This document shows, one piece after another, positions 1-40,450 of a stretch of 40,450 bases of DNA. Position 1 is the stretch's first letter. Every line of letters begins with the position of its first letter. The notes under the pieces were generated by a model. That model saw only the letters and a program-made list of their open reading frames with translations, made no database searches and had not been told where the DNA came from. The DNA comes from an uncultured Gammaproteobacteria bacterium (GTDB lineage Bacteria; Patescibacteriota; Microgenomatia; Levybacterales; UBA12049): the NCBI GenBank assembly GCA_964540925.1, contig CAZIOR010000003.1, forward strand, positions 9,634-50,083, read 5' to 3'. The position numbers and the translations under genes are program-made.

Positions 1-800
1 ATTACATGACCAACTTGATAAACATCTATTTTCTCAGCAGGAATTCCTGCGATATTAAAAAGTTCCAAGAGACCAGCTCTTTTTGTTTTTTGCAATCTTT
101 TTATTCCCTGAGCAACAAAAACTCTATTTGCATTTGTTAAAGGAACCAAGTCTGCAATAGTTGCTAGTACTACTAATTCTAAAAGATTATCTTTTGCATC
201 AATTGGCTCTTTCTTAAGCTCTTTTGAAAGAATATAACCAACTCCTGCTCCACAAAGTTTTGTTGTGTGCACAATTGAATATGCCTTAGGCAAAGTTTTT
301 GCAGCTACATGGTGATCAGTAATAATAACTTCTATATTCTTTTTAGCAGCATATTCAACTGCAGAATTTGCAACAATTCCATTATCTACTGTAATGATTA
401 ACTTAGTATCAGGACTTGTTTGTAAAACATTATCGATTCCTGCCTCAGACAAACCATATCCCTCATCAAATCGATTAGGAATATAGGGCAGGACTTTTGC
501 ACCTAGTTTGTTTAAGGTTTCCCACAAGATCGCACTACCGCAGATTCCATCTACGTCATAATCACCAAAAACAATAATTTGCTCTTTATTTTCAATTGCC
601 TTATTGATGCGAGCAATTGATTTCTCAAGCTCTTTAGTGTCAAGATCTAGTGATTTAAGGCTAATACTGGAAAAAGCGGGATTTAAAAATTCTTCTTTTT
701 CTTTTTTTGATTTTATTCCCCTATTTTCTAAAAGAATATGAACAATTTGCTCTTTAGTAAGCTTACTAGTTTCTGAGTTGAGTAGGTTCCATTTTTTCAT
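1..800 (-). CDS. recJ: Single-stranded-DNA-specific exonuclease RecJ, N-terminal part (gene runs off the window start)
   Basis: Absent from the ORF track because it is truncated. My reverse-complement translation from ATG 800-798 gives MKKWNLLNSETSKLTKEQIVHILLENRGI... DHH-family motifs were read directly: IIVFGDYDVDGIC (rc of about 541-600) and VIITDHHVAA (rc of about 301-330). Confidence 0.85.
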   Translation of the reverse strand, partial: MKKWNLLNSETSKLTKEQIVHILLENRGIKSKKEKEEFLNPAFSSISLKSLDLDTKELEKSIARINKAIENKEQIIVFGDYDVDGICGSAILWETLNKLGAKVLPYIPNRFDEGYGLSEAGIDNVLQTSPDTKLIITVDNGIVANSAVEYAAKKNIEVIITDHHVAAKTLPKAYSIVHTTKLCGAGVGYILSKELKKEPIDAKDNLLELVVLATIADLVPLTNANRVFVAQGIKRLQKTKRAGLLELFNIAGIPAEKIDVYQVGHV

Positions 801-810
801 TTAATTTCTT

Positions 811-822
811 TGCTATACTATA
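811..822. promoter_or_regulatory. Overlapping divergent -10 boxes in the 27-nt recJ/cca intergenic spacer
   Basis: Plus strand: TGcTATACT (811-819), then 8 nt to ATG 828. Minus strand: TGgTATAGT (825-817), then 16 nt to ATG 800. No Shine-Dalgarno is visible before either start. Confidence 0.4.
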
Positions 823-827
823 CCAAG

Positions 828-2198
828 ATGGCTAATATTATTCCACAAGAAATCATTGATATTTATAGAAAAATTGAGAATGCTAAGTTCGAAGTATATT
901 TTGTTGGTGGATCGGTTAGAAATCTAATGCTCAAGAGAGAAATTAAGGACTGGGACTTAACTACTAATGCGACCCCTGAAGAAATATTAAAGATTTTTCC
1001 AAATGGATTTTATGATAATAAATTTGGAACAGTTGGTGTCCCTTTTGAATTAGAAGGTGTTCAAAAAATTGCTGAAATAACTACATACAGGACTGAATTT
1101 GGATATTCAGACAAAAGACATCCTGAAGTTGTTGCTTGGGGTAAATCTATTGAAGAGGATTTACAAAGAAGAGACTTTACCATTAATGCCATTGCCCTGA
1201 AACTAACTGACAAAAATAATTCCTTTGAATTAACTGATCCATATAATGGTGAGGGAGATTTAAAGAAAAAAGTTATAAAAGCAGTTGGGGATCCTAACTT
1301 AAGATTTAAAGAAGATGCCTTAAGGCTTATTAGAGCAATTAGAATTGCAACTGAACTTGAATTTAAAATAGAAAATAATACTTGGAAAAAAATTATTGAA
1401 GATGCACAGCTTATTGAAAATGTCTCCTACGAAAGAATAACCGCAGAACTATTTAGGATCTTAAAATCTGATAACGCATATGAAGGAATTATGCTTTTAC
1501 ATGCAAGTGGACTCTTAAAACACATCCTGCCTGAGCTATTACAAGGAATAGGAGTTTCACAAAAAAGACCAGGTAGACACCATACTGATGATGTTTTTAC
1601 ACACAATGTTTTATCATTAAAATTTTGTCCATCAAAAGATCCTATCGTCAAATTTGCTACCTTAATACACGATGTTGGCAAGCCAAACGTAATGTCTAAA
1701 GACAAAGATGGCTTAGTCATCTTCCATAACCATGAAGTAGAAGGAGCAAGGCTTGCTTACGAAATATGCTTAAGACTCAAACTTTCTAAAAAAGACAGAG
1801 AAAAAATTGTCAATTTAATTCGATGGCACATGTTTTCTGTTAATGAAAACCTAACTGATTCTGCCATTCGTAGATTTATTAGAAGAATTGGCGTTAATAA
1901 CGTAAAAGACATGATGGATTTAAGAGTTGGAGATAGGCTCGGCGGCGGAACCCAAACTGCGGAAAGCTGGAGACTAAAATTATTTAAAGAAAAAGTTGAA
2001 AAAGAACTAGGCCCAACTCCCTTTTCAATCAATGATTTAAAGGTTGATGGAAATGATATAATGAATATGTTACAGTTAAAACCAGGTCCCAAAGTTGGGG
2101 ACATATTACAGAAATTATTTGAAGAAGTAGACGAAGATTTATCTAAAAATAATAAAGACTATCTCCTCAAACGAATTAAGGACCTCGCTAAAAACTAG
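828..2198 (+). CDS. cca: CCA-adding enzyme / tRNA nucleotidyltransferase (class II, with HD domain)
   Basis: ORF track 810..2198, trimmed to the first ATG (MANIIPQEI...). Pol-beta-type head (YFVGGSVRNLML, RDFTINAIA) plus C-terminal HD domain (HHTDDVFTHN ... LIHDVGKP). Confidence 0.85.
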   Translation: MANIIPQEIIDIYRKIENAKFEVYFVGGSVRNLMLKREIKDWDLTTNATPEEILKIFPNGFYDNKFGTVGVPFELEGVQKIAEITTYRTEFGYSDKRHPEVVAWGKSIEEDLQRRDFTINAIALKLTDKNNSFELTDPYNGEGDLKKKVIKAVGDPNLRFKEDALRLIRAIRIATELEFKIENNTWKKIIEDAQLIENVSYERITAELFRILKSDNAYEGIMLLHASGLLKHILPELLQGIGVSQKRPGRHHTDDVFTHNVLSLKFCPSKDPIVKFATLIHDVGKPNVMSKDKDGLVIFHNHEVEGARLAYEICLRLKLSKKDREKIVNLIRWHMFSVNENLTDSAIRRFIRRIGVNNVKDMMDLRVGDRLGGGTQTAESWRLKLFKEKVEKELGPTPFSINDLKVDGNDIMNMLQLKPGPKVGDILQKLFEEVDEDLSKNNKDYLLKRIKDLAKN

Positions 2199-2208
2199 AA
2201 CTAAGATT

Positions 2209-3966
2209 ATGGAAAATTCAATTCCTAAAAATCCGTTTCAATTTGGAATTTTTGCATCTAAGAAACATTTAAAATGGGTCATATTCGCCCTGTCTTTTGT
2301 TGTGATCGCAACAGGCATTGGTAGATCTACAGCCTTAATTCTTAAAAACTTAACTGACTCGCTTTCCCATCAACCGCTAGTTTTTAACGACATTTGGTTT
2401 TGGGCGATTGCCTATCCTTTAGTTGATTTTATCGCAGGTCTTTGTTGGAGAATGAGCGGCTTTACAGGTATGCGCTGGTTTATGAATTTTAGATTTACTG
2501 CTTATGAATCTTTATATAAATATATAACTCTTCACAGCAAGGATTATTTCAACAGTAGATTTGCAGGAAGCTTAACTAATAAAATTAGTAACGCTGTTGA
2601 TGGAACAGAAAGCATTTTTGAAAATATTTTATGGCAATTTATTCAGCTTTTTATTGGTATTTTTTGGTATATCGTTTTTACAAGCTTAAGTAATCCAATT
2701 TTGGGTCTGATTATCTTTTTGTGGTCAATTATTTTTCTTTCAAGCAACCTTTGGTTTGCTAGAAAAATTCAACCTTTGTCTTATGCTTTTGCAAAATCTT
2801 TATCTACTTTAAAAGGCAGAATTGTAGATTCTTTATCAAACATTTCTCTTGTCCATGAAAGCGCATATCTTGATGAAGAAAGAGATTACATAAAAGAATA
2901 TATTGATAAACAAAGACAAAAAGGCCTATCTGAATGGCAACTTAGCGAATGGATGCTTCTTACCAACAATGTTTTAATTTTAATATTTATGATAGCAATG
3001 ATTGGATCCTCTGTTTATATGTTCCAACATTCAATTGTCTCAATTGGTGTAGTTGTTATGGTCATAGCAATTACTGCAGACTTATCAGGACAACTATTTT
3101 TTATTGGCCATGAAATTAAAAATTCAACTAAATACTTTGGTGAAGCAAGAGAAGGACTTGAGGAAATCTTAAATGAACATTTAATTGTTGACAGTAAAAC
3201 CGCAAAAGAAATTACAATCTTAGATGGAAATATTAATATTGATAAAATAGATTTTGAATACGACAACACAAAAGTTTTTGAAGATTTTTCTCTAAGCATT
3301 CCTAAGGGTCAAAAAATTGGAATAGTTGGTAGAAGCGGTGCTGGAAAAACAACTTTTGTTTCCCTTCTTTTAAGGCATTTTGATCCGCAAAAAGGCCAGA
3401 TCTCAATTGATGGATTTAATATTAAAAATATTAAGCTAGAAAGCTTAAGAAGAGCAATTGCATTTGTTCCACAAGACACAACTCTTTTTCATAGAACAAT
3501 TTTGGAAAATATAAAATATAGCAGTCCTGAAGCAGACGTAGAAGATGTTAAAAAAGCAGCTAAGCTTGCCCAAGCAGATAAGTTTATCCAAAGCTTACCT
3601 GAAAAATACAGTACTATCGTTGGCGAAAGAGGAGTCAAATTATCAGGCGGACAAAGACAAAGAATTGCAATCGCTAGAGCCTTCCTTAAAAAATCTCCTA
3701 TTCTTATTTTAGACGAAGCAACCAGTAGCCTAGACAGTGAAAGCGAAGGCGCAATTCAAGATGCCTTAGAAGAGTTGATGCATGACAAAACTGTTATTGC
3801 AGTAGCACATAGACTTTCTACTTTAAAAAGTATGGATAGGATTATTATTATTGAGAATGGAAAAATTATTGAAGACGGTGTGCCTGAAGAATTGTTAAAA
3901 AATAAAAATGGTGTCTTCAAAAGAATGTGGGATAATCAAGTCAAAGGCTTTATAGACGATGAATAA
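2209..3966 (+). CDS. ABC exporter, fused permease/ATPase (MsbA/ABCB-like type I exporter)
   Basis: N-terminal multi-TM domain followed by an NBD with Walker A GRSGAGKTT, signature LSGGQRQR, Walker B ILILDEATS and H-loop AHRLST. Confidence 0.9.
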   Translation: MENSIPKNPFQFGIFASKKHLKWVIFALSFVVIATGIGRSTALILKNLTDSLSHQPLVFNDIWFWAIAYPLVDFIAGLCWRMSGFTGMRWFMNFRFTAYESLYKYITLHSKDYFNSRFAGSLTNKISNAVDGTESIFENILWQFIQLFIGIFWYIVFTSLSNPILGLIIFLWSIIFLSSNLWFARKIQPLSYAFAKSLSTLKGRIVDSLSNISLVHESAYLDEERDYIKEYIDKQRQKGLSEWQLSEWMLLTNNVLILIFMIAMIGSSVYMFQHSIVSIGVVVMVIAITADLSGQLFFIGHEIKNSTKYFGEAREGLEEILNEHLIVDSKTAKEITILDGNINIDKIDFEYDNTKVFEDFSLSIPKGQKIGIVGRSGAGKTTFVSLLLRHFDPQKGQISIDGFNIKNIKLESLRRAIAFVPQDTTLFHRTILENIKYSSPEADVEDVKKAAKLAQADKFIQSLPEKYSTIVGERGVKLSGGQRQRIAIARAFLKKSPILILDEATSSLDSESEGAIQDALEELMHDKTVIAVAHRLSTLKSMDRIIIIENGKIIEDGVPEELLKNKNGVFKRMWDNQVKGFIDDE

Positions 3967-3971
3967 AATTG

Positions 3972-3980
3972 TGCTATAAT
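3972..3980 (+). promoter_or_regulatory. Extended -10 promoter element for yqeY (leaderless geometry)
   Basis: TGcTATAAT at 3972-3980, with only 6 nt (cctctt) before ATG 3987. It lies just after the ABC exporter stop. Confidence 0.45.
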
Positions 3981-3986
3981 CCTCTT

Positions 3987-4439
3987 ATGACTAAAAGTGA
4001 TCTACAAACAGAGCTAAAAAACTCAATGCTTGCTAAAGACGAAGTAAAAACTTCAGTCTTAAGAATGCTTTTATCTGCTATTAACTACTATGAAATTCAA
4101 AAAGGTGGAGCTGGATATGAAGCGACTGATGAGGATGTTTTAAGTGTAATTGGAGCACAAGCAAAGCAAAGAAGAGATTCTATTGCTGAATACGAAAAAG
4201 CTAATCGACCAGAACTAGTTGAAAAAGAAACTAAAGAATTAGAAATCCTCCAAGTATTTTTACCTGCTCAAATGTCTGAAGAAGAAGTAAAAACACTTGT
4301 ATCTCAAGCAATTTCAGAAACAGGAGCTCAATCAATGGCTGATATGGGAAAAGTTATGTCAGCGCTTATGCCAAAAGTAAAAGGCAAAGCAGATGGTGGA
4401 ATGGTCAGTAATATCGTAAAACAACTACTTACTTCTTAG
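3987..4439 (+). CDS. yqeY: GatB/YqeY domain-containing protein
   Basis: ORF track 3969..4439, trimmed to ATG 3987 (MTKSDLQTELKNSMLAKDEVKTSVLRMLLSAI...). The N-terminal helix pattern, about 150 aa length and ...GKADGGMVSNIVKQLL tail are typical of the YqeY family. Confidence 0.8.
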   Translation: MTKSDLQTELKNSMLAKDEVKTSVLRMLLSAINYYEIQKGGAGYEATDEDVLSVIGAQAKQRRDSIAEYEKANRPELVEKETKELEILQVFLPAQMSEEEVKTLVSQAISETGAQSMADMGKVMSALMPKVKGKADGGMVSNIVKQLLTS

Positions 4440-5333
4440 TCTTTTATTTGTAAATTCTTGCCACACAACTAAAAGTGGTGCTGCATTAAAAATTGATGAG
4501 TAGGTTCCAGAAACTATTCCAATCAAAAGAGCTACTACAAACCATCTAATACTATCTCCTCCAAAAAGAAGTAAAGCAAGTAAAACTAAAACTACTGTAA
4601 AAGATGTATTCAAAGACCTATCAAATGTTTGTAAAATTGAATCGTTAACAATTTTTTCAAATGACTCTCCACCAAATCTTTTTAAATTCTCTCTGATTCT
4701 ATCGAAAACAACAATTGTGTCATGAACTGAAAAACCAATAACAGTTAATACTGCGGTAACAAATAAGCTATCTATTTCAACATTAAAGAAATGTCCTAAA
4801 ATAGAAAACACTCCGATTAATACAAATACATCATGTACTAAAGCTAGGATTGCACTAATGCCAAATTTAAAGCTACTGGCTGGTTTGGGCACTTTTCTAA
4901 ATGACCAAGTAATATACAAAACTATTAATGCAGAAGCGACCAACATTCCTTTTACTGCATTTAAAGTGGTTTCTACTCCAATAACTGGACCGACTGTTTC
5001 AAATTGAGTTTGTTTAAAATCTGAATATTTAGATTTTAAATTATTAATAATATGTGAATCTTTGTTCTGGTCTAAAGGCTTACTCCTAATAAAAATAGTA
5101 TTTTTAGTTGTCTCTATTTGTTGGATTTTAATATTTTCTTTCTGAAACGCTGACTCAACAGTCTTAACGTGACCCTCATCAACTGGCTTAGCAAAAGAAA
5201 AAGTTAATCTGCTTCCTCCAGTAAAATCAATTGATAAGTTTAGTCCATATAAAATTAAAGAAACAATACCAGGAATAATGATTATCCCTGAAATTAAAAA
5301 GTAAATATATTTTTTCTTTCCTAAAATATTCAT
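4425..5333 (-). CDS. secF: Protein-export membrane protein SecF
   Basis: 302 aa, 6-TM pattern, GLNLSIDFTGGS motif. It lies directly downstream of secD with a 1-nt gap. Confidence 0.9.
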   Translation of the reverse strand: MNILGKKKYIYFLISGIIIIPGIVSLILYGLNLSIDFTGGSRLTFSFAKPVDEGHVKTVESAFQKENIKIQQIETTKNTIFIRSKPLDQNKDSHIINNLKSKYSDFKQTQFETVGPVIGVETTLNAVKGMLVASALIVLYITWSFRKVPKPASSFKFGISAILALVHDVFVLIGVFSILGHFFNVEIDSLFVTAVLTVIGFSVHDTIVVFDRIRENLKRFGGESFEKIVNDSILQTFDRSLNTSFTVVLVLLALLLFGGDSIRWFVVALLIGIVSGTYSSIFNAAPLLVVWQEFTNKRLRSK

Positions 5334-5334
5334 T

Positions 5335-6663
5335 TTATTTATAAACTGCTCTTAAAAATGTTCTAGTAACAACAATTGCACTAAACATTGAAACTAAAAC
5401 TCCAATAGCAAGTACTAATGCAAAACCTTTAACAATTCCTGTTCCAAAACTATATAATACAAAACTTGTAATCAAAGTGGAAATATTAGAATCTCTAATT
5501 GAAGTCCAAGCTCTTGAGAAGCCTAGTTCAATTGCCATTGATTTAGATTTTCCTGATCTTATTTCTTCCTTCATTCTTTCAAAAATTAAGATATTAGCAT
5601 CAACCGCCATTCCAATAGATAATATAAAACCAGCAATTCCGGAAAGAGTCAGGGTTATTCCGAATGGAGAAATAGAACTAAGTTTAAAAATTGCTAAATT
5701 AAAGATGGCATATAAAAGTAAAGCAAGAGATGCAACCGCACCAAGTCTTCCATATAAAACACACATAAAGATTACAATAATTACAAAACCCAAAATTCCC
5801 GCAAACAAGCTTTTTTCTAGAGATGACGTTCCCAGGGTTGGAGCAATAATACTACTTGAAAGAATCTTTAAAGGAACAGGCAGTGCTCCAGCATTCAACT
5901 GAGTGCTTAGCTGATTAGCAGTATCTGTAGTAAAACCACCTGAGATCACAGCATCTCCGGTTAAGATAGCTTGGTTAACAGTTGGACTTTCAATTATTTG
6001 ATTATCCAAAACTATAGCCAATGGTTTATTAATATTTCTTTTAGTAATATCAGCAAATTTCTTTGCACCTTCTGATGTAAATTGTAGCTGAACCTGAGGC
6101 TTACCGGTATTTTGATCAAAACTTACAGATGTTTGCTTAATGTCTGCTCCTGTTAAATTAGTTTGCTTAAATCCAAGCTGAGCAGCACTAGACGCATTTA
6201 ACTCAGCTGATGAACTTGCTACTTGCTCCCAAAAAGTTAACTGAGCAGTTGTACCAATTAAATCTCTTACCTGCTCAATATCTGTAATACCTGGGAGCTC
6301 AACTATAATTCTATAATCTGAACCAGCTATTGCCGTTTGAACTAAAGGCTCAGAAACTCCAAATAAATTAACACGCTTATCAATAACAACTTTTGCACTA
6401 TTTAAAGCTGCCGTTTTTTGTGAAGAGGCAATCTTAGACATGTCTGCTTGTAAAACCAAACTTGTTCCACCCTCTAAATCTAGACCTTTTCTAAAATCTA
6501 ATTTCTTGTCTATTCCAAATTTCTGGAAAATAAATCCTGGATCAAAACTAACAGTTTTATTGAGAGGTTTAATATTGAAATCTTTAAATGAAGGTAGGTT
6601 TATGAATAAGGAGAAAATGGTTAAGACAATAATTGTCCAAAATAGATATCTTGGGTTTTTCAT
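5335..6663 (-). CDS. secD: Protein-export membrane protein SecD
   Basis: 442 aa with an N-terminal TM, a large periplasmic-type domain (LDLEGGTSLVLQAD, GKPQVQLQFTSEGAKKFADIT) and a C-terminal 5-TM bundle (GIAGFILSIGMAVDANILIFER). Confidence 0.9.
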   Translation of the reverse strand: MKNPRYLFWTIIVLTIFSLFINLPSFKDFNIKPLNKTVSFDPGFIFQKFGIDKKLDFRKGLDLEGGTSLVLQADMSKIASSQKTAALNSAKVVIDKRVNLFGVSEPLVQTAIAGSDYRIIVELPGITDIEQVRDLIGTTAQLTFWEQVASSSAELNASSAAQLGFKQTNLTGADIKQTSVSFDQNTGKPQVQLQFTSEGAKKFADITKRNINKPLAIVLDNQIIESPTVNQAILTGDAVISGGFTTDTANQLSTQLNAGALPVPLKILSSSIIAPTLGTSSLEKSLFAGILGFVIIVIFMCVLYGRLGAVASLALLLYAIFNLAIFKLSSISPFGITLTLSGIAGFILSIGMAVDANILIFERMKEEIRSGKSKSMAIELGFSRAWTSIRDSNISTLITSFVLYSFGTGIVKGFALVLAIGVLVSMFSAIVVTRTFLRAVYK

Positions 6664-7235
6664 GACAACATGCTTTCTTCATCGCCAACAAGCATTACCC
6701 TAGATCCAGATAAAATGGCAGTGATGAACGGATCTCTTTTTTTCTTTCTAAAATCAAATTCCTCTTCAGTCATAACTGTATAATTAATCTCAGTAGTAAG
6801 TCTTTTTTCTTCCTCTCTGACTAAAAGTGCTAATTCCGGCAAGACAACCGTGCCTACAATTAACAAATCTACTTCATCTGGTTGCTCTTTAATTCCTCTT
6901 AAAAATCTTCCGGAAAACATTGCGTACTTTATTTTTCCAAGCTTTACTTTATTTTCTAAAATCTTTCCTCCTAACCCAATATTTTTTGATCCAATTCTAA
7001 GTAAATCAAAATAAAATGGGTAATTTTTAGACATTGAATAATAAACTCTGTTTGCTCTTGGTTCTCTTGTGAGAATACCTTTTTGCTCAAGATATGAAAG
7101 CTCTCTTCTTACTGCATTGATTTCATCTTTGGTGCGTCTTACTAATTCTCTTACGTGGAACATGTCATTTGGATTAGCCAAAAAAACATTTAAAAGTTTT
7201 ACTCTAGATTTTGATGTAATAAGATCTGAAAACAT
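6660..7235 (-). CDS. Winged-helix (ArsR-like) transcriptional regulator with a C-terminal nucleotidyltransferase-like domain
   Basis: N-terminus KSRVKLLNVFLANPNDMFHVRELVRRTKDEINAVRRELSYLEQKGIL fits a wHTH. The C-terminus has DEVDLLIVG, typical of minimal NTase folds. Its stop overlaps the secD start (ATGA). Putative promoter TTGCAG-17-TATATT lies about 27 nt upstream. Confidence 0.6.
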   Translation of the reverse strand: MFSDLITSKSRVKLLNVFLANPNDMFHVRELVRRTKDEINAVRRELSYLEQKGILTREPRANRVYYSMSKNYPFYFDLLRIGSKNIGLGGKILENKVKLGKIKYAMFSGRFLRGIKEQPDEVDLLIVGTVVLPELALLVREEEKRLTTEINYTVMTEEEFDFRKKKRDPFITAILSGSRVMLVGDEESMLS

Positions 7236-7303
7236 AATTTGTTCTTTTTATTTCTGAACATAAATATACAACTATGATGTGAAATCTGCAAGTATTAATT
7301 GCG

Positions 7304-8476
7304 TTATTTTACGTCCAAAACGCCATCGGTCGGAAGAACCGTAAACCAGATTAAGCCTCTGTTGAATTTTATTTCTTTTCCGCTTGCATCAGTGATAATT
7401 GTCCTATCTGTTCTAGATTTTTTAGACCAAGTTGCTTTTATCTCTTCTCCATCTTGAAGCACTACTGCCTTTCCTGTTCCTTTATTTTTATATAAAAGAT
7501 GGACATTGTTTTCATATCCATCATTTGCATGTGACTCTACCATATACATGACCACAATAGTCTTGGCAGTAATTTGTTTTTTCGTGTTTACATCAATATG
7601 TGGAACTCCGCCATTGTTTCTAGCGTAAAGATTAGTTTTGGGATCATATTTCCAATCTACATCATAATCTTTATCTCCCCAGAACTCTATGTGAGCTACT
7701 TGACTTGCGCCCCTATCAGCAACAGGTGCGTCATTTTTAAATGAATATTGGACAAATGTTGTATCCCAAGCTTTACCATCTTCATCAACATTAGTTAATT
7801 TTCTGTTTTTAGCTGCATAATCCCACAAACTTTGCGTTTTGGAATACATAGTATGCTCCGAGGCAACTTCATGACCTTGTCTTGCATCAATCTTCTTATA
7901 AATTGGGAATGGAACACTAAACTGACTTAAATCATTATATAAATGCCAACCATATTGATCTAATTGACCCAATGCATCTGCTGGCCCTGGTTGAGCTGCT
8001 CCTCCTACATGAGCATATAAAGGATTGTTGCCGTATTCTGATATGAAATCAATAAAGTATGTTCTTGCAGATCTAATTGGTCCGATATATTCTCCACCGT
8101 CCTGGCAATAGTAAACAGCTAAAAATCTTGTAATTCCACCCTCAGCAACTATTTCATAAACAACATCTGCTTTGGAAAGACCAGATTGTGGCCTTGACTG
8201 CTCATGATTTTCTGTCATTACACCAAGTGGTCTATGTTTTTGCCACCAAGCTTCTTGCTGCTTTGAATACATTGCCCCATTTAAAGGACATTCTTGAGTT
8301 TTAGGTAAAGTATCGTCAAAACTTACATTACCGCTGCTGGTGACCTTAGGAGCCGATACAGGCGTTGCTATAACACCAGATAGGCCTTGGGAAAAGATAA
8401 AAAAGGAAATACCTGTAGATAAAAAGTATAAAGCTAATGCAGACAGTAAAATAAATAATTTATTGTTATTTTTCAT
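7304..8476 (-). CDS. DUF3048-family secreted/lipoprotein-like protein (YerB-like)
   Basis: N-terminal TM/signal, then RPLGVMTENHEQSRPQSGLSKADVVYEIVAEGGITRFLAVYY. From memory this matches the conserved DUF3048 core. Confidence 0.65.
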   Translation of the reverse strand: MKNNNKLFILLSALALYFLSTGISFFIFSQGLSGVIATPVSAPKVTSSGNVSFDDTLPKTQECPLNGAMYSKQQEAWWQKHRPLGVMTENHEQSRPQSGLSKADVVYEIVAEGGITRFLAVYYCQDGGEYIGPIRSARTYFIDFISEYGNNPLYAHVGGAAQPGPADALGQLDQYGWHLYNDLSQFSVPFPIYKKIDARQGHEVASEHTMYSKTQSLWDYAAKNRKLTNVDEDGKAWDTTFVQYSFKNDAPVADRGASQVAHIEFWGDKDYDVDWKYDPKTNLYARNNGGVPHIDVNTKKQITAKTIVVMYMVESHANDGYENNVHLLYKNKGTGKAVVLQDGEEIKATWSKKSRTDRTIITDASGKEIKFNRGLIWFTVLPTDGVLDVK

Positions 8477-8937
8477 TTAGCAGTAATAGATTCTTTGAGG
8501 GCCTTCTTTTCTTCTTCAGAAAGTTCTAATTCTACTCCTTTTCCATTTGCTACTCTTTTAGCATACCATCTGGTTCCAGCTCTAGAATATAAACCGGAAA
8601 GAATTACTCCTGTATCATTCTTATCTACTAAAGATAGAATGAAACTTTGTTCTCCGCCAGTATCCTTAAAAGGATTAAACCTGACTAAACCAACTTTCTG
8701 AATATGAAAAGTGCCGTCTTTATCTATTCTATCAGAATAGTGCTTTAAGTAGTCAATATCCTTTTTAGAAACTTCCATGTCTTTAACGAGTTCTTCAAGC
8801 ACAGACTTAAGCGTTTTATTACTTACACCATTAGTTAGCCTGTTATAGTGACTAATTATTCTCCAGAAGAAAAATGATAAAGCAGCAAGCCAAACAAAAA
8901 TTACAGCAATTAAAAAAATAAGGAAATTTGCGGGCAT
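8473..8937 (-). CDS. DUF4446-family membrane-anchored protein
   Basis: N-terminal TM plus VGLVRFNPFKDTGGEQSFILSLVDKNDTGVILSGLYSRAGTRWYAKRV, recalled as the DUF4446 signature. ATGA overlap with the downstream gene. Confidence 0.6.
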   Translation of the reverse strand: MPANFLIFLIAVIFVWLAALSFFFWRIISHYNRLTNGVSNKTLKSVLEELVKDMEVSKKDIDYLKHYSDRIDKDGTFHIQKVGLVRFNPFKDTGGEQSFILSLVDKNDTGVILSGLYSRAGTRWYAKRVANGKGVELELSEEEKKALKESITAK

Positions 8938-8948
8938 AATATTTACCT

Positions 8949-8989
8949 ATATTAGCCTCTTGACAGCCTTGCTGTCAATAGTGTAATCT
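8949..8989. promoter_or_regulatory. Back-to-back divergent promoters sharing a palindromic -35 (TTGACAG-N5-CTGTCAA)
   Basis: Plus strand: TTGACA (8960-8965), 18 nt, TAATCT (8984-8989), 11 nt, ATG 9001. Minus strand: TTGACA (8978-8973), 18 nt, TAATAT (8954-8949), 11 nt, ATG 8937. Direct repeat TAGCCTCT at 8953-8960 and 8989-8996. Confidence 0.45.
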
Positions 8990-9000
8990 AGCCTCTATAC

Positions 9001-9273
9001 ATGGCTAAGAAGAGAAAAACACGAGAGCAAAAACTAGCAGCTGACTCTCGCCACAATTTTGAGCACAAAATGGTCATAAATAGCTTCCAAGCTAAACTCA
9101 CTCCTAATAAAAATGTAGCTACAACAGTCCTTAAAAGTGAAAATTTATACCCTTTTCTAGTAAAAGATTTAACTAAAACATTCGCTCTAACAGCTACTAT
9201 AATTGCGGCACAAATAGTTCTTTTCCTCACATTAAAACTACACTTAATTAAGATTCCAGGATTATCTTATTAA
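9001..9273 (+). CDS. Hypothetical small protein with a basic N-terminus and a C-terminal TM helix
   Basis: 90-aa ORF starting MAKKRKTREQKLAAD..., with TM segment TFALTATIIAAQIVLFLTL. No family recognised. Confidence 0.5.
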   Translation: MAKKRKTREQKLAADSRHNFEHKMVINSFQAKLTPNKNVATTVLKSENLYPFLVKDLTKTFALTATIIAAQIVLFLTLKLHLIKIPGLSY

Positions 9274-9295
9274 TTGAAGGGGGGTGAAATATATT

Positions 9296-9439
9296 ATGGC
9301 ATCAATGTATTGCGTAAAATGCAGAGCAAAGAGAGAGGACCCAAATGCAGAAAGAGTTACCATGAAAAATGGTAAACCTGCAATGAAAGGTAAATGCCCA
9401 GTCTGTGGTACAGGAATGTACAAGATCGGCGCAGCCTAA
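9296..9439 (+). CDS. Zinc-ribbon microprotein (DUF5679-like), 47 aa
   Basis: Below the ORF-track size cutoff. I read MASMYCVKCRAKREDPNAERVTMKNGKPAMKGKCPVCGTGMYKIGAA with stop TAA 9437-9439. CxxC...CxxC zinc ribbon. Strong SD GGGGGGTGA (9279-9287) lies 8 nt upstream of the ATG. Confidence 0.75.
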   Translation: MASMYCVKCRAKREDPNAERVTMKNGKPAMKGKCPVCGTGMYKIGAA

Positions 9440-9485
9440 CTTGCTCTTGAAAATCCTTCGAAGGTATTTTCCTTCAAGAGATGAT

Positions 9486-9518
9486 AAAAAACCCCGACCC
9501 ATTTGGAAGGGGTTTTTT
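9486..9518 (+). terminator. Rho-independent (potentially bidirectional) terminator after the 9001-9439 operon
   Basis: AAAAAACCCC (9486-9495), a 13-nt loop, then GGGGTTTTTT (9509-9518). It has an A-tract upstream and a T-tract downstream. Confidence 0.7.
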
Positions 9519-9623
9519 AGTAGAATTTTATTAATTATTGTCAACCCCCATTTTCACCCATTTTTGAAGCCAAAATAGATATATAAATATATATAAATTA
9601 TAAGGGTGTATACTCCGACCAAC

Positions 9624-10151
9624 ATGTTAAAAATACACAAACAAGAGACATATGAGGGCTGCCTTCCTATTTGTCTTTTAATACTTGAAAATAAAATAAT
9701 TAATAAGCAAATTGAAAGAGAAATTATTTGCAAATCATTAAACAAAAGACGTGATAATTTTTACGCACTTAATGTATTGTCAGCATTTTCTGAAATGTTT
9801 TCAAGAAATCTAACTCTTTTTGTAGGAATAAATGATTACGCCAAGTACTTAAACCAACATAAAGACAATTCGCGAATTCAAATTATTTATCAAGAAATAA
9901 ATCTTAATTTCTTATTAAAAATTAAAACCCCTTACATAGTTCAAATTGATGATTTTGCCCTTGGCGATATTGTTCATGCTACCCATTATTTAATTGTTGA
10001 AAAAATTGATAAAAATGAAGCAGTAATAATTGACCCTTGGTATGGATCTCGAACTAAAATAAAAAACACAGTGTTAATAAAGGCAATTGAAATACTAGAA
10101 AATCATTTATTATTTTCACCATTATTAATTTCTTTTAATAAACATGAATAA
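9624..10151 (+). CDS. Standalone papain-like cysteine peptidase, C39-like (no signal peptide)
   Basis: ORF track 9606..10151, trimmed to ATG 9624. Candidate catalytic Cys in QETYEGCLPICLL and His/Asp in VHATHYLIVEKIDKNEAVIIDPWYG. This matches the C39 pattern (GC ... H[YF]hVh ... hDP). Confidence 0.55.
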   Translation: MLKIHKQETYEGCLPICLLILENKIINKQIEREIICKSLNKRRDNFYALNVLSAFSEMFSRNLTLFVGINDYAKYLNQHKDNSRIQIIYQEINLNFLLKIKTPYIVQIDDFALGDIVHATHYLIVEKIDKNEAVIIDPWYGSRTKIKNTVLIKAIEILENHLLFSPLLISFNKHE

Positions 10152-10572
10152 ATTATTTGGAATCACAATCATCTTAACAGAAACATTTCTTTACGCACTT
10201 TTAAGTCCACTTCTAAAAAGGGCGAATTTAAATTTCCAACCCTTTACAGTTATGACTTTTTCTATGTTGTCTTTATTTATTTTTTCTTTAATTATGAGTA
10301 TCTGCTTTGAAAACTTACTCGCATTAAATATGCAAAAAGATTCTAAAACAATCTTATTTTTGTTTATCATTGGACTCATTAATGGAGTGGCCTTTTGGTT
10401 AGGAATTAAAGCCTATAAATTTATGCCATTATCTCAACTATCTCTTTTTGGATTACTCTCTCCAATTTTTATTACCCTACTAGCTTATTTTATTCTAGGA
10501 GAAAAAATAACTTATAAAATATTTATTAGCCTTGGAATTATGGCCATCGGATTAATCTATTCCTTAATTTAA
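10144..10572 (+). CDS. Half-size DMT/EamA-like membrane protein (about 4-5 TM, 142 aa)
   Basis: Hydrophobic throughout. The C-terminal ...LSPIFITLLAYFILGEKITYKIFISLGIMAIGLIY resembles the end of an EamA repeat. Its start overlaps the upstream stop (ATGAATAA). Confidence 0.6.
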   Translation: MNKLFGITIILTETFLYALLSPLLKRANLNFQPFTVMTFSMLSLFIFSLIMSICFENLLALNMQKDSKTILFLFIIGLINGVAFWLGIKAYKFMPLSQLSLFGLLSPIFITLLAYFILGEKITYKIFISLGIMAIGLIYSLI

Positions 10573-10701
10573 CTATTCACAACAGGGGTCTTTGTAGCCA
10601 CATTCAGGACAATATGCATCTCTACTTCCTGGCATATCTCCCATCGGAGTTTGACAAACGGGGCATGGTTGAGTGCGTAAATCTGGCCTATTAGATTCCA
10701 T
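10573..10701 (-). CDS. Candidate Cys-rich zinc-ribbon microprotein, 42 aa
   Basis: Below the ORF-track cutoff. The minus strand reads MESNRPDLRTQPCPVCQTPMGDMPGSRDAYCPECGYKDPCCE*, with two CPxC knuckles 16 residues apart. Its ATG (10701-10699) overlaps the last 11 nt of the HAD gene. Local GC is clearly higher than the flanks. Confidence 0.5.
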   Translation of the reverse strand: MESNRPDLRTQPCPVCQTPMGDMPGSRDAYCPECGYKDPCCE

Positions 10702-11389
10702 TAATCTCTTTAATGATATCAATTACACTTCTTAAATTGTCAATTTTTCTCCAAGCAGCTTTTTGCAATTCATCATCTTTGTGCCACCAAGAATCATTTA
10801 AATGATTTGGATTTGTAGTTCTGTATAAAAGTCCTCTTTTCGTGTGTCTAAAAGCATCTAAATCATTATTAGCATCGCCTATAAATAAAGACTCTTCTGG
10901 ATTTAAGCCTAATTTTTGACAAAAATCATTAATTGCGATTACTTTAGCCTTTGGGTCAACGTCTGTATATGTAGTTTTTGTAAAGCTTCCGTCTTCAGCG
11001 AAATGAAAAACTGCATTTGCGTGGTAATACTCGGTTCCAAAATGTTTAGCTATTTGACTAATATAAAATTCTATTCCACTAGAGATAAAAGCAAAATGAA
11101 TATTTTGAGATTTAATAAAATTAATTAAATCAATTGCTTCTTCATTTAATTCGAAGTTTTTAATATCCAATATTTCTTCATATTTTTCTCTAGTTAACCC
11201 TTGATCCTTATAATGATCTACAACTTTTTGATTCCATTCATCATAGGTAATTTCTCCTCGTGAATAAGCGTCATACCATTCTCTATCTAATTCTGGAGAA
11301 ACATTCATTGCCCTATGAAGCCTTAGCCAAGGATTACCAAATATGACCACGCCATCACAATCAAAAAATACAATTTTAACTTTATTCAT
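10691..11389 (-). CDS. HAD-superfamily hydrolase (subfamily IB-like phosphatase)
   Basis: Motif I VFFDCDGVV and motif IV FIGDANNDLDAF, with a cap domain between them. TATAAT (11404-11399) lies 9 nt upstream of the ATG. Confidence 0.75.
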   Translation of the reverse strand: MNKVKIVFFDCDGVVIFGNPWLRLHRAMNVSPELDREWYDAYSRGEITYDEWNQKVVDHYKDQGLTREKYEEILDIKNFELNEEAIDLINFIKSQNIHFAFISSGIEFYISQIAKHFGTEYYHANAVFHFAEDGSFTKTTYTDVDPKAKVIAINDFCQKLGLNPEESLFIGDANNDLDAFRHTKRGLLYRTTNPNHLNDSWWHKDDELQKAAWRKIDNLRSVIDIIKEINGI

Positions 11390-11406
11390 CAGAAAGTTAT
11401 TATACT

Positions 11407-12984
11407 CTATTCGCCTTTATAGTGGACTAATTTATAAATTTCAACAACCGATACCTTCCATTTTTGATCAATCTCTGCTCTACCAAAGCCTGCAACTTCC
11501 CAGAGAGAATTTCCTAAGGGCTCACATGGCAAGCTTTCGCAAACTACAAATAATTGATCTGTCACACTTTCTCTTTTTGGATCAGTTGCTGGATCTTTAA
11601 TTGTTGTAGGTGGATGACCCCAAATTGTAAAGAAATAGCGATAAGCATGATCACTGTTTCCCCCCGTAATCAAAGCGAAATTAAAAGGTTTTGCATCTGT
11701 ATGTATCATTACAAATTCTGCAATACTTCTCATTTGATTTAATTGCTGATTTGCTGGATAGGCAAAAGGATTACTCCACAGGTTTTGAATTAAAACTACA
11801 ACAAATAAAACTACTACTAAAACCTTAGAAAGCATTCCAATAAACTTTTTGTTATTAAAAATAAATTCAAAAAGTAAACTGACTAAGATAAATGGAGCTG
11901 GGAATAAGAAGGCAAAGTAATAATCATAAATTGCTTTTTTATAAAATCCAAATAAAACAATTCCAATTATTAACCAGAAAAAAAGTAAAGAATATTTATA
12001 AAAATCATCATCTCTATTTTTGAAGGATTTATAAAGTCTATAAAAAAGTAAACCTATCGCACTTACTGCCAGAATTAAAACAAATATATACCAAACACTT
12101 AGCACATCTTTTGAAAAATGTACCTTTTGATCCATATCAGGATAGGCAAACACTAGTCTTCCAAAAACTCTAAAAAATACATCGTAAACTGTACTTACTA
12201 AGTTTACTGATGGACCTGTATCTCCAGAGCTGAATAAAAAGGTAGTTATATTTTTAAAATCAGGAAAACCGTGTCGAACTTCGAATGCTAAAAAAGGAGA
12301 CCAACCAATTAAAAAACCAGCAAAAATTGTTAAATAATTTTTAAACAAATTTAATGCATTTTTTTTAAAATTTGATTTATAAAACCCGATAAATAATAAA
12401 TATAAAAATATTATTCCTCCTAAAAATAATGCAAGATAATGAAGCTGCATGGCAATTCCTAAAAGAAAGCCAGATAATACAAAAAGTTTTAATGAGTTCT
12501 TACGAAGAGCAAAATAAATTGTAAATAATGTAAGCAATGAAACAAATGGCAAAGGATTTGGATTCCAACTTGATCTAGAATAAGTTACAACTAAAGGCGA
12601 AATTGCATACAAAAAAGAAGCAAGTAAAGCAACTTTTTTATTAAAAAAATTAGCTACAAAGATGTACAAAAGTAAAACTGTTAAGATGCCAATCAATGCA
12701 ACTCCAACAGCAGGACCGACTGGATTATAATTAAATAACCACAAAAATGGAGCCATGTAGTAATAATAAATAGGACCCAAAAAGAATCCTCCGACAGAAG
12801 AAGTTGGACCTAATAGAGTAAGGTGTCCATGCAGGATATTATAAGCAACTAATACATCTCTTCCCTCGTCTCCTAAAAAGCGTTGATATTTTTCAATTTT
12901 ATATAATCGAAAAAAAGCAGAAATTATTAAAATAACTAAAAGAGCAATATTCTCTTTTGTAAAAAAAGATTTTAACTTGTTCAT
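11407..12984 (-). CDS. GT-C fold membrane glycosyltransferase, ArnT/PMT (GT39/GT83)-like
   Basis: ORF track 11407..13005 starts at TTG. I prefer ATG 12984, which forms an ATGA overlap with the upstream stop. About 12 TM, with the acidic first-loop motif RFLGDEGRD typical of polyprenyl-phosphate-sugar-dependent GT-C enzymes, and a C-terminal soluble domain. Confidence 0.7.
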   Translation of the reverse strand: MNKLKSFFTKENIALLVILIISAFFRLYKIEKYQRFLGDEGRDVLVAYNILHGHLTLLGPTSSVGGFFLGPIYYYYMAPFLWLFNYNPVGPAVGVALIGILTVLLLYIFVANFFNKKVALLASFLYAISPLVVTYSRSSWNPNPLPFVSLLTLFTIYFALRKNSLKLFVLSGFLLGIAMQLHYLALFLGGIIFLYLLFIGFYKSNFKKNALNLFKNYLTIFAGFLIGWSPFLAFEVRHGFPDFKNITTFLFSSGDTGPSVNLVSTVYDVFFRVFGRLVFAYPDMDQKVHFSKDVLSVWYIFVLILAVSAIGLLFYRLYKSFKNRDDDFYKYSLLFFWLIIGIVLFGFYKKAIYDYYFAFLFPAPFILVSLLFEFIFNNKKFIGMLSKVLVVVLFVVVLIQNLWSNPFAYPANQQLNQMRSIAEFVMIHTDAKPFNFALITGGNSDHAYRYFFTIWGHPPTTIKDPATDPKRESVTDQLFVVCESLPCEPLGNSLWEVAGFGRAEIDQKWKVSVVEIYKLVHYKGE

Positions 12985-14114
12985 TGTTGAGGTTTTTTTC
13001 GCCAAATAATAAGTCTATAGACTGAAAAATTGTAAATTAGTAAAATTCCAGTTCCGAAAATAAAGTAGAAAAAGTAATATTGTCTACCAAAAATAATATC
13101 ACCTAAATAAATAATTCCTGATTGAATAATGATTACACCAAAAGCAGAAGTGGCGTAAAAATTAAGCATTTTCCAAATATACTGAATTATTGTTTTTACT
13201 CTTTCATTCTTAAATGTCCAAAGATTATTTAAATTGTAATTTGAAAATACTGCTACCACTGCGCCAATTAAACTTGCGACTGCTGGAATGAAATGAAAAT
13301 TTTCAACTAAAACTCTTAAAATAATTGCTTGCAAGAAAAATCCAATTCCTCCAACAACTAAAAACTTTCCAAAAGAGCCATGGATCAATTCATTCGCTCT
13401 TACCTTGATAACAAAAGCTAAAGTTTTAATTATAGTTTCTATTCCGGGAATCTTTGATTTTCCTAGCGTTCTATCTTTTGCATTAAATGGAACTTCTGCG
13501 ACTTTAAAACCATCTTTCACTGCATTCCACAAAAATCCAACCTGAAAAGTATATCCTGTAAAAGATCCCAATTTATCTTTTTCTTTAAGAAAAACTTCTT
13601 TTTTAATTGCCCTGTAACCACCAGTCCAATCATCGATTCCCTTTCTTCCAAATAAAAGCCTAATAAAAACATTTCCCCATACTGACATAATTTTTCTATG
13701 AACACCCCAATCTTTTGGTATTGAACCGCCTTTACTGTAACGAGTACCCACCACAAAATCATTTCCTTCGTCAATTTTTTGCAAAAACTCTGGTATCTTT
13801 TTGGGGTCATGAAAGAAATCTGCATCCATTTCAAACATTACATCTGCATTCATTCTTTCAATTGCATAAGTCATTGCTCTTGTATAAGCTGCGCCCAACC
13901 CTGCTTTTTTACCAACTAAAAGCTCTAGGTTTTTATATTTTTTTTGAAGCTCAGCAACAACTTCACCTGTTCCATCAGGAGAGCTATCATCTGCAACCAA
14001 TATGCTCATTTGGTATGTTTTTATTTGAGGAAAAATTTCTTCTTCTAGATTTTCAATTAGGAGTTCTATGTTTCCTTTTTCATTATAAGTAGGAATTATT
14101 ATTACTGCATGCAT
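12981..14114 (-). CDS. Polyprenol-phosphate sugar synthase-like GT2 (Ppm1/DPM1/ArnC-like) fused to a GtrA-like membrane domain
   Basis: N-terminus VIIIPTYNEKGNI ... ILVADDSSPDGTGEVV ... EMDADFFHDP (GT2 DxD). The C-terminal 4-TM region FGKFLVVGGIGFFLQAIILRVLVE... is GtrA-like. Confidence 0.8.
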   Translation of the reverse strand: MHAVIIIPTYNEKGNIELLIENLEEEIFPQIKTYQMSILVADDSSPDGTGEVVAELQKKYKNLELLVGKKAGLGAAYTRAMTYAIERMNADVMFEMDADFFHDPKKIPEFLQKIDEGNDFVVGTRYSKGGSIPKDWGVHRKIMSVWGNVFIRLLFGRKGIDDWTGGYRAIKKEVFLKEKDKLGSFTGYTFQVGFLWNAVKDGFKVAEVPFNAKDRTLGKSKIPGIETIIKTLAFVIKVRANELIHGSFGKFLVVGGIGFFLQAIILRVLVENFHFIPAVASLIGAVVAVFSNYNLNNLWTFKNERVKTIIQYIWKMLNFYATSAFGVIIIQSGIIYLGDIIFGRQYYFFYFIFGTGILLIYNFSVYRLIIWRKKPQQ

Positions 14115-14126
14115 GATTATATTAAA

Positions 14127-15083
14127 TCACAAAGACCTGAAATATTCTATTGTCTTAGAAAGTCCAGTCTCTACGTCAATCTTTGGAGTCCAACCAAAAA
14201 GTCTTTGGGCTTTGGAGATATCTGGCCTTCTTTTTTTAGGATCGTCTTCTGGAAGAGATTCAAAAACTATTTTTGATTCTGAATTAGTTAGTTTTAAAAC
14301 TAATTTTGCTAAATCTAAGATGGTTCTCTCATCAGGATTTCCTAGATTTATAACTTCACCATTTGTCATATCAGAAAACATAGCTTGAGTTAAACCATTA
14401 ATTAAATCTGATACAAAACAAAAACTTCTAGTTTGATCTCCTTTACCAAAAACAACAATGTCTTCATTTTTTATTGCTTTATTAATAAAGTCAGACACAA
14501 CTCTTCCATCATCAGGTTGCATATGTGGGCCATAGGTATTAAAAATTCTTATTATTTTTACATCTAAACCAAATTTTCGATAATAAGTCATTACAATTGC
14601 TTCTCCAAATCTTTTTGACTCATCATAAGGAGACCTAATACCATTTGGGTTTACATTACCGAAATAATCTTCTGTTTGAGGAGAGACTGCTGGATCCCCA
14701 TAAACTTCTGAAGTTGAAGCATATAGAAACCTTGCATTATTAACTTTTGCTAACTCAAGTAAATTATGTGTACCTTGTGAATTAACAAGCAATGTCTCTA
14801 AGGGAAAATTAATATAACTTCTTTTACTTTTCTTATTTGGTGATGCAGGAGAAGCTAAATGAAAAATAAAATCTATTTTGCCAAATTCATTTGGCTCCAT
14901 TTGTTCGATAATATTTTTTTCTACTAAACTAAAATTGGGATTTGCTTTTAATTCTTCAACATTCTTTGCATCTCCAGTAATATAATTATCTACAGCTATA
15001 ACTTTGTAACCTTTTTCAAGAAGATCTTTACAGAGGTGTGACCCGATAAATCCTGCTCCGCCAGCAACCAAAGCAGTTTGCAT
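14127..15083 (-). CDS. uxs: UDP-glucuronate decarboxylase (UDP-xylose synthase)-like SDR
   Basis: GGAGFIGSHL, HLASPASP, ASTSEVYGDP, YDESKR and RIFNTYGPHMQPDDGRVVSDFI are nearly collinear with my recollection of eukaryotic UXS1. Confidence 0.8.
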   Translation of the reverse strand: MQTALVAGGAGFIGSHLCKDLLEKGYKVIAVDNYITGDAKNVEELKANPNFSLVEKNIIEQMEPNEFGKIDFIFHLASPASPNKKSKRSYINFPLETLLVNSQGTHNLLELAKVNNARFLYASTSEVYGDPAVSPQTEDYFGNVNPNGIRSPYDESKRFGEAIVMTYYRKFGLDVKIIRIFNTYGPHMQPDDGRVVSDFINKAIKNEDIVVFGKGDQTRSFCFVSDLINGLTQAMFSDMTNGEVINLGNPDERTILDLAKLVLKLTNSESKIVFESLPEDDPKKRRPDISKAQRLFGWTPKIDVETGLSKTIEYFRSL

Positions 15084-15085
15084 AT

Positions 15086-16048
15086 CTATTTTTCCCTTTC
15101 TAATTCTGCATCAACCATCATCTTTACTAAATCTGGGAATGATACTTCTGGCTCCCAACCCAACTTTTCTTTTGCTTTTGTATAATCTCCAATTAAATAA
15201 TCTACCTCTGCTGGCCTCGTATGATCTGGATGATCTTGAACAACATATTTCTCCCAATCTTCAATTCCTACATTTCTGAAAGCAAGCTCAACAAATTCTC
15301 TAACGCTATGCGTCTCACCTGTTGCAATTACATAATCATCTGGCTCTGGTTGCTGAAGCATCATCCACATTGCCTTTACATAGTCTCCAGAAAAACCCCA
15401 ATCTCTCTTGGATTCTAGATTTCCCAATACGATTTTACTTTGTTTACCAAGCTTAATTCTGGCTACTCCATTTGCGATTTTTCTTGTTACGAATTCAATT
15501 CCTCTTCTTGGAGATTCATGATTAAAGAGAATTCCGGAGCAAGCAAAAATTCCATAACTCTCTCTGTAGTTTTGAGTTATGTAGTGACCATATACCTTAG
15601 CAACACCATATGGGCTTCTTGGATGAAATCTTGTTGTTTCTCTTTGTGGAGTTTCAGTTACTTTTCCAAACATTTCTGAGCTTGATGCTTGATAAAATTT
15701 AATTTTTGGATCTGTGGTTCTAATTGCTTCTAAAACCCTAGTTACACCTAGTCCTGTAAATTCTCCAGTTAAAACCGGTTGATCCCAGGAAGCCTTTACG
15801 AACGACTGCGCAGCAAGATTATATACCTCATCTGGTTTAGCTTTAAGAATAGCGTCGGTTAAAGAACCTTGATCCAATAAATCAGCAGATACTAAATGAA
15901 TATTATCGACTATGTCTTTGATGTTTTCCATGTTTGGAGTTGAAAGTCTTCTAACTGTACCCCAAACCTCATAGCCTTTAGAAAGTAGAAATTCTGCTAA
16001 GTATGGTCCGTCTTGTCCTGTAATACCAGTAATTAATGCACTTTTCAT
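15086..16048 (-). CDS. gmd: GDP-mannose 4,6-dehydratase
   Basis: [48 protein letters not shown] and [11 protein letters not shown] are characteristic Gmd motifs. Confidence 0.92.
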
Positions 16049-17007
16049 TATTTAATAAATCCTCTCCAATATTCTAGAATATCTTGGAGTGTTTTCTCAA
16101 GTGGTATTTCTGGCTTCCATCCAGTTAGTCCACTAATTTTTGTATTATCGCAAACTAAATTGGGATTGTCAGTAGGTCTTAATAAGCTTGGATCCACTTC
16201 AACTTTTATTTCATTTTTTGAAAAAGACAATAACATATTTAAAACATCTGACATCTTGTATGACCTGCCTGAACCAATATTGTATACATCTCCAGATTGG
16301 CCTTTCTCCATGAGTAAAATATATGCTCGTACTACATCTTTTACGTCTGTGAAGTCTCTTTTTGAATCTAGATTACCTACTGTTAAAACAGGTTGTCTCA
16401 TCCCTTTTTCTATTTCAGCAATTTTCTTTGCAAAAGCAGAAGTTGCAAATTGATCACTTTGACCAGGACCAATATGGTTAAATGGCCTTACTCTAATCAC
16501 ATTTAATTTATAAGAATTAAAATATTGGAGAGCAAGAAAATCTTGCGCAATCTTTGAAACAGCATATGGATTAGCAGGATTTAATTTCGTATCTTCATCA
16601 ATTGGTAAATCGTCTTCAGAAACAATTCCATAAACTTCTGCTGAAGAAATTATCATGATTTTTGTTCCAAGATTCAATTTTCTTACAGCTTCAAAAATAT
16701 TTAATTCTCCAACAATGTTATTTACCATAACATCTTCAGGGTTATCGAAACTAACTTTTGCAGAAGTTAAAGCAGCTAAGTGGTATATCTCATCGGGCTT
16801 AACTTGCTCAATTATTTCAAATACATCTTTTGCATCCATTAAATCCACTTTTGCGAGTTTAATTTTAGAAGTAAGCTCAGTAAGTGAAGCTAAGCTCTTA
16901 TCTGAAAGATAAGTTCCATAAATTTCTACATCAGAAATATTTATTAACTCTTTAACTAAGTAGCTGCCTACAAAACCTGAGGCACCAGTTATTAAGATTT
17001 TTTTCAT
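16048..17007 (-). CDS. rmd: GDP-4-dehydro-6-deoxy-D-mannose reductase-like (GDP-D-rhamnose synthesis)
   Basis: [38 protein letters not shown] and [20 protein letters not shown] closely match my recollection of Pseudomonas Rmd ([34 protein letters not shown]). TAATG overlap with gmd. Confidence 0.7.
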
Positions 17008-17010
17008 AAA

Positions 17011-18303
17011 TTATCTGCCAACACCTAGATAATTAAAGCCTAGTCTTTTTACCTCAAGTGGATTATAGATGTTTCTTCCATCTAAAAGGTTTGGATTTTT
17101 CATTGAATTTTTTATTTTTTCTAAATTAAGTTGTTTAAATTCATTCCATTCTGTAACAACAATCAATATATCTGCATCTTTTGCAGCCTCATATGAATCC
17201 TCAACGAATTCAATTCCCTCGATAAGCCTCTTTGCATTTGAAACAGCGATTGGATCATAAGCTTTTATTTTTGCTCCAGTCTTTTTAAGTTCGTTAATGA
17301 TAACAATCGAAGGTGCATCGCGCATGTCATCGGTATTAGGTTTAAAAGAAAGACCTAAAACACCAATAGTAGAGTTTTTTATCTCTTCTCCGAGAATTTT
17401 TTTAGCCTTTTTAACAATATCTAACATTGCTTCCTCGTTAATCTCTTCGACTGCTTTAAGCAATTTGAAATCATATCCATAATCTCCTGCAATGGAAATC
17501 AAGGCCTTAACATCCTTAGGGAAACAACTGCCACCATATCCTGCTCCTGGGGATAAGAATTGATTTCCAATTCTCTTGTCATAACCTATTCCCTCTAATA
17601 CCTTAATACCGTCTGCTCCGCTTAACTCAGAAAGCCTCGCAATTGCTCCTGCAAACGAAATCTTAGTAGCTAAGAATGCATTTGCAGCATATTTAATCAT
17701 TTCAGCTGTTTCAATATTTGTTAATACATAATTACCATCAATTGGCTCATGTAATTCAACCAGAATATCTTTTGCTTTATCAGAAACTGTTCCAATAACA
17801 ATTCTATCTGGATGAAGTGTATCTGAAATTGCTTGACCTTCTCTTAAAAACTCAGGTACTGATCCTAATTCAAACTCTGCTTTTTCTGGCTTATTTTTTT
17901 CAATAATCTCTCTAACCTTTTTATTTGTACCAACAGGAACTGTACTTTTAGTAACCACAACTGTATATCCATCCAAATGCTTTGAGATTTTTTCAGCTAC
18001 ATCAAAAACAACAGTTAAATCTGCTTCGCCAGTTGGCTTTGGAGGAGTACCAACTGCAATAAAAACAACTTTTGATGCTGGAATTGCTTGATCATAATCT
18101 AGAGTAAATAAAAGTCTTCCGGCTTTAACGTTTCTTTGTACTATTTCTGCAAGACCTGGTTCGTAAATAGGGATTATACCTTTCTTGAGGTTTTCAATTT
18201 TTTCTGGAGTATGACCAATTACCCAAACAGTATTTCCTAAATCTGCAAATACTGCAGCTGTAACAAGTCCTACATATCCGTGTCCTAAAAAAGTAATTGT
18301 CAT
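17011..18303 (-). CDS. ugd: UDP-glucose 6-dehydrogenase
   Basis: ITFLGHGYVGLVTAAVFA, catalytic GYGGSCFPKD and LGLSFKPNTDDMRDAP. 430 aa. Confidence 0.92.
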   Translation of the reverse strand: MTITFLGHGYVGLVTAAVFADLGNTVWVIGHTPEKIENLKKGIIPIYEPGLAEIVQRNVKAGRLLFTLDYDQAIPASKVVFIAVGTPPKPTGEADLTVVFDVAEKISKHLDGYTVVVTKSTVPVGTNKKVREIIEKNKPEKAEFELGSVPEFLREGQAISDTLHPDRIVIGTVSDKAKDILVELHEPIDGNYVLTNIETAEMIKYAANAFLATKISFAGAIARLSELSGADGIKVLEGIGYDKRIGNQFLSPGAGYGGSCFPKDVKALISIAGDYGYDFKLLKAVEEINEEAMLDIVKKAKKILGEEIKNSTIGVLGLSFKPNTDDMRDAPSIVIINELKKTGAKIKAYDPIAVSNAKRLIEGIEFVEDSYEAAKDADILIVVTEWNEFKQLNLEKIKNSMKNPNLLDGRNIYNPLEVKRLGFNYLGVGR

Positions 18304-19166
18304 GAGTTTTTTAGCATCTGCAATCCTTCTTCAAAAGAATGCATGTTAACACTTAACTTTCTTATTTTAGCATTGTTAAGTGCTGAATAAAAGGGCTCCA
18401 TTGGCCTCGAAACTAGAAATTCTGCTCTTGTTGTTTTACCAATTAAACTACTGTCTAAACCAAAAACCTTAGCAATTAAATTGACCGCATCATAAATACT
18501 TAATATTTGACTACCAACACAGTTGTATAAACCAGTTGCTTCATTTTTTAATAACATTTCTATCGCCCCAGCAACATCATCAACATACGTTGGAGAAATA
18601 ACTCTATCAGTTAAAACAGCTATTGGCTTTTTGTCAGCCAAAGTTTTTCTAAAGAATCTTACAAAATCTGGCTTAACAAAATCTTTTCTGTAAGGGTATG
18701 CTGGTCTTAAAATAATCCAAGGTGAATTTAGAGCCTTAACTATTTTTTCAGCTTCCACTTTTGTCTCTGCATAAAAGTTTTGCGGATTATACGAAGCTTC
18801 TTCAGTAAATCCTCCCTCTGGCATTTCATCTCCACCAACTACCAAATCTGTGGAGAAATGAATCATTTTTTTATTGGCCGTCTCACAAGCTTTGGCTACA
18901 TTTTGTGTGCCAAGAACATTAATTCTCCATGCCTCACTATCTTCTCTTAAGTCTTTTTGCGTTTCCGCAGTTTTTACATCTGTATAAGCTGCTAGATGAA
19001 GCACAAATTCTGCTGAAGAGGAATTGATTGCTTGATAAACCTGATCAAAATTGGTTATATCTACACCAGTCGATCTACTTACATTTTCAAACTCAAATCT
19101 CTCAGAAAGAAGTTCAATAATACGAGAACCAAAAAGTCCATTGAGGCCTGTTCCTAGAATCTTCAT
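18300..19166 (-). CDS. rfbD: dTDP-4-dehydrorhamnose reductase-like (RmlD substrate-binding family)
   Basis: 288-aa SDR with LAAYTDVKTAE, FSTDLVVGG, YAETKVEAE and ISPTYVDDVA, which parallel RmlD motifs. ATGA overlaps on both sides, between rmlB and ugd. Confidence 0.7.
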   Translation of the reverse strand: MKILGTGLNGLFGSRIIELLSERFEFENVSRSTGVDITNFDQVYQAINSSSAEFVLHLAAYTDVKTAETQKDLREDSEAWRINVLGTQNVAKACETANKKMIHFSTDLVVGGDEMPEGGFTEEASYNPQNFYAETKVEAEKIVKALNSPWIILRPAYPYRKDFVKPDFVRFFRKTLADKKPIAVLTDRVISPTYVDDVAGAIEMLLKNEATGLYNCVGSQILSIYDAVNLIAKVFGLDSSLIGKTTRAEFLVSRPMEPFYSALNNAKIRKLSVNMHSFEEGLQMLKNS

Positions 19167-20188
19167 AAATCTTCAACTTGACCCGCTAAATTATTATGTA
19201 AAATTTCTTGAGAGTCTTTAGCAATAATTTCCTCCCACCAGCCTCTGTTATCTGTATACCATTGAATAGTTTTTTCTAACCAAACATCAAAATCATGAAG
19301 AGGCTCCCAGCCCAATTCTCTATTAATCTTTTCCCAATTTACATCATACTTCCTATCATTTCCCTGTCTATCGTTAACGAACTTTATATAATCTTCACTC
19401 TTTCCCATTATTTTTAATATTCTTTTTACTACTTCATGATTAGAAATTCCCTTATTCATTCCACCAATTAAGTATGTTTCGCCAACAACTCCTTTTTCTA
19501 AAATTAACTCAATTGCCCTAACATGATCTTCAACATATAACCAATCGCGAATATTTCTACCATCACCATGCAAAGGAATTTTTTTATCTTGCAAAACATT
19601 AGTAATTGCAATTGGAATTAATTTCTCAGGATACATTGCTGGTCCATAGTTATTTGAACAATTACTAATAGTTATCGGTAAGCCATATGTATGATAGTAA
19701 GCTCTAACTAAATGATCTGCTCCTGCTTTAGTTGCAGAATATGGGCTCGATGGAAAATATGGAGTTGTCTCTGTAAATTGAGCTGGATTATCCAAATCAA
19801 TACTTCCAAAAACTTCATCAGTTGAAATGTGATGAAACCTTTTAACATTATGCTTTTTAGCAGCTTCTAGAAGTGAGTATGTTCCAACAAAATTTGAATG
19901 AATAAAAGGATATGGATCCATAATTGATCTATCAACGTGGGTTTCAGCTGCAAAATGGACAACAATATCTACACCCTCCATTACCTCGTCCATTTTTTCC
20001 TTATCGCAGATATCATATTGCTTGAATGAATAATGAGGATTATCTTTTACTTGATCTAAATTAACGAGGTTTGCTGCATAAGTTAACTTATCAACATTTA
20101 CTACGTAATCATCTGGATGATTTTTCATCCAGTATAAAATGAAGTGAGAACCAATAAAACCTGCTCCGCCTGTTACGAGTAACTTCAT
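19163..20188 (-). CDS. rfbB: dTDP-glucose 4,6-dehydratase
   Basis: LLVTGGAGFIGSHF, VDKLTYAANLVNL, HFAAETHVDRS, STDEVFG, YSATKAGADHLVRAY and NCSNNYGP. Confidence 0.92.
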   Translation of the reverse strand: MKLLVTGGAGFIGSHFILYWMKNHPDDYVVNVDKLTYAANLVNLDQVKDNPHYSFKQYDICDKEKMDEVMEGVDIVVHFAAETHVDRSIMDPYPFIHSNFVGTYSLLEAAKKHNVKRFHHISTDEVFGSIDLDNPAQFTETTPYFPSSPYSATKAGADHLVRAYYHTYGLPITISNCSNNYGPAMYPEKLIPIAITNVLQDKKIPLHGDGRNIRDWLYVEDHVRAIELILEKGVVGETYLIGGMNKGISNHEVVKRILKIMGKSEDYIKFVNDRQGNDRKYDVNWEKINRELGWEPLHDFDVWLEKTIQWYTDNRGWWEEIIAKDSQEILHNNLAGQVEDL

Positions 20189-20218
20189 AAATAACTTTTT
20201 TATATTACCATTTATTGT

Positions 20219-20247
20219 TTGTCAACACAACCTTGGTATGCTATATT
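20219..20247 (+). promoter_or_regulatory. rmlC promoter; its -35 overlaps a minus-strand TTGACA that could serve the divergent rmlB operon
   Basis: TTGTCA (20219-20224), 17 nt including TGc, TATATT (20242-20247), then 7 nt to ATG 20255. The reverse complement of 20220-20225 reads TTGACA on the minus strand, upstream of ATG 20188. Confidence 0.45.
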
Positions 20248-20254
20248 AAACGAT

Positions 20255-20884
20255 ATGGACAATCCTTATAAACTAGCCCTAAATCCAACAGATTCTGAAT
20301 GGCCAAAAAATATCGAAACCACAGAAATTCCAGGATTACTTATCTCCAAACGAGAAGTTTTTTCTGACGATAGAGGATTTTTTCATGAAGCAGTAGAACT
20401 TAGGGATTTTGAAAAAGTATTAGGTAAAAAAATATCAATTACCCAATGGAATCATTCCAAATCACACCCTAATGTAATTAGGGGTATTCATAGTGAACCA
20501 TGGGAGAAAATTACTTATGTAGCAAAAGGAAATGCTATCGCAGTAATAGTTGATTTAAGAATTGATTCTCCAACTTTTGGCAAAGCGGTTAAAATTGAAC
20601 TAGGAGAAAACAACAGGAAAACTCTTTATCTTCCTCAAGGTATGGGAAATTCTTTTTGCGCTGTTGGCGATGAAGATGTTGAATATATGTACATGATCAC
20701 TGGTTATTTTGAAGGCAAACCAACTCCTGCTATTTCTTTCAAAGATCCGGTTATCACTAAACAATTTGGCGGTTGGCCAATAGAAAATCCAATAGTTTCC
20801 GAAAAAGATTTAAGCTATCCGACATTAAAAGAAAAATACGAAGGACAAGTAGATTTCTCCAAATTTCCTTGGCTACAAGATTAA
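20255..20884 (+). CDS. rfbC: dTDP-4-dehydrorhamnose 3,5-epimerase-like (cupin, RmlC family)
   Basis: ORF track 20219..20884 starts at TTG; trimmed to ATG 20255 (MDNPYKL...). FSDDRGFFHE, IRGIHSEPWEKITYV and YLPQGMGNSF fit the RmlC cupin. Confidence 0.8.
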   Translation: MDNPYKLALNPTDSEWPKNIETTEIPGLLISKREVFSDDRGFFHEAVELRDFEKVLGKKISITQWNHSKSHPNVIRGIHSEPWEKITYVAKGNAIAVIVDLRIDSPTFGKAVKIELGENNRKTLYLPQGMGNSFCAVGDEDVEYMYMITGYFEGKPTPAISFKDPVITKQFGGWPIENPIVSEKDLSYPTLKEKYEGQVDFSKFPWLQD

Positions 20885-21813
20885 TTAGCTGGTTTTAAAG
20901 AGGCTAAAGTTTTTTTCTCCAACATATTTATTCCAGCTTGAATTAACCAGTAGATAATAAATGGATATTTTGTTTTGTAATTTTTCCTGTAGAAAATTCG
21001 CATCGCGTTAAATCTTGCTTTTTGTAATCTTTGTTTTGACTCTAAATTTTCCTTAGTAATATTGGCTGTTTTCTTCTTAATACCACTAGAAGCTCCACCG
21101 ATATGCATTATATTTTTCTCACCTACATAATAAATTTTTAGACCTAATTTTTGAATGTTATAGCAAAACTGCAAATCTTCTCCATAAAAAAAATAATCCT
21201 CATCCCACCAGCCAACTTTTTCACCAACTTCTCTTGGCATCAACATAAAAGCACCTTCAACTGCATCTACTTCATGCGTTGTATTCATGTCTTTCCAACC
21301 TTGTGTGTATCCCGCAAACAATCTGCTGGTAGGAAAAATTCTAGAAATTCCACTGAAGTAGCAAAATGCATTCCAAGGCGTTGGAAAACCCCTATGACAG
21401 TTGAAATCTATCTCACCATCTTGGTTAATTAACTTACAAGATAAAGCTCCAACCTCTTTGTGATTTTCTAAATAATCGATTAAATAATCTAATGTATCTT
21501 TATAAACTATTGTGTCAGGATTTAAAAATAAAATGTATTTTCCCTTAGCAAAAGCGATTCCCTTATTATTACCTGCAGAAAAACCAATATTTCCACCGTT
21601 ATCAACTATATGAAAACTTTTTATCTTAGTTGTTTCTTTATATTTTCGAAAATATTCTAGTGAACCATCGGTTGATGCATTATCAGTAACGATAACTTCA
21701 TAGTTGCCCGTTTTTACATCTTCTGGATAATTTTCCTCAATCGATTTAACTGCCTGAGCGGTAATCTCTTTTGTGTTATAAGTTAAAATTATTATAGATA
21801 AATCTACTTTCAT
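20881..21813 (-). CDS. Glycosyltransferase family 2 (WbbL/rhamnosyltransferase-like)
   Basis: LSIIILTYNTKE, VTDNASTDGS and GAFMLMPREVGEKVGWWDEDYFFYGEDLQFC. Start moved to ATG 21813, 1 nt after the upstream stop. Confidence 0.8.
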   Translation of the reverse strand: MKVDLSIIILTYNTKEITAQAVKSIEENYPEDVKTGNYEVIVTDNASTDGSLEYFRKYKETTKIKSFHIVDNGGNIGFSAGNNKGIAFAKGKYILFLNPDTIVYKDTLDYLIDYLENHKEVGALSCKLINQDGEIDFNCHRGFPTPWNAFCYFSGISRIFPTSRLFAGYTQGWKDMNTTHEVDAVEGAFMLMPREVGEKVGWWDEDYFFYGEDLQFCYNIQKLGLKIYYVGEKNIMHIGGASSGIKKKTANITKENLESKQRLQKARFNAMRIFYRKNYKTKYPFIIYWLIQAGINMLEKKTLASLKPAN

Positions 21814-21814
21814 T

Positions 21815-22699
21815 TTAGTTAAGCGCATCAATTGCCTGAGAATAAGTATCTTTTAAATATGCGTTATTAGTTACAATGCCGATAATTTTTAATACATACG
21901 CCTTAGATAATAAAGCAGTTTTGATAACAAAGTATTCCAATTTAGTCCTGTGTTTTTTATAAAAATATAAAAGGTTTTTATAAATATTTACAATCGCAAA
22001 GGTTCTATTCGTACTACCATATTCTGCATGTAAAACTGAGATAAAAGGATAAAAATAGGTTTTATATCCATTTAACACTGCCCTGTAACAAAGCTCCATA
22101 TCTTCTGTATACATGAATATTTTCTCATCAAATCCACCCAGTTTTTCAAAAATATCTTTTACTATCATAAGCAGTCCGCCCTTTACCCAATCTACTTTTT
22201 CAATCTCCTTAGGACTTTTATCAAGTAATCCAAATTTCTGAAAACCCAATAAAAGCATTATTGCTCTAGATAATGTATAAAACTTACCTGCACAGGGTTG
22301 TAAGCTTCCATCTTTATTTTTTAACTGCCCACCTAATATGGCAACGTTGGGATTTTCATCTAAATACTTAGCCATTTTTATAAAATTGCTATCTTCAACT
22401 ACAGTGTCATTATTTAAAAATACTAAATATTTTCCCTTAGCTTTTTTTGCACCCAAATTACAACCCTTACTAAAACCACTGTTCTCATCATTTTCAATCA
22501 AAATATTATTTTTAAAATTATTTTTTCCTATTGTTTCTTTTATTCTTTTAACTGAATCGTCACCTGAGGCATTATCAACCACAATCACTTCCATTTGACC
22601 ATCTTCAAATTCGTTTTTATAGAATTTATTTAATGATTCTAAACACGCAATTGTTAAATGACTTTTTTTGTAATTCAAGGTTACTATGGAGATTAACAC
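21815..22699 (-). CDS. Glycosyltransferase family 2 (WbbL/rhamnosyltransferase-like)
   Basis: ISIVTLNYKKSHLT, VVDNASGDDS, FLNNDTVV and GGLLMIVKDIFEKLGGFDEKIFMYTEDMELC. Confidence 0.8.
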   Translation of the reverse strand: MLISIVTLNYKKSHLTIACLESLNKFYKNEFEDGQMEVIVVDNASGDDSVKRIKETIGKNNFKNNILIENDENSGFSKGCNLGAKKAKGKYLVFLNNDTVVEDSNFIKMAKYLDENPNVAILGGQLKNKDGSLQPCAGKFYTLSRAIMLLLGFQKFGLLDKSPKEIEKVDWVKGGLLMIVKDIFEKLGGFDEKIFMYTEDMELCYRAVLNGYKTYFYPFISVLHAEYGSTNRTFAIVNIYKNLLYFYKKHRTKLEYFVIKTALLSKAYVLKIIGIVTNNAYLKDTYSQAIDALN

Positions 22700-22972
22700 T
22701 TAAACACCAATCCTTCCCATAAAAACAAAGAAGACAATAGAAATACCCAATAACCCGATTAACAAATACTCCACAACAATTTTATTTGTTAAATTATGCT
22801 CTTTTTTATGATGCCAAATCCCCCAAACTACATAAAAAATTATGGTTAAAACAATTATTAAAATTTGCAGAAAGATATTAGGATAAACTAAGACTGACAA
22901 GAGCAGTCCTACCGCAAAAATTGCTAAAAGAAATAAATAATAATTAAGATGTTTAATAAATTTTTTAATCAT
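22700..22972 (-). CDS. Small 3-TM membrane protein, hypothetical
   Basis: 90-aa ORF with three hydrophobic spans. TAATG overlap with the upstream gene and 0-nt spacing to the downstream GT2 gene. Confidence 0.5.
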   Translation of the reverse strand: MIKKFIKHLNYYLFLLAIFAVGLLLSVLVYPNIFLQILIIVLTIIFYVVWGIWHHKKEHNLTNKIVVEYLLIGLLGISIVFFVFMGRIGV

Positions 22973-23889
22973 TACAAAACATATCCTTTCAAAATAACTA
23001 ACAATAAGATTCCAATTAAAGTAAATAATAATACATGGTCAAGATTATGACCAACAAACCTAATAATTTTCTTTCTTTCAATAATAATCATATCCAAAAT
23101 CAAAACAAACATAAATATTGCAACAGTAGTCATGGCTAGATTTGAAGAAAATGTCTGAGCATTGATAAGTGGAGCTGCAGGCGTTGGAGCAACAGGTTCT
23201 TCTTTCTTAGTCTCCTTAACTTCTTGTTTTACTTCCTCTTTAACAGCAGGCTGCGATGCAATCTGAGGAGTAGAAGATTCTACTTCTTGGGCAGGCGCAG
23301 TAGACTCATTAGGTGCTGCTTGTACTTCACCTTTATTACCAAACATTTCTACAACTAAAATCGTATTCTCACCAGTCAAATTTCCATCCAAAACTGCAAA
23401 ACCAACTTCTTTGTAATTTGAAGATAGTATGTTTTCTCTATGACTTGGACTTGCCATCCACGCATCAACTACTCCTGCCGCACTATCATAGCCTCTTGCT
23501 AAATTTTCTCCTGCGTAAATATAGTTATATCCAGCTGATTTAATAAAATACCAAGGAGTTGTACCATCTGGCGCAATATGTGCCCAAAAATTCTTTTCCA
23601 ACATATAATTACCTTTAGCAAGGGCAGCGCTACTTAGTGTTCCATTTAGAGATAATGGTGGTAAATTATTATTTTGTCTTTGTTGGTTGGTTAAAATAAG
23701 CAACTGATCAATTGATATTTGTGATGAAATACCCAACACAGATGGATATTTTTGCCTTGTAAATGAAGTAAAAATACCTAATGAAAAAAAGAATAAGATT
23801 AATAAAACTAATATTTGAGGGTGCAATAATTTGGGACGGTAATTATTAGTTAAATGAGGAGTAAAAAAATGACGCAGAAATTTCTTCAT
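22972..23889 (-). CDS. CAP/SCP (PR-1-like, YkwD-like) domain protein, anchored at both the N- and C-terminus
   Basis: N-terminal TM, then a CAP core (FWAHIAPDGTTPWYFIKSAGYNYIYAGENLARGYDSAAGVVDAWMASPSHRENIL), a Pro/Glu/Lys-rich linker and C-terminal TM helices. Confidence 0.75.
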   Translation of the reverse strand: MKKFLRHFFTPHLTNNYRPKLLHPQILVLLILFFFSLGIFTSFTRQKYPSVLGISSQISIDQLLILTNQQRQNNNLPPLSLNGTLSSAALAKGNYMLEKNFWAHIAPDGTTPWYFIKSAGYNYIYAGENLARGYDSAAGVVDAWMASPSHRENILSSNYKEVGFAVLDGNLTGENTILVVEMFGNKGEVQAAPNESTAPAQEVESSTPQIASQPAVKEEVKQEVKETKKEEPVAPTPAAPLINAQTFSSNLAMTTVAIFMFVLILDMIIIERKKIIRFVGHNLDHVLLFTLIGILLLVILKGYVL

Positions 23890-23892
23890 AAA

Positions 23893-24207
23893 TTAATTAT
23901 ATACTGGTAACACTAAATCTCCAATTTTTTGACCATTTACAGGAATTTTAAGAAAATAAGCTAATGTATTTGCAATTGAAACTCCAACTCTAAGCCCAGT
24001 AAAAGAACCAGGTCCAACATTAACTTTAATTTCATCTAAATTTTCTAACTTAGTATTTGCCTCAGAAATAACTTTATCAATTAAAACGAGACATGTTTGA
24101 GAACTAATTTTCCTTGAATCCGAAGAGGTTACGTATTTTTTGCCATTTAGATCTATTTCTATTTTTGCAATTTTACTATCTGATGTATCAATACTTAAAA
24201 TGATCAT
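23893..24207 (-). CDS. tsaB: tRNA t6A biosynthesis protein TsaB, half-size (N-terminal subdomain only, 104 aa)
   Basis: ORF track 23893..24261, trimmed to the ATG forming an ATGA overlap with the tsaC stop. MIILSIDTS... and VNVGPGSFTGLRVGVSIANTLA are TsaB hallmarks. The protein ends about 120 aa short of typical TsaB. Confidence 0.75.
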   Translation of the reverse strand: MIILSIDTSDSKIAKIEIDLNGKKYVTSSDSRKISSQTCLVLIDKVISEANTKLENLDEIKVNVGPGSFTGLRVGVSIANTLAYFLKIPVNGQKIGDLVLPVYN

Positions 24208-24785
24208 ACATTTATATTTATATACCCTTGTCTTAAAATTTTCCAGGGAGTATTGGTACAATCAATAACTGTTGAGGCAGATTTATACAAACATTCTCCT
24301 TCAAGCACGAAATCAACCATTTGAATAAGATTTTTGTCCAAATCTTCTAATGAGTAAGGAGTTTGTTCACCATGAAAATTAGCTGATGGCCCTAAGATTG
24401 GAACACCCACCAATTCAATTAAACTAAGTAGTGTTGAATTATTAGGCATTCTAACCCCTAAATTATTGCTACCCCCTCTTACCAAGTCAGGTACTAAATC
24501 TATTTTAGACTCTAAAACAATAGTAAGTGCACCTGGCCAATATTTGTCCATTAATTTAGTTTCGACATCCTGGGGTAAAGATTTAATATATTGCTTTGCC
24601 ATTTCTTTACTAGATACTAAAACTGGAGTTGCTTGTGTTAGAGGTCTTTTTCTTATTTCAAATAATTTTTTTATTGCCTTTTCATTATCCATTCTACAGC
24701 CTATGCCAAATGCAGTATCTGTAGGAAAAATAATTATTCCACCTTTACTTAAAATCTCTGCAGCTTTTTTGATTTGGTCATTCAT
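24204..24785 (-). CDS. tsaC: L-threonylcarbamoyladenylate synthase (Sua5/YrdC/YwlC family)
   Basis: GGIIIFPTDTAFGIGC, RKRPLTQATPVLV, WPGALTIVL, GVRMPN and PILGPSANFHG. Start set to ATG 24785; the track start 24794 is TTG. Confidence 0.88.
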   Translation of the reverse strand: MNDQIKKAAEILSKGGIIIFPTDTAFGIGCRMDNEKAIKKLFEIRKRPLTQATPVLVSSKEMAKQYIKSLPQDVETKLMDKYWPGALTIVLESKIDLVPDLVRGGSNNLGVRMPNNSTLLSLIELVGVPILGPSANFHGEQTPYSLEDLDKNLIQMVDFVLEGECLYKSASTVIDCTNTPWKILRQGYININV

Positions 24786-25203
24786 ATTTTTCAATTGCTA
24801 TTTCTCTTTCATTTTCGCTTATTAATTCAAATTTTATATCTATTCTTTTTGAGGGCAACATTTCTTTAAGTTTTTCTGCCCATTCAATGGCAACAATATT
24901 TGAATTATCTTCCAATATTTCATCTAAACCTATGCTTAAAAAATCATGAATCGTTTCTGTTCTATATAAATCTATATGATAAAAAACTAAATCTTTAATT
25001 TTATAATGCCTAGCAATTATAAATGTTGGAGAGATTATCCTGTTTTCAATACCTAATCCTTTAGCTAAGCCTTGGACAAAAGTTGTCTTCCCACTACCTA
25101 AATCCCCATATAAACAAATCACATCATGAGGCTTTAGTGTTTTAGCAAATTCTTCGGCAAACTGTTGAGTTTCTTGTAAATTTTTTAGTCTAATTTTATT
25201 CAT
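24778..25203 (-). CDS. tsaE: tRNA t6A biosynthesis ATPase TsaE
   Basis: 141 aa with LYGDLGSGKTTFVQGLAKGLG, SPTFIIARHY and HIDLYR. Confidence 0.9.
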   Translation of the reverse strand: MNKIRLKNLQETQQFAEEFAKTLKPHDVICLYGDLGSGKTTFVQGLAKGLGIENRIISPTFIIARHYKIKDLVFYHIDLYRTETIHDFLSIGLDEILEDNSNIVAIEWAEKLKEMLPSKRIDIKFELISENEREIAIEKYE

Positions 25204-26002
25204 GCTTAGAAAATTTTTCTTTTAATACCGGCCAAAAGAATAATATACCACATAGACTCAAGAAAATAACCCCAACAAACATAAAAACAAATCCAATCCA
25301 ATTTGCTGGGTTAAAAGAACTAGTAGGCTTATTATCTTCCTTAGGAGCTGGAAATTCTGAATCAGAGGCTTGATTAGTAGACCCCATAACCTCTTGAGTA
25401 ATTGTTTCTTCCATTTTAGATGTTGGAGTTAGCGTATTACTTAACTTTTTTGTAGGAGATAATGTTAAGGTTGGCGTAGGCGAATTTGCTGGCGTTGGAG
25501 TGAGTGTTAAAGTAGGCGTTAATGTAGGAGTATTGGTAGGCAAAGGTGTTGGCGTAGATGACGAATAATTAATTGTTATATCTACTGGATTTTGAACATC
25601 TGATGAGCTTGGATTACCAGAGGCAGTATATCGCCTGATTTTTAACTTGTATACTCCTGTACCAGAATAATCACTCGTACCTGGCGTACCCAACCTTGCC
25701 TGAATTGTTGCACTAGCAGAAGAGCTAATAATACTTAAAGGAAAATATTGTTTACCATCGGAACCAGAATACCAGCCTAAACCATTGTATGTTTCTCCAA
25801 AATAACTAGAAGTACCATCTTTAAAAAGATCTACTCTAAAATAATTTTGCCCATCGGATGCACCCGTAACGCTGAAAGTTACATTAAAGCTGTCTGAGGA
25901 AATTGAAGAAGGATAATTAACGATATTAATGCTAACTGCATACGCTGCAGATTTAAAAAAAATAAATACTACAAAAGCAATTATAAAAATTATTGCTTTC
26001 AC
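25196..26002 (-). CDS. Secreted, C-terminally anchored surface protein with a Thr/Pro-repeat linker
   Basis: Signal peptide (MKAIIFIIAFVVFIFFKSAAYA), a Ser/Gly/Tyr-rich beta-type domain, the linker TPTPLPTNTPTLTPTLTLTPTPANSPTPTLTLSPT, and a C-terminal TM (WIGFVFMFVGVIFLSLCGILFFW). Confidence 0.65.
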   Translation of the reverse strand: MKAIIFIIAFVVFIFFKSAAYAVSINIVNYPSSISSDSFNVTFSVTGASDGQNYFRVDLFKDGTSSYFGETYNGLGWYSGSDGKQYFPLSIISSSASATIQARLGTPGTSDYSGTGVYKLKIRRYTASGNPSSSDVQNPVDITINYSSSTPTPLPTNTPTLTPTLTLTPTPANSPTPTLTLSPTKKLSNTLTPTSKMEETITQEVMGSTNQASDSEFPAPKEDNKPTSSFNPANWIGFVFMFVGVIFLSLCGILFFWPVLKEKFSKHE

Positions 26003-26010
26003 AAAATTTT

Positions 26011-27222
26011 CTAAAATCCGTTTATTTTATAAACAGCAAATATACTACCTAAGGAATACTTATCGGTAAATGGAATTCTATGTCCATTTTGAGTAAATGG
26101 ATCATTCATTAAATAATTACCACCATTGTAATCAATTAACACAACAAAGTGCGTATCGCCATTTGCATATTTAATTCCTACTATAACTGGCCTACCACTT
26201 TGTAATTCTCCATCTATTGCAGAACTTGCCCTGCTTGAAGTAACTCCATCAGCCCTAATCGTATAGTTTAAGTATGCTGGGTAATAAGATGCAAAATTCC
26301 AAGAGTCTGAATTAATAGTTTGAGGAGTAACGCCTCTATGACCATAATGAGTGTAAACCATTGCCATTGAGGTAACTAAACAGCCATCAGATGCTAAAGA
26401 ATATTGTGTACCATTCAAAGAGTTTCCTCCCCACTGAGAATCTCTTTGGTTATAGTAACAACCCCAATCATCACAAACCGTTTGACCAGATAGTAAGCTT
26501 GCTCCACCCTGACTTTGTGCAAAACCCGAGAATCCAGCGAGTTGAGCTTTTGCTTGTGCAAGAAGATTTTGGTAATTTGCCTCACTACCTTTTGTTTGAT
26601 TAAGCAAATCCTGTTTTGTTTGTTTTTCGCTATCCAATTGGGTAGTATAGGCTTCCAGCTGTGTTTTTAAACCTTCGACTTGTTTCTTTTTATCTTGATA
26701 AATATTTTTTTGATTTGAGTAATCTACCTTTGCTTGTTGAGTCTCATAAACCAACTGCTTATCATGAGCCTGAGCTCTTTTAAGATAATTTAGTCTTGAT
26801 AAAAAATTCGAAGCATTTGTAGAGGTAAGTAAAACCTGTAAAGGTTGAATTGTACCTACTTCATAGGTTGCAACGATTCTATTTAAAAGTGCCTGAATAG
26901 AATTGTTTAATGTTCCTTGTAGTTTGTCTATTTTTTTAGAAGCAGTATCTATATCTAAAGTTAAGTCTGAAATCTGTTGTTCTACTGATTGAATTTGATA
27001 TTCAGTTAATTTAATCTGATTATCCATAACGCTAATTTGTGAAGATAGTGTTCTTTCTTGCCCCTGAAGATCATTGATTTTATTTTGTAAATCAGCAATT
27101 TTATTTTGCAGGTCATTTACTTGTTGGGAGCTTTCTGTGGATTGAGCAAAAGAAGTATAACTAAATATAAAAAGCAGAAAAAAAACAAAGAATATAATTT
27201 GAGCTCTTCTCAAAAATCTCAT
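26011..27222 (-). CDS. Secreted coiled-coil protein with a C-terminal C39-like cysteine peptidase domain (putative FtsEX-controlled cell-wall hydrolase)
   Basis: Start trimmed to MRFLRRAQ... (ATG 27222, just after the ftsX stop). Signal peptide ...SFAQS, then about 200 aa of heptad-rich Q/L/K/D sequence (QVNDLQNKIADLQNKINDLQGQ...). The C-terminal domain has Q (YYNQRDSQWGG), Cys (SDGCLVTSMAMVY), His (DTHFVVLIDY) and Asp (LMNDPF). Confidence 0.7.
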   Translation of the reverse strand: MRFLRRAQIIFFVFFLLFIFSYTSFAQSTESSQQVNDLQNKIADLQNKINDLQGQERTLSSQISVMDNQIKLTEYQIQSVEQQISDLTLDIDTASKKIDKLQGTLNNSIQALLNRIVATYEVGTIQPLQVLLTSTNASNFLSRLNYLKRAQAHDKQLVYETQQAKVDYSNQKNIYQDKKKQVEGLKTQLEAYTTQLDSEKQTKQDLLNQTKGSEANYQNLLAQAKAQLAGFSGFAQSQGGASLLSGQTVCDDWGCYYNQRDSQWGGNSLNGTQYSLASDGCLVTSMAMVYTHYGHRGVTPQTINSDSWNFASYYPAYLNYTIRADGVTSSRASSAIDGELQSGRPVIVGIKYANGDTHFVVLIDYNGGNYLMNDPFTQNGHRIPFTDKYSLGSIFAVYKINGF

Positions 27223-27232
27223 ATGGCATAGT

Positions 27233-28099
27233 TTATTTAAGATATCTAAGTACTGCAAGAAAACTTGAAAAAATCCCTAGAATAATTGCTATCAAAATTT
27301 CTAATCCTAAAAGCGCAAGTAAATCAATATATGAAACAGGTAAAACAGGAATTCCTTTTAAGAATGACTCTAAAAATGGAGTTGCATAAATAAGTACCCC
27401 AGCTGCTGTCATCCAACCTACTAGAGCTCCAAATACACCATAAAATATTCCCTCAATTACAAAAGGCCACCTAATATACCATCTACCAGCTCCAATAAGT
27501 CTCATTATTTCAATATCTTCTTTTTTATGAGAAATCTTAATGCCAATTATTGTAACCATAATAAAGACTGAAACAGCAGATAGTAAAATTACCAAAGCGA
27601 GTCCAATTTTTCTAATTGCGTTTGTCCATGAAGTTAAAGCTGAAACTACATCTTTTTGATAAATTACTTGAGAAATAATACTAGATTTTTGTAAATCTTT
27701 AGAAATCTCTTCTAATTGACTCAGGTCTATTGCTGAGATCTCAAAAGATGCTGGTAAGACATCAGCTGTAACTAGGTCTAAAAGTAAGGGATCGTTTTTG
27801 TTTTGCTCTTTATAAATTTTCAACGCATCTTCTTTACTTACATATTTTATCGCTGCAACTTTTCCTGATCTAGACAAAGTGTTTTCTAATTCATTTATTT
27901 GCTCCTGAGATGCTTCATTTTTGAAAAAGGCAGTTACTTGAGGCTTAGACTCAAAAAAATTCACGATTTTAGAAGACCCAAATAACATAAACACAAAAAA
28001 TGAGATAACTAAAAAGGTCAAAGACATAATAAGTATCGCAGCTAATGCTTGATATGGTGATCTTCTAATATTTTTCCAGGCTGTTTTTGCAAATTTCAT
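27233..28099 (-). CDS. ftsX: Cell-division ABC transporter permease-like protein FtsX
   Basis: 288 aa: TM1, a roughly 100-aa extracytoplasmic domain, then 3 TM. N-terminus KNIRRSPYQALAAILIMSLTF. ATGA overlap with ftsE. Confidence 0.85.
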   Translation of the reverse strand: MKFAKTAWKNIRRSPYQALAAILIMSLTFLVISFFVFMLFGSSKIVNFFESKPQVTAFFKNEASQEQINELENTLSRSGKVAAIKYVSKEDALKIYKEQNKNDPLLLDLVTADVLPASFEISAIDLSQLEEISKDLQKSSIISQVIYQKDVVSALTSWTNAIRKIGLALVILLSAVSVFIMVTIIGIKISHKKEDIEIMRLIGAGRWYIRWPFVIEGIFYGVFGALVGWMTAAGVLIYATPFLESFLKGIPVLPVSYIDLLALLGLEILIAIILGIFSSFLAVLRYLK

Positions 28100-28869
28100 T
28101 TATCTTTTTCCTCCTTTTCTTCTTTTTCTATTTTTTCAGATTTAACTATTTCCTCTTCTGCTTTTTGATCTTCGTTTTTTTCTTCTTTATGATGAGATCC
28201 GCCGTGTTTTTTCTCATCTTTTATAATTTTACCTTTTTCTAATTGAACAACTCTTTTATGTAAATTTTTAATAATATCTGCATTGTGAGTTGCCATAATA
28301 ATGGTTGTGCCTTTACTGTTTATATCTGACAAGATTTTTACTATTTCCCAAGATGTTGCAGTGTCTAAATTTCCAGTTGGCTCATCTGCTAAAAGAATGT
28401 CTGGTGACAAAATTAATGCCCTAGCAATAGCTGCTCTTTGTAATTCTCCACCCGATAATTGAATTGGGAATTTATCTCTATGCTCTAAAAGCCCAACTTG
28501 CTTAAGAACGTCTTCTACTTTTAATTTAGAATCATTCGATTTTGTACCGGAAATCTCAAGAGGAAGTACTACATTCTCAAAAATTGTTCTATCTGGAAGG
28601 AGCTTTAAGTCCTGAAAAATTACTCCAATCATTTTACGCAAATTGGATAATTTACCGCCATTTAACTTAGATATATCTACGTTTTCTACTAAAACACTTC
28701 CTTGAGTAGGTGAAGTATCACGAATAATAAGTCTTAATAATGTGGTTTTTCCTGATCCAGTTGTTCCAACCAAAAAAACAAACTCTCCCTTTTCAACTTC
28801 AAGAGTTACATCTGACAAACCAAAAACTCCTGTTCCAAATTTTTTTGATACCTTATCTAATTTGATCAT
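28096..28869 (-). CDS. ftsE: Cell-division ATP-binding protein FtsE, with a 40-aa Lys/Glu-rich C-terminal tail
   Basis: Walker A GTTGSGKTT, Q-loop, signature LSGGELQR, Walker B ILLADEPTGNLD and H-loop ATHN. The tail is ...HGGSHHKEEKNEDQKAEEEIVKSEKIEKEEKEEKDK. Confidence 0.88.
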   Translation of the reverse strand: MIKLDKVSKKFGTGVFGLSDVTLEVEKGEFVFLVGTTGSGKTTLLRLIIRDTSPTQGSVLVENVDISKLNGGKLSNLRKMIGVIFQDLKLLPDRTIFENVVLPLEISGTKSNDSKLKVEDVLKQVGLLEHRDKFPIQLSGGELQRAAIARALILSPDILLADEPTGNLDTATSWEIVKILSDINSKGTTIIMATHNADIIKNLHKRVVQLEKGKIIKDEKKHGGSHHKEEKNEDQKAEEEIVKSEKIEKEEKEEKDK

Positions 28870-29337
28870 TTACAAAACTTGTAGCCTACCAACATCCATT
28901 AACCAACCTGCGTGTTGCGCATCATGGGTTTGACCCCAAACTTTTACTTTTCTACCAATATATTGAGAAAAATCGATATTAGAAGATGTTATGTAAACAT
29001 TTTGACTATCCCCGCCTGGCCTTTCTAGATGATGAGTACCCTCTCCTTCAACTCCACCCTCTTTTAAGACACCCTCTGCAATATTGTTATATGTTTTTGT
29101 ATCATCTGAACCAACAATTGTTCCTGTCTTAGCACCTGATGTAATTGATCCAGTAATACTAGCTATGCCTCTTGAACCTTTAGAGCCACCAGAAAGAACA
29201 TATCCTGTACCAATTCCAAATACAACAACTAGAATTAAAAGCACGATAATTTTAGGGGTATACAAGCTTTTCATATTATTTTTTTCAAAATTTTTAACTA
29301 ATGGCTGAGCATTGTCCACTGTGGATTCTTTTTCCAT
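28870..29337 (-). CDS. Hypothetical membrane-anchored protein (155 aa)
   Basis: One TM (IIVLLILVVVFGIGTGYVL), a Gly/Ser-rich linker and a small C-terminal domain. Perfect SD AGGAGGTGA (29355-29347) lies 9 nt before the ATG. Confidence 0.6.
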   Translation of the reverse strand: MEKESTVDNAQPLVKNFEKNNMKSLYTPKIIVLLILVVVFGIGTGYVLSGGSKGSRGIASITGSITSGAKTGTIVGSDDTKTYNNIAEGVLKEGGVEGEGTHHLERPGGDSQNVYITSSNIDFSQYIGRKVKVWGQTHDAQHAGWLMDVGRLQVL

Positions 29338-29392
29338 TAAAACAATTCACCTCCTACTCTAGTAAACCATATTTTCGAGTTTTTATCAACCT

Positions 29393-30397
29393 TTATAAGC
29401 TTCGAATCTCTGCTTCCAAAAACCCATCTAAATCTCCATCTAAAACACCCTCCGCATCTGAGGCCTCAAAATTAGTACGCAAATCTTTAACCATTTTATA
29501 TGGATGCAGGACATATGATCTTATTTGATTTCCCCAACCAGGCGTTTTATATCCACCCTTCAAAGATGCCTCCTGCTTTTTTCTTTCCTCTTCTTTTAAT
29601 AGCCATAATTTAGCCTTGAGCATTTTTAATGCATACTCTCTATTTTTACCCTGATATCTTTCACCCTGAGCTGTAACAACTATTCCGCTAGGAATATGTT
29701 TTAGTCTGACAGCAGTTGAAACTTTATTAACGTTTTGTCCTCCGTGACCACCGCTTCTGAAAAAATCCCATTCTAACTCTTCTTCTTTAATATCGATACT
29801 CATGTCTTCTTCAATATCTGGCAAAACCTCAACCAGAGCAAATGACGTTTGCCGTAAGTTATCAGCATTAAATGGAGATTGTCTAACTAATCTATGTGTT
29901 CCCGCCTCATGCTTTAAGAAACCATAAGCAAATTCTGCTGATATTTCTAAAGTTACACTTTTTAAACCTGCTTCCTCACCAGAATTTTCTTCAACTATGG
30001 AAAATGTCCAACCTCTTTTTTCACAAAGCCTGGAATACATTCTTAAAAGCATGCCGGCCCAATCCATTGCTTCAACTCCGCCTTGACCTGAGTGAATAGA
30101 TAAAATTGCTCCTGCTTTATCATATTCTCCCGAAAAAAAGAGGTAATTTTCTAAACTATCAACAAGATCTTCAAGTTCCTTTGACTCTCCTTGCTTTACA
30201 AGTTCTGATAATAACTCAAAGTCTGCAATTTCTTTTTGCAAGCTTGCAAGCTCTTTCATTTTTTCAGAAGCCTTTTGATTATCTTGCCAAAAATTTGACT
30301 GCATTGATTCAGCTTCGATTTCTCTTTGTTTTTGCCTCTTGGCTTCAACGTCAACCTTTTCTAAAATTTTATTTGCTCGATCAATTAAATTTTCCAT
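29393..30397 (-). CDS. prfB: Peptide chain release factor 2 (single ORF, no programmed frameshift)
   Basis: Trimmed to MENLIDRANK... (ATG 30397). SPF tripeptide (RQSPFNADN) and GGQ (SGGHGGQNVNKVSTAVRL). The N-terminus aligns to RF2 without an in-frame UGA. Confidence 0.9.
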   Translation of the reverse strand: MENLIDRANKILEKVDVEAKRQKQREIEAESMQSNFWQDNQKASEKMKELASLQKEIADFELLSELVKQGESKELEDLVDSLENYLFFSGEYDKAGAILSIHSGQGGVEAMDWAGMLLRMYSRLCEKRGWTFSIVEENSGEEAGLKSVTLEISAEFAYGFLKHEAGTHRLVRQSPFNADNLRQTSFALVEVLPDIEEDMSIDIKEEELEWDFFRSGGHGGQNVNKVSTAVRLKHIPSGIVVTAQGERYQGKNREYALKMLKAKLWLLKEEERKKQEASLKGGYKTPGWGNQIRSYVLHPYKMVKDLRTNFEASDAEGVLDGDLDGFLEAEIRSL

Positions 30398-30399
30398 AT

Positions 30400-31662
30400 C
30401 TAGAGAATATATGATAGCAGAAGAAATAATCCACACAAGATCATAATTACAGTTATACCCCAACCAAATATATTTGAGAATCTAGTATTTATTCTTTCAC
30501 CCATTATTTTCTTATTATTTGAAATCCTCATAATTAAAATAAGCAATATCGGAGCACATAATCCATTCAAAACAGCTGACCAATATAGCATTTCAAATGG
30601 CTTAATTGGTAAAAAGCCCACAATTAACCCGAAAATTGTGGCTAGCGCAATTACTAAATAAAAAGCTTTTGCTTGCGAAAACCTTTTACCCAAACCTTCT
30701 TTCCAACCGAATGCTTCGGAAATTGCATAAGATGCACTACCGGCTAAAATTGGAATTGCCAAAAGACCTGTTCCAATAATACCCGCAGCAAAAAGTAAAA
30801 ATGCAAAATCACCAGCTAAAGGTCTTAGTGCTACTGCTGCCTGGTCTGCAGTCGTTATATTTTTAATACCATGCACATTAAGAGTTGAAGCCGTAGTTAT
30901 TATAATTGCAAGCATTACTAAATTAGAAAAAAACATCCCTATTACAGTATCTAATCTAAGTTTTTTTATATCTCCTTTGCTAATATGAGGTTTACCCCTA
31001 CCCATACTGGCAATTTTATGATTTTGTATTTCTTCCTCTACTTCCTCATCTGCTTGCCAGAAAAAAAGATAAGGAGAAATTGTAGTTCCTAGTATCGCAA
31101 CAATATTTAAAATATATTCTTTGGAAAAAGAAATATTTGGAATAACAATTGATTTTAAAATCTTAAACCAATCTTGCTTAACAATAAAAACTGTGATGAT
31201 GTATGAAAAAAGAGAAAATGTTAAATATTTTAGTATTTTTGCATATGTTGGATAAGGAACAAATATTTCCAATATTAAGGTTAAAGCAGTAATAGCTCCT
31301 ATCCAAAAAATAAACGGCAGATCAATAATTAATTTAGCGCTTGCTGCCATTGCTCCAAGATCTGCCCCGATATTGATCGTATTTGCAAAAAATAAAATGA
31401 AAACTGCAATATATAAAATCCATTTTGAATAATGAATTTTAATAACCCTTGCTAAACCTGATCCCGTAACTAAACCAATTCTTCCACAAATCTCCTGAAT
31501 AACTGCCATAAAGGGAAAAGAAAAAAGAGCTGTCCATGCTTGTGAATAACCAAACAAAGAACCAGCTTGAGAATATGTTGCTATACCTGAGGGGTCATCA
31601 TCTGCAGCTCCTGTAATAAATCCCGGACCAAGTAGTTTTAATAATTTCTTAATCTTTTGCAT
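30400..31662 (-). CDS. mntH: NRAMP-family divalent metal cation transporter
   Basis: GPGFITGAADDDPSGIATYSQAG... is the conserved Nramp N-terminal motif. 420 aa, about 11 TM. Confidence 0.8.
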   Translation of the reverse strand: MQKIKKLLKLLGPGFITGAADDDPSGIATYSQAGSLFGYSQAWTALFSFPFMAVIQEICGRIGLVTGSGLARVIKIHYSKWILYIAVFILFFANTINIGADLGAMAASAKLIIDLPFIFWIGAITALTLILEIFVPYPTYAKILKYLTFSLFSYIITVFIVKQDWFKILKSIVIPNISFSKEYILNIVAILGTTISPYLFFWQADEEVEEEIQNHKIASMGRGKPHISKGDIKKLRLDTVIGMFFSNLVMLAIIITTASTLNVHGIKNITTADQAAVALRPLAGDFAFLLFAAGIIGTGLLAIPILAGSASYAISEAFGWKEGLGKRFSQAKAFYLVIALATIFGLIVGFLPIKPFEMLYWSAVLNGLCAPILLILIMRISNNKKIMGERINTRFSNIFGWGITVIMILCGLFLLLSYIL

Positions 31663-32039
31663 TAAAGTTTATTGCAAATATTATCGCAAACATTTTTTAT
31701 CTCGTTTTTAGGTAGATTTTGTAAAGACTTTAAATCGTTTAAGATTTTTTGCACTTGAGGAGATGAAGATGCGACCTCTACGACATCTAAATTGTTAGCT
31801 TGTGTTTGCAAATCTTCAATAGTCTTCCTAACATTATTTGAAATATCTTGAGTTGAAATTCCCTTTACCTGAGGAAGATCTACCTTAGTCTTAGGAGCGG
31901 GCTTATACGTTTCACCTAATATCATAGACTTAGCATTTACTAAAACTATTAGCAACACTACTAGGCCTACTGCAAATAAAAAGATCTTTTTTTTATCCCA
32001 ATCTATCTCTGGTTTTTTCTCTTTTTTGTTTTGTGGCAT
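31662..32039 (-). CDS. Hypothetical membrane-anchored protein (125 aa), first gene of the long minus-strand array
   Basis: N-terminal Lys-rich segment, one TM (IFLFAVGLVVLLIVLV) and an extracytoplasmic helical tail. TAATG overlap with the Nramp gene. Confidence 0.5.
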   Translation of the reverse strand: MPQNKKEKKPEIDWDKKKIFLFAVGLVVLLIVLVNAKSMILGETYKPAPKTKVDLPQVKGISTQDISNNVRKTIEDLQTQANNLDVVEVASSSPQVQKILNDLKSLQNLPKNEIKNVCDNICNKL

Positions 32040-32045
32040 ACAGCA

Positions 32046-32092
32046 ATTGTACCAAGTTAGCTTACATTTGCAAATTAAACAAATGCTATAAT
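32046..32092. promoter_or_regulatory. Divergent promoters for the 125-aa/Nramp/prfB array (minus) and uppP (plus)
   Basis: Minus strand: TTGCAA (32073-32068), 16 nt including TGg, TACAAT (32051-32046), then 6 nt to ATG 32039. Plus strand: TGcTATAAT (32084-32092), then 6 nt to GTG 32099. Confidence 0.45.
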
Positions 32093-32098
32093 CAGTTT

Positions 32099-32872
32099 GT
32101 GGATATACTTCATGTAATTATTCTTTCTATCGTTGAGGGTATCTCAGAATTTCTTCCTATCTCATCAACAGGACATCTAATTATTACTTCAGAGATATTA
32201 AAAATTCCCCAGTCAAATTTTGTAAAAGATTTTGAAATATTTATTCAACTAGGTGCAATTCTGGCTGTAGTAGTTTTATATTTTAAATCTTTTATTCAAA
32301 GCAAGATAATTTGGCAAAAAGTTTTAGCAGCATTTTTACCAACTGCAATTATTGGATTTTTACTTTTTAAATTTATAAAAAATTATCTATTAGGTAATTT
32401 ATATATTACTTTAATATCTTTACTCGTTGGAGGTATTTTGTTAATTATTTTAGAATTAATTCATAAAGAAAAAGATCATCATGTAGATAAAATTGAAGAA
32501 ATTTCATTTAAAAATGCTTTTATCATAGGTATTGCCCAAGCACTTGCAGTAATACCTGGAGTATCAAGATCTGCAGCTACAATAATTTCAGCTCTTTTTC
32601 TGGGTACAAAAAGAAAAGCTGCTGCCGAGTTTTCCTTTTTACTAGCAGTACCAACTATGCTTGCAGCAACAACACTTGATTTAGCAAAGGCCAATTTTAA
32701 TTATTCAAACGCTGAATGGATTTCTCTTTTAGTAGGATTCATTGGCTCATTTATCACAGCACTTATTATTATTAAATGGTTTTTAAAATATATTCAAAAA
32801 CATTCATTTATTTCATTTGGAATTTACAGAATAGTAATTGCAATTATTTTCTGGCTTCTTCTAATTAAATAA
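32099..32872 (+). CDS. uppP: Undecaprenyl-diphosphate phosphatase (BacA/UppP)
   Basis: IILSIVEGISEFLPISSTGHLII and PGVSRSAATI are UppP signatures. The ORF-track start 32033 (GTG) would overlap the divergent gene, so I moved the start to GTG 32099, directly after the -10 box. The start is uncertain. Confidence 0.85.
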   Translation: MDILHVIILSIVEGISEFLPISSTGHLIITSEILKIPQSNFVKDFEIFIQLGAILAVVVLYFKSFIQSKIIWQKVLAAFLPTAIIGFLLFKFIKNYLLGNLYITLISLLVGGILLIILELIHKEKDHHVDKIEEISFKNAFIIGIAQALAVIPGVSRSAATIISALFLGTKRKAAAEFSFLLAVPTMLAATTLDLAKANFNYSNAEWISLLVGFIGSFITALIIIKWFLKYIQKHSFISFGIYRIVIAIIFWLLLIK

Positions 32873-33174
32873 TGACCATATTTGAAAAAATATATTCTTT
32901 TGTAGAAAAAATACCACATGGCAAAATCTCTACCTACCAAGTCTTAGCAAGACTTGCTAAAACTGATCCGAGAATTGTTGGCTTTGCTCTGCATGCAAAT
33001 AAAAAACCTCAACAAATTCCCTGTCATAGAGTTGTAAACTCTAAAGGTAAATTGTCTAAGGGCTATGCTTTTGGTGGAATTACAAAGCAAAGAGAAATAT
33101 TAGAAAATGAAGGAATAATATTTACTAATGATGTAATTAATTTAAAAAAGTTTGAATATAAATTTAACCTTTAA
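32872..33174 (+). CDS. MGMT-family protein: DNA-binding/active-site domain only, catalytic Cys retained
   Basis: 100 aa with IPHGKISTYQVLA and the IPCHRVV (PCHR) active-site motif. There is no N-terminal Ada/Ogt domain. Confidence 0.75.
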   Translation: MTIFEKIYSFVEKIPHGKISTYQVLARLAKTDPRIVGFALHANKKPQQIPCHRVVNSKGKLSKGYAFGGITKQREILENEGIIFTNDVINLKKFEYKFNL

Positions 33175-33490
33175 CTTCTTTAATATCACTTAATAATTCT
33201 TCTAAAGCTTTGGCTGCAGTTTTTTTCACTAAAACTTCAACATCTTTTATCTTGGAACTTAAATGTTGCCAAGTCTGATCATGATCTTCTGTTGCAAGAT
33301 TTTTGAGAAAAGTTTTCTTATCTTCTTCAGATAAATTATCTAACACATTTGCAACAACGGTACTGTGAATATTAGCCTCAGCTAAAGACAAAAGATGTAT
33401 TCTTTCTTTACTGTCGATATTTAACTCAGCAATTTCTAAAGTTAAACTAGAAGTTTCTATAATGTGTGAATAAAAATGTTTTTGTTTCAT
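33164..33490 (-). CDS. Hypothetical helical protein (108 aa)
   Basis: ORF only, with tight 2-nt spacing to the upstream gene. No family recognised. Confidence 0.45.
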   Translation of the reverse strand: MKQKHFYSHIIETSSLTLEIAELNIDSKERIHLLSLAEANIHSTVVANVLDNLSEEDKKTFLKNLATEDHDQTWQHLSSKIKDVEVLVKKTAAKALEELLSDIKEVKG

Positions 33491-33492
33491 AA

Positions 33493-34365
33493 TTATAAAT
33501 TAATTGGCCCTAAAGGAATTTCATTATTTGGGTCATCAATAAAATAATACAATACTGGCCCCTTTTGAGCACCATCAACTCTTTCAAGATAGCGCATTAC
33601 CTCAGGAGATCCTCCTAATTGCTTTTTTGTCCATTTGGCTGGACCAGAATCGGCGATATCGGCAACAATCGCTTTTCCATTTTGAGGATTAACAACTAGC
33701 ATTTTTCGGTATTTAAAAAATTCTATATATTCCCTAACGTGTTCTGAAAAACCAGGTGCCAAAAATGTCTGCACTGCTATATAATATTTTTCTCTATCAA
33801 CATCTTCCTTTGTCATTGATTCTTTAGAGTCTGCAAAATACCTCCATGCACCAAGACCAGGAGCCATCCCATAATCCCAATATTTATTAGCATCATCTGT
33901 TGTTTCAAAATGAGTAAACATTGTATCTCCTGGAAACCTGGCCAAATGTTGTTCTTGTCCTATGTATCCATATGACGTGTTTAATCTTATCCCAGATAGC
34001 TCAGGTGAAACTTTCAAGTTAAAATTTCTAGACAATATATCTCCTACTTTCTGCTCCTCTTCGCTTGTTAAAGGACGAACTTCATTAGGTAAAATGTTTT
34101 TTAGATCATAAATTAAAAATACTTTCTTATCTATATTTTGCTCAGACGCTGAATTTGTAGCATAAAAGCTAGTTTTAATTTGAGGAATTATTGGAGTTGA
34201 TAATAAAAATAACCCTGCAACCGAACCTACGGCTAATTGCTGGGAATTAGTGGTCAACCAATCAAAAACATTTCCATGCTTTTTAAAAATGTCTTTCTGA
34301 ATCTCCCTATGCTTATTTGTCCACTTATCAACTAAGTGTTTATATTGGTTACTTTTGGCAGGCAT
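33493..34365 (-). CDS. Hypothetical membrane-anchored protein; C-terminus weakly resembles an RlpA-like double-psi beta-barrel
   Basis: One TM (LAVGSVAGLFLLSTPII). The C-terminal KMLVVNPQNGKAIVADIADSGPAKWTKKQLGGSPEVMRYL resembles the RlpA pattern V-V-N-x-x-NGK-x-V-x-V-x-D-x-GP. The similarity is weak. Confidence 0.5.
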   Translation of the reverse strand: MPAKSNQYKHLVDKWTNKHREIQKDIFKKHGNVFDWLTTNSQQLAVGSVAGLFLLSTPIIPQIKTSFYATNSASEQNIDKKVFLIYDLKNILPNEVRPLTSEEEQKVGDILSRNFNLKVSPELSGIRLNTSYGYIGQEQHLARFPGDTMFTHFETTDDANKYWDYGMAPGLGAWRYFADSKESMTKEDVDREKYYIAVQTFLAPGFSEHVREYIEFFKYRKMLVVNPQNGKAIVADIADSGPAKWTKKQLGGSPEVMRYLERVDGAQKGPVLYYFIDDPNNEIPLGPINL

Positions 34366-34387
34366 ACATTAATAATAGCAAATTCAA

Positions 34388-36121
34388 TTAATTTTTGAAT
34401 TTGAAAATAAAATCATTATCTATTTGCTTCACAAATGTTAAATCATTTCTATTTTTTAACTTTGATATTACACCTTCACCGCTTATTTTAAGAGCTTTTT
34501 GCTTAAACAAAACATCATACTCAGTTTTGTTAACAATTAAATAGTTTACCTGCATTTGCTTTATTTTCTCTACAGATTTTGTGTTTGGGAAATTATAAAA
34601 AAGATACAAAGCATCTTCTTGCCACTTAGCTGGAGAGAAACCACTATAACCATTTACCGTTTTTCTAAAAGCAACGGTTGAATAATATTCCCTTTCAAGC
34701 TCCATAACCGAATTTGGGACATTCCAGTTATAAATCGGCATTTGAATATAAACAGAATCTTTTGGAATTGTATTTAACCAAGTATAAACTTTAGGGAAAT
34801 CTTTAGTCTCTTTAAGTGGATAGACTTTCATTGGAAAATTAAACTCTAAAACAATTCCTAAAATTAAAAACAATAACGTTATTTTTTTAGGCTTAATAAA
34901 TTTAGTTAAAAGAATCGCTATGGCAACCGCAAAACAAAACAAAAACATTATTTCCCACCGCTCACTATTCCTAAATCCTTTAAATCCTGGAATTAAATAA
35001 TAAAAAAGAGCATAAGGCAAAACTATTGGAAAGGGGTAATGAATTGTTTCTCTATTAATATGCAGCAATGGACCAAAGCTTAAAAGTAGACTAAAAATTC
35101 CTGTAAAAACTAAGCTATTAAAAAGATATTCTTTAATTCTAAATTTTCTTATAAATTTATAAATTAAAAACACAGACAGCAAAGAAAAGACTAAGCCGAT
35201 GTATCCATACTTTACTTCATCATATCTTGAATATTGTTTTAAATTTGAAATATTTAGCAAAACATTCTGCAATCTTGTTTGTTGATTCGGATAAATTAAA
35301 TCTTCAGGCTGAAGAGCAAAGTGAATTGTATCTCTAATATTTCTAGCAGCAGAATATTCATTGTAAACATCAAAATATGGTTTTATTAAAGGAATTAAAG
35401 TTAAAAAGCAAATAATTACTAACAGGAAATTAGTTTTATTGAAAAGTTTTTTAAATTTCTTTTTATTAGCTAAAAACAAAAAAATTACAAAAACACTATA
35501 AAATAAGAATAAGAAATATCCTGGCAAAAAACTGTTATATATCTGAAGATCAAAAAAAAGTAATGACAAAATTAAATATCTTTGCCTTAATGTTTTAATA
35601 AAAACTAAAAACATTAATATTGATAACGGAATCCATTGGATAGATAAAATTTGAATATGAACTTCTTTGTCTAAAAAGGCCGGAGAAAAAATCAATATTA
35701 ATCCTGAAATAAGTGATGCTAGGAAATTTTTAGTTAAATAAAATGATAATAAAAAAGTAAAAAATCCAACCATAAAAATGGATGATATTAAAGTAAAATT
35801 AACCAAAGCAATTGGGGAATTAAATATTTTTACAAGAGGTAGGGAAATTAACGAAGATGTAATAAAAATATCAGAATATGCGAGCGGATTTAAGTAAGGA
35901 TAATAAAACGTACCAACAAACAAATTCTGGGGATTTGTAAATAAAGAATTTATTACCCATTTAAATACGTATCCATGTAAAAGTTGATCTCCATAACTAG
36001 TTACCCCGTTAGATAAATGAAAAATTAGTGGATACGTTATATATATTGCAGAAAATAAAAAAATAAAAAACGAAAGAAAATAAAGATTAAAAAATCTTTT
36101 AATTAGATTTATTAAATTCAT
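34388..36121 (-). CDS. Polytopic membrane protein (577 aa), possible GT-C-fold glycosyltransferase
   Basis: About 12-14 TM plus a roughly 130-aa C-terminal soluble domain. The first loop has an acidic residue (SYGDQLLHG). Architecture only; no confident family call. It overlaps the serC 3' end by 23 nt. Confidence 0.55.
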   Translation of the reverse strand: MNLINLIKRFFNLYFLSFFIFLFSAIYITYPLIFHLSNGVTSYGDQLLHGYVFKWVINSLFTNPQNLFVGTFYYPYLNPLAYSDIFITSSLISLPLVKIFNSPIALVNFTLISSIFMVGFFTFLLSFYLTKNFLASLISGLILIFSPAFLDKEVHIQILSIQWIPLSILMFLVFIKTLRQRYLILSLLFFDLQIYNSFLPGYFLFLFYSVFVIFLFLANKKKFKKLFNKTNFLLVIICFLTLIPLIKPYFDVYNEYSAARNIRDTIHFALQPEDLIYPNQQTRLQNVLLNISNLKQYSRYDEVKYGYIGLVFSLLSVFLIYKFIRKFRIKEYLFNSLVFTGIFSLLLSFGPLLHINRETIHYPFPIVLPYALFYYLIPGFKGFRNSERWEIMFLFCFAVAIAILLTKFIKPKKITLLFLILGIVLEFNFPMKVYPLKETKDFPKVYTWLNTIPKDSVYIQMPIYNWNVPNSVMELEREYYSTVAFRKTVNGYSGFSPAKWQEDALYLFYNFPNTKSVEKIKQMQVNYLIVNKTEYDVLFKQKALKISGEGVISKLKNRNDLTFVKQIDNDFIFKFKN

Positions 36122-37169
36122 TTATTATTTTTACTAAATTTTTAAAGTCCTGTAAACTATGTGCAGGAAAGTTTCCAATTCTAATTTGTTTTTCTTTATT
36201 TTTTCCATATCCACCACCTAATATAAAACCCCTTGCTTTACAAAAATCTAAAAGTTTTCTTGAACCATTTTTTACGTTAATAACTAAAGTGGTTGTTGAC
36301 CTTAAATTTTTATCTGCAATTGCCAGCGAATAATTAGAATTGTTTTCAAAATAATTATAAACATATTCTGCTTTTTCAACTGTTTCTTTTCTAATCTTTT
36401 CAATTCCCTTTGCATGCATATCTTTAAGTACCTTATTTAACAAATAAAGGCCTAAGACATTTGGCGTCTCCGGAGTTTCTTTTTTGAGCGCATAACTTAA
36501 AAGAGTTGGGAAATTATGATATGTCCCAATACTTTTTTTATTTTTTAATAATAGCTGAGACTTTTTAATTGCCTTTGGACTTAAGATTAAAATTCCTAAC
36601 CCTGCTGGTAAACCAAAACCTTTTTGAACTGATACAAAAACTCCATCTAAATATTTATAATTTAAATTCTCAAAAGGCAAAGAAGAAACACAATCAACGG
36701 CAATTAATAAATTCTTATTTTTTCTTTTTAGTTTATAAATTTCTTCCATTGGAACACTTTCACCAGTACTAGTATCATTTTGAGTTACACATAAAAGCTC
36801 TTGTGTTTGTAGATTTTCTTTTTGTAAAGATTCCACGTATATTTTTTTAGGTTTTTTATTTAATTCCTTTGCGATCTCATAAAACCTCTCACCAAAAGAA
36901 CCAGTAATTAAATGGGCACTTTTTTGCACAACTGTATTTCTAATCATTAATTCCATCGCCTCTGTTCCTGAAGTTATAAAGAAAATTTGATAACCTTCTG
37001 GGATACTTAAAAGTTTTTTTAAAAGACTAGTAGTTTCTGCAAATAAAGTATGAAACTTTTCTCCACGATGATTTAAAGAAGGTATTTGTTCTTTAACAGC
37101 ATCTATCAAGTACCCCTCTACTTTTGCATATAATTTTGATGGACCTACTGTAAAATAAAGATTCTTCAT
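36099..37169 (-). CDS. serC: Phosphoserine aminotransferase (class V aminotransferase)
   Basis: FTVGPSKLYAKV, SLNHRGEKF, LLSIPEGYQIFFITSG and PLP-lysine context SVQKGFGLPAGLGILIL parallel E. coli SerC (SSGPAML, SHRGKEF, AQKNIGPAGLTIVIV). Confidence 0.8.
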   Translation of the reverse strand: MKNLYFTVGPSKLYAKVEGYLIDAVKEQIPSLNHRGEKFHTLFAETTSLLKKLLSIPEGYQIFFITSGTEAMELMIRNTVVQKSAHLITGSFGERFYEIAKELNKKPKKIYVESLQKENLQTQELLCVTQNDTSTGESVPMEEIYKLKRKNKNLLIAVDCVSSLPFENLNYKYLDGVFVSVQKGFGLPAGLGILILSPKAIKKSQLLLKNKKSIGTYHNFPTLLSYALKKETPETPNVLGLYLLNKVLKDMHAKGIEKIRKETVEKAEYVYNYFENNSNYSLAIADKNLRSTTTLVINVKNGSRKLLDFCKARGFILGGGYGKNKEKQIRIGNFPAHSLQDFKNLVKIINEFNKSN

Positions 37170-37172
37170 AAT

Positions 37173-38780
37173 TTACTGCTGAATTATACCACTTAATGAA
37201 CAATAACTTAATATTCTATCTCCCACATAATTTGCGATTCTTAACTGTGCTTCTTCTGTGCTTCCGCCAATATGAGGAGTAAGAATAACATTATTTAAGT
37301 TTTGCAATTCAGATTTAAATTTTTCTCCGTTGTTGGGTTCTTTAATAAATACATCTATTGCCGCCCCTTTTATTTTTCCTTGCTTAATATATTTTGCCAA
37401 AGCAATTGGATCAACAACAAATCCTCTACTTAAATTAAGAAAAATTGAATTATGCTTCATTTGCTTAAATTCTTTATCAGAAATTAATAGTTTGTTTTCC
37501 GCTCTTCCGTCAACATGAACAGTAATGAAATCAGAAATTCTTAACAATTCTTCTAGTGAATTACATTTCTGTGCATTTCCAAAAGACAATTTATCAGCTA
37601 TATCAAAATAATATACATTCATTCCTAAACTTTCAGCTAATATTCCAACACTAGTACCAATATTTCCATATCCGATTATTCCTAAATTTTTGCCTATAAT
37701 TTCATTTGAGTTATTTGCAGACTTGTCCCAAAATCCATCGTGAAGATTATTACTCTTTTGAAAAATTCCTCTACTTAAAATAATAATCTCAGCAATTACT
37801 AATTCGACTACGCTTCTTGAATTACTAAAGGGAGCATTGATTACTTGAATATTTTTCTTTTTACATTCTTCAATCTCTATTTGGTCAGTTCCAATACAAA
37901 AAGCAGCAATGATTTTTAAATTATCTGCACTTAGAATAACTTTTCTTGTTACTTTAGTTTTTGATCTTATCCCTAAAATATCTATATTTTTTATTTTTTT
38001 AATTAATTCTTTTTCTGATAATGAATCTTTAATAAGTTCAACGCTAAAAATTTCTTTATCGAATTTTTCTAAAATACTGATATGAATATTCTCTAGTAGC
38101 AAGACATTAATTTTTTGCAACTTAAAATTAAAGATAAAATCGTTTAATGATTTTGCTATGTAATCCGCTGTACTAATTAGTATTTCTCTATTAATGTTTT
38201 CTGTGAATAAAATAAATTTAGCATTGTTATTTTTTATTTTTATTTCGTAATCTGTATAGCCATCACCAACAACATAAATATCACCTTCTAATTTTAATGA
38301 CTTGACAGTTTTTACTTTTCCCAATGGCTTAGCTAATAAATTATTTTTATCAAAACCTACAACTTTATTTTTTTTATAAATAAAATTATTTCCAAAAACA
38401 TTTTCTTTCAATATTCCAAAATCTTTAACGACAGGATAAATATATTCTTTGAATCCACCTGAGACAATGTAAATATTTTTCCTGTTTTCTAAAATAAATT
38501 TCTTATTTTCTAAAAAAGAATTTGTAATATTTTGTTTTAATAATTTAATCAGCTTATCAATATTCTTCTTATTAATATCCAAAAGCTTTAACCTCATCTC
38601 TAAAGATTTTGTAAAACTGATTCTACCCTCCATTCCTTTTTTGGTGATTTCTTTAATTTTATTTACAATTTCTTTCTTATCCTTATTATTTTCCAAAACA
38701 ATTTCAGCCAACAAATCCATGGCTTCATATTTAATGAAGGTACTATCAAAATCAATAATGAAAAAGTTTGTTTTTGCCAT
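37173..38780 (-). CDS. Fusion protein: phosphoserine phosphatase (HAD, SerB-like) N-terminal domain plus D-3-phosphoglycerate dehydrogenase (SerA-like) lacking the ACT domain
   Basis: Residues 1 to about 215: FIIDFDSTFIKYEAMDLLAEI (DxDST motif I) and VVGDGYTDYEI (motif IV). From about residue 222 to the end it is collinear with my recollection of E. coli SerA (FCIGTDQIE, NAPFSNSRSVVELVIAE, LGIIGYGNIGTSVGILAESLGMNVYYFD, AAIDVF, TPHIGGSTEEAQ). It stops where the SerA ACT domain would begin. Confidence 0.85.
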   Translation of the reverse strand: MAKTNFFIIDFDSTFIKYEAMDLLAEIVLENNKDKKEIVNKIKEITKKGMEGRISFTKSLEMRLKLLDINKKNIDKLIKLLKQNITNSFLENKKFILENRKNIYIVSGGFKEYIYPVVKDFGILKENVFGNNFIYKKNKVVGFDKNNLLAKPLGKVKTVKSLKLEGDIYVVGDGYTDYEIKIKNNNAKFILFTENINREILISTADYIAKSLNDFIFNFKLQKINVLLLENIHISILEKFDKEIFSVELIKDSLSEKELIKKIKNIDILGIRSKTKVTRKVILSADNLKIIAAFCIGTDQIEIEECKKKNIQVINAPFSNSRSVVELVIAEIIILSRGIFQKSNNLHDGFWDKSANNSNEIIGKNLGIIGYGNIGTSVGILAESLGMNVYYFDIADKLSFGNAQKCNSLEELLRISDFITVHVDGRAENKLLISDKEFKQMKHNSIFLNLSRGFVVDPIALAKYIKQGKIKGAAIDVFIKEPNNGEKFKSELQNLNNVILTPHIGGSTEEAQLRIANYVGDRILSYCSLSGIIQQ

Positions 38781-38804
38781 AAAAAAACCTCCCTTTTCGG
38801 GAGG
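38781..38804 (-). terminator. Intrinsic terminator / SD-sequestering hairpin immediately 5' of the serB-serA ATG (attenuator segments 3:4)
   Basis: Minus-strand RNA CCUCCC-GAAAA-GGGAGG-UUUUUUU-AUG. A 6-bp GC-rich stem with a 5-nt loop and a U7 tract. The 3' arm GGGAGG is the only SD for ATG 38780. Confidence 0.65.
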
Positions 38805-38828
38805 ATCTATCTTTTTATTTACAACAAA

Positions 38829-38897
38829 TTACCTCCCGCAGTTATCGCTACTGCAGGATGGTGAAAAATTGTTATTTACATCTACTCGACTATTCAT
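38829..38897 (-). CDS. Candidate leader peptide, 22 aa, Ser/Cys-rich (MNSRVDVNNNFSPSCSSDNCGR)
   Basis: ATG 38897-38895 lies 6 nt downstream of TATAAT; stop TAA at 38831-38829. Codons 12-17 are tca cca tcc tgc agt agc. The uORF overlaps RNA segments 1 and 2 of the alternative-hairpin set. Confidence 0.5.
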   Translation of the reverse strand: MNSRVDVNNNFSPSCSSDNCGR

Positions 38898-38903
38898 AAG
38901 TTA

Positions 38904-38931
38904 ATTATACATTTCTTAAATTTACTGTCAA
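38904..38931 (-). promoter_or_regulatory. Near-consensus sigma70-type promoter between secA and the ser operon
   Basis: Minus strand: TTGACA (38931-38926), 16-nt spacer, TATAAT (38909-38904). It starts 2 nt after the double stop TAGTAG of secA. Confidence 0.6.
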
Positions 38932-38935
38932 TCTA

Positions 38936-40450
38936 CTAATTTGGCCAATGACATTTTTTATATTTCTTTCCGCTTCCACACCAACATGGATCATTTCTTC
39001 CAAGTTTTTTCTTAGCTTTTAATTGTTGGTCTTTTGAAACTTCTTTATTATAATTTTCTCCAGCAGCAACCTCTTTAACATTAGCATTATTTAAAGGATT
39101 TTCAACCAATGGCTCTGTATGAACATGCATTTTATATACCCTATGCACTATCTCATCATCAATAGTACCAATTAATTTCTCAAACATGACAAATGCTTCA
39201 TTTTTGTATTCTACTAATGGATCTTTTTGTCCATAGGCCCTAAGACCTACACCTTGCCTGAAATTCATGATTGCATCTAAATGGTCTGTCCATAAGTTAT
39301 CAATAACTGATAAATTAACATATCTTTCAATTTGCCTCATTAAATCTTTGCCCATTTCTTTTTCTCTTTTTTCATAAAGCTCGTCTGCTAAATTAGTTAG
39401 AAAATTAATTTTTCCCTCATCTCCACTTACTTGCTCAAGCTGCATTGCAATTTGTTTTATTGAATCTTCATCAAAAAGAATAATAGTCGAAAATTCTTGA
39501 GCAATTCTTTCCGATACTGACTTACCCTCATCAAATGAATTAGACTGAATATTAACAATGGCTGCTATTGCATCATGGATTTTTTCTAAGATATCTTTCT
39601 TTAACTGTTCAGATTTTTCATCAATTTCTAAAACGGCTCTTCTACGTTTGTAAATAATTTCTCTCTGTTTATTTAAAACATCATCATATTCAACTTCATG
39701 CTTTCTAGCATCAAAGAAGTGTCCTTCTACTTTTACCTGAGCTTGCTCAATAGCTCTTGAAACAAGTGGATGGGAGAGTGGCACATCTTCTGGCATATTA
39801 AATCTAGTCATTAAACCTGAAATTGTATCCCCACCGAAAAGTCGCATAATTTCGTCATCTAATGCAACAAAGAATTGTGATGTTCCTGGATCGCCTTGCC
39901 TTCCTGACCTTCCTCTTAACTGATTATCTATTCTTCTTGATTCGTGTCTTTCTGTTCCAATAACATAAAGTCCTCCAAGCTTTAATACTTCATCATGATG
40001 TTTTTGCCAAGTTTCTAATTCTTTTCCTTTTTTATCTGTTCCATCTGTATTTCTAGGTGGCTCTCCTCCTAAAATAATATCGACTCCTCTTCCAGCCATA
40101 TTAGTCGCAACAGTTACTGCTCCTTTTTCTCCGGCTTTGGCAATAATCTCTGCCTCTCTTTCATGGTTTTTAGCATTTAATACCTCATGCTTAATTCCTT
40201 TTCTTCTTAGAAGTTCAGAGATAATTTCGTTTTTATCAATAGAGGTGGTTCCAACTAAAACTGGCTGCCCAGTAGCATGTATTTTTTCAATCTGAGCTGC
40301 AATAGCGCTAATTTTAGCTCTATTGGTTTTGTAAATTGCATCAGACAAATCTTCTCTAACCATTGGTCTGTGCGTAGGAATTGTAACAACTTCTAATTTA
40401 TAAATCTTATTAAATTCTTCAGCTTCAGTTACAGCAGTTCCCGTCATACC
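38936..40450 (-). CDS. secA: Preprotein translocase ATPase SecA, C-terminal about 504 aa (5' end beyond the window)
   Basis: Starts mid-motif (G)MTGTAVTEAEEF. Contains TNMAGRGVDIILGG, ERHESRRIDNQLRGRSGRQGDPG and the C-terminal zinc-binding tail GRNDPCWCGSGKKYKKCH. Confidence 0.93.
   Translation of the reverse strand, partial: GMTGTAVTEAEEFNKIYKLEVVTIPTHRPMVREDLSDAIYKTNRAKISAIAAQIEKIHATGQPVLVGTTSIDKNEIISELLRRKGIKHEVLNAKNHEREAEIIAKAGEKGAVTVATNMAGRGVDIILGGEPPRNTDGTDKKGKELETWQKHHDEVLKLGGLYVIGTERHESRRIDNQLRGRSGRQGDPGTSQFFVALDDEIMRLFGGDTISGLMTRFNMPEDVPLSHPLVSRAIEQAQVKVEGHFFDARKHEVEYDDVLNKQREIIYKRRRAVLEIDEKSEQLKKDILEKIHDAIAAIVNIQSNSFDEGKSVSERIAQEFSTIILFDEDSIKQIAMQLEQVSGDEGKINFLTNLADELYEKREKEMGKDLMRQIERYVNLSVIDNLWTDHLDAIMNFRQGVGLRAYGQKDPLVEYKNEAFVMFEKLIGTIDDEIVHRVYKMHVHTEPLVENPLNNANVKEVAAGENYNKEVSKDQQLKAKKKLGRNDPCWCGSGKKYKKCHWPN

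Follow-up and report, generated by a model that had tools for sequence, protein, structure and literature searches.

On the minus strand of the 40,450-nucleotide stretch of DNA analysed here (hereafter the window), the serB-serA gene is preceded by a leader that is probably a ribosome-mediated transcription attenuator which also masks the serB-serA ribosome-binding site, and which would represent one copy of a leader family conserved in the CPR/Patescibacteria. This reading draws on sequence comparison and modelled folds, with its supports established in silico: the anatomy of the leader and its three alternative folds, coding-type conservation, covariation of the 2:3 helix, a constant geometry, the regulon that the leaders precede and an enrichment of serine codons in their tails. 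That the element is more than chance follows chiefly from its conservation in many other genomes. The family is apparently undescribed: full-text searching of the literature found no description of this CPR leader-peptide family, nor any leader-peptide attenuator for serine biosynthesis, as the earlier note on this DNA had supposed. To our knowledge almost nothing is known of gene regulation in the CPR/Patescibacteria, bacteria that cannot be grown alone, and one short peptide module that stands before roughly a dozen types of serine, glycine and folate gene would offer a testable regulon among them, as well as a compact candidate (13-14 residues) for a new regulatory nascent peptide that can be tested without culturing.

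Every feature that the earlier note had read from the letters alone was found in its place, all on the minus strand. Between the end of the secA ORF at 38936 and the serB-serA ATG at 38780 lies a spacer of 155 nt. Within it stand a -35 box TTGACA (38926..38931) and, separated by 16 nt, a -10 box TATAAT (38904..38909), a pair that scores 12/12 and is the sole perfect promoter match within 36000-40450; 6 nt downstream lies the ATG of a uORF of 22 codons plus TAA (38829..38897), which encodes MNSRVDVNNNFSPSCSSDNCGR. Its first 13 codons (38859..38897) carry a module, M-N-x-R-V-D-[VFIP]-x-N-N-[FY]-S-P, that is kept in 88 distinct leaders and is probably the part of the nascent peptide responsible for stalling or sensing. 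The tail of nine codons holds 3 Ser and 2 non-adjacent Cys, against a background of 6.4% Ser and 0.4% Cys codons in the long ORFs of the window, and codons 14-17 (UCC UGC AGU AGC, for Ser Cys Ser Ser; 38847..38858), the putative regulatory codons, fall inside segment 1 of the four RNA segments that complete the leader.

Segment 1, the anti-antiterminator strand (38850..38862; uORF nt 36-48, codons 12-16), has its core CCUGCAG at 38857-38851, and segment 2 (38831..38842; uORF nt 56-67, from codon 19 to the first base of the stop codon), with its core CUGCGGGAGG at 38841-38832, can pair with either segment 1 or segment 3. Segment 3 (CCUCCCG, 38798..38804) forms the 5' arm of the terminator and, in the antiterminator, pairs with segment 2; segment 4 (GGGAGG, 38788..38793) supplies the terminator's 3' arm and is also the sole Shine-Dalgarno-like sequence before serB-serA, in a window where such motifs are uncommon (3 of 27 long ORFs). 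Together with the U7 tract (38781..38787), which adjoins the serB-serA ATG, they make up an intrinsic terminator, CCUCCC-GAAAA-GGGAGG-U7, that spans 38804-38781 between the uORF and serB-serA. A search of the window for a further copy of the leader, with as many as 3 mismatches allowed, found none.

The 126-nt leader folds at -37.2 kcal/mol, compared with -22.7 +/- 3.3 kcal/mol for 200 dinucleotide shuffles (z = -4.4), none of which did as well. Helix 1:2 had been described as 7 bp long; the pairing stands but the length does not, the helix comprising 12 bp (9 + 3, with one bulged A) between nt 36-48 and nt 56-67, at -17.4 to -17.6 kcal/mol and with z = -4.1 against shuffles. In the minimum-energy prediction the ribosome-free RNA adopts 1:2 together with the 3:4 terminator. 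With nt 1-52 masked, as by a ribosome with codon 14 in its A site, 2:3 is predicted to form at -15.8 kcal/mol and is still the minimum-energy fold once segment 4 has been made; only under this mask does a weak helper helix, AUUUGUU (38823..38829) with GAUAGAU (38805..38811), appear in the predictions and extend the antiterminator. A ribosome placed at the uORF stop codon gives 3:4. Folding with ribosome masks in this way reproduces the three textbook attenuator states and agrees with the trpL-type 1:2 / 2:3 / 3:4 design that had been proposed, while sequence and predicted fold both bear out a 3:4 terminator with U7 that buries the only Shine-Dalgarno. A model in which initiation frequency alone decides the outcome, the absence of a ribosome meaning ON, was rejected for the window: its 1:2 helix (about -17.4 kcal/mol) outcompetes 2:3 (-14.7 kcal/mol), so the free RNA would terminate. 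That model does fit some relatives, and only some.

Transcription would start at or just before the uORF AUG, giving a putatively leaderless transcript on which the uORF is presumably translated. With the ribosome at the stop, or absent, segment 2 would be covered or held by segment 1, the CCUCCC/GGGAGG-U7 hairpin would form and transcription would stop 1 nt before the serB-serA ATG; in any full-length RNA in the terminator state GGGAGG would be buried. Were a ribosome held while codons 13-16 occupied its decoding centre, segment 1 would be covered and segment 2 free to pair with segment 3, leaving no terminator and an exposed GGGAGG. From the conservation of the invariant 13-residue nascent peptide, and from its fixed spacing to segment 2, we infer that it sets the stalling place in all family members. 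In the window, with its Ser14, Cys15, Ser16 and Ser17, and in most serine operons, where there is a Ser/Cys run, the presumed stall at codons 13-17 would depend on charged tRNA-Ser and tRNA-Cys as its likely trigger.

The leader has relatives in many genomes. A sample retrieved through the downstream protein, not the leader, comprised six leaders (L005, L007, L001, L008, L163 and L168): in L005 and L007 orthologous uORFs precede SerB-SerA proteins 76% identical to that of the window, in the other four orthologous leaders precede SerB-SerA proteins 52-57% identical to it, and the six include one D6-to-M variant. A pattern scan of one genome per species across 185,579 species returned 42 loci, all labelled as CPR or close relatives of sequences so labelled. 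Dropping the ATG requirement added two true variants, both with an ATG at the standard distance, and chance matches inside large ORFs of other phyla. A metagenome scan raised the total to 88 distinct leaders that match the pattern, which with L163 and L168 make a family of 90. Its hosts are only CPR/Patescibacteria, mostly of Microgenomates type; the peptide spans several candidate phyla and is shared by paralogous leaders in one genome (L008/L039 with L025; L037 with L051). One match labelled 'Melainabacteria' (L087) was rejected as a chance match without leader features, and an nhmmer search of the fetched loci for divergent extra copies yielded just the chance matches of the ATG-free scan and L168.

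This distribution bears on the most ordinary reading, in which the hairpin is chance or plain punctuation, the terminator of secA, and the uORF an accident. The whole leader is kept at L001, L008 and L163, which have a gene other than secA upstream, and in the window the hairpin comes after the promoter and does not precede it. It does lie downstream of secA, however, and a weak match to the Rfam family Phe_leader (RF01859; 28.9 bits against a threshold of 55), like another to His_leader (RF00514; 17.5 bits against 49), aligns essentially to the terminator. We judge this reading so improbable as to be negligible; the conservation seen among compared sequences already refutes it.

The first gene behind the window leader (37173..38780, minus strand) encodes a fusion, SerB-SerA, of phosphoserine phosphatase and 3-phosphoglycerate dehydrogenase with Pfam HAD and 2-Hacid_dh domains and a match to NCBIfam PRK11790 phosphoglycerate dehydrogenase (437.8 bits, cut-off 404). 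The second (36099..37169, minus strand) starts 4 nt after it and encodes a class-V aminotransferase (Pfam Aminotran_5), a SerC-like phosphoserine aminotransferase; both would come under the control of the leader, and the same gene order is found at L005, L007, L001 and others. The earlier note was right that the SerA part lacks an ACT domain, HAD and 2-Hacid_dh being the domains found in the 535-aa fusion. Its suggestion that the leader fills the resulting regulatory gap fails, since leaders of the family also stand before SerB-SerA proteins of 627-648 aa, for two of which (L163 and L043, = P0005) an ACT domain is recorded.

What is conserved in these leaders appears to be a translated peptide. 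In its start, M-N-x-R-V-D-x-x-N-N-[F/Y]-S-P, 10 of the 13 positions show little or no variation, an invariance that is partly by construction because the pattern scans held first and second codon positions fixed. Across the 88 leaders third positions are free and synonymous variation is seen at every conserved codon: R4 is written AGA (42), CGA (32), CGT (8), CGC (5) or AGG (1), and V5, S12 and P13 each use four codons. Variation follows a strict three-base periodicity, silent CGN/AGR switches included, and all 90 members have their ATG exactly 9 nt ahead of the R4 codon, without N-terminal extensions. The free variation of third positions and of Arg codon families argues for a translated peptide and against an RNA motif, and the peptide sequence is under selection independently of codon identity, as is expected of an arrest peptide. 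The first 13 codons, previously treated as filler, are instead the best-conserved part of the leader, far better kept than the downstream enzymes with their 52-57% identity.

Of 86 family members, at least 43 have a TTGACA/TATAAT-like pair at the matching place, and in 40 of these 43 the -10 box ends 6-9 nt ahead of the ATG. About ten copies have a Shine-Dalgarno instead of the leaderless-type promoter, and each copy has one or the other. The description of the uORF as leaderless would thus, by promoter spacing, extend to about half of the family and not to the ten or so copies with a Shine-Dalgarno; since some copies are led in that way, the conserved feature would be the translation start. 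These observations weigh heavily on the idea of a translation-independent element, a riboswitch or a protein-binding RNA, in whose conserved 5' part the AUG would be incidental. The codon-periodic variation with its silent Arg switches, and an ATG at a fixed distance even in matches from the ATG-free scan, lead us to reject it for the 5' block, and versions led by a Shine-Dalgarno occur beside leaderless ones. No stable conserved helix is predicted within leader nt 1-35, and nothing reached an Rfam gathering score in the whole window or in 16 related loci, the covariance models of the THF, ZTP and glycine riboswitches included; the leader region, also searched at E <= 10, gave no T-box match, and no known family explains the element. 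A conserved block at the 5' end of the transcript is what aptamers have, and the regulon is like the gene sets that THF, ZTP and glycine riboswitches control, but we consider the riboswitch reading highly improbable.

The genes behind the leaders include serB-serA, serB, serC, glyA and folC and those for DHFR-like, MTHFR-like and ThyA-like proteins and a Vut_1 transporter, and by their predicted products they form a serine/glycine/folate (one-carbon) regulon. For the TIGR00697/Vut_1 transporter subgroup the leader hints at a folate-type cargo. Vut_1, a member of the preQ transporter family, had together with a motif rich in Asn, Asp and Tyr (NAY) codons prompted the idea of Q-tRNA (queuosine) sensing; this was rejected, NAU and NAC being interchangeable and the rest of the regulon folate or serine.

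Serine occupies 51% of tail positions 14-19 before serine genes and 8% before Vut_1 genes, and with near-duplicate tails removed the figures are 44% versus 18% (p = 1.3e-5). The Ser-rich uORF predicted for relatives is therefore found, with enrichment of Ser, and less so of Cys, specifically before serine-synthesis genes. Tail Ser codons are UCN in 77 cases and AGY in 25, with UCC the commonest (42 of 102); UCC is also favoured by pairing with GGGAGG, so part of the enrichment could be an RNA constraint. One serine operon, L148, has the tail HTS before its stop, with a single Ser, and counts against the attenuator reading. A purely classical serine attenuator, its N-terminus a passenger of efficient leaderless initiation or of recent common descent, has several points in its favour: the window has every trpL element with Ser/Cys codons in segment 1, the enrichment is specific to the serine class, and UCN codons, which dominate the tails, are reported as the starvation-sensitive Ser codons of B. 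subtilis (PMC3862929). Yet the 13-codon start also precedes folate and one-carbon genes in uORFs without a Ser run. Clusters of codons for the operon's amino acid are present in the window and the serine class and lacking in the non-serine members, so Ser-codon starvation cannot be the whole mechanism of the family, and the attenuation by Ser codons that the earlier note proposed is supported by the tails of serine operons and not beyond them. Furthermore, the N-terminus is far better conserved than the enzymes, and amino-acid-specific conservation over 10 of 13 positions exceeds what initiation efficiency needs. A purely classical attenuator is, on balance, quite improbable.

Beyond the window, uORF, terminator and antiterminator are conserved in relatives. 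Of the 88 leaders, 57 have a terminator with a T run; with nt 1-52 masked, segment 3 finds an upstream partner in all 33 leaders tested, and a leader's own 2:3 pairing is better than shuffles in 49 of 57, these family-level folds being thermodynamic predictions in which the ribosome footprint is taken to extend ~15 nt in the 3' direction from the first base of the P-site codon. In a MAFFT alignment of the 57 leaders the rows differ by a few bases in the position of segment 2, so formal pair counting was dropped and a swap test on unaligned sequences used instead. In 10 leaders with variant arms, each leader's own segment 2 paired at -11.7 to -16.7 kcal/mol and swapped ones at -7.7 to -11.3 kcal/mol, which supports covariation of the 2:3 antiterminator, a different terminator arm being accompanied by a matching change in segment 2. 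The median start of segment 2 is nt 61 (IQR 59-62), although stop codons range from nt 52 to 97; whatever the length of the uORF, segment 2 or an anti-Shine-Dalgarno begins ~22 nt past the Pro13 codon. A minimal uORF, that of a relative, reads MNSRVDFYNNYSPF.

Helix 1:2 is significant in only 25 of the 57 leaders, so the four-segment design of the window is not universal, and expression platforms vary between a terminator, sequestration of the Shine-Dalgarno and an unstructured C-rich spacer. In L024 and L046, which sequester it, the anti-Shine-Dalgarno comes directly after a 14-codon uORF, so that the Shine-Dalgarno would be freed only by a ribosome that pauses at codons 13-14 or on the stop codon; in L041 a sequestering hairpin has its anti-Shine-Dalgarno within reach of a ribosome stalled at the uORF end.

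One peptide serving several expression platforms recalls a riboswitch aptamer with several platforms, and an effector-dependent arrest peptide of the TnaC/SpeFL kind could be the primary sensor, its 13-residue chain, still entirely within the exit tunnel, stalling the ribosome at Pro13 or codon 14, with the Ser codons secondary or structural. Candidate signals would be a small molecule or a cue of one-carbon status linked to translation, for instance a folate, a metabolite related to serine or glycine, ZMP or the formylation state of its Met1. The sequence is invariant across several candidate phyla and among paralogous leaders of one genome, its start codon is always 9 nt before R4 without extensions, its regulon covers serine, glycine, folate and one-carbon metabolism and not one amino acid, and the Vut_1-class uORFs stop 1-4 codons past Pro13 with 8% Ser. 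Against this, no effector can be named, and the class-specific enrichment of Ser and Cys would go unexplained if those codons were irrelevant. A stall that means ON for biosynthetic genes would also need a deficiency signal or an arrest-relieving effector, whereas TnaC and SpeFL, the best-known amino-acid sensors, are induced by their own ligand. The 13-residue motif resembles no arrest motif known to us (SecM, MifM, TnaC, SpeFL, Erm leaders, RAPP). An arrest peptide as primary sensor seems rather unlikely to us, and the attenuator that also masks the ribosome-binding site is the reading we prefer.

More broadly, we put forward, tentatively, the possibility that the 13-residue peptide is a nascent-chain sensor of one-carbon status inside the ribosome, acting via a tunnel-bound effector or via Met1 formylation, and so a counterpart of the THF/ZTP riboswitches. 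One peptide 'aptamer' with interchangeable read-outs (terminator, Shine-Dalgarno masking, possibly Rho) would then run the serine/glycine/folate regulon. Met formylation requires 10-formyl-THF; the formylation idea is drawn from a peptide that always starts exactly at Met1, with no extensions.

Several known systems resemble these leaders in part. T-box leaders and THF, ZTP and glycine riboswitches control serA, serS, glyA and folate genes in other phyla, a similar gene set with a terminator/antiterminator read-out; unlike them, the window leader has coding-type conservation and, at 118 nt, lacks the length of a T-box. Control of serine biosynthesis by T-boxes is reported in PMC8002221. We know of no conserved non-regulatory peptide part in the polycysteine ORFs of mycobacteria. 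These leaderless short ORFs act as cysteine-responsive attenuators, according to a preprint (bioRxiv 10.1101/834739), and share with the window a uORF at the 5' end, leaderless here by inference, whose pathway-related codons control downstream genes. They differ in phylum and in their Cys run, where the window has 2 non-adjacent Cys and a serB-serA/serC operon, and the window leader, unlike them, has a clear intrinsic terminator/antiterminator pair.

Arrest leaders that unmask a Shine-Dalgarno, as in secM-secA, mifM-yidC2 and ermCL-ermC, find a likeness in the L024/L046-type and L041 hairpins that sequester it and in the window terminator, which would bury GGGAGG; the CPR leaders differ in serving a metabolic regulon, for which a pulling force or an antibiotic is not plausible. 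SpeFL is an arrest peptide that senses L-ornithine. TnaC (PMC8429421) is one that senses L-Trp. In both, as in the CPR leaders, the peptide sequence and not the codons alone is selected, and a stall near the uORF end, here predicted, decides the fate of the transcript; the family members with just an unstructured C-rich spacer are reminiscent of Rho-dependent tnaC. The CPR leaders are, however, much shorter, with 13 residues from Met1 to the presumed stall, their arrest and effector are hypothetical, and they precede biosynthetic and uptake genes, mostly with intrinsic terminators, where TnaC and SpeFL precede catabolic ones.

The closest likeness is in overall design to trpL, hisL, pheL, thrL, leuL and ilvL of the Proteobacteria, which likewise combine a short uORF, its pathway codons in segment 1 and its stop at segment 2, with 1:2 / 2:3 / 3:4 helices that exclude one another and, immediately ahead of the first gene, an intrinsic terminator. 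The window leader departs from these attenuators in being directed at serine, in its predicted leaderless transcript and in a terminator 3' arm that doubles as a Shine-Dalgarno, and the CPR leaders as a group depart from them in the invariant 13 N-terminal residues common to the whole one-carbon regulon. Classical attenuation and peptide-specific stalling may here be combined in one leader.

The 155-nt spacer between the end of the secA open reading frame (38936) and the start of the 535-aa serB-serA gene (38780), all on the minus strand, holds an element whose best-supported reading is a leader-peptide attenuator. A promoter, TTGACA-16-TATAAT (38931-38904, minus strand), is the sole 12/12 match within the 4.4 kb scanned; 6 nt past TATAAT, an ATG (38897) opens an upstream reading frame (uORF) encoding MNSRVDVNNNFSPSCSSDNCGR, and a hairpin, CCUCCC-GAAAA-GGGAGG, then U7, precedes the serB-serA ATG on the same strand. 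Four RNA segments can pair as helix 1:2 (anti-antiterminator), 2:3 (antiterminator) or 3:4 (terminator), and GGGAGG, the terminator 3' arm, is the only Shine-Dalgarno (SD)-like sequence ahead of serB-serA. As such motifs precede just 3 of the 27 long ORFs of the window (GC content 31.8%), a strong GGGAGG is atypical for this genome. The coordinates in the earlier note were all correct; helix 1:2 is predicted as it proposed, and at 12 bp is longer than it reported. The leader occurs once in the window, before a HAD phosphatase and D-2-hydroxyacid dehydrogenase fusion without an ACT domain (Pfam), SerB-like at its N-terminus and above the NCBIfam cut-off for phosphoglycerate dehydrogenase PRK11790. 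A SerC-like class-V aminotransferase (Pfam) begins 4 nt past it, and a 577-aa ORF (34388-36121, minus strand) shares 23 nt with the 3' end of the serC-like gene and may belong to the same transcript as the serine genes. This ORF keeps its position in the two closest relatives (L005:5660-7393 and L007:5660-7393), whose copies have a weak DUF6311 match on record; a Pfam search with the window copy gave no match.

In an analysis that was computational throughout, the leader folded at -37.2 kcal/mol (z = -4.4 against dinucleotide shuffles). The ribosome was imitated by masking parts of the leader during folding, with an assumed footprint size, and the predicted folds reproduce all three states of the trpL-type attenuator that the earlier note had proposed. 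Unmasked RNA is predicted to form helix 1:2 (-17.6 kcal/mol) and the terminator (about -12). Masking nt 1-52 from the uORF ATG, which places codon 14 in the A site, is predicted to let CGGGAGG/CCUCCCG pair, extended by a weak helper helix to a total of -15.8 kcal/mol, and 2:3 is still the minimum-energy fold when the RNA includes segment 4 and the U tract. The 2:3 pairing is still predicted when codon 16 occupies the A site, drops to -9.6 kcal/mol at codon 17, and with the ribosome at the stop codon the terminator alone is predicted.

Relatives, first collected through the SerB-SerA protein and not through the leader, contained the element upstream of serB-serA homologues, as would be expected had the earlier note been right. 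It is present in L005 and L007 (SerB-SerA 76% identical, synteny secA-leader-serBA-serC kept), in Candidatus Roizmanbacteria (L001, SerB-SerA 52% identical, uORF MNPRVDFYNNYSPCSSSSPISGRLMNSG), in Candidatus Levybacteria (L008, MNPRVDVNNNFSPSNSSLSMSAGRIVDS) and in loci L163 (MNTRVDVNNNFSPSSSKASFGRFFVL) and L168 (MNSRVMITNNFSPSNRCKKASGRFFAQ). It is absent from a Cyclobacteriaceae locus (L002) and from two CPR SerB-SerA loci (L165:1200-1510 and L166:1200-1510), so that within CPR the element is confined to certain lineages; the sources of these two are Microgenomates 'Fur009' and a GC-richer Patescibacteria MAG. A pattern scan of the back-translated first 13 codons against one genome per species (185,579 species) returned 42 loci, 25 of them titled Roizman-, Levy-, Woese- or Gottesmanbacteria, Microgenomates, Patescibacteria, Saccharibacteria (one) or Parcubacteria (one). 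The remaining 17 are TPA MAGs titled 'uncultured Gammaproteobacteria/Pseudomonadales' (L012-L014, L016, L018-L021, L024, L026, L027, L030, L032, L034, L044, L046, L052); because their leaders and enzymes are near-identical to those of Roizman- and Levybacteria (for example, L013 resembles L011; L027 and L005 are one and the same contig), these labels look wrong from sequence similarity, and the taxonomy of some leader-bearing records is doubtful. A metagenome scan brought the total to 88 distinct leaders, a sample that pattern scans bias towards the consensus; one protein-retrieved leader already deviates (D6 to M).

Judged by codon usage, what is conserved in the leader is a peptide rather than an RNA motif. 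Every conserved codon varies in its third position among the 88 leaders: R4 is AGA in 42, CGA in 32, CGT in 8, CGC in 5 and AGG in 1; V5 is GTT, GTA, GTC or GTG; D6 is GAT in 50 and GAC in 38; N9 and N10 are AAT or AAC; and S12 and P13 each use four codons. The original scans fixed codon positions 1 and 2; a repeat without the ATG-AAY requirement yielded extra non-CPR matches, all inside large ORFs and lacking a start codon, and two new true members, MSSRVD... and MHSRVD..., whose ATG likewise lies exactly 9 nt ahead of the codon for Arg. A sigma-70-type promoter with its -10 box ending 6-9 nt before the ATG is present in about half of the leaders, and about ten carry an SD-like motif in its place; since both versions exist, the conserved unit is the translation start plus M-N-x-R-V-D-[VFIP]-x-N-N-[FY]-S-P.

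Downstream of this peptide the RNA switch is retained, its pairing arms changing together. A GC-rich hairpin and T run occur in 57 of the 88 leaders, with arms mostly CCUCCC/GGGAGG and variants including CCCCGC/GCGGGG, CCCGCC/GGCGGG, CCCCGAU/AUCGGGG and CCGCCU/AGGCGG. With nt 1-52 masked, the terminator 5' arm is predicted to pair upstream in 33/33 leaders tested, and a leader's own 2:3 duplex is better than shuffles in 49 of 57. In ten variant-arm leaders the own segment 2 gives -11.7 to -16.7 kcal/mol and partners swapped with canonical leaders only -7.7 to -11.3; by this alignment-free measure 2:3 covaries, a kind of compensatory change for which the earlier note had proposed a test. Helix 1:2 is significant in just 25/57, the window's being the strongest. 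Segment 2 starts at a median of nt 61 (IQR 59-62, range 55-66), about 22 nt past the Pro13 codon, while the uORF stop spans nt 52 to 97 and segment 3 nt 83 to 122, which places the switch relative to the conserved peptide and not the stop. Other platforms exist. In L024 and L046, post-stop sequence UUUCUCCC pairs with a downstream AGGAGG, so that, on the predicted pairing, the SD would be freed only by a ribosome that pauses at codons 13-14 or on the stop codon; in L041 the SD is sequestered in a 3:4-like hairpin. Many leaders before Vut_1 transporters (including L014, L036, L105, L106, L134, L140 and L149) have, from uORF stop to Vut_1 start, only 40-60 nt of C-rich, G-poor sequence that is predicted to be largely unstructured and has neither a terminator nor an SD hairpin; these recall the Rho utilisation site of tnaC-tnaA, and a Rho-dependent version is our speculation. 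One peptide joined to several expression platforms suggests that the shared module for sensing or stalling is the peptide itself. In L012, where about 110 nt separate the leader terminator from the next ORF (locus minus strand, downstream of 4204-4241), two more well-paired hairpins, GUUGGAU...AUCCAAC and CCCCGCUAGAU...AUCUAGCUGGGG, lie between that terminator and the next SD and may form an additional, tandem regulatory element.

The regulon is serine/glycine/folate one-carbon metabolism, not serine alone. Serine synthesis accounts for 33 leaders (SerB-SerA fusions with or without ACT, SerB-like HAD and HAD-ACT proteins), where SerC usually comes next and SerS once; Vut_1/TIGR00697 transporters account for 26, followed by FolC (above the NCBIfam cut-off), SHMT, DHFR/RibD_C-like proteins or a CofE-like gamma-glutamyl ligase. 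Also directly downstream of leaders are SHMT alone, FolC then SHMT, MTHFR-like fusions, ThyA-like proteins with a pterin-binding domain then adenylosuccinate lyase, a 'glycine transporter' family protein, a PspA-like histidine phosphatase, FGase-like proteins and one rimP-like/nusA operon. The leader stands before two separate operons in each of two genomes, MFNJ01 (L008/L039 and L025) and PRDT01 (L037 and L051). The leader-bearing Vut_1/TIGR00697 proteins (L024:2769-4768, L042:286-2346, L036:3724-4922, L048:2902-4088, L035:5906-7356) are annotated 'queuosine precursor transporter'; in the CPR genomes concerned, transporters of this family may take up a folate or pterin, not preQ0/preQ1. One member lies outside serine/folate metabolism, the SD-sequestering leader of L041 (184-2098, MNSRVDVYNNFSPQKSLS), before a 164-aa ORF and then nusA. 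In other bacteria infB follows nusA; should it do so in L041, the leader would be linked to the factor reading fMet-tRNA.

The uORF residues after Pro13 differ by class. At positions 14-19 serine-class tails are 51% Ser (94/186) and 6% Cys, against 8% Ser in the Vut_1 class, whose uORFs often end 1-4 codons past Pro13 (e.g. MNSRVDFYNNYSPF). Ser enrichment over all non-serine leaders (Fisher p = 1.5e-10) survives collapsing of similar tails (44% vs 18%, p = 1.3e-5; Cys 6/98 vs 1/150), bearing out the proposed tie between a Ser-rich uORF and the serine operon; an exception is the SerB-SerA locus L148, with the tail HTS. Tail Ser codons are UCN 77 and AGY 25, and the use of both families speaks for selection at the amino-acid level; UCC makes up 41% of them, against 6% of the Ser codons of genes in the window, and also fits pairing with GGGAGG. 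The suggestion that the leader compensates for an absent ACT domain failed, as it is equally frequent before 627-648-aa SerB-SerA proteins and before ACT-less ones, and ACT is on record for leader-bearing L163 and L043 (protein P0005).

In the proposed mechanism, a ribosome held at codons 13-16 would select the antiterminator and free GGGAGG; the Ser14, Cys15, Ser16 and Ser17 codons would make the stall depend on charged tRNA-Ser (and tRNA-Cys), and the invariant 13-residue peptide would set the place of the stall and probably also its strength. Given the Vut_1 class, serine hunger cannot be the common trigger of the family, and the regulon points to one-carbon status. Three triggers can be proposed: arrest that depends on a small molecule, the formylation state of Met1, or an intrinsically slow S-P-X step.

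Rfam gave no match at gathering score for the 40-kb window (tRNAs included) or 16 related loci; the best sub-threshold matches in the window, Phe_leader (28.9 bits vs 55) and His_leader (17.5 vs 49), cover mainly the terminator. A full-text literature search turned up no account of this leader family, of CPR leader peptides or of any serine leader peptide, the last in line with the earlier note. There is a real possibility that the invariant peptide represents a novel kind of nascent-chain sensor. Ribosome-mediated attenuation itself is known, and the window leader would be a new version of it; among the closest published systems are the classical amino-acid attenuators, the mycobacterial leaderless polycysteine sORF attenuators (10.1101/834739) and TnaC (PMC8429421).
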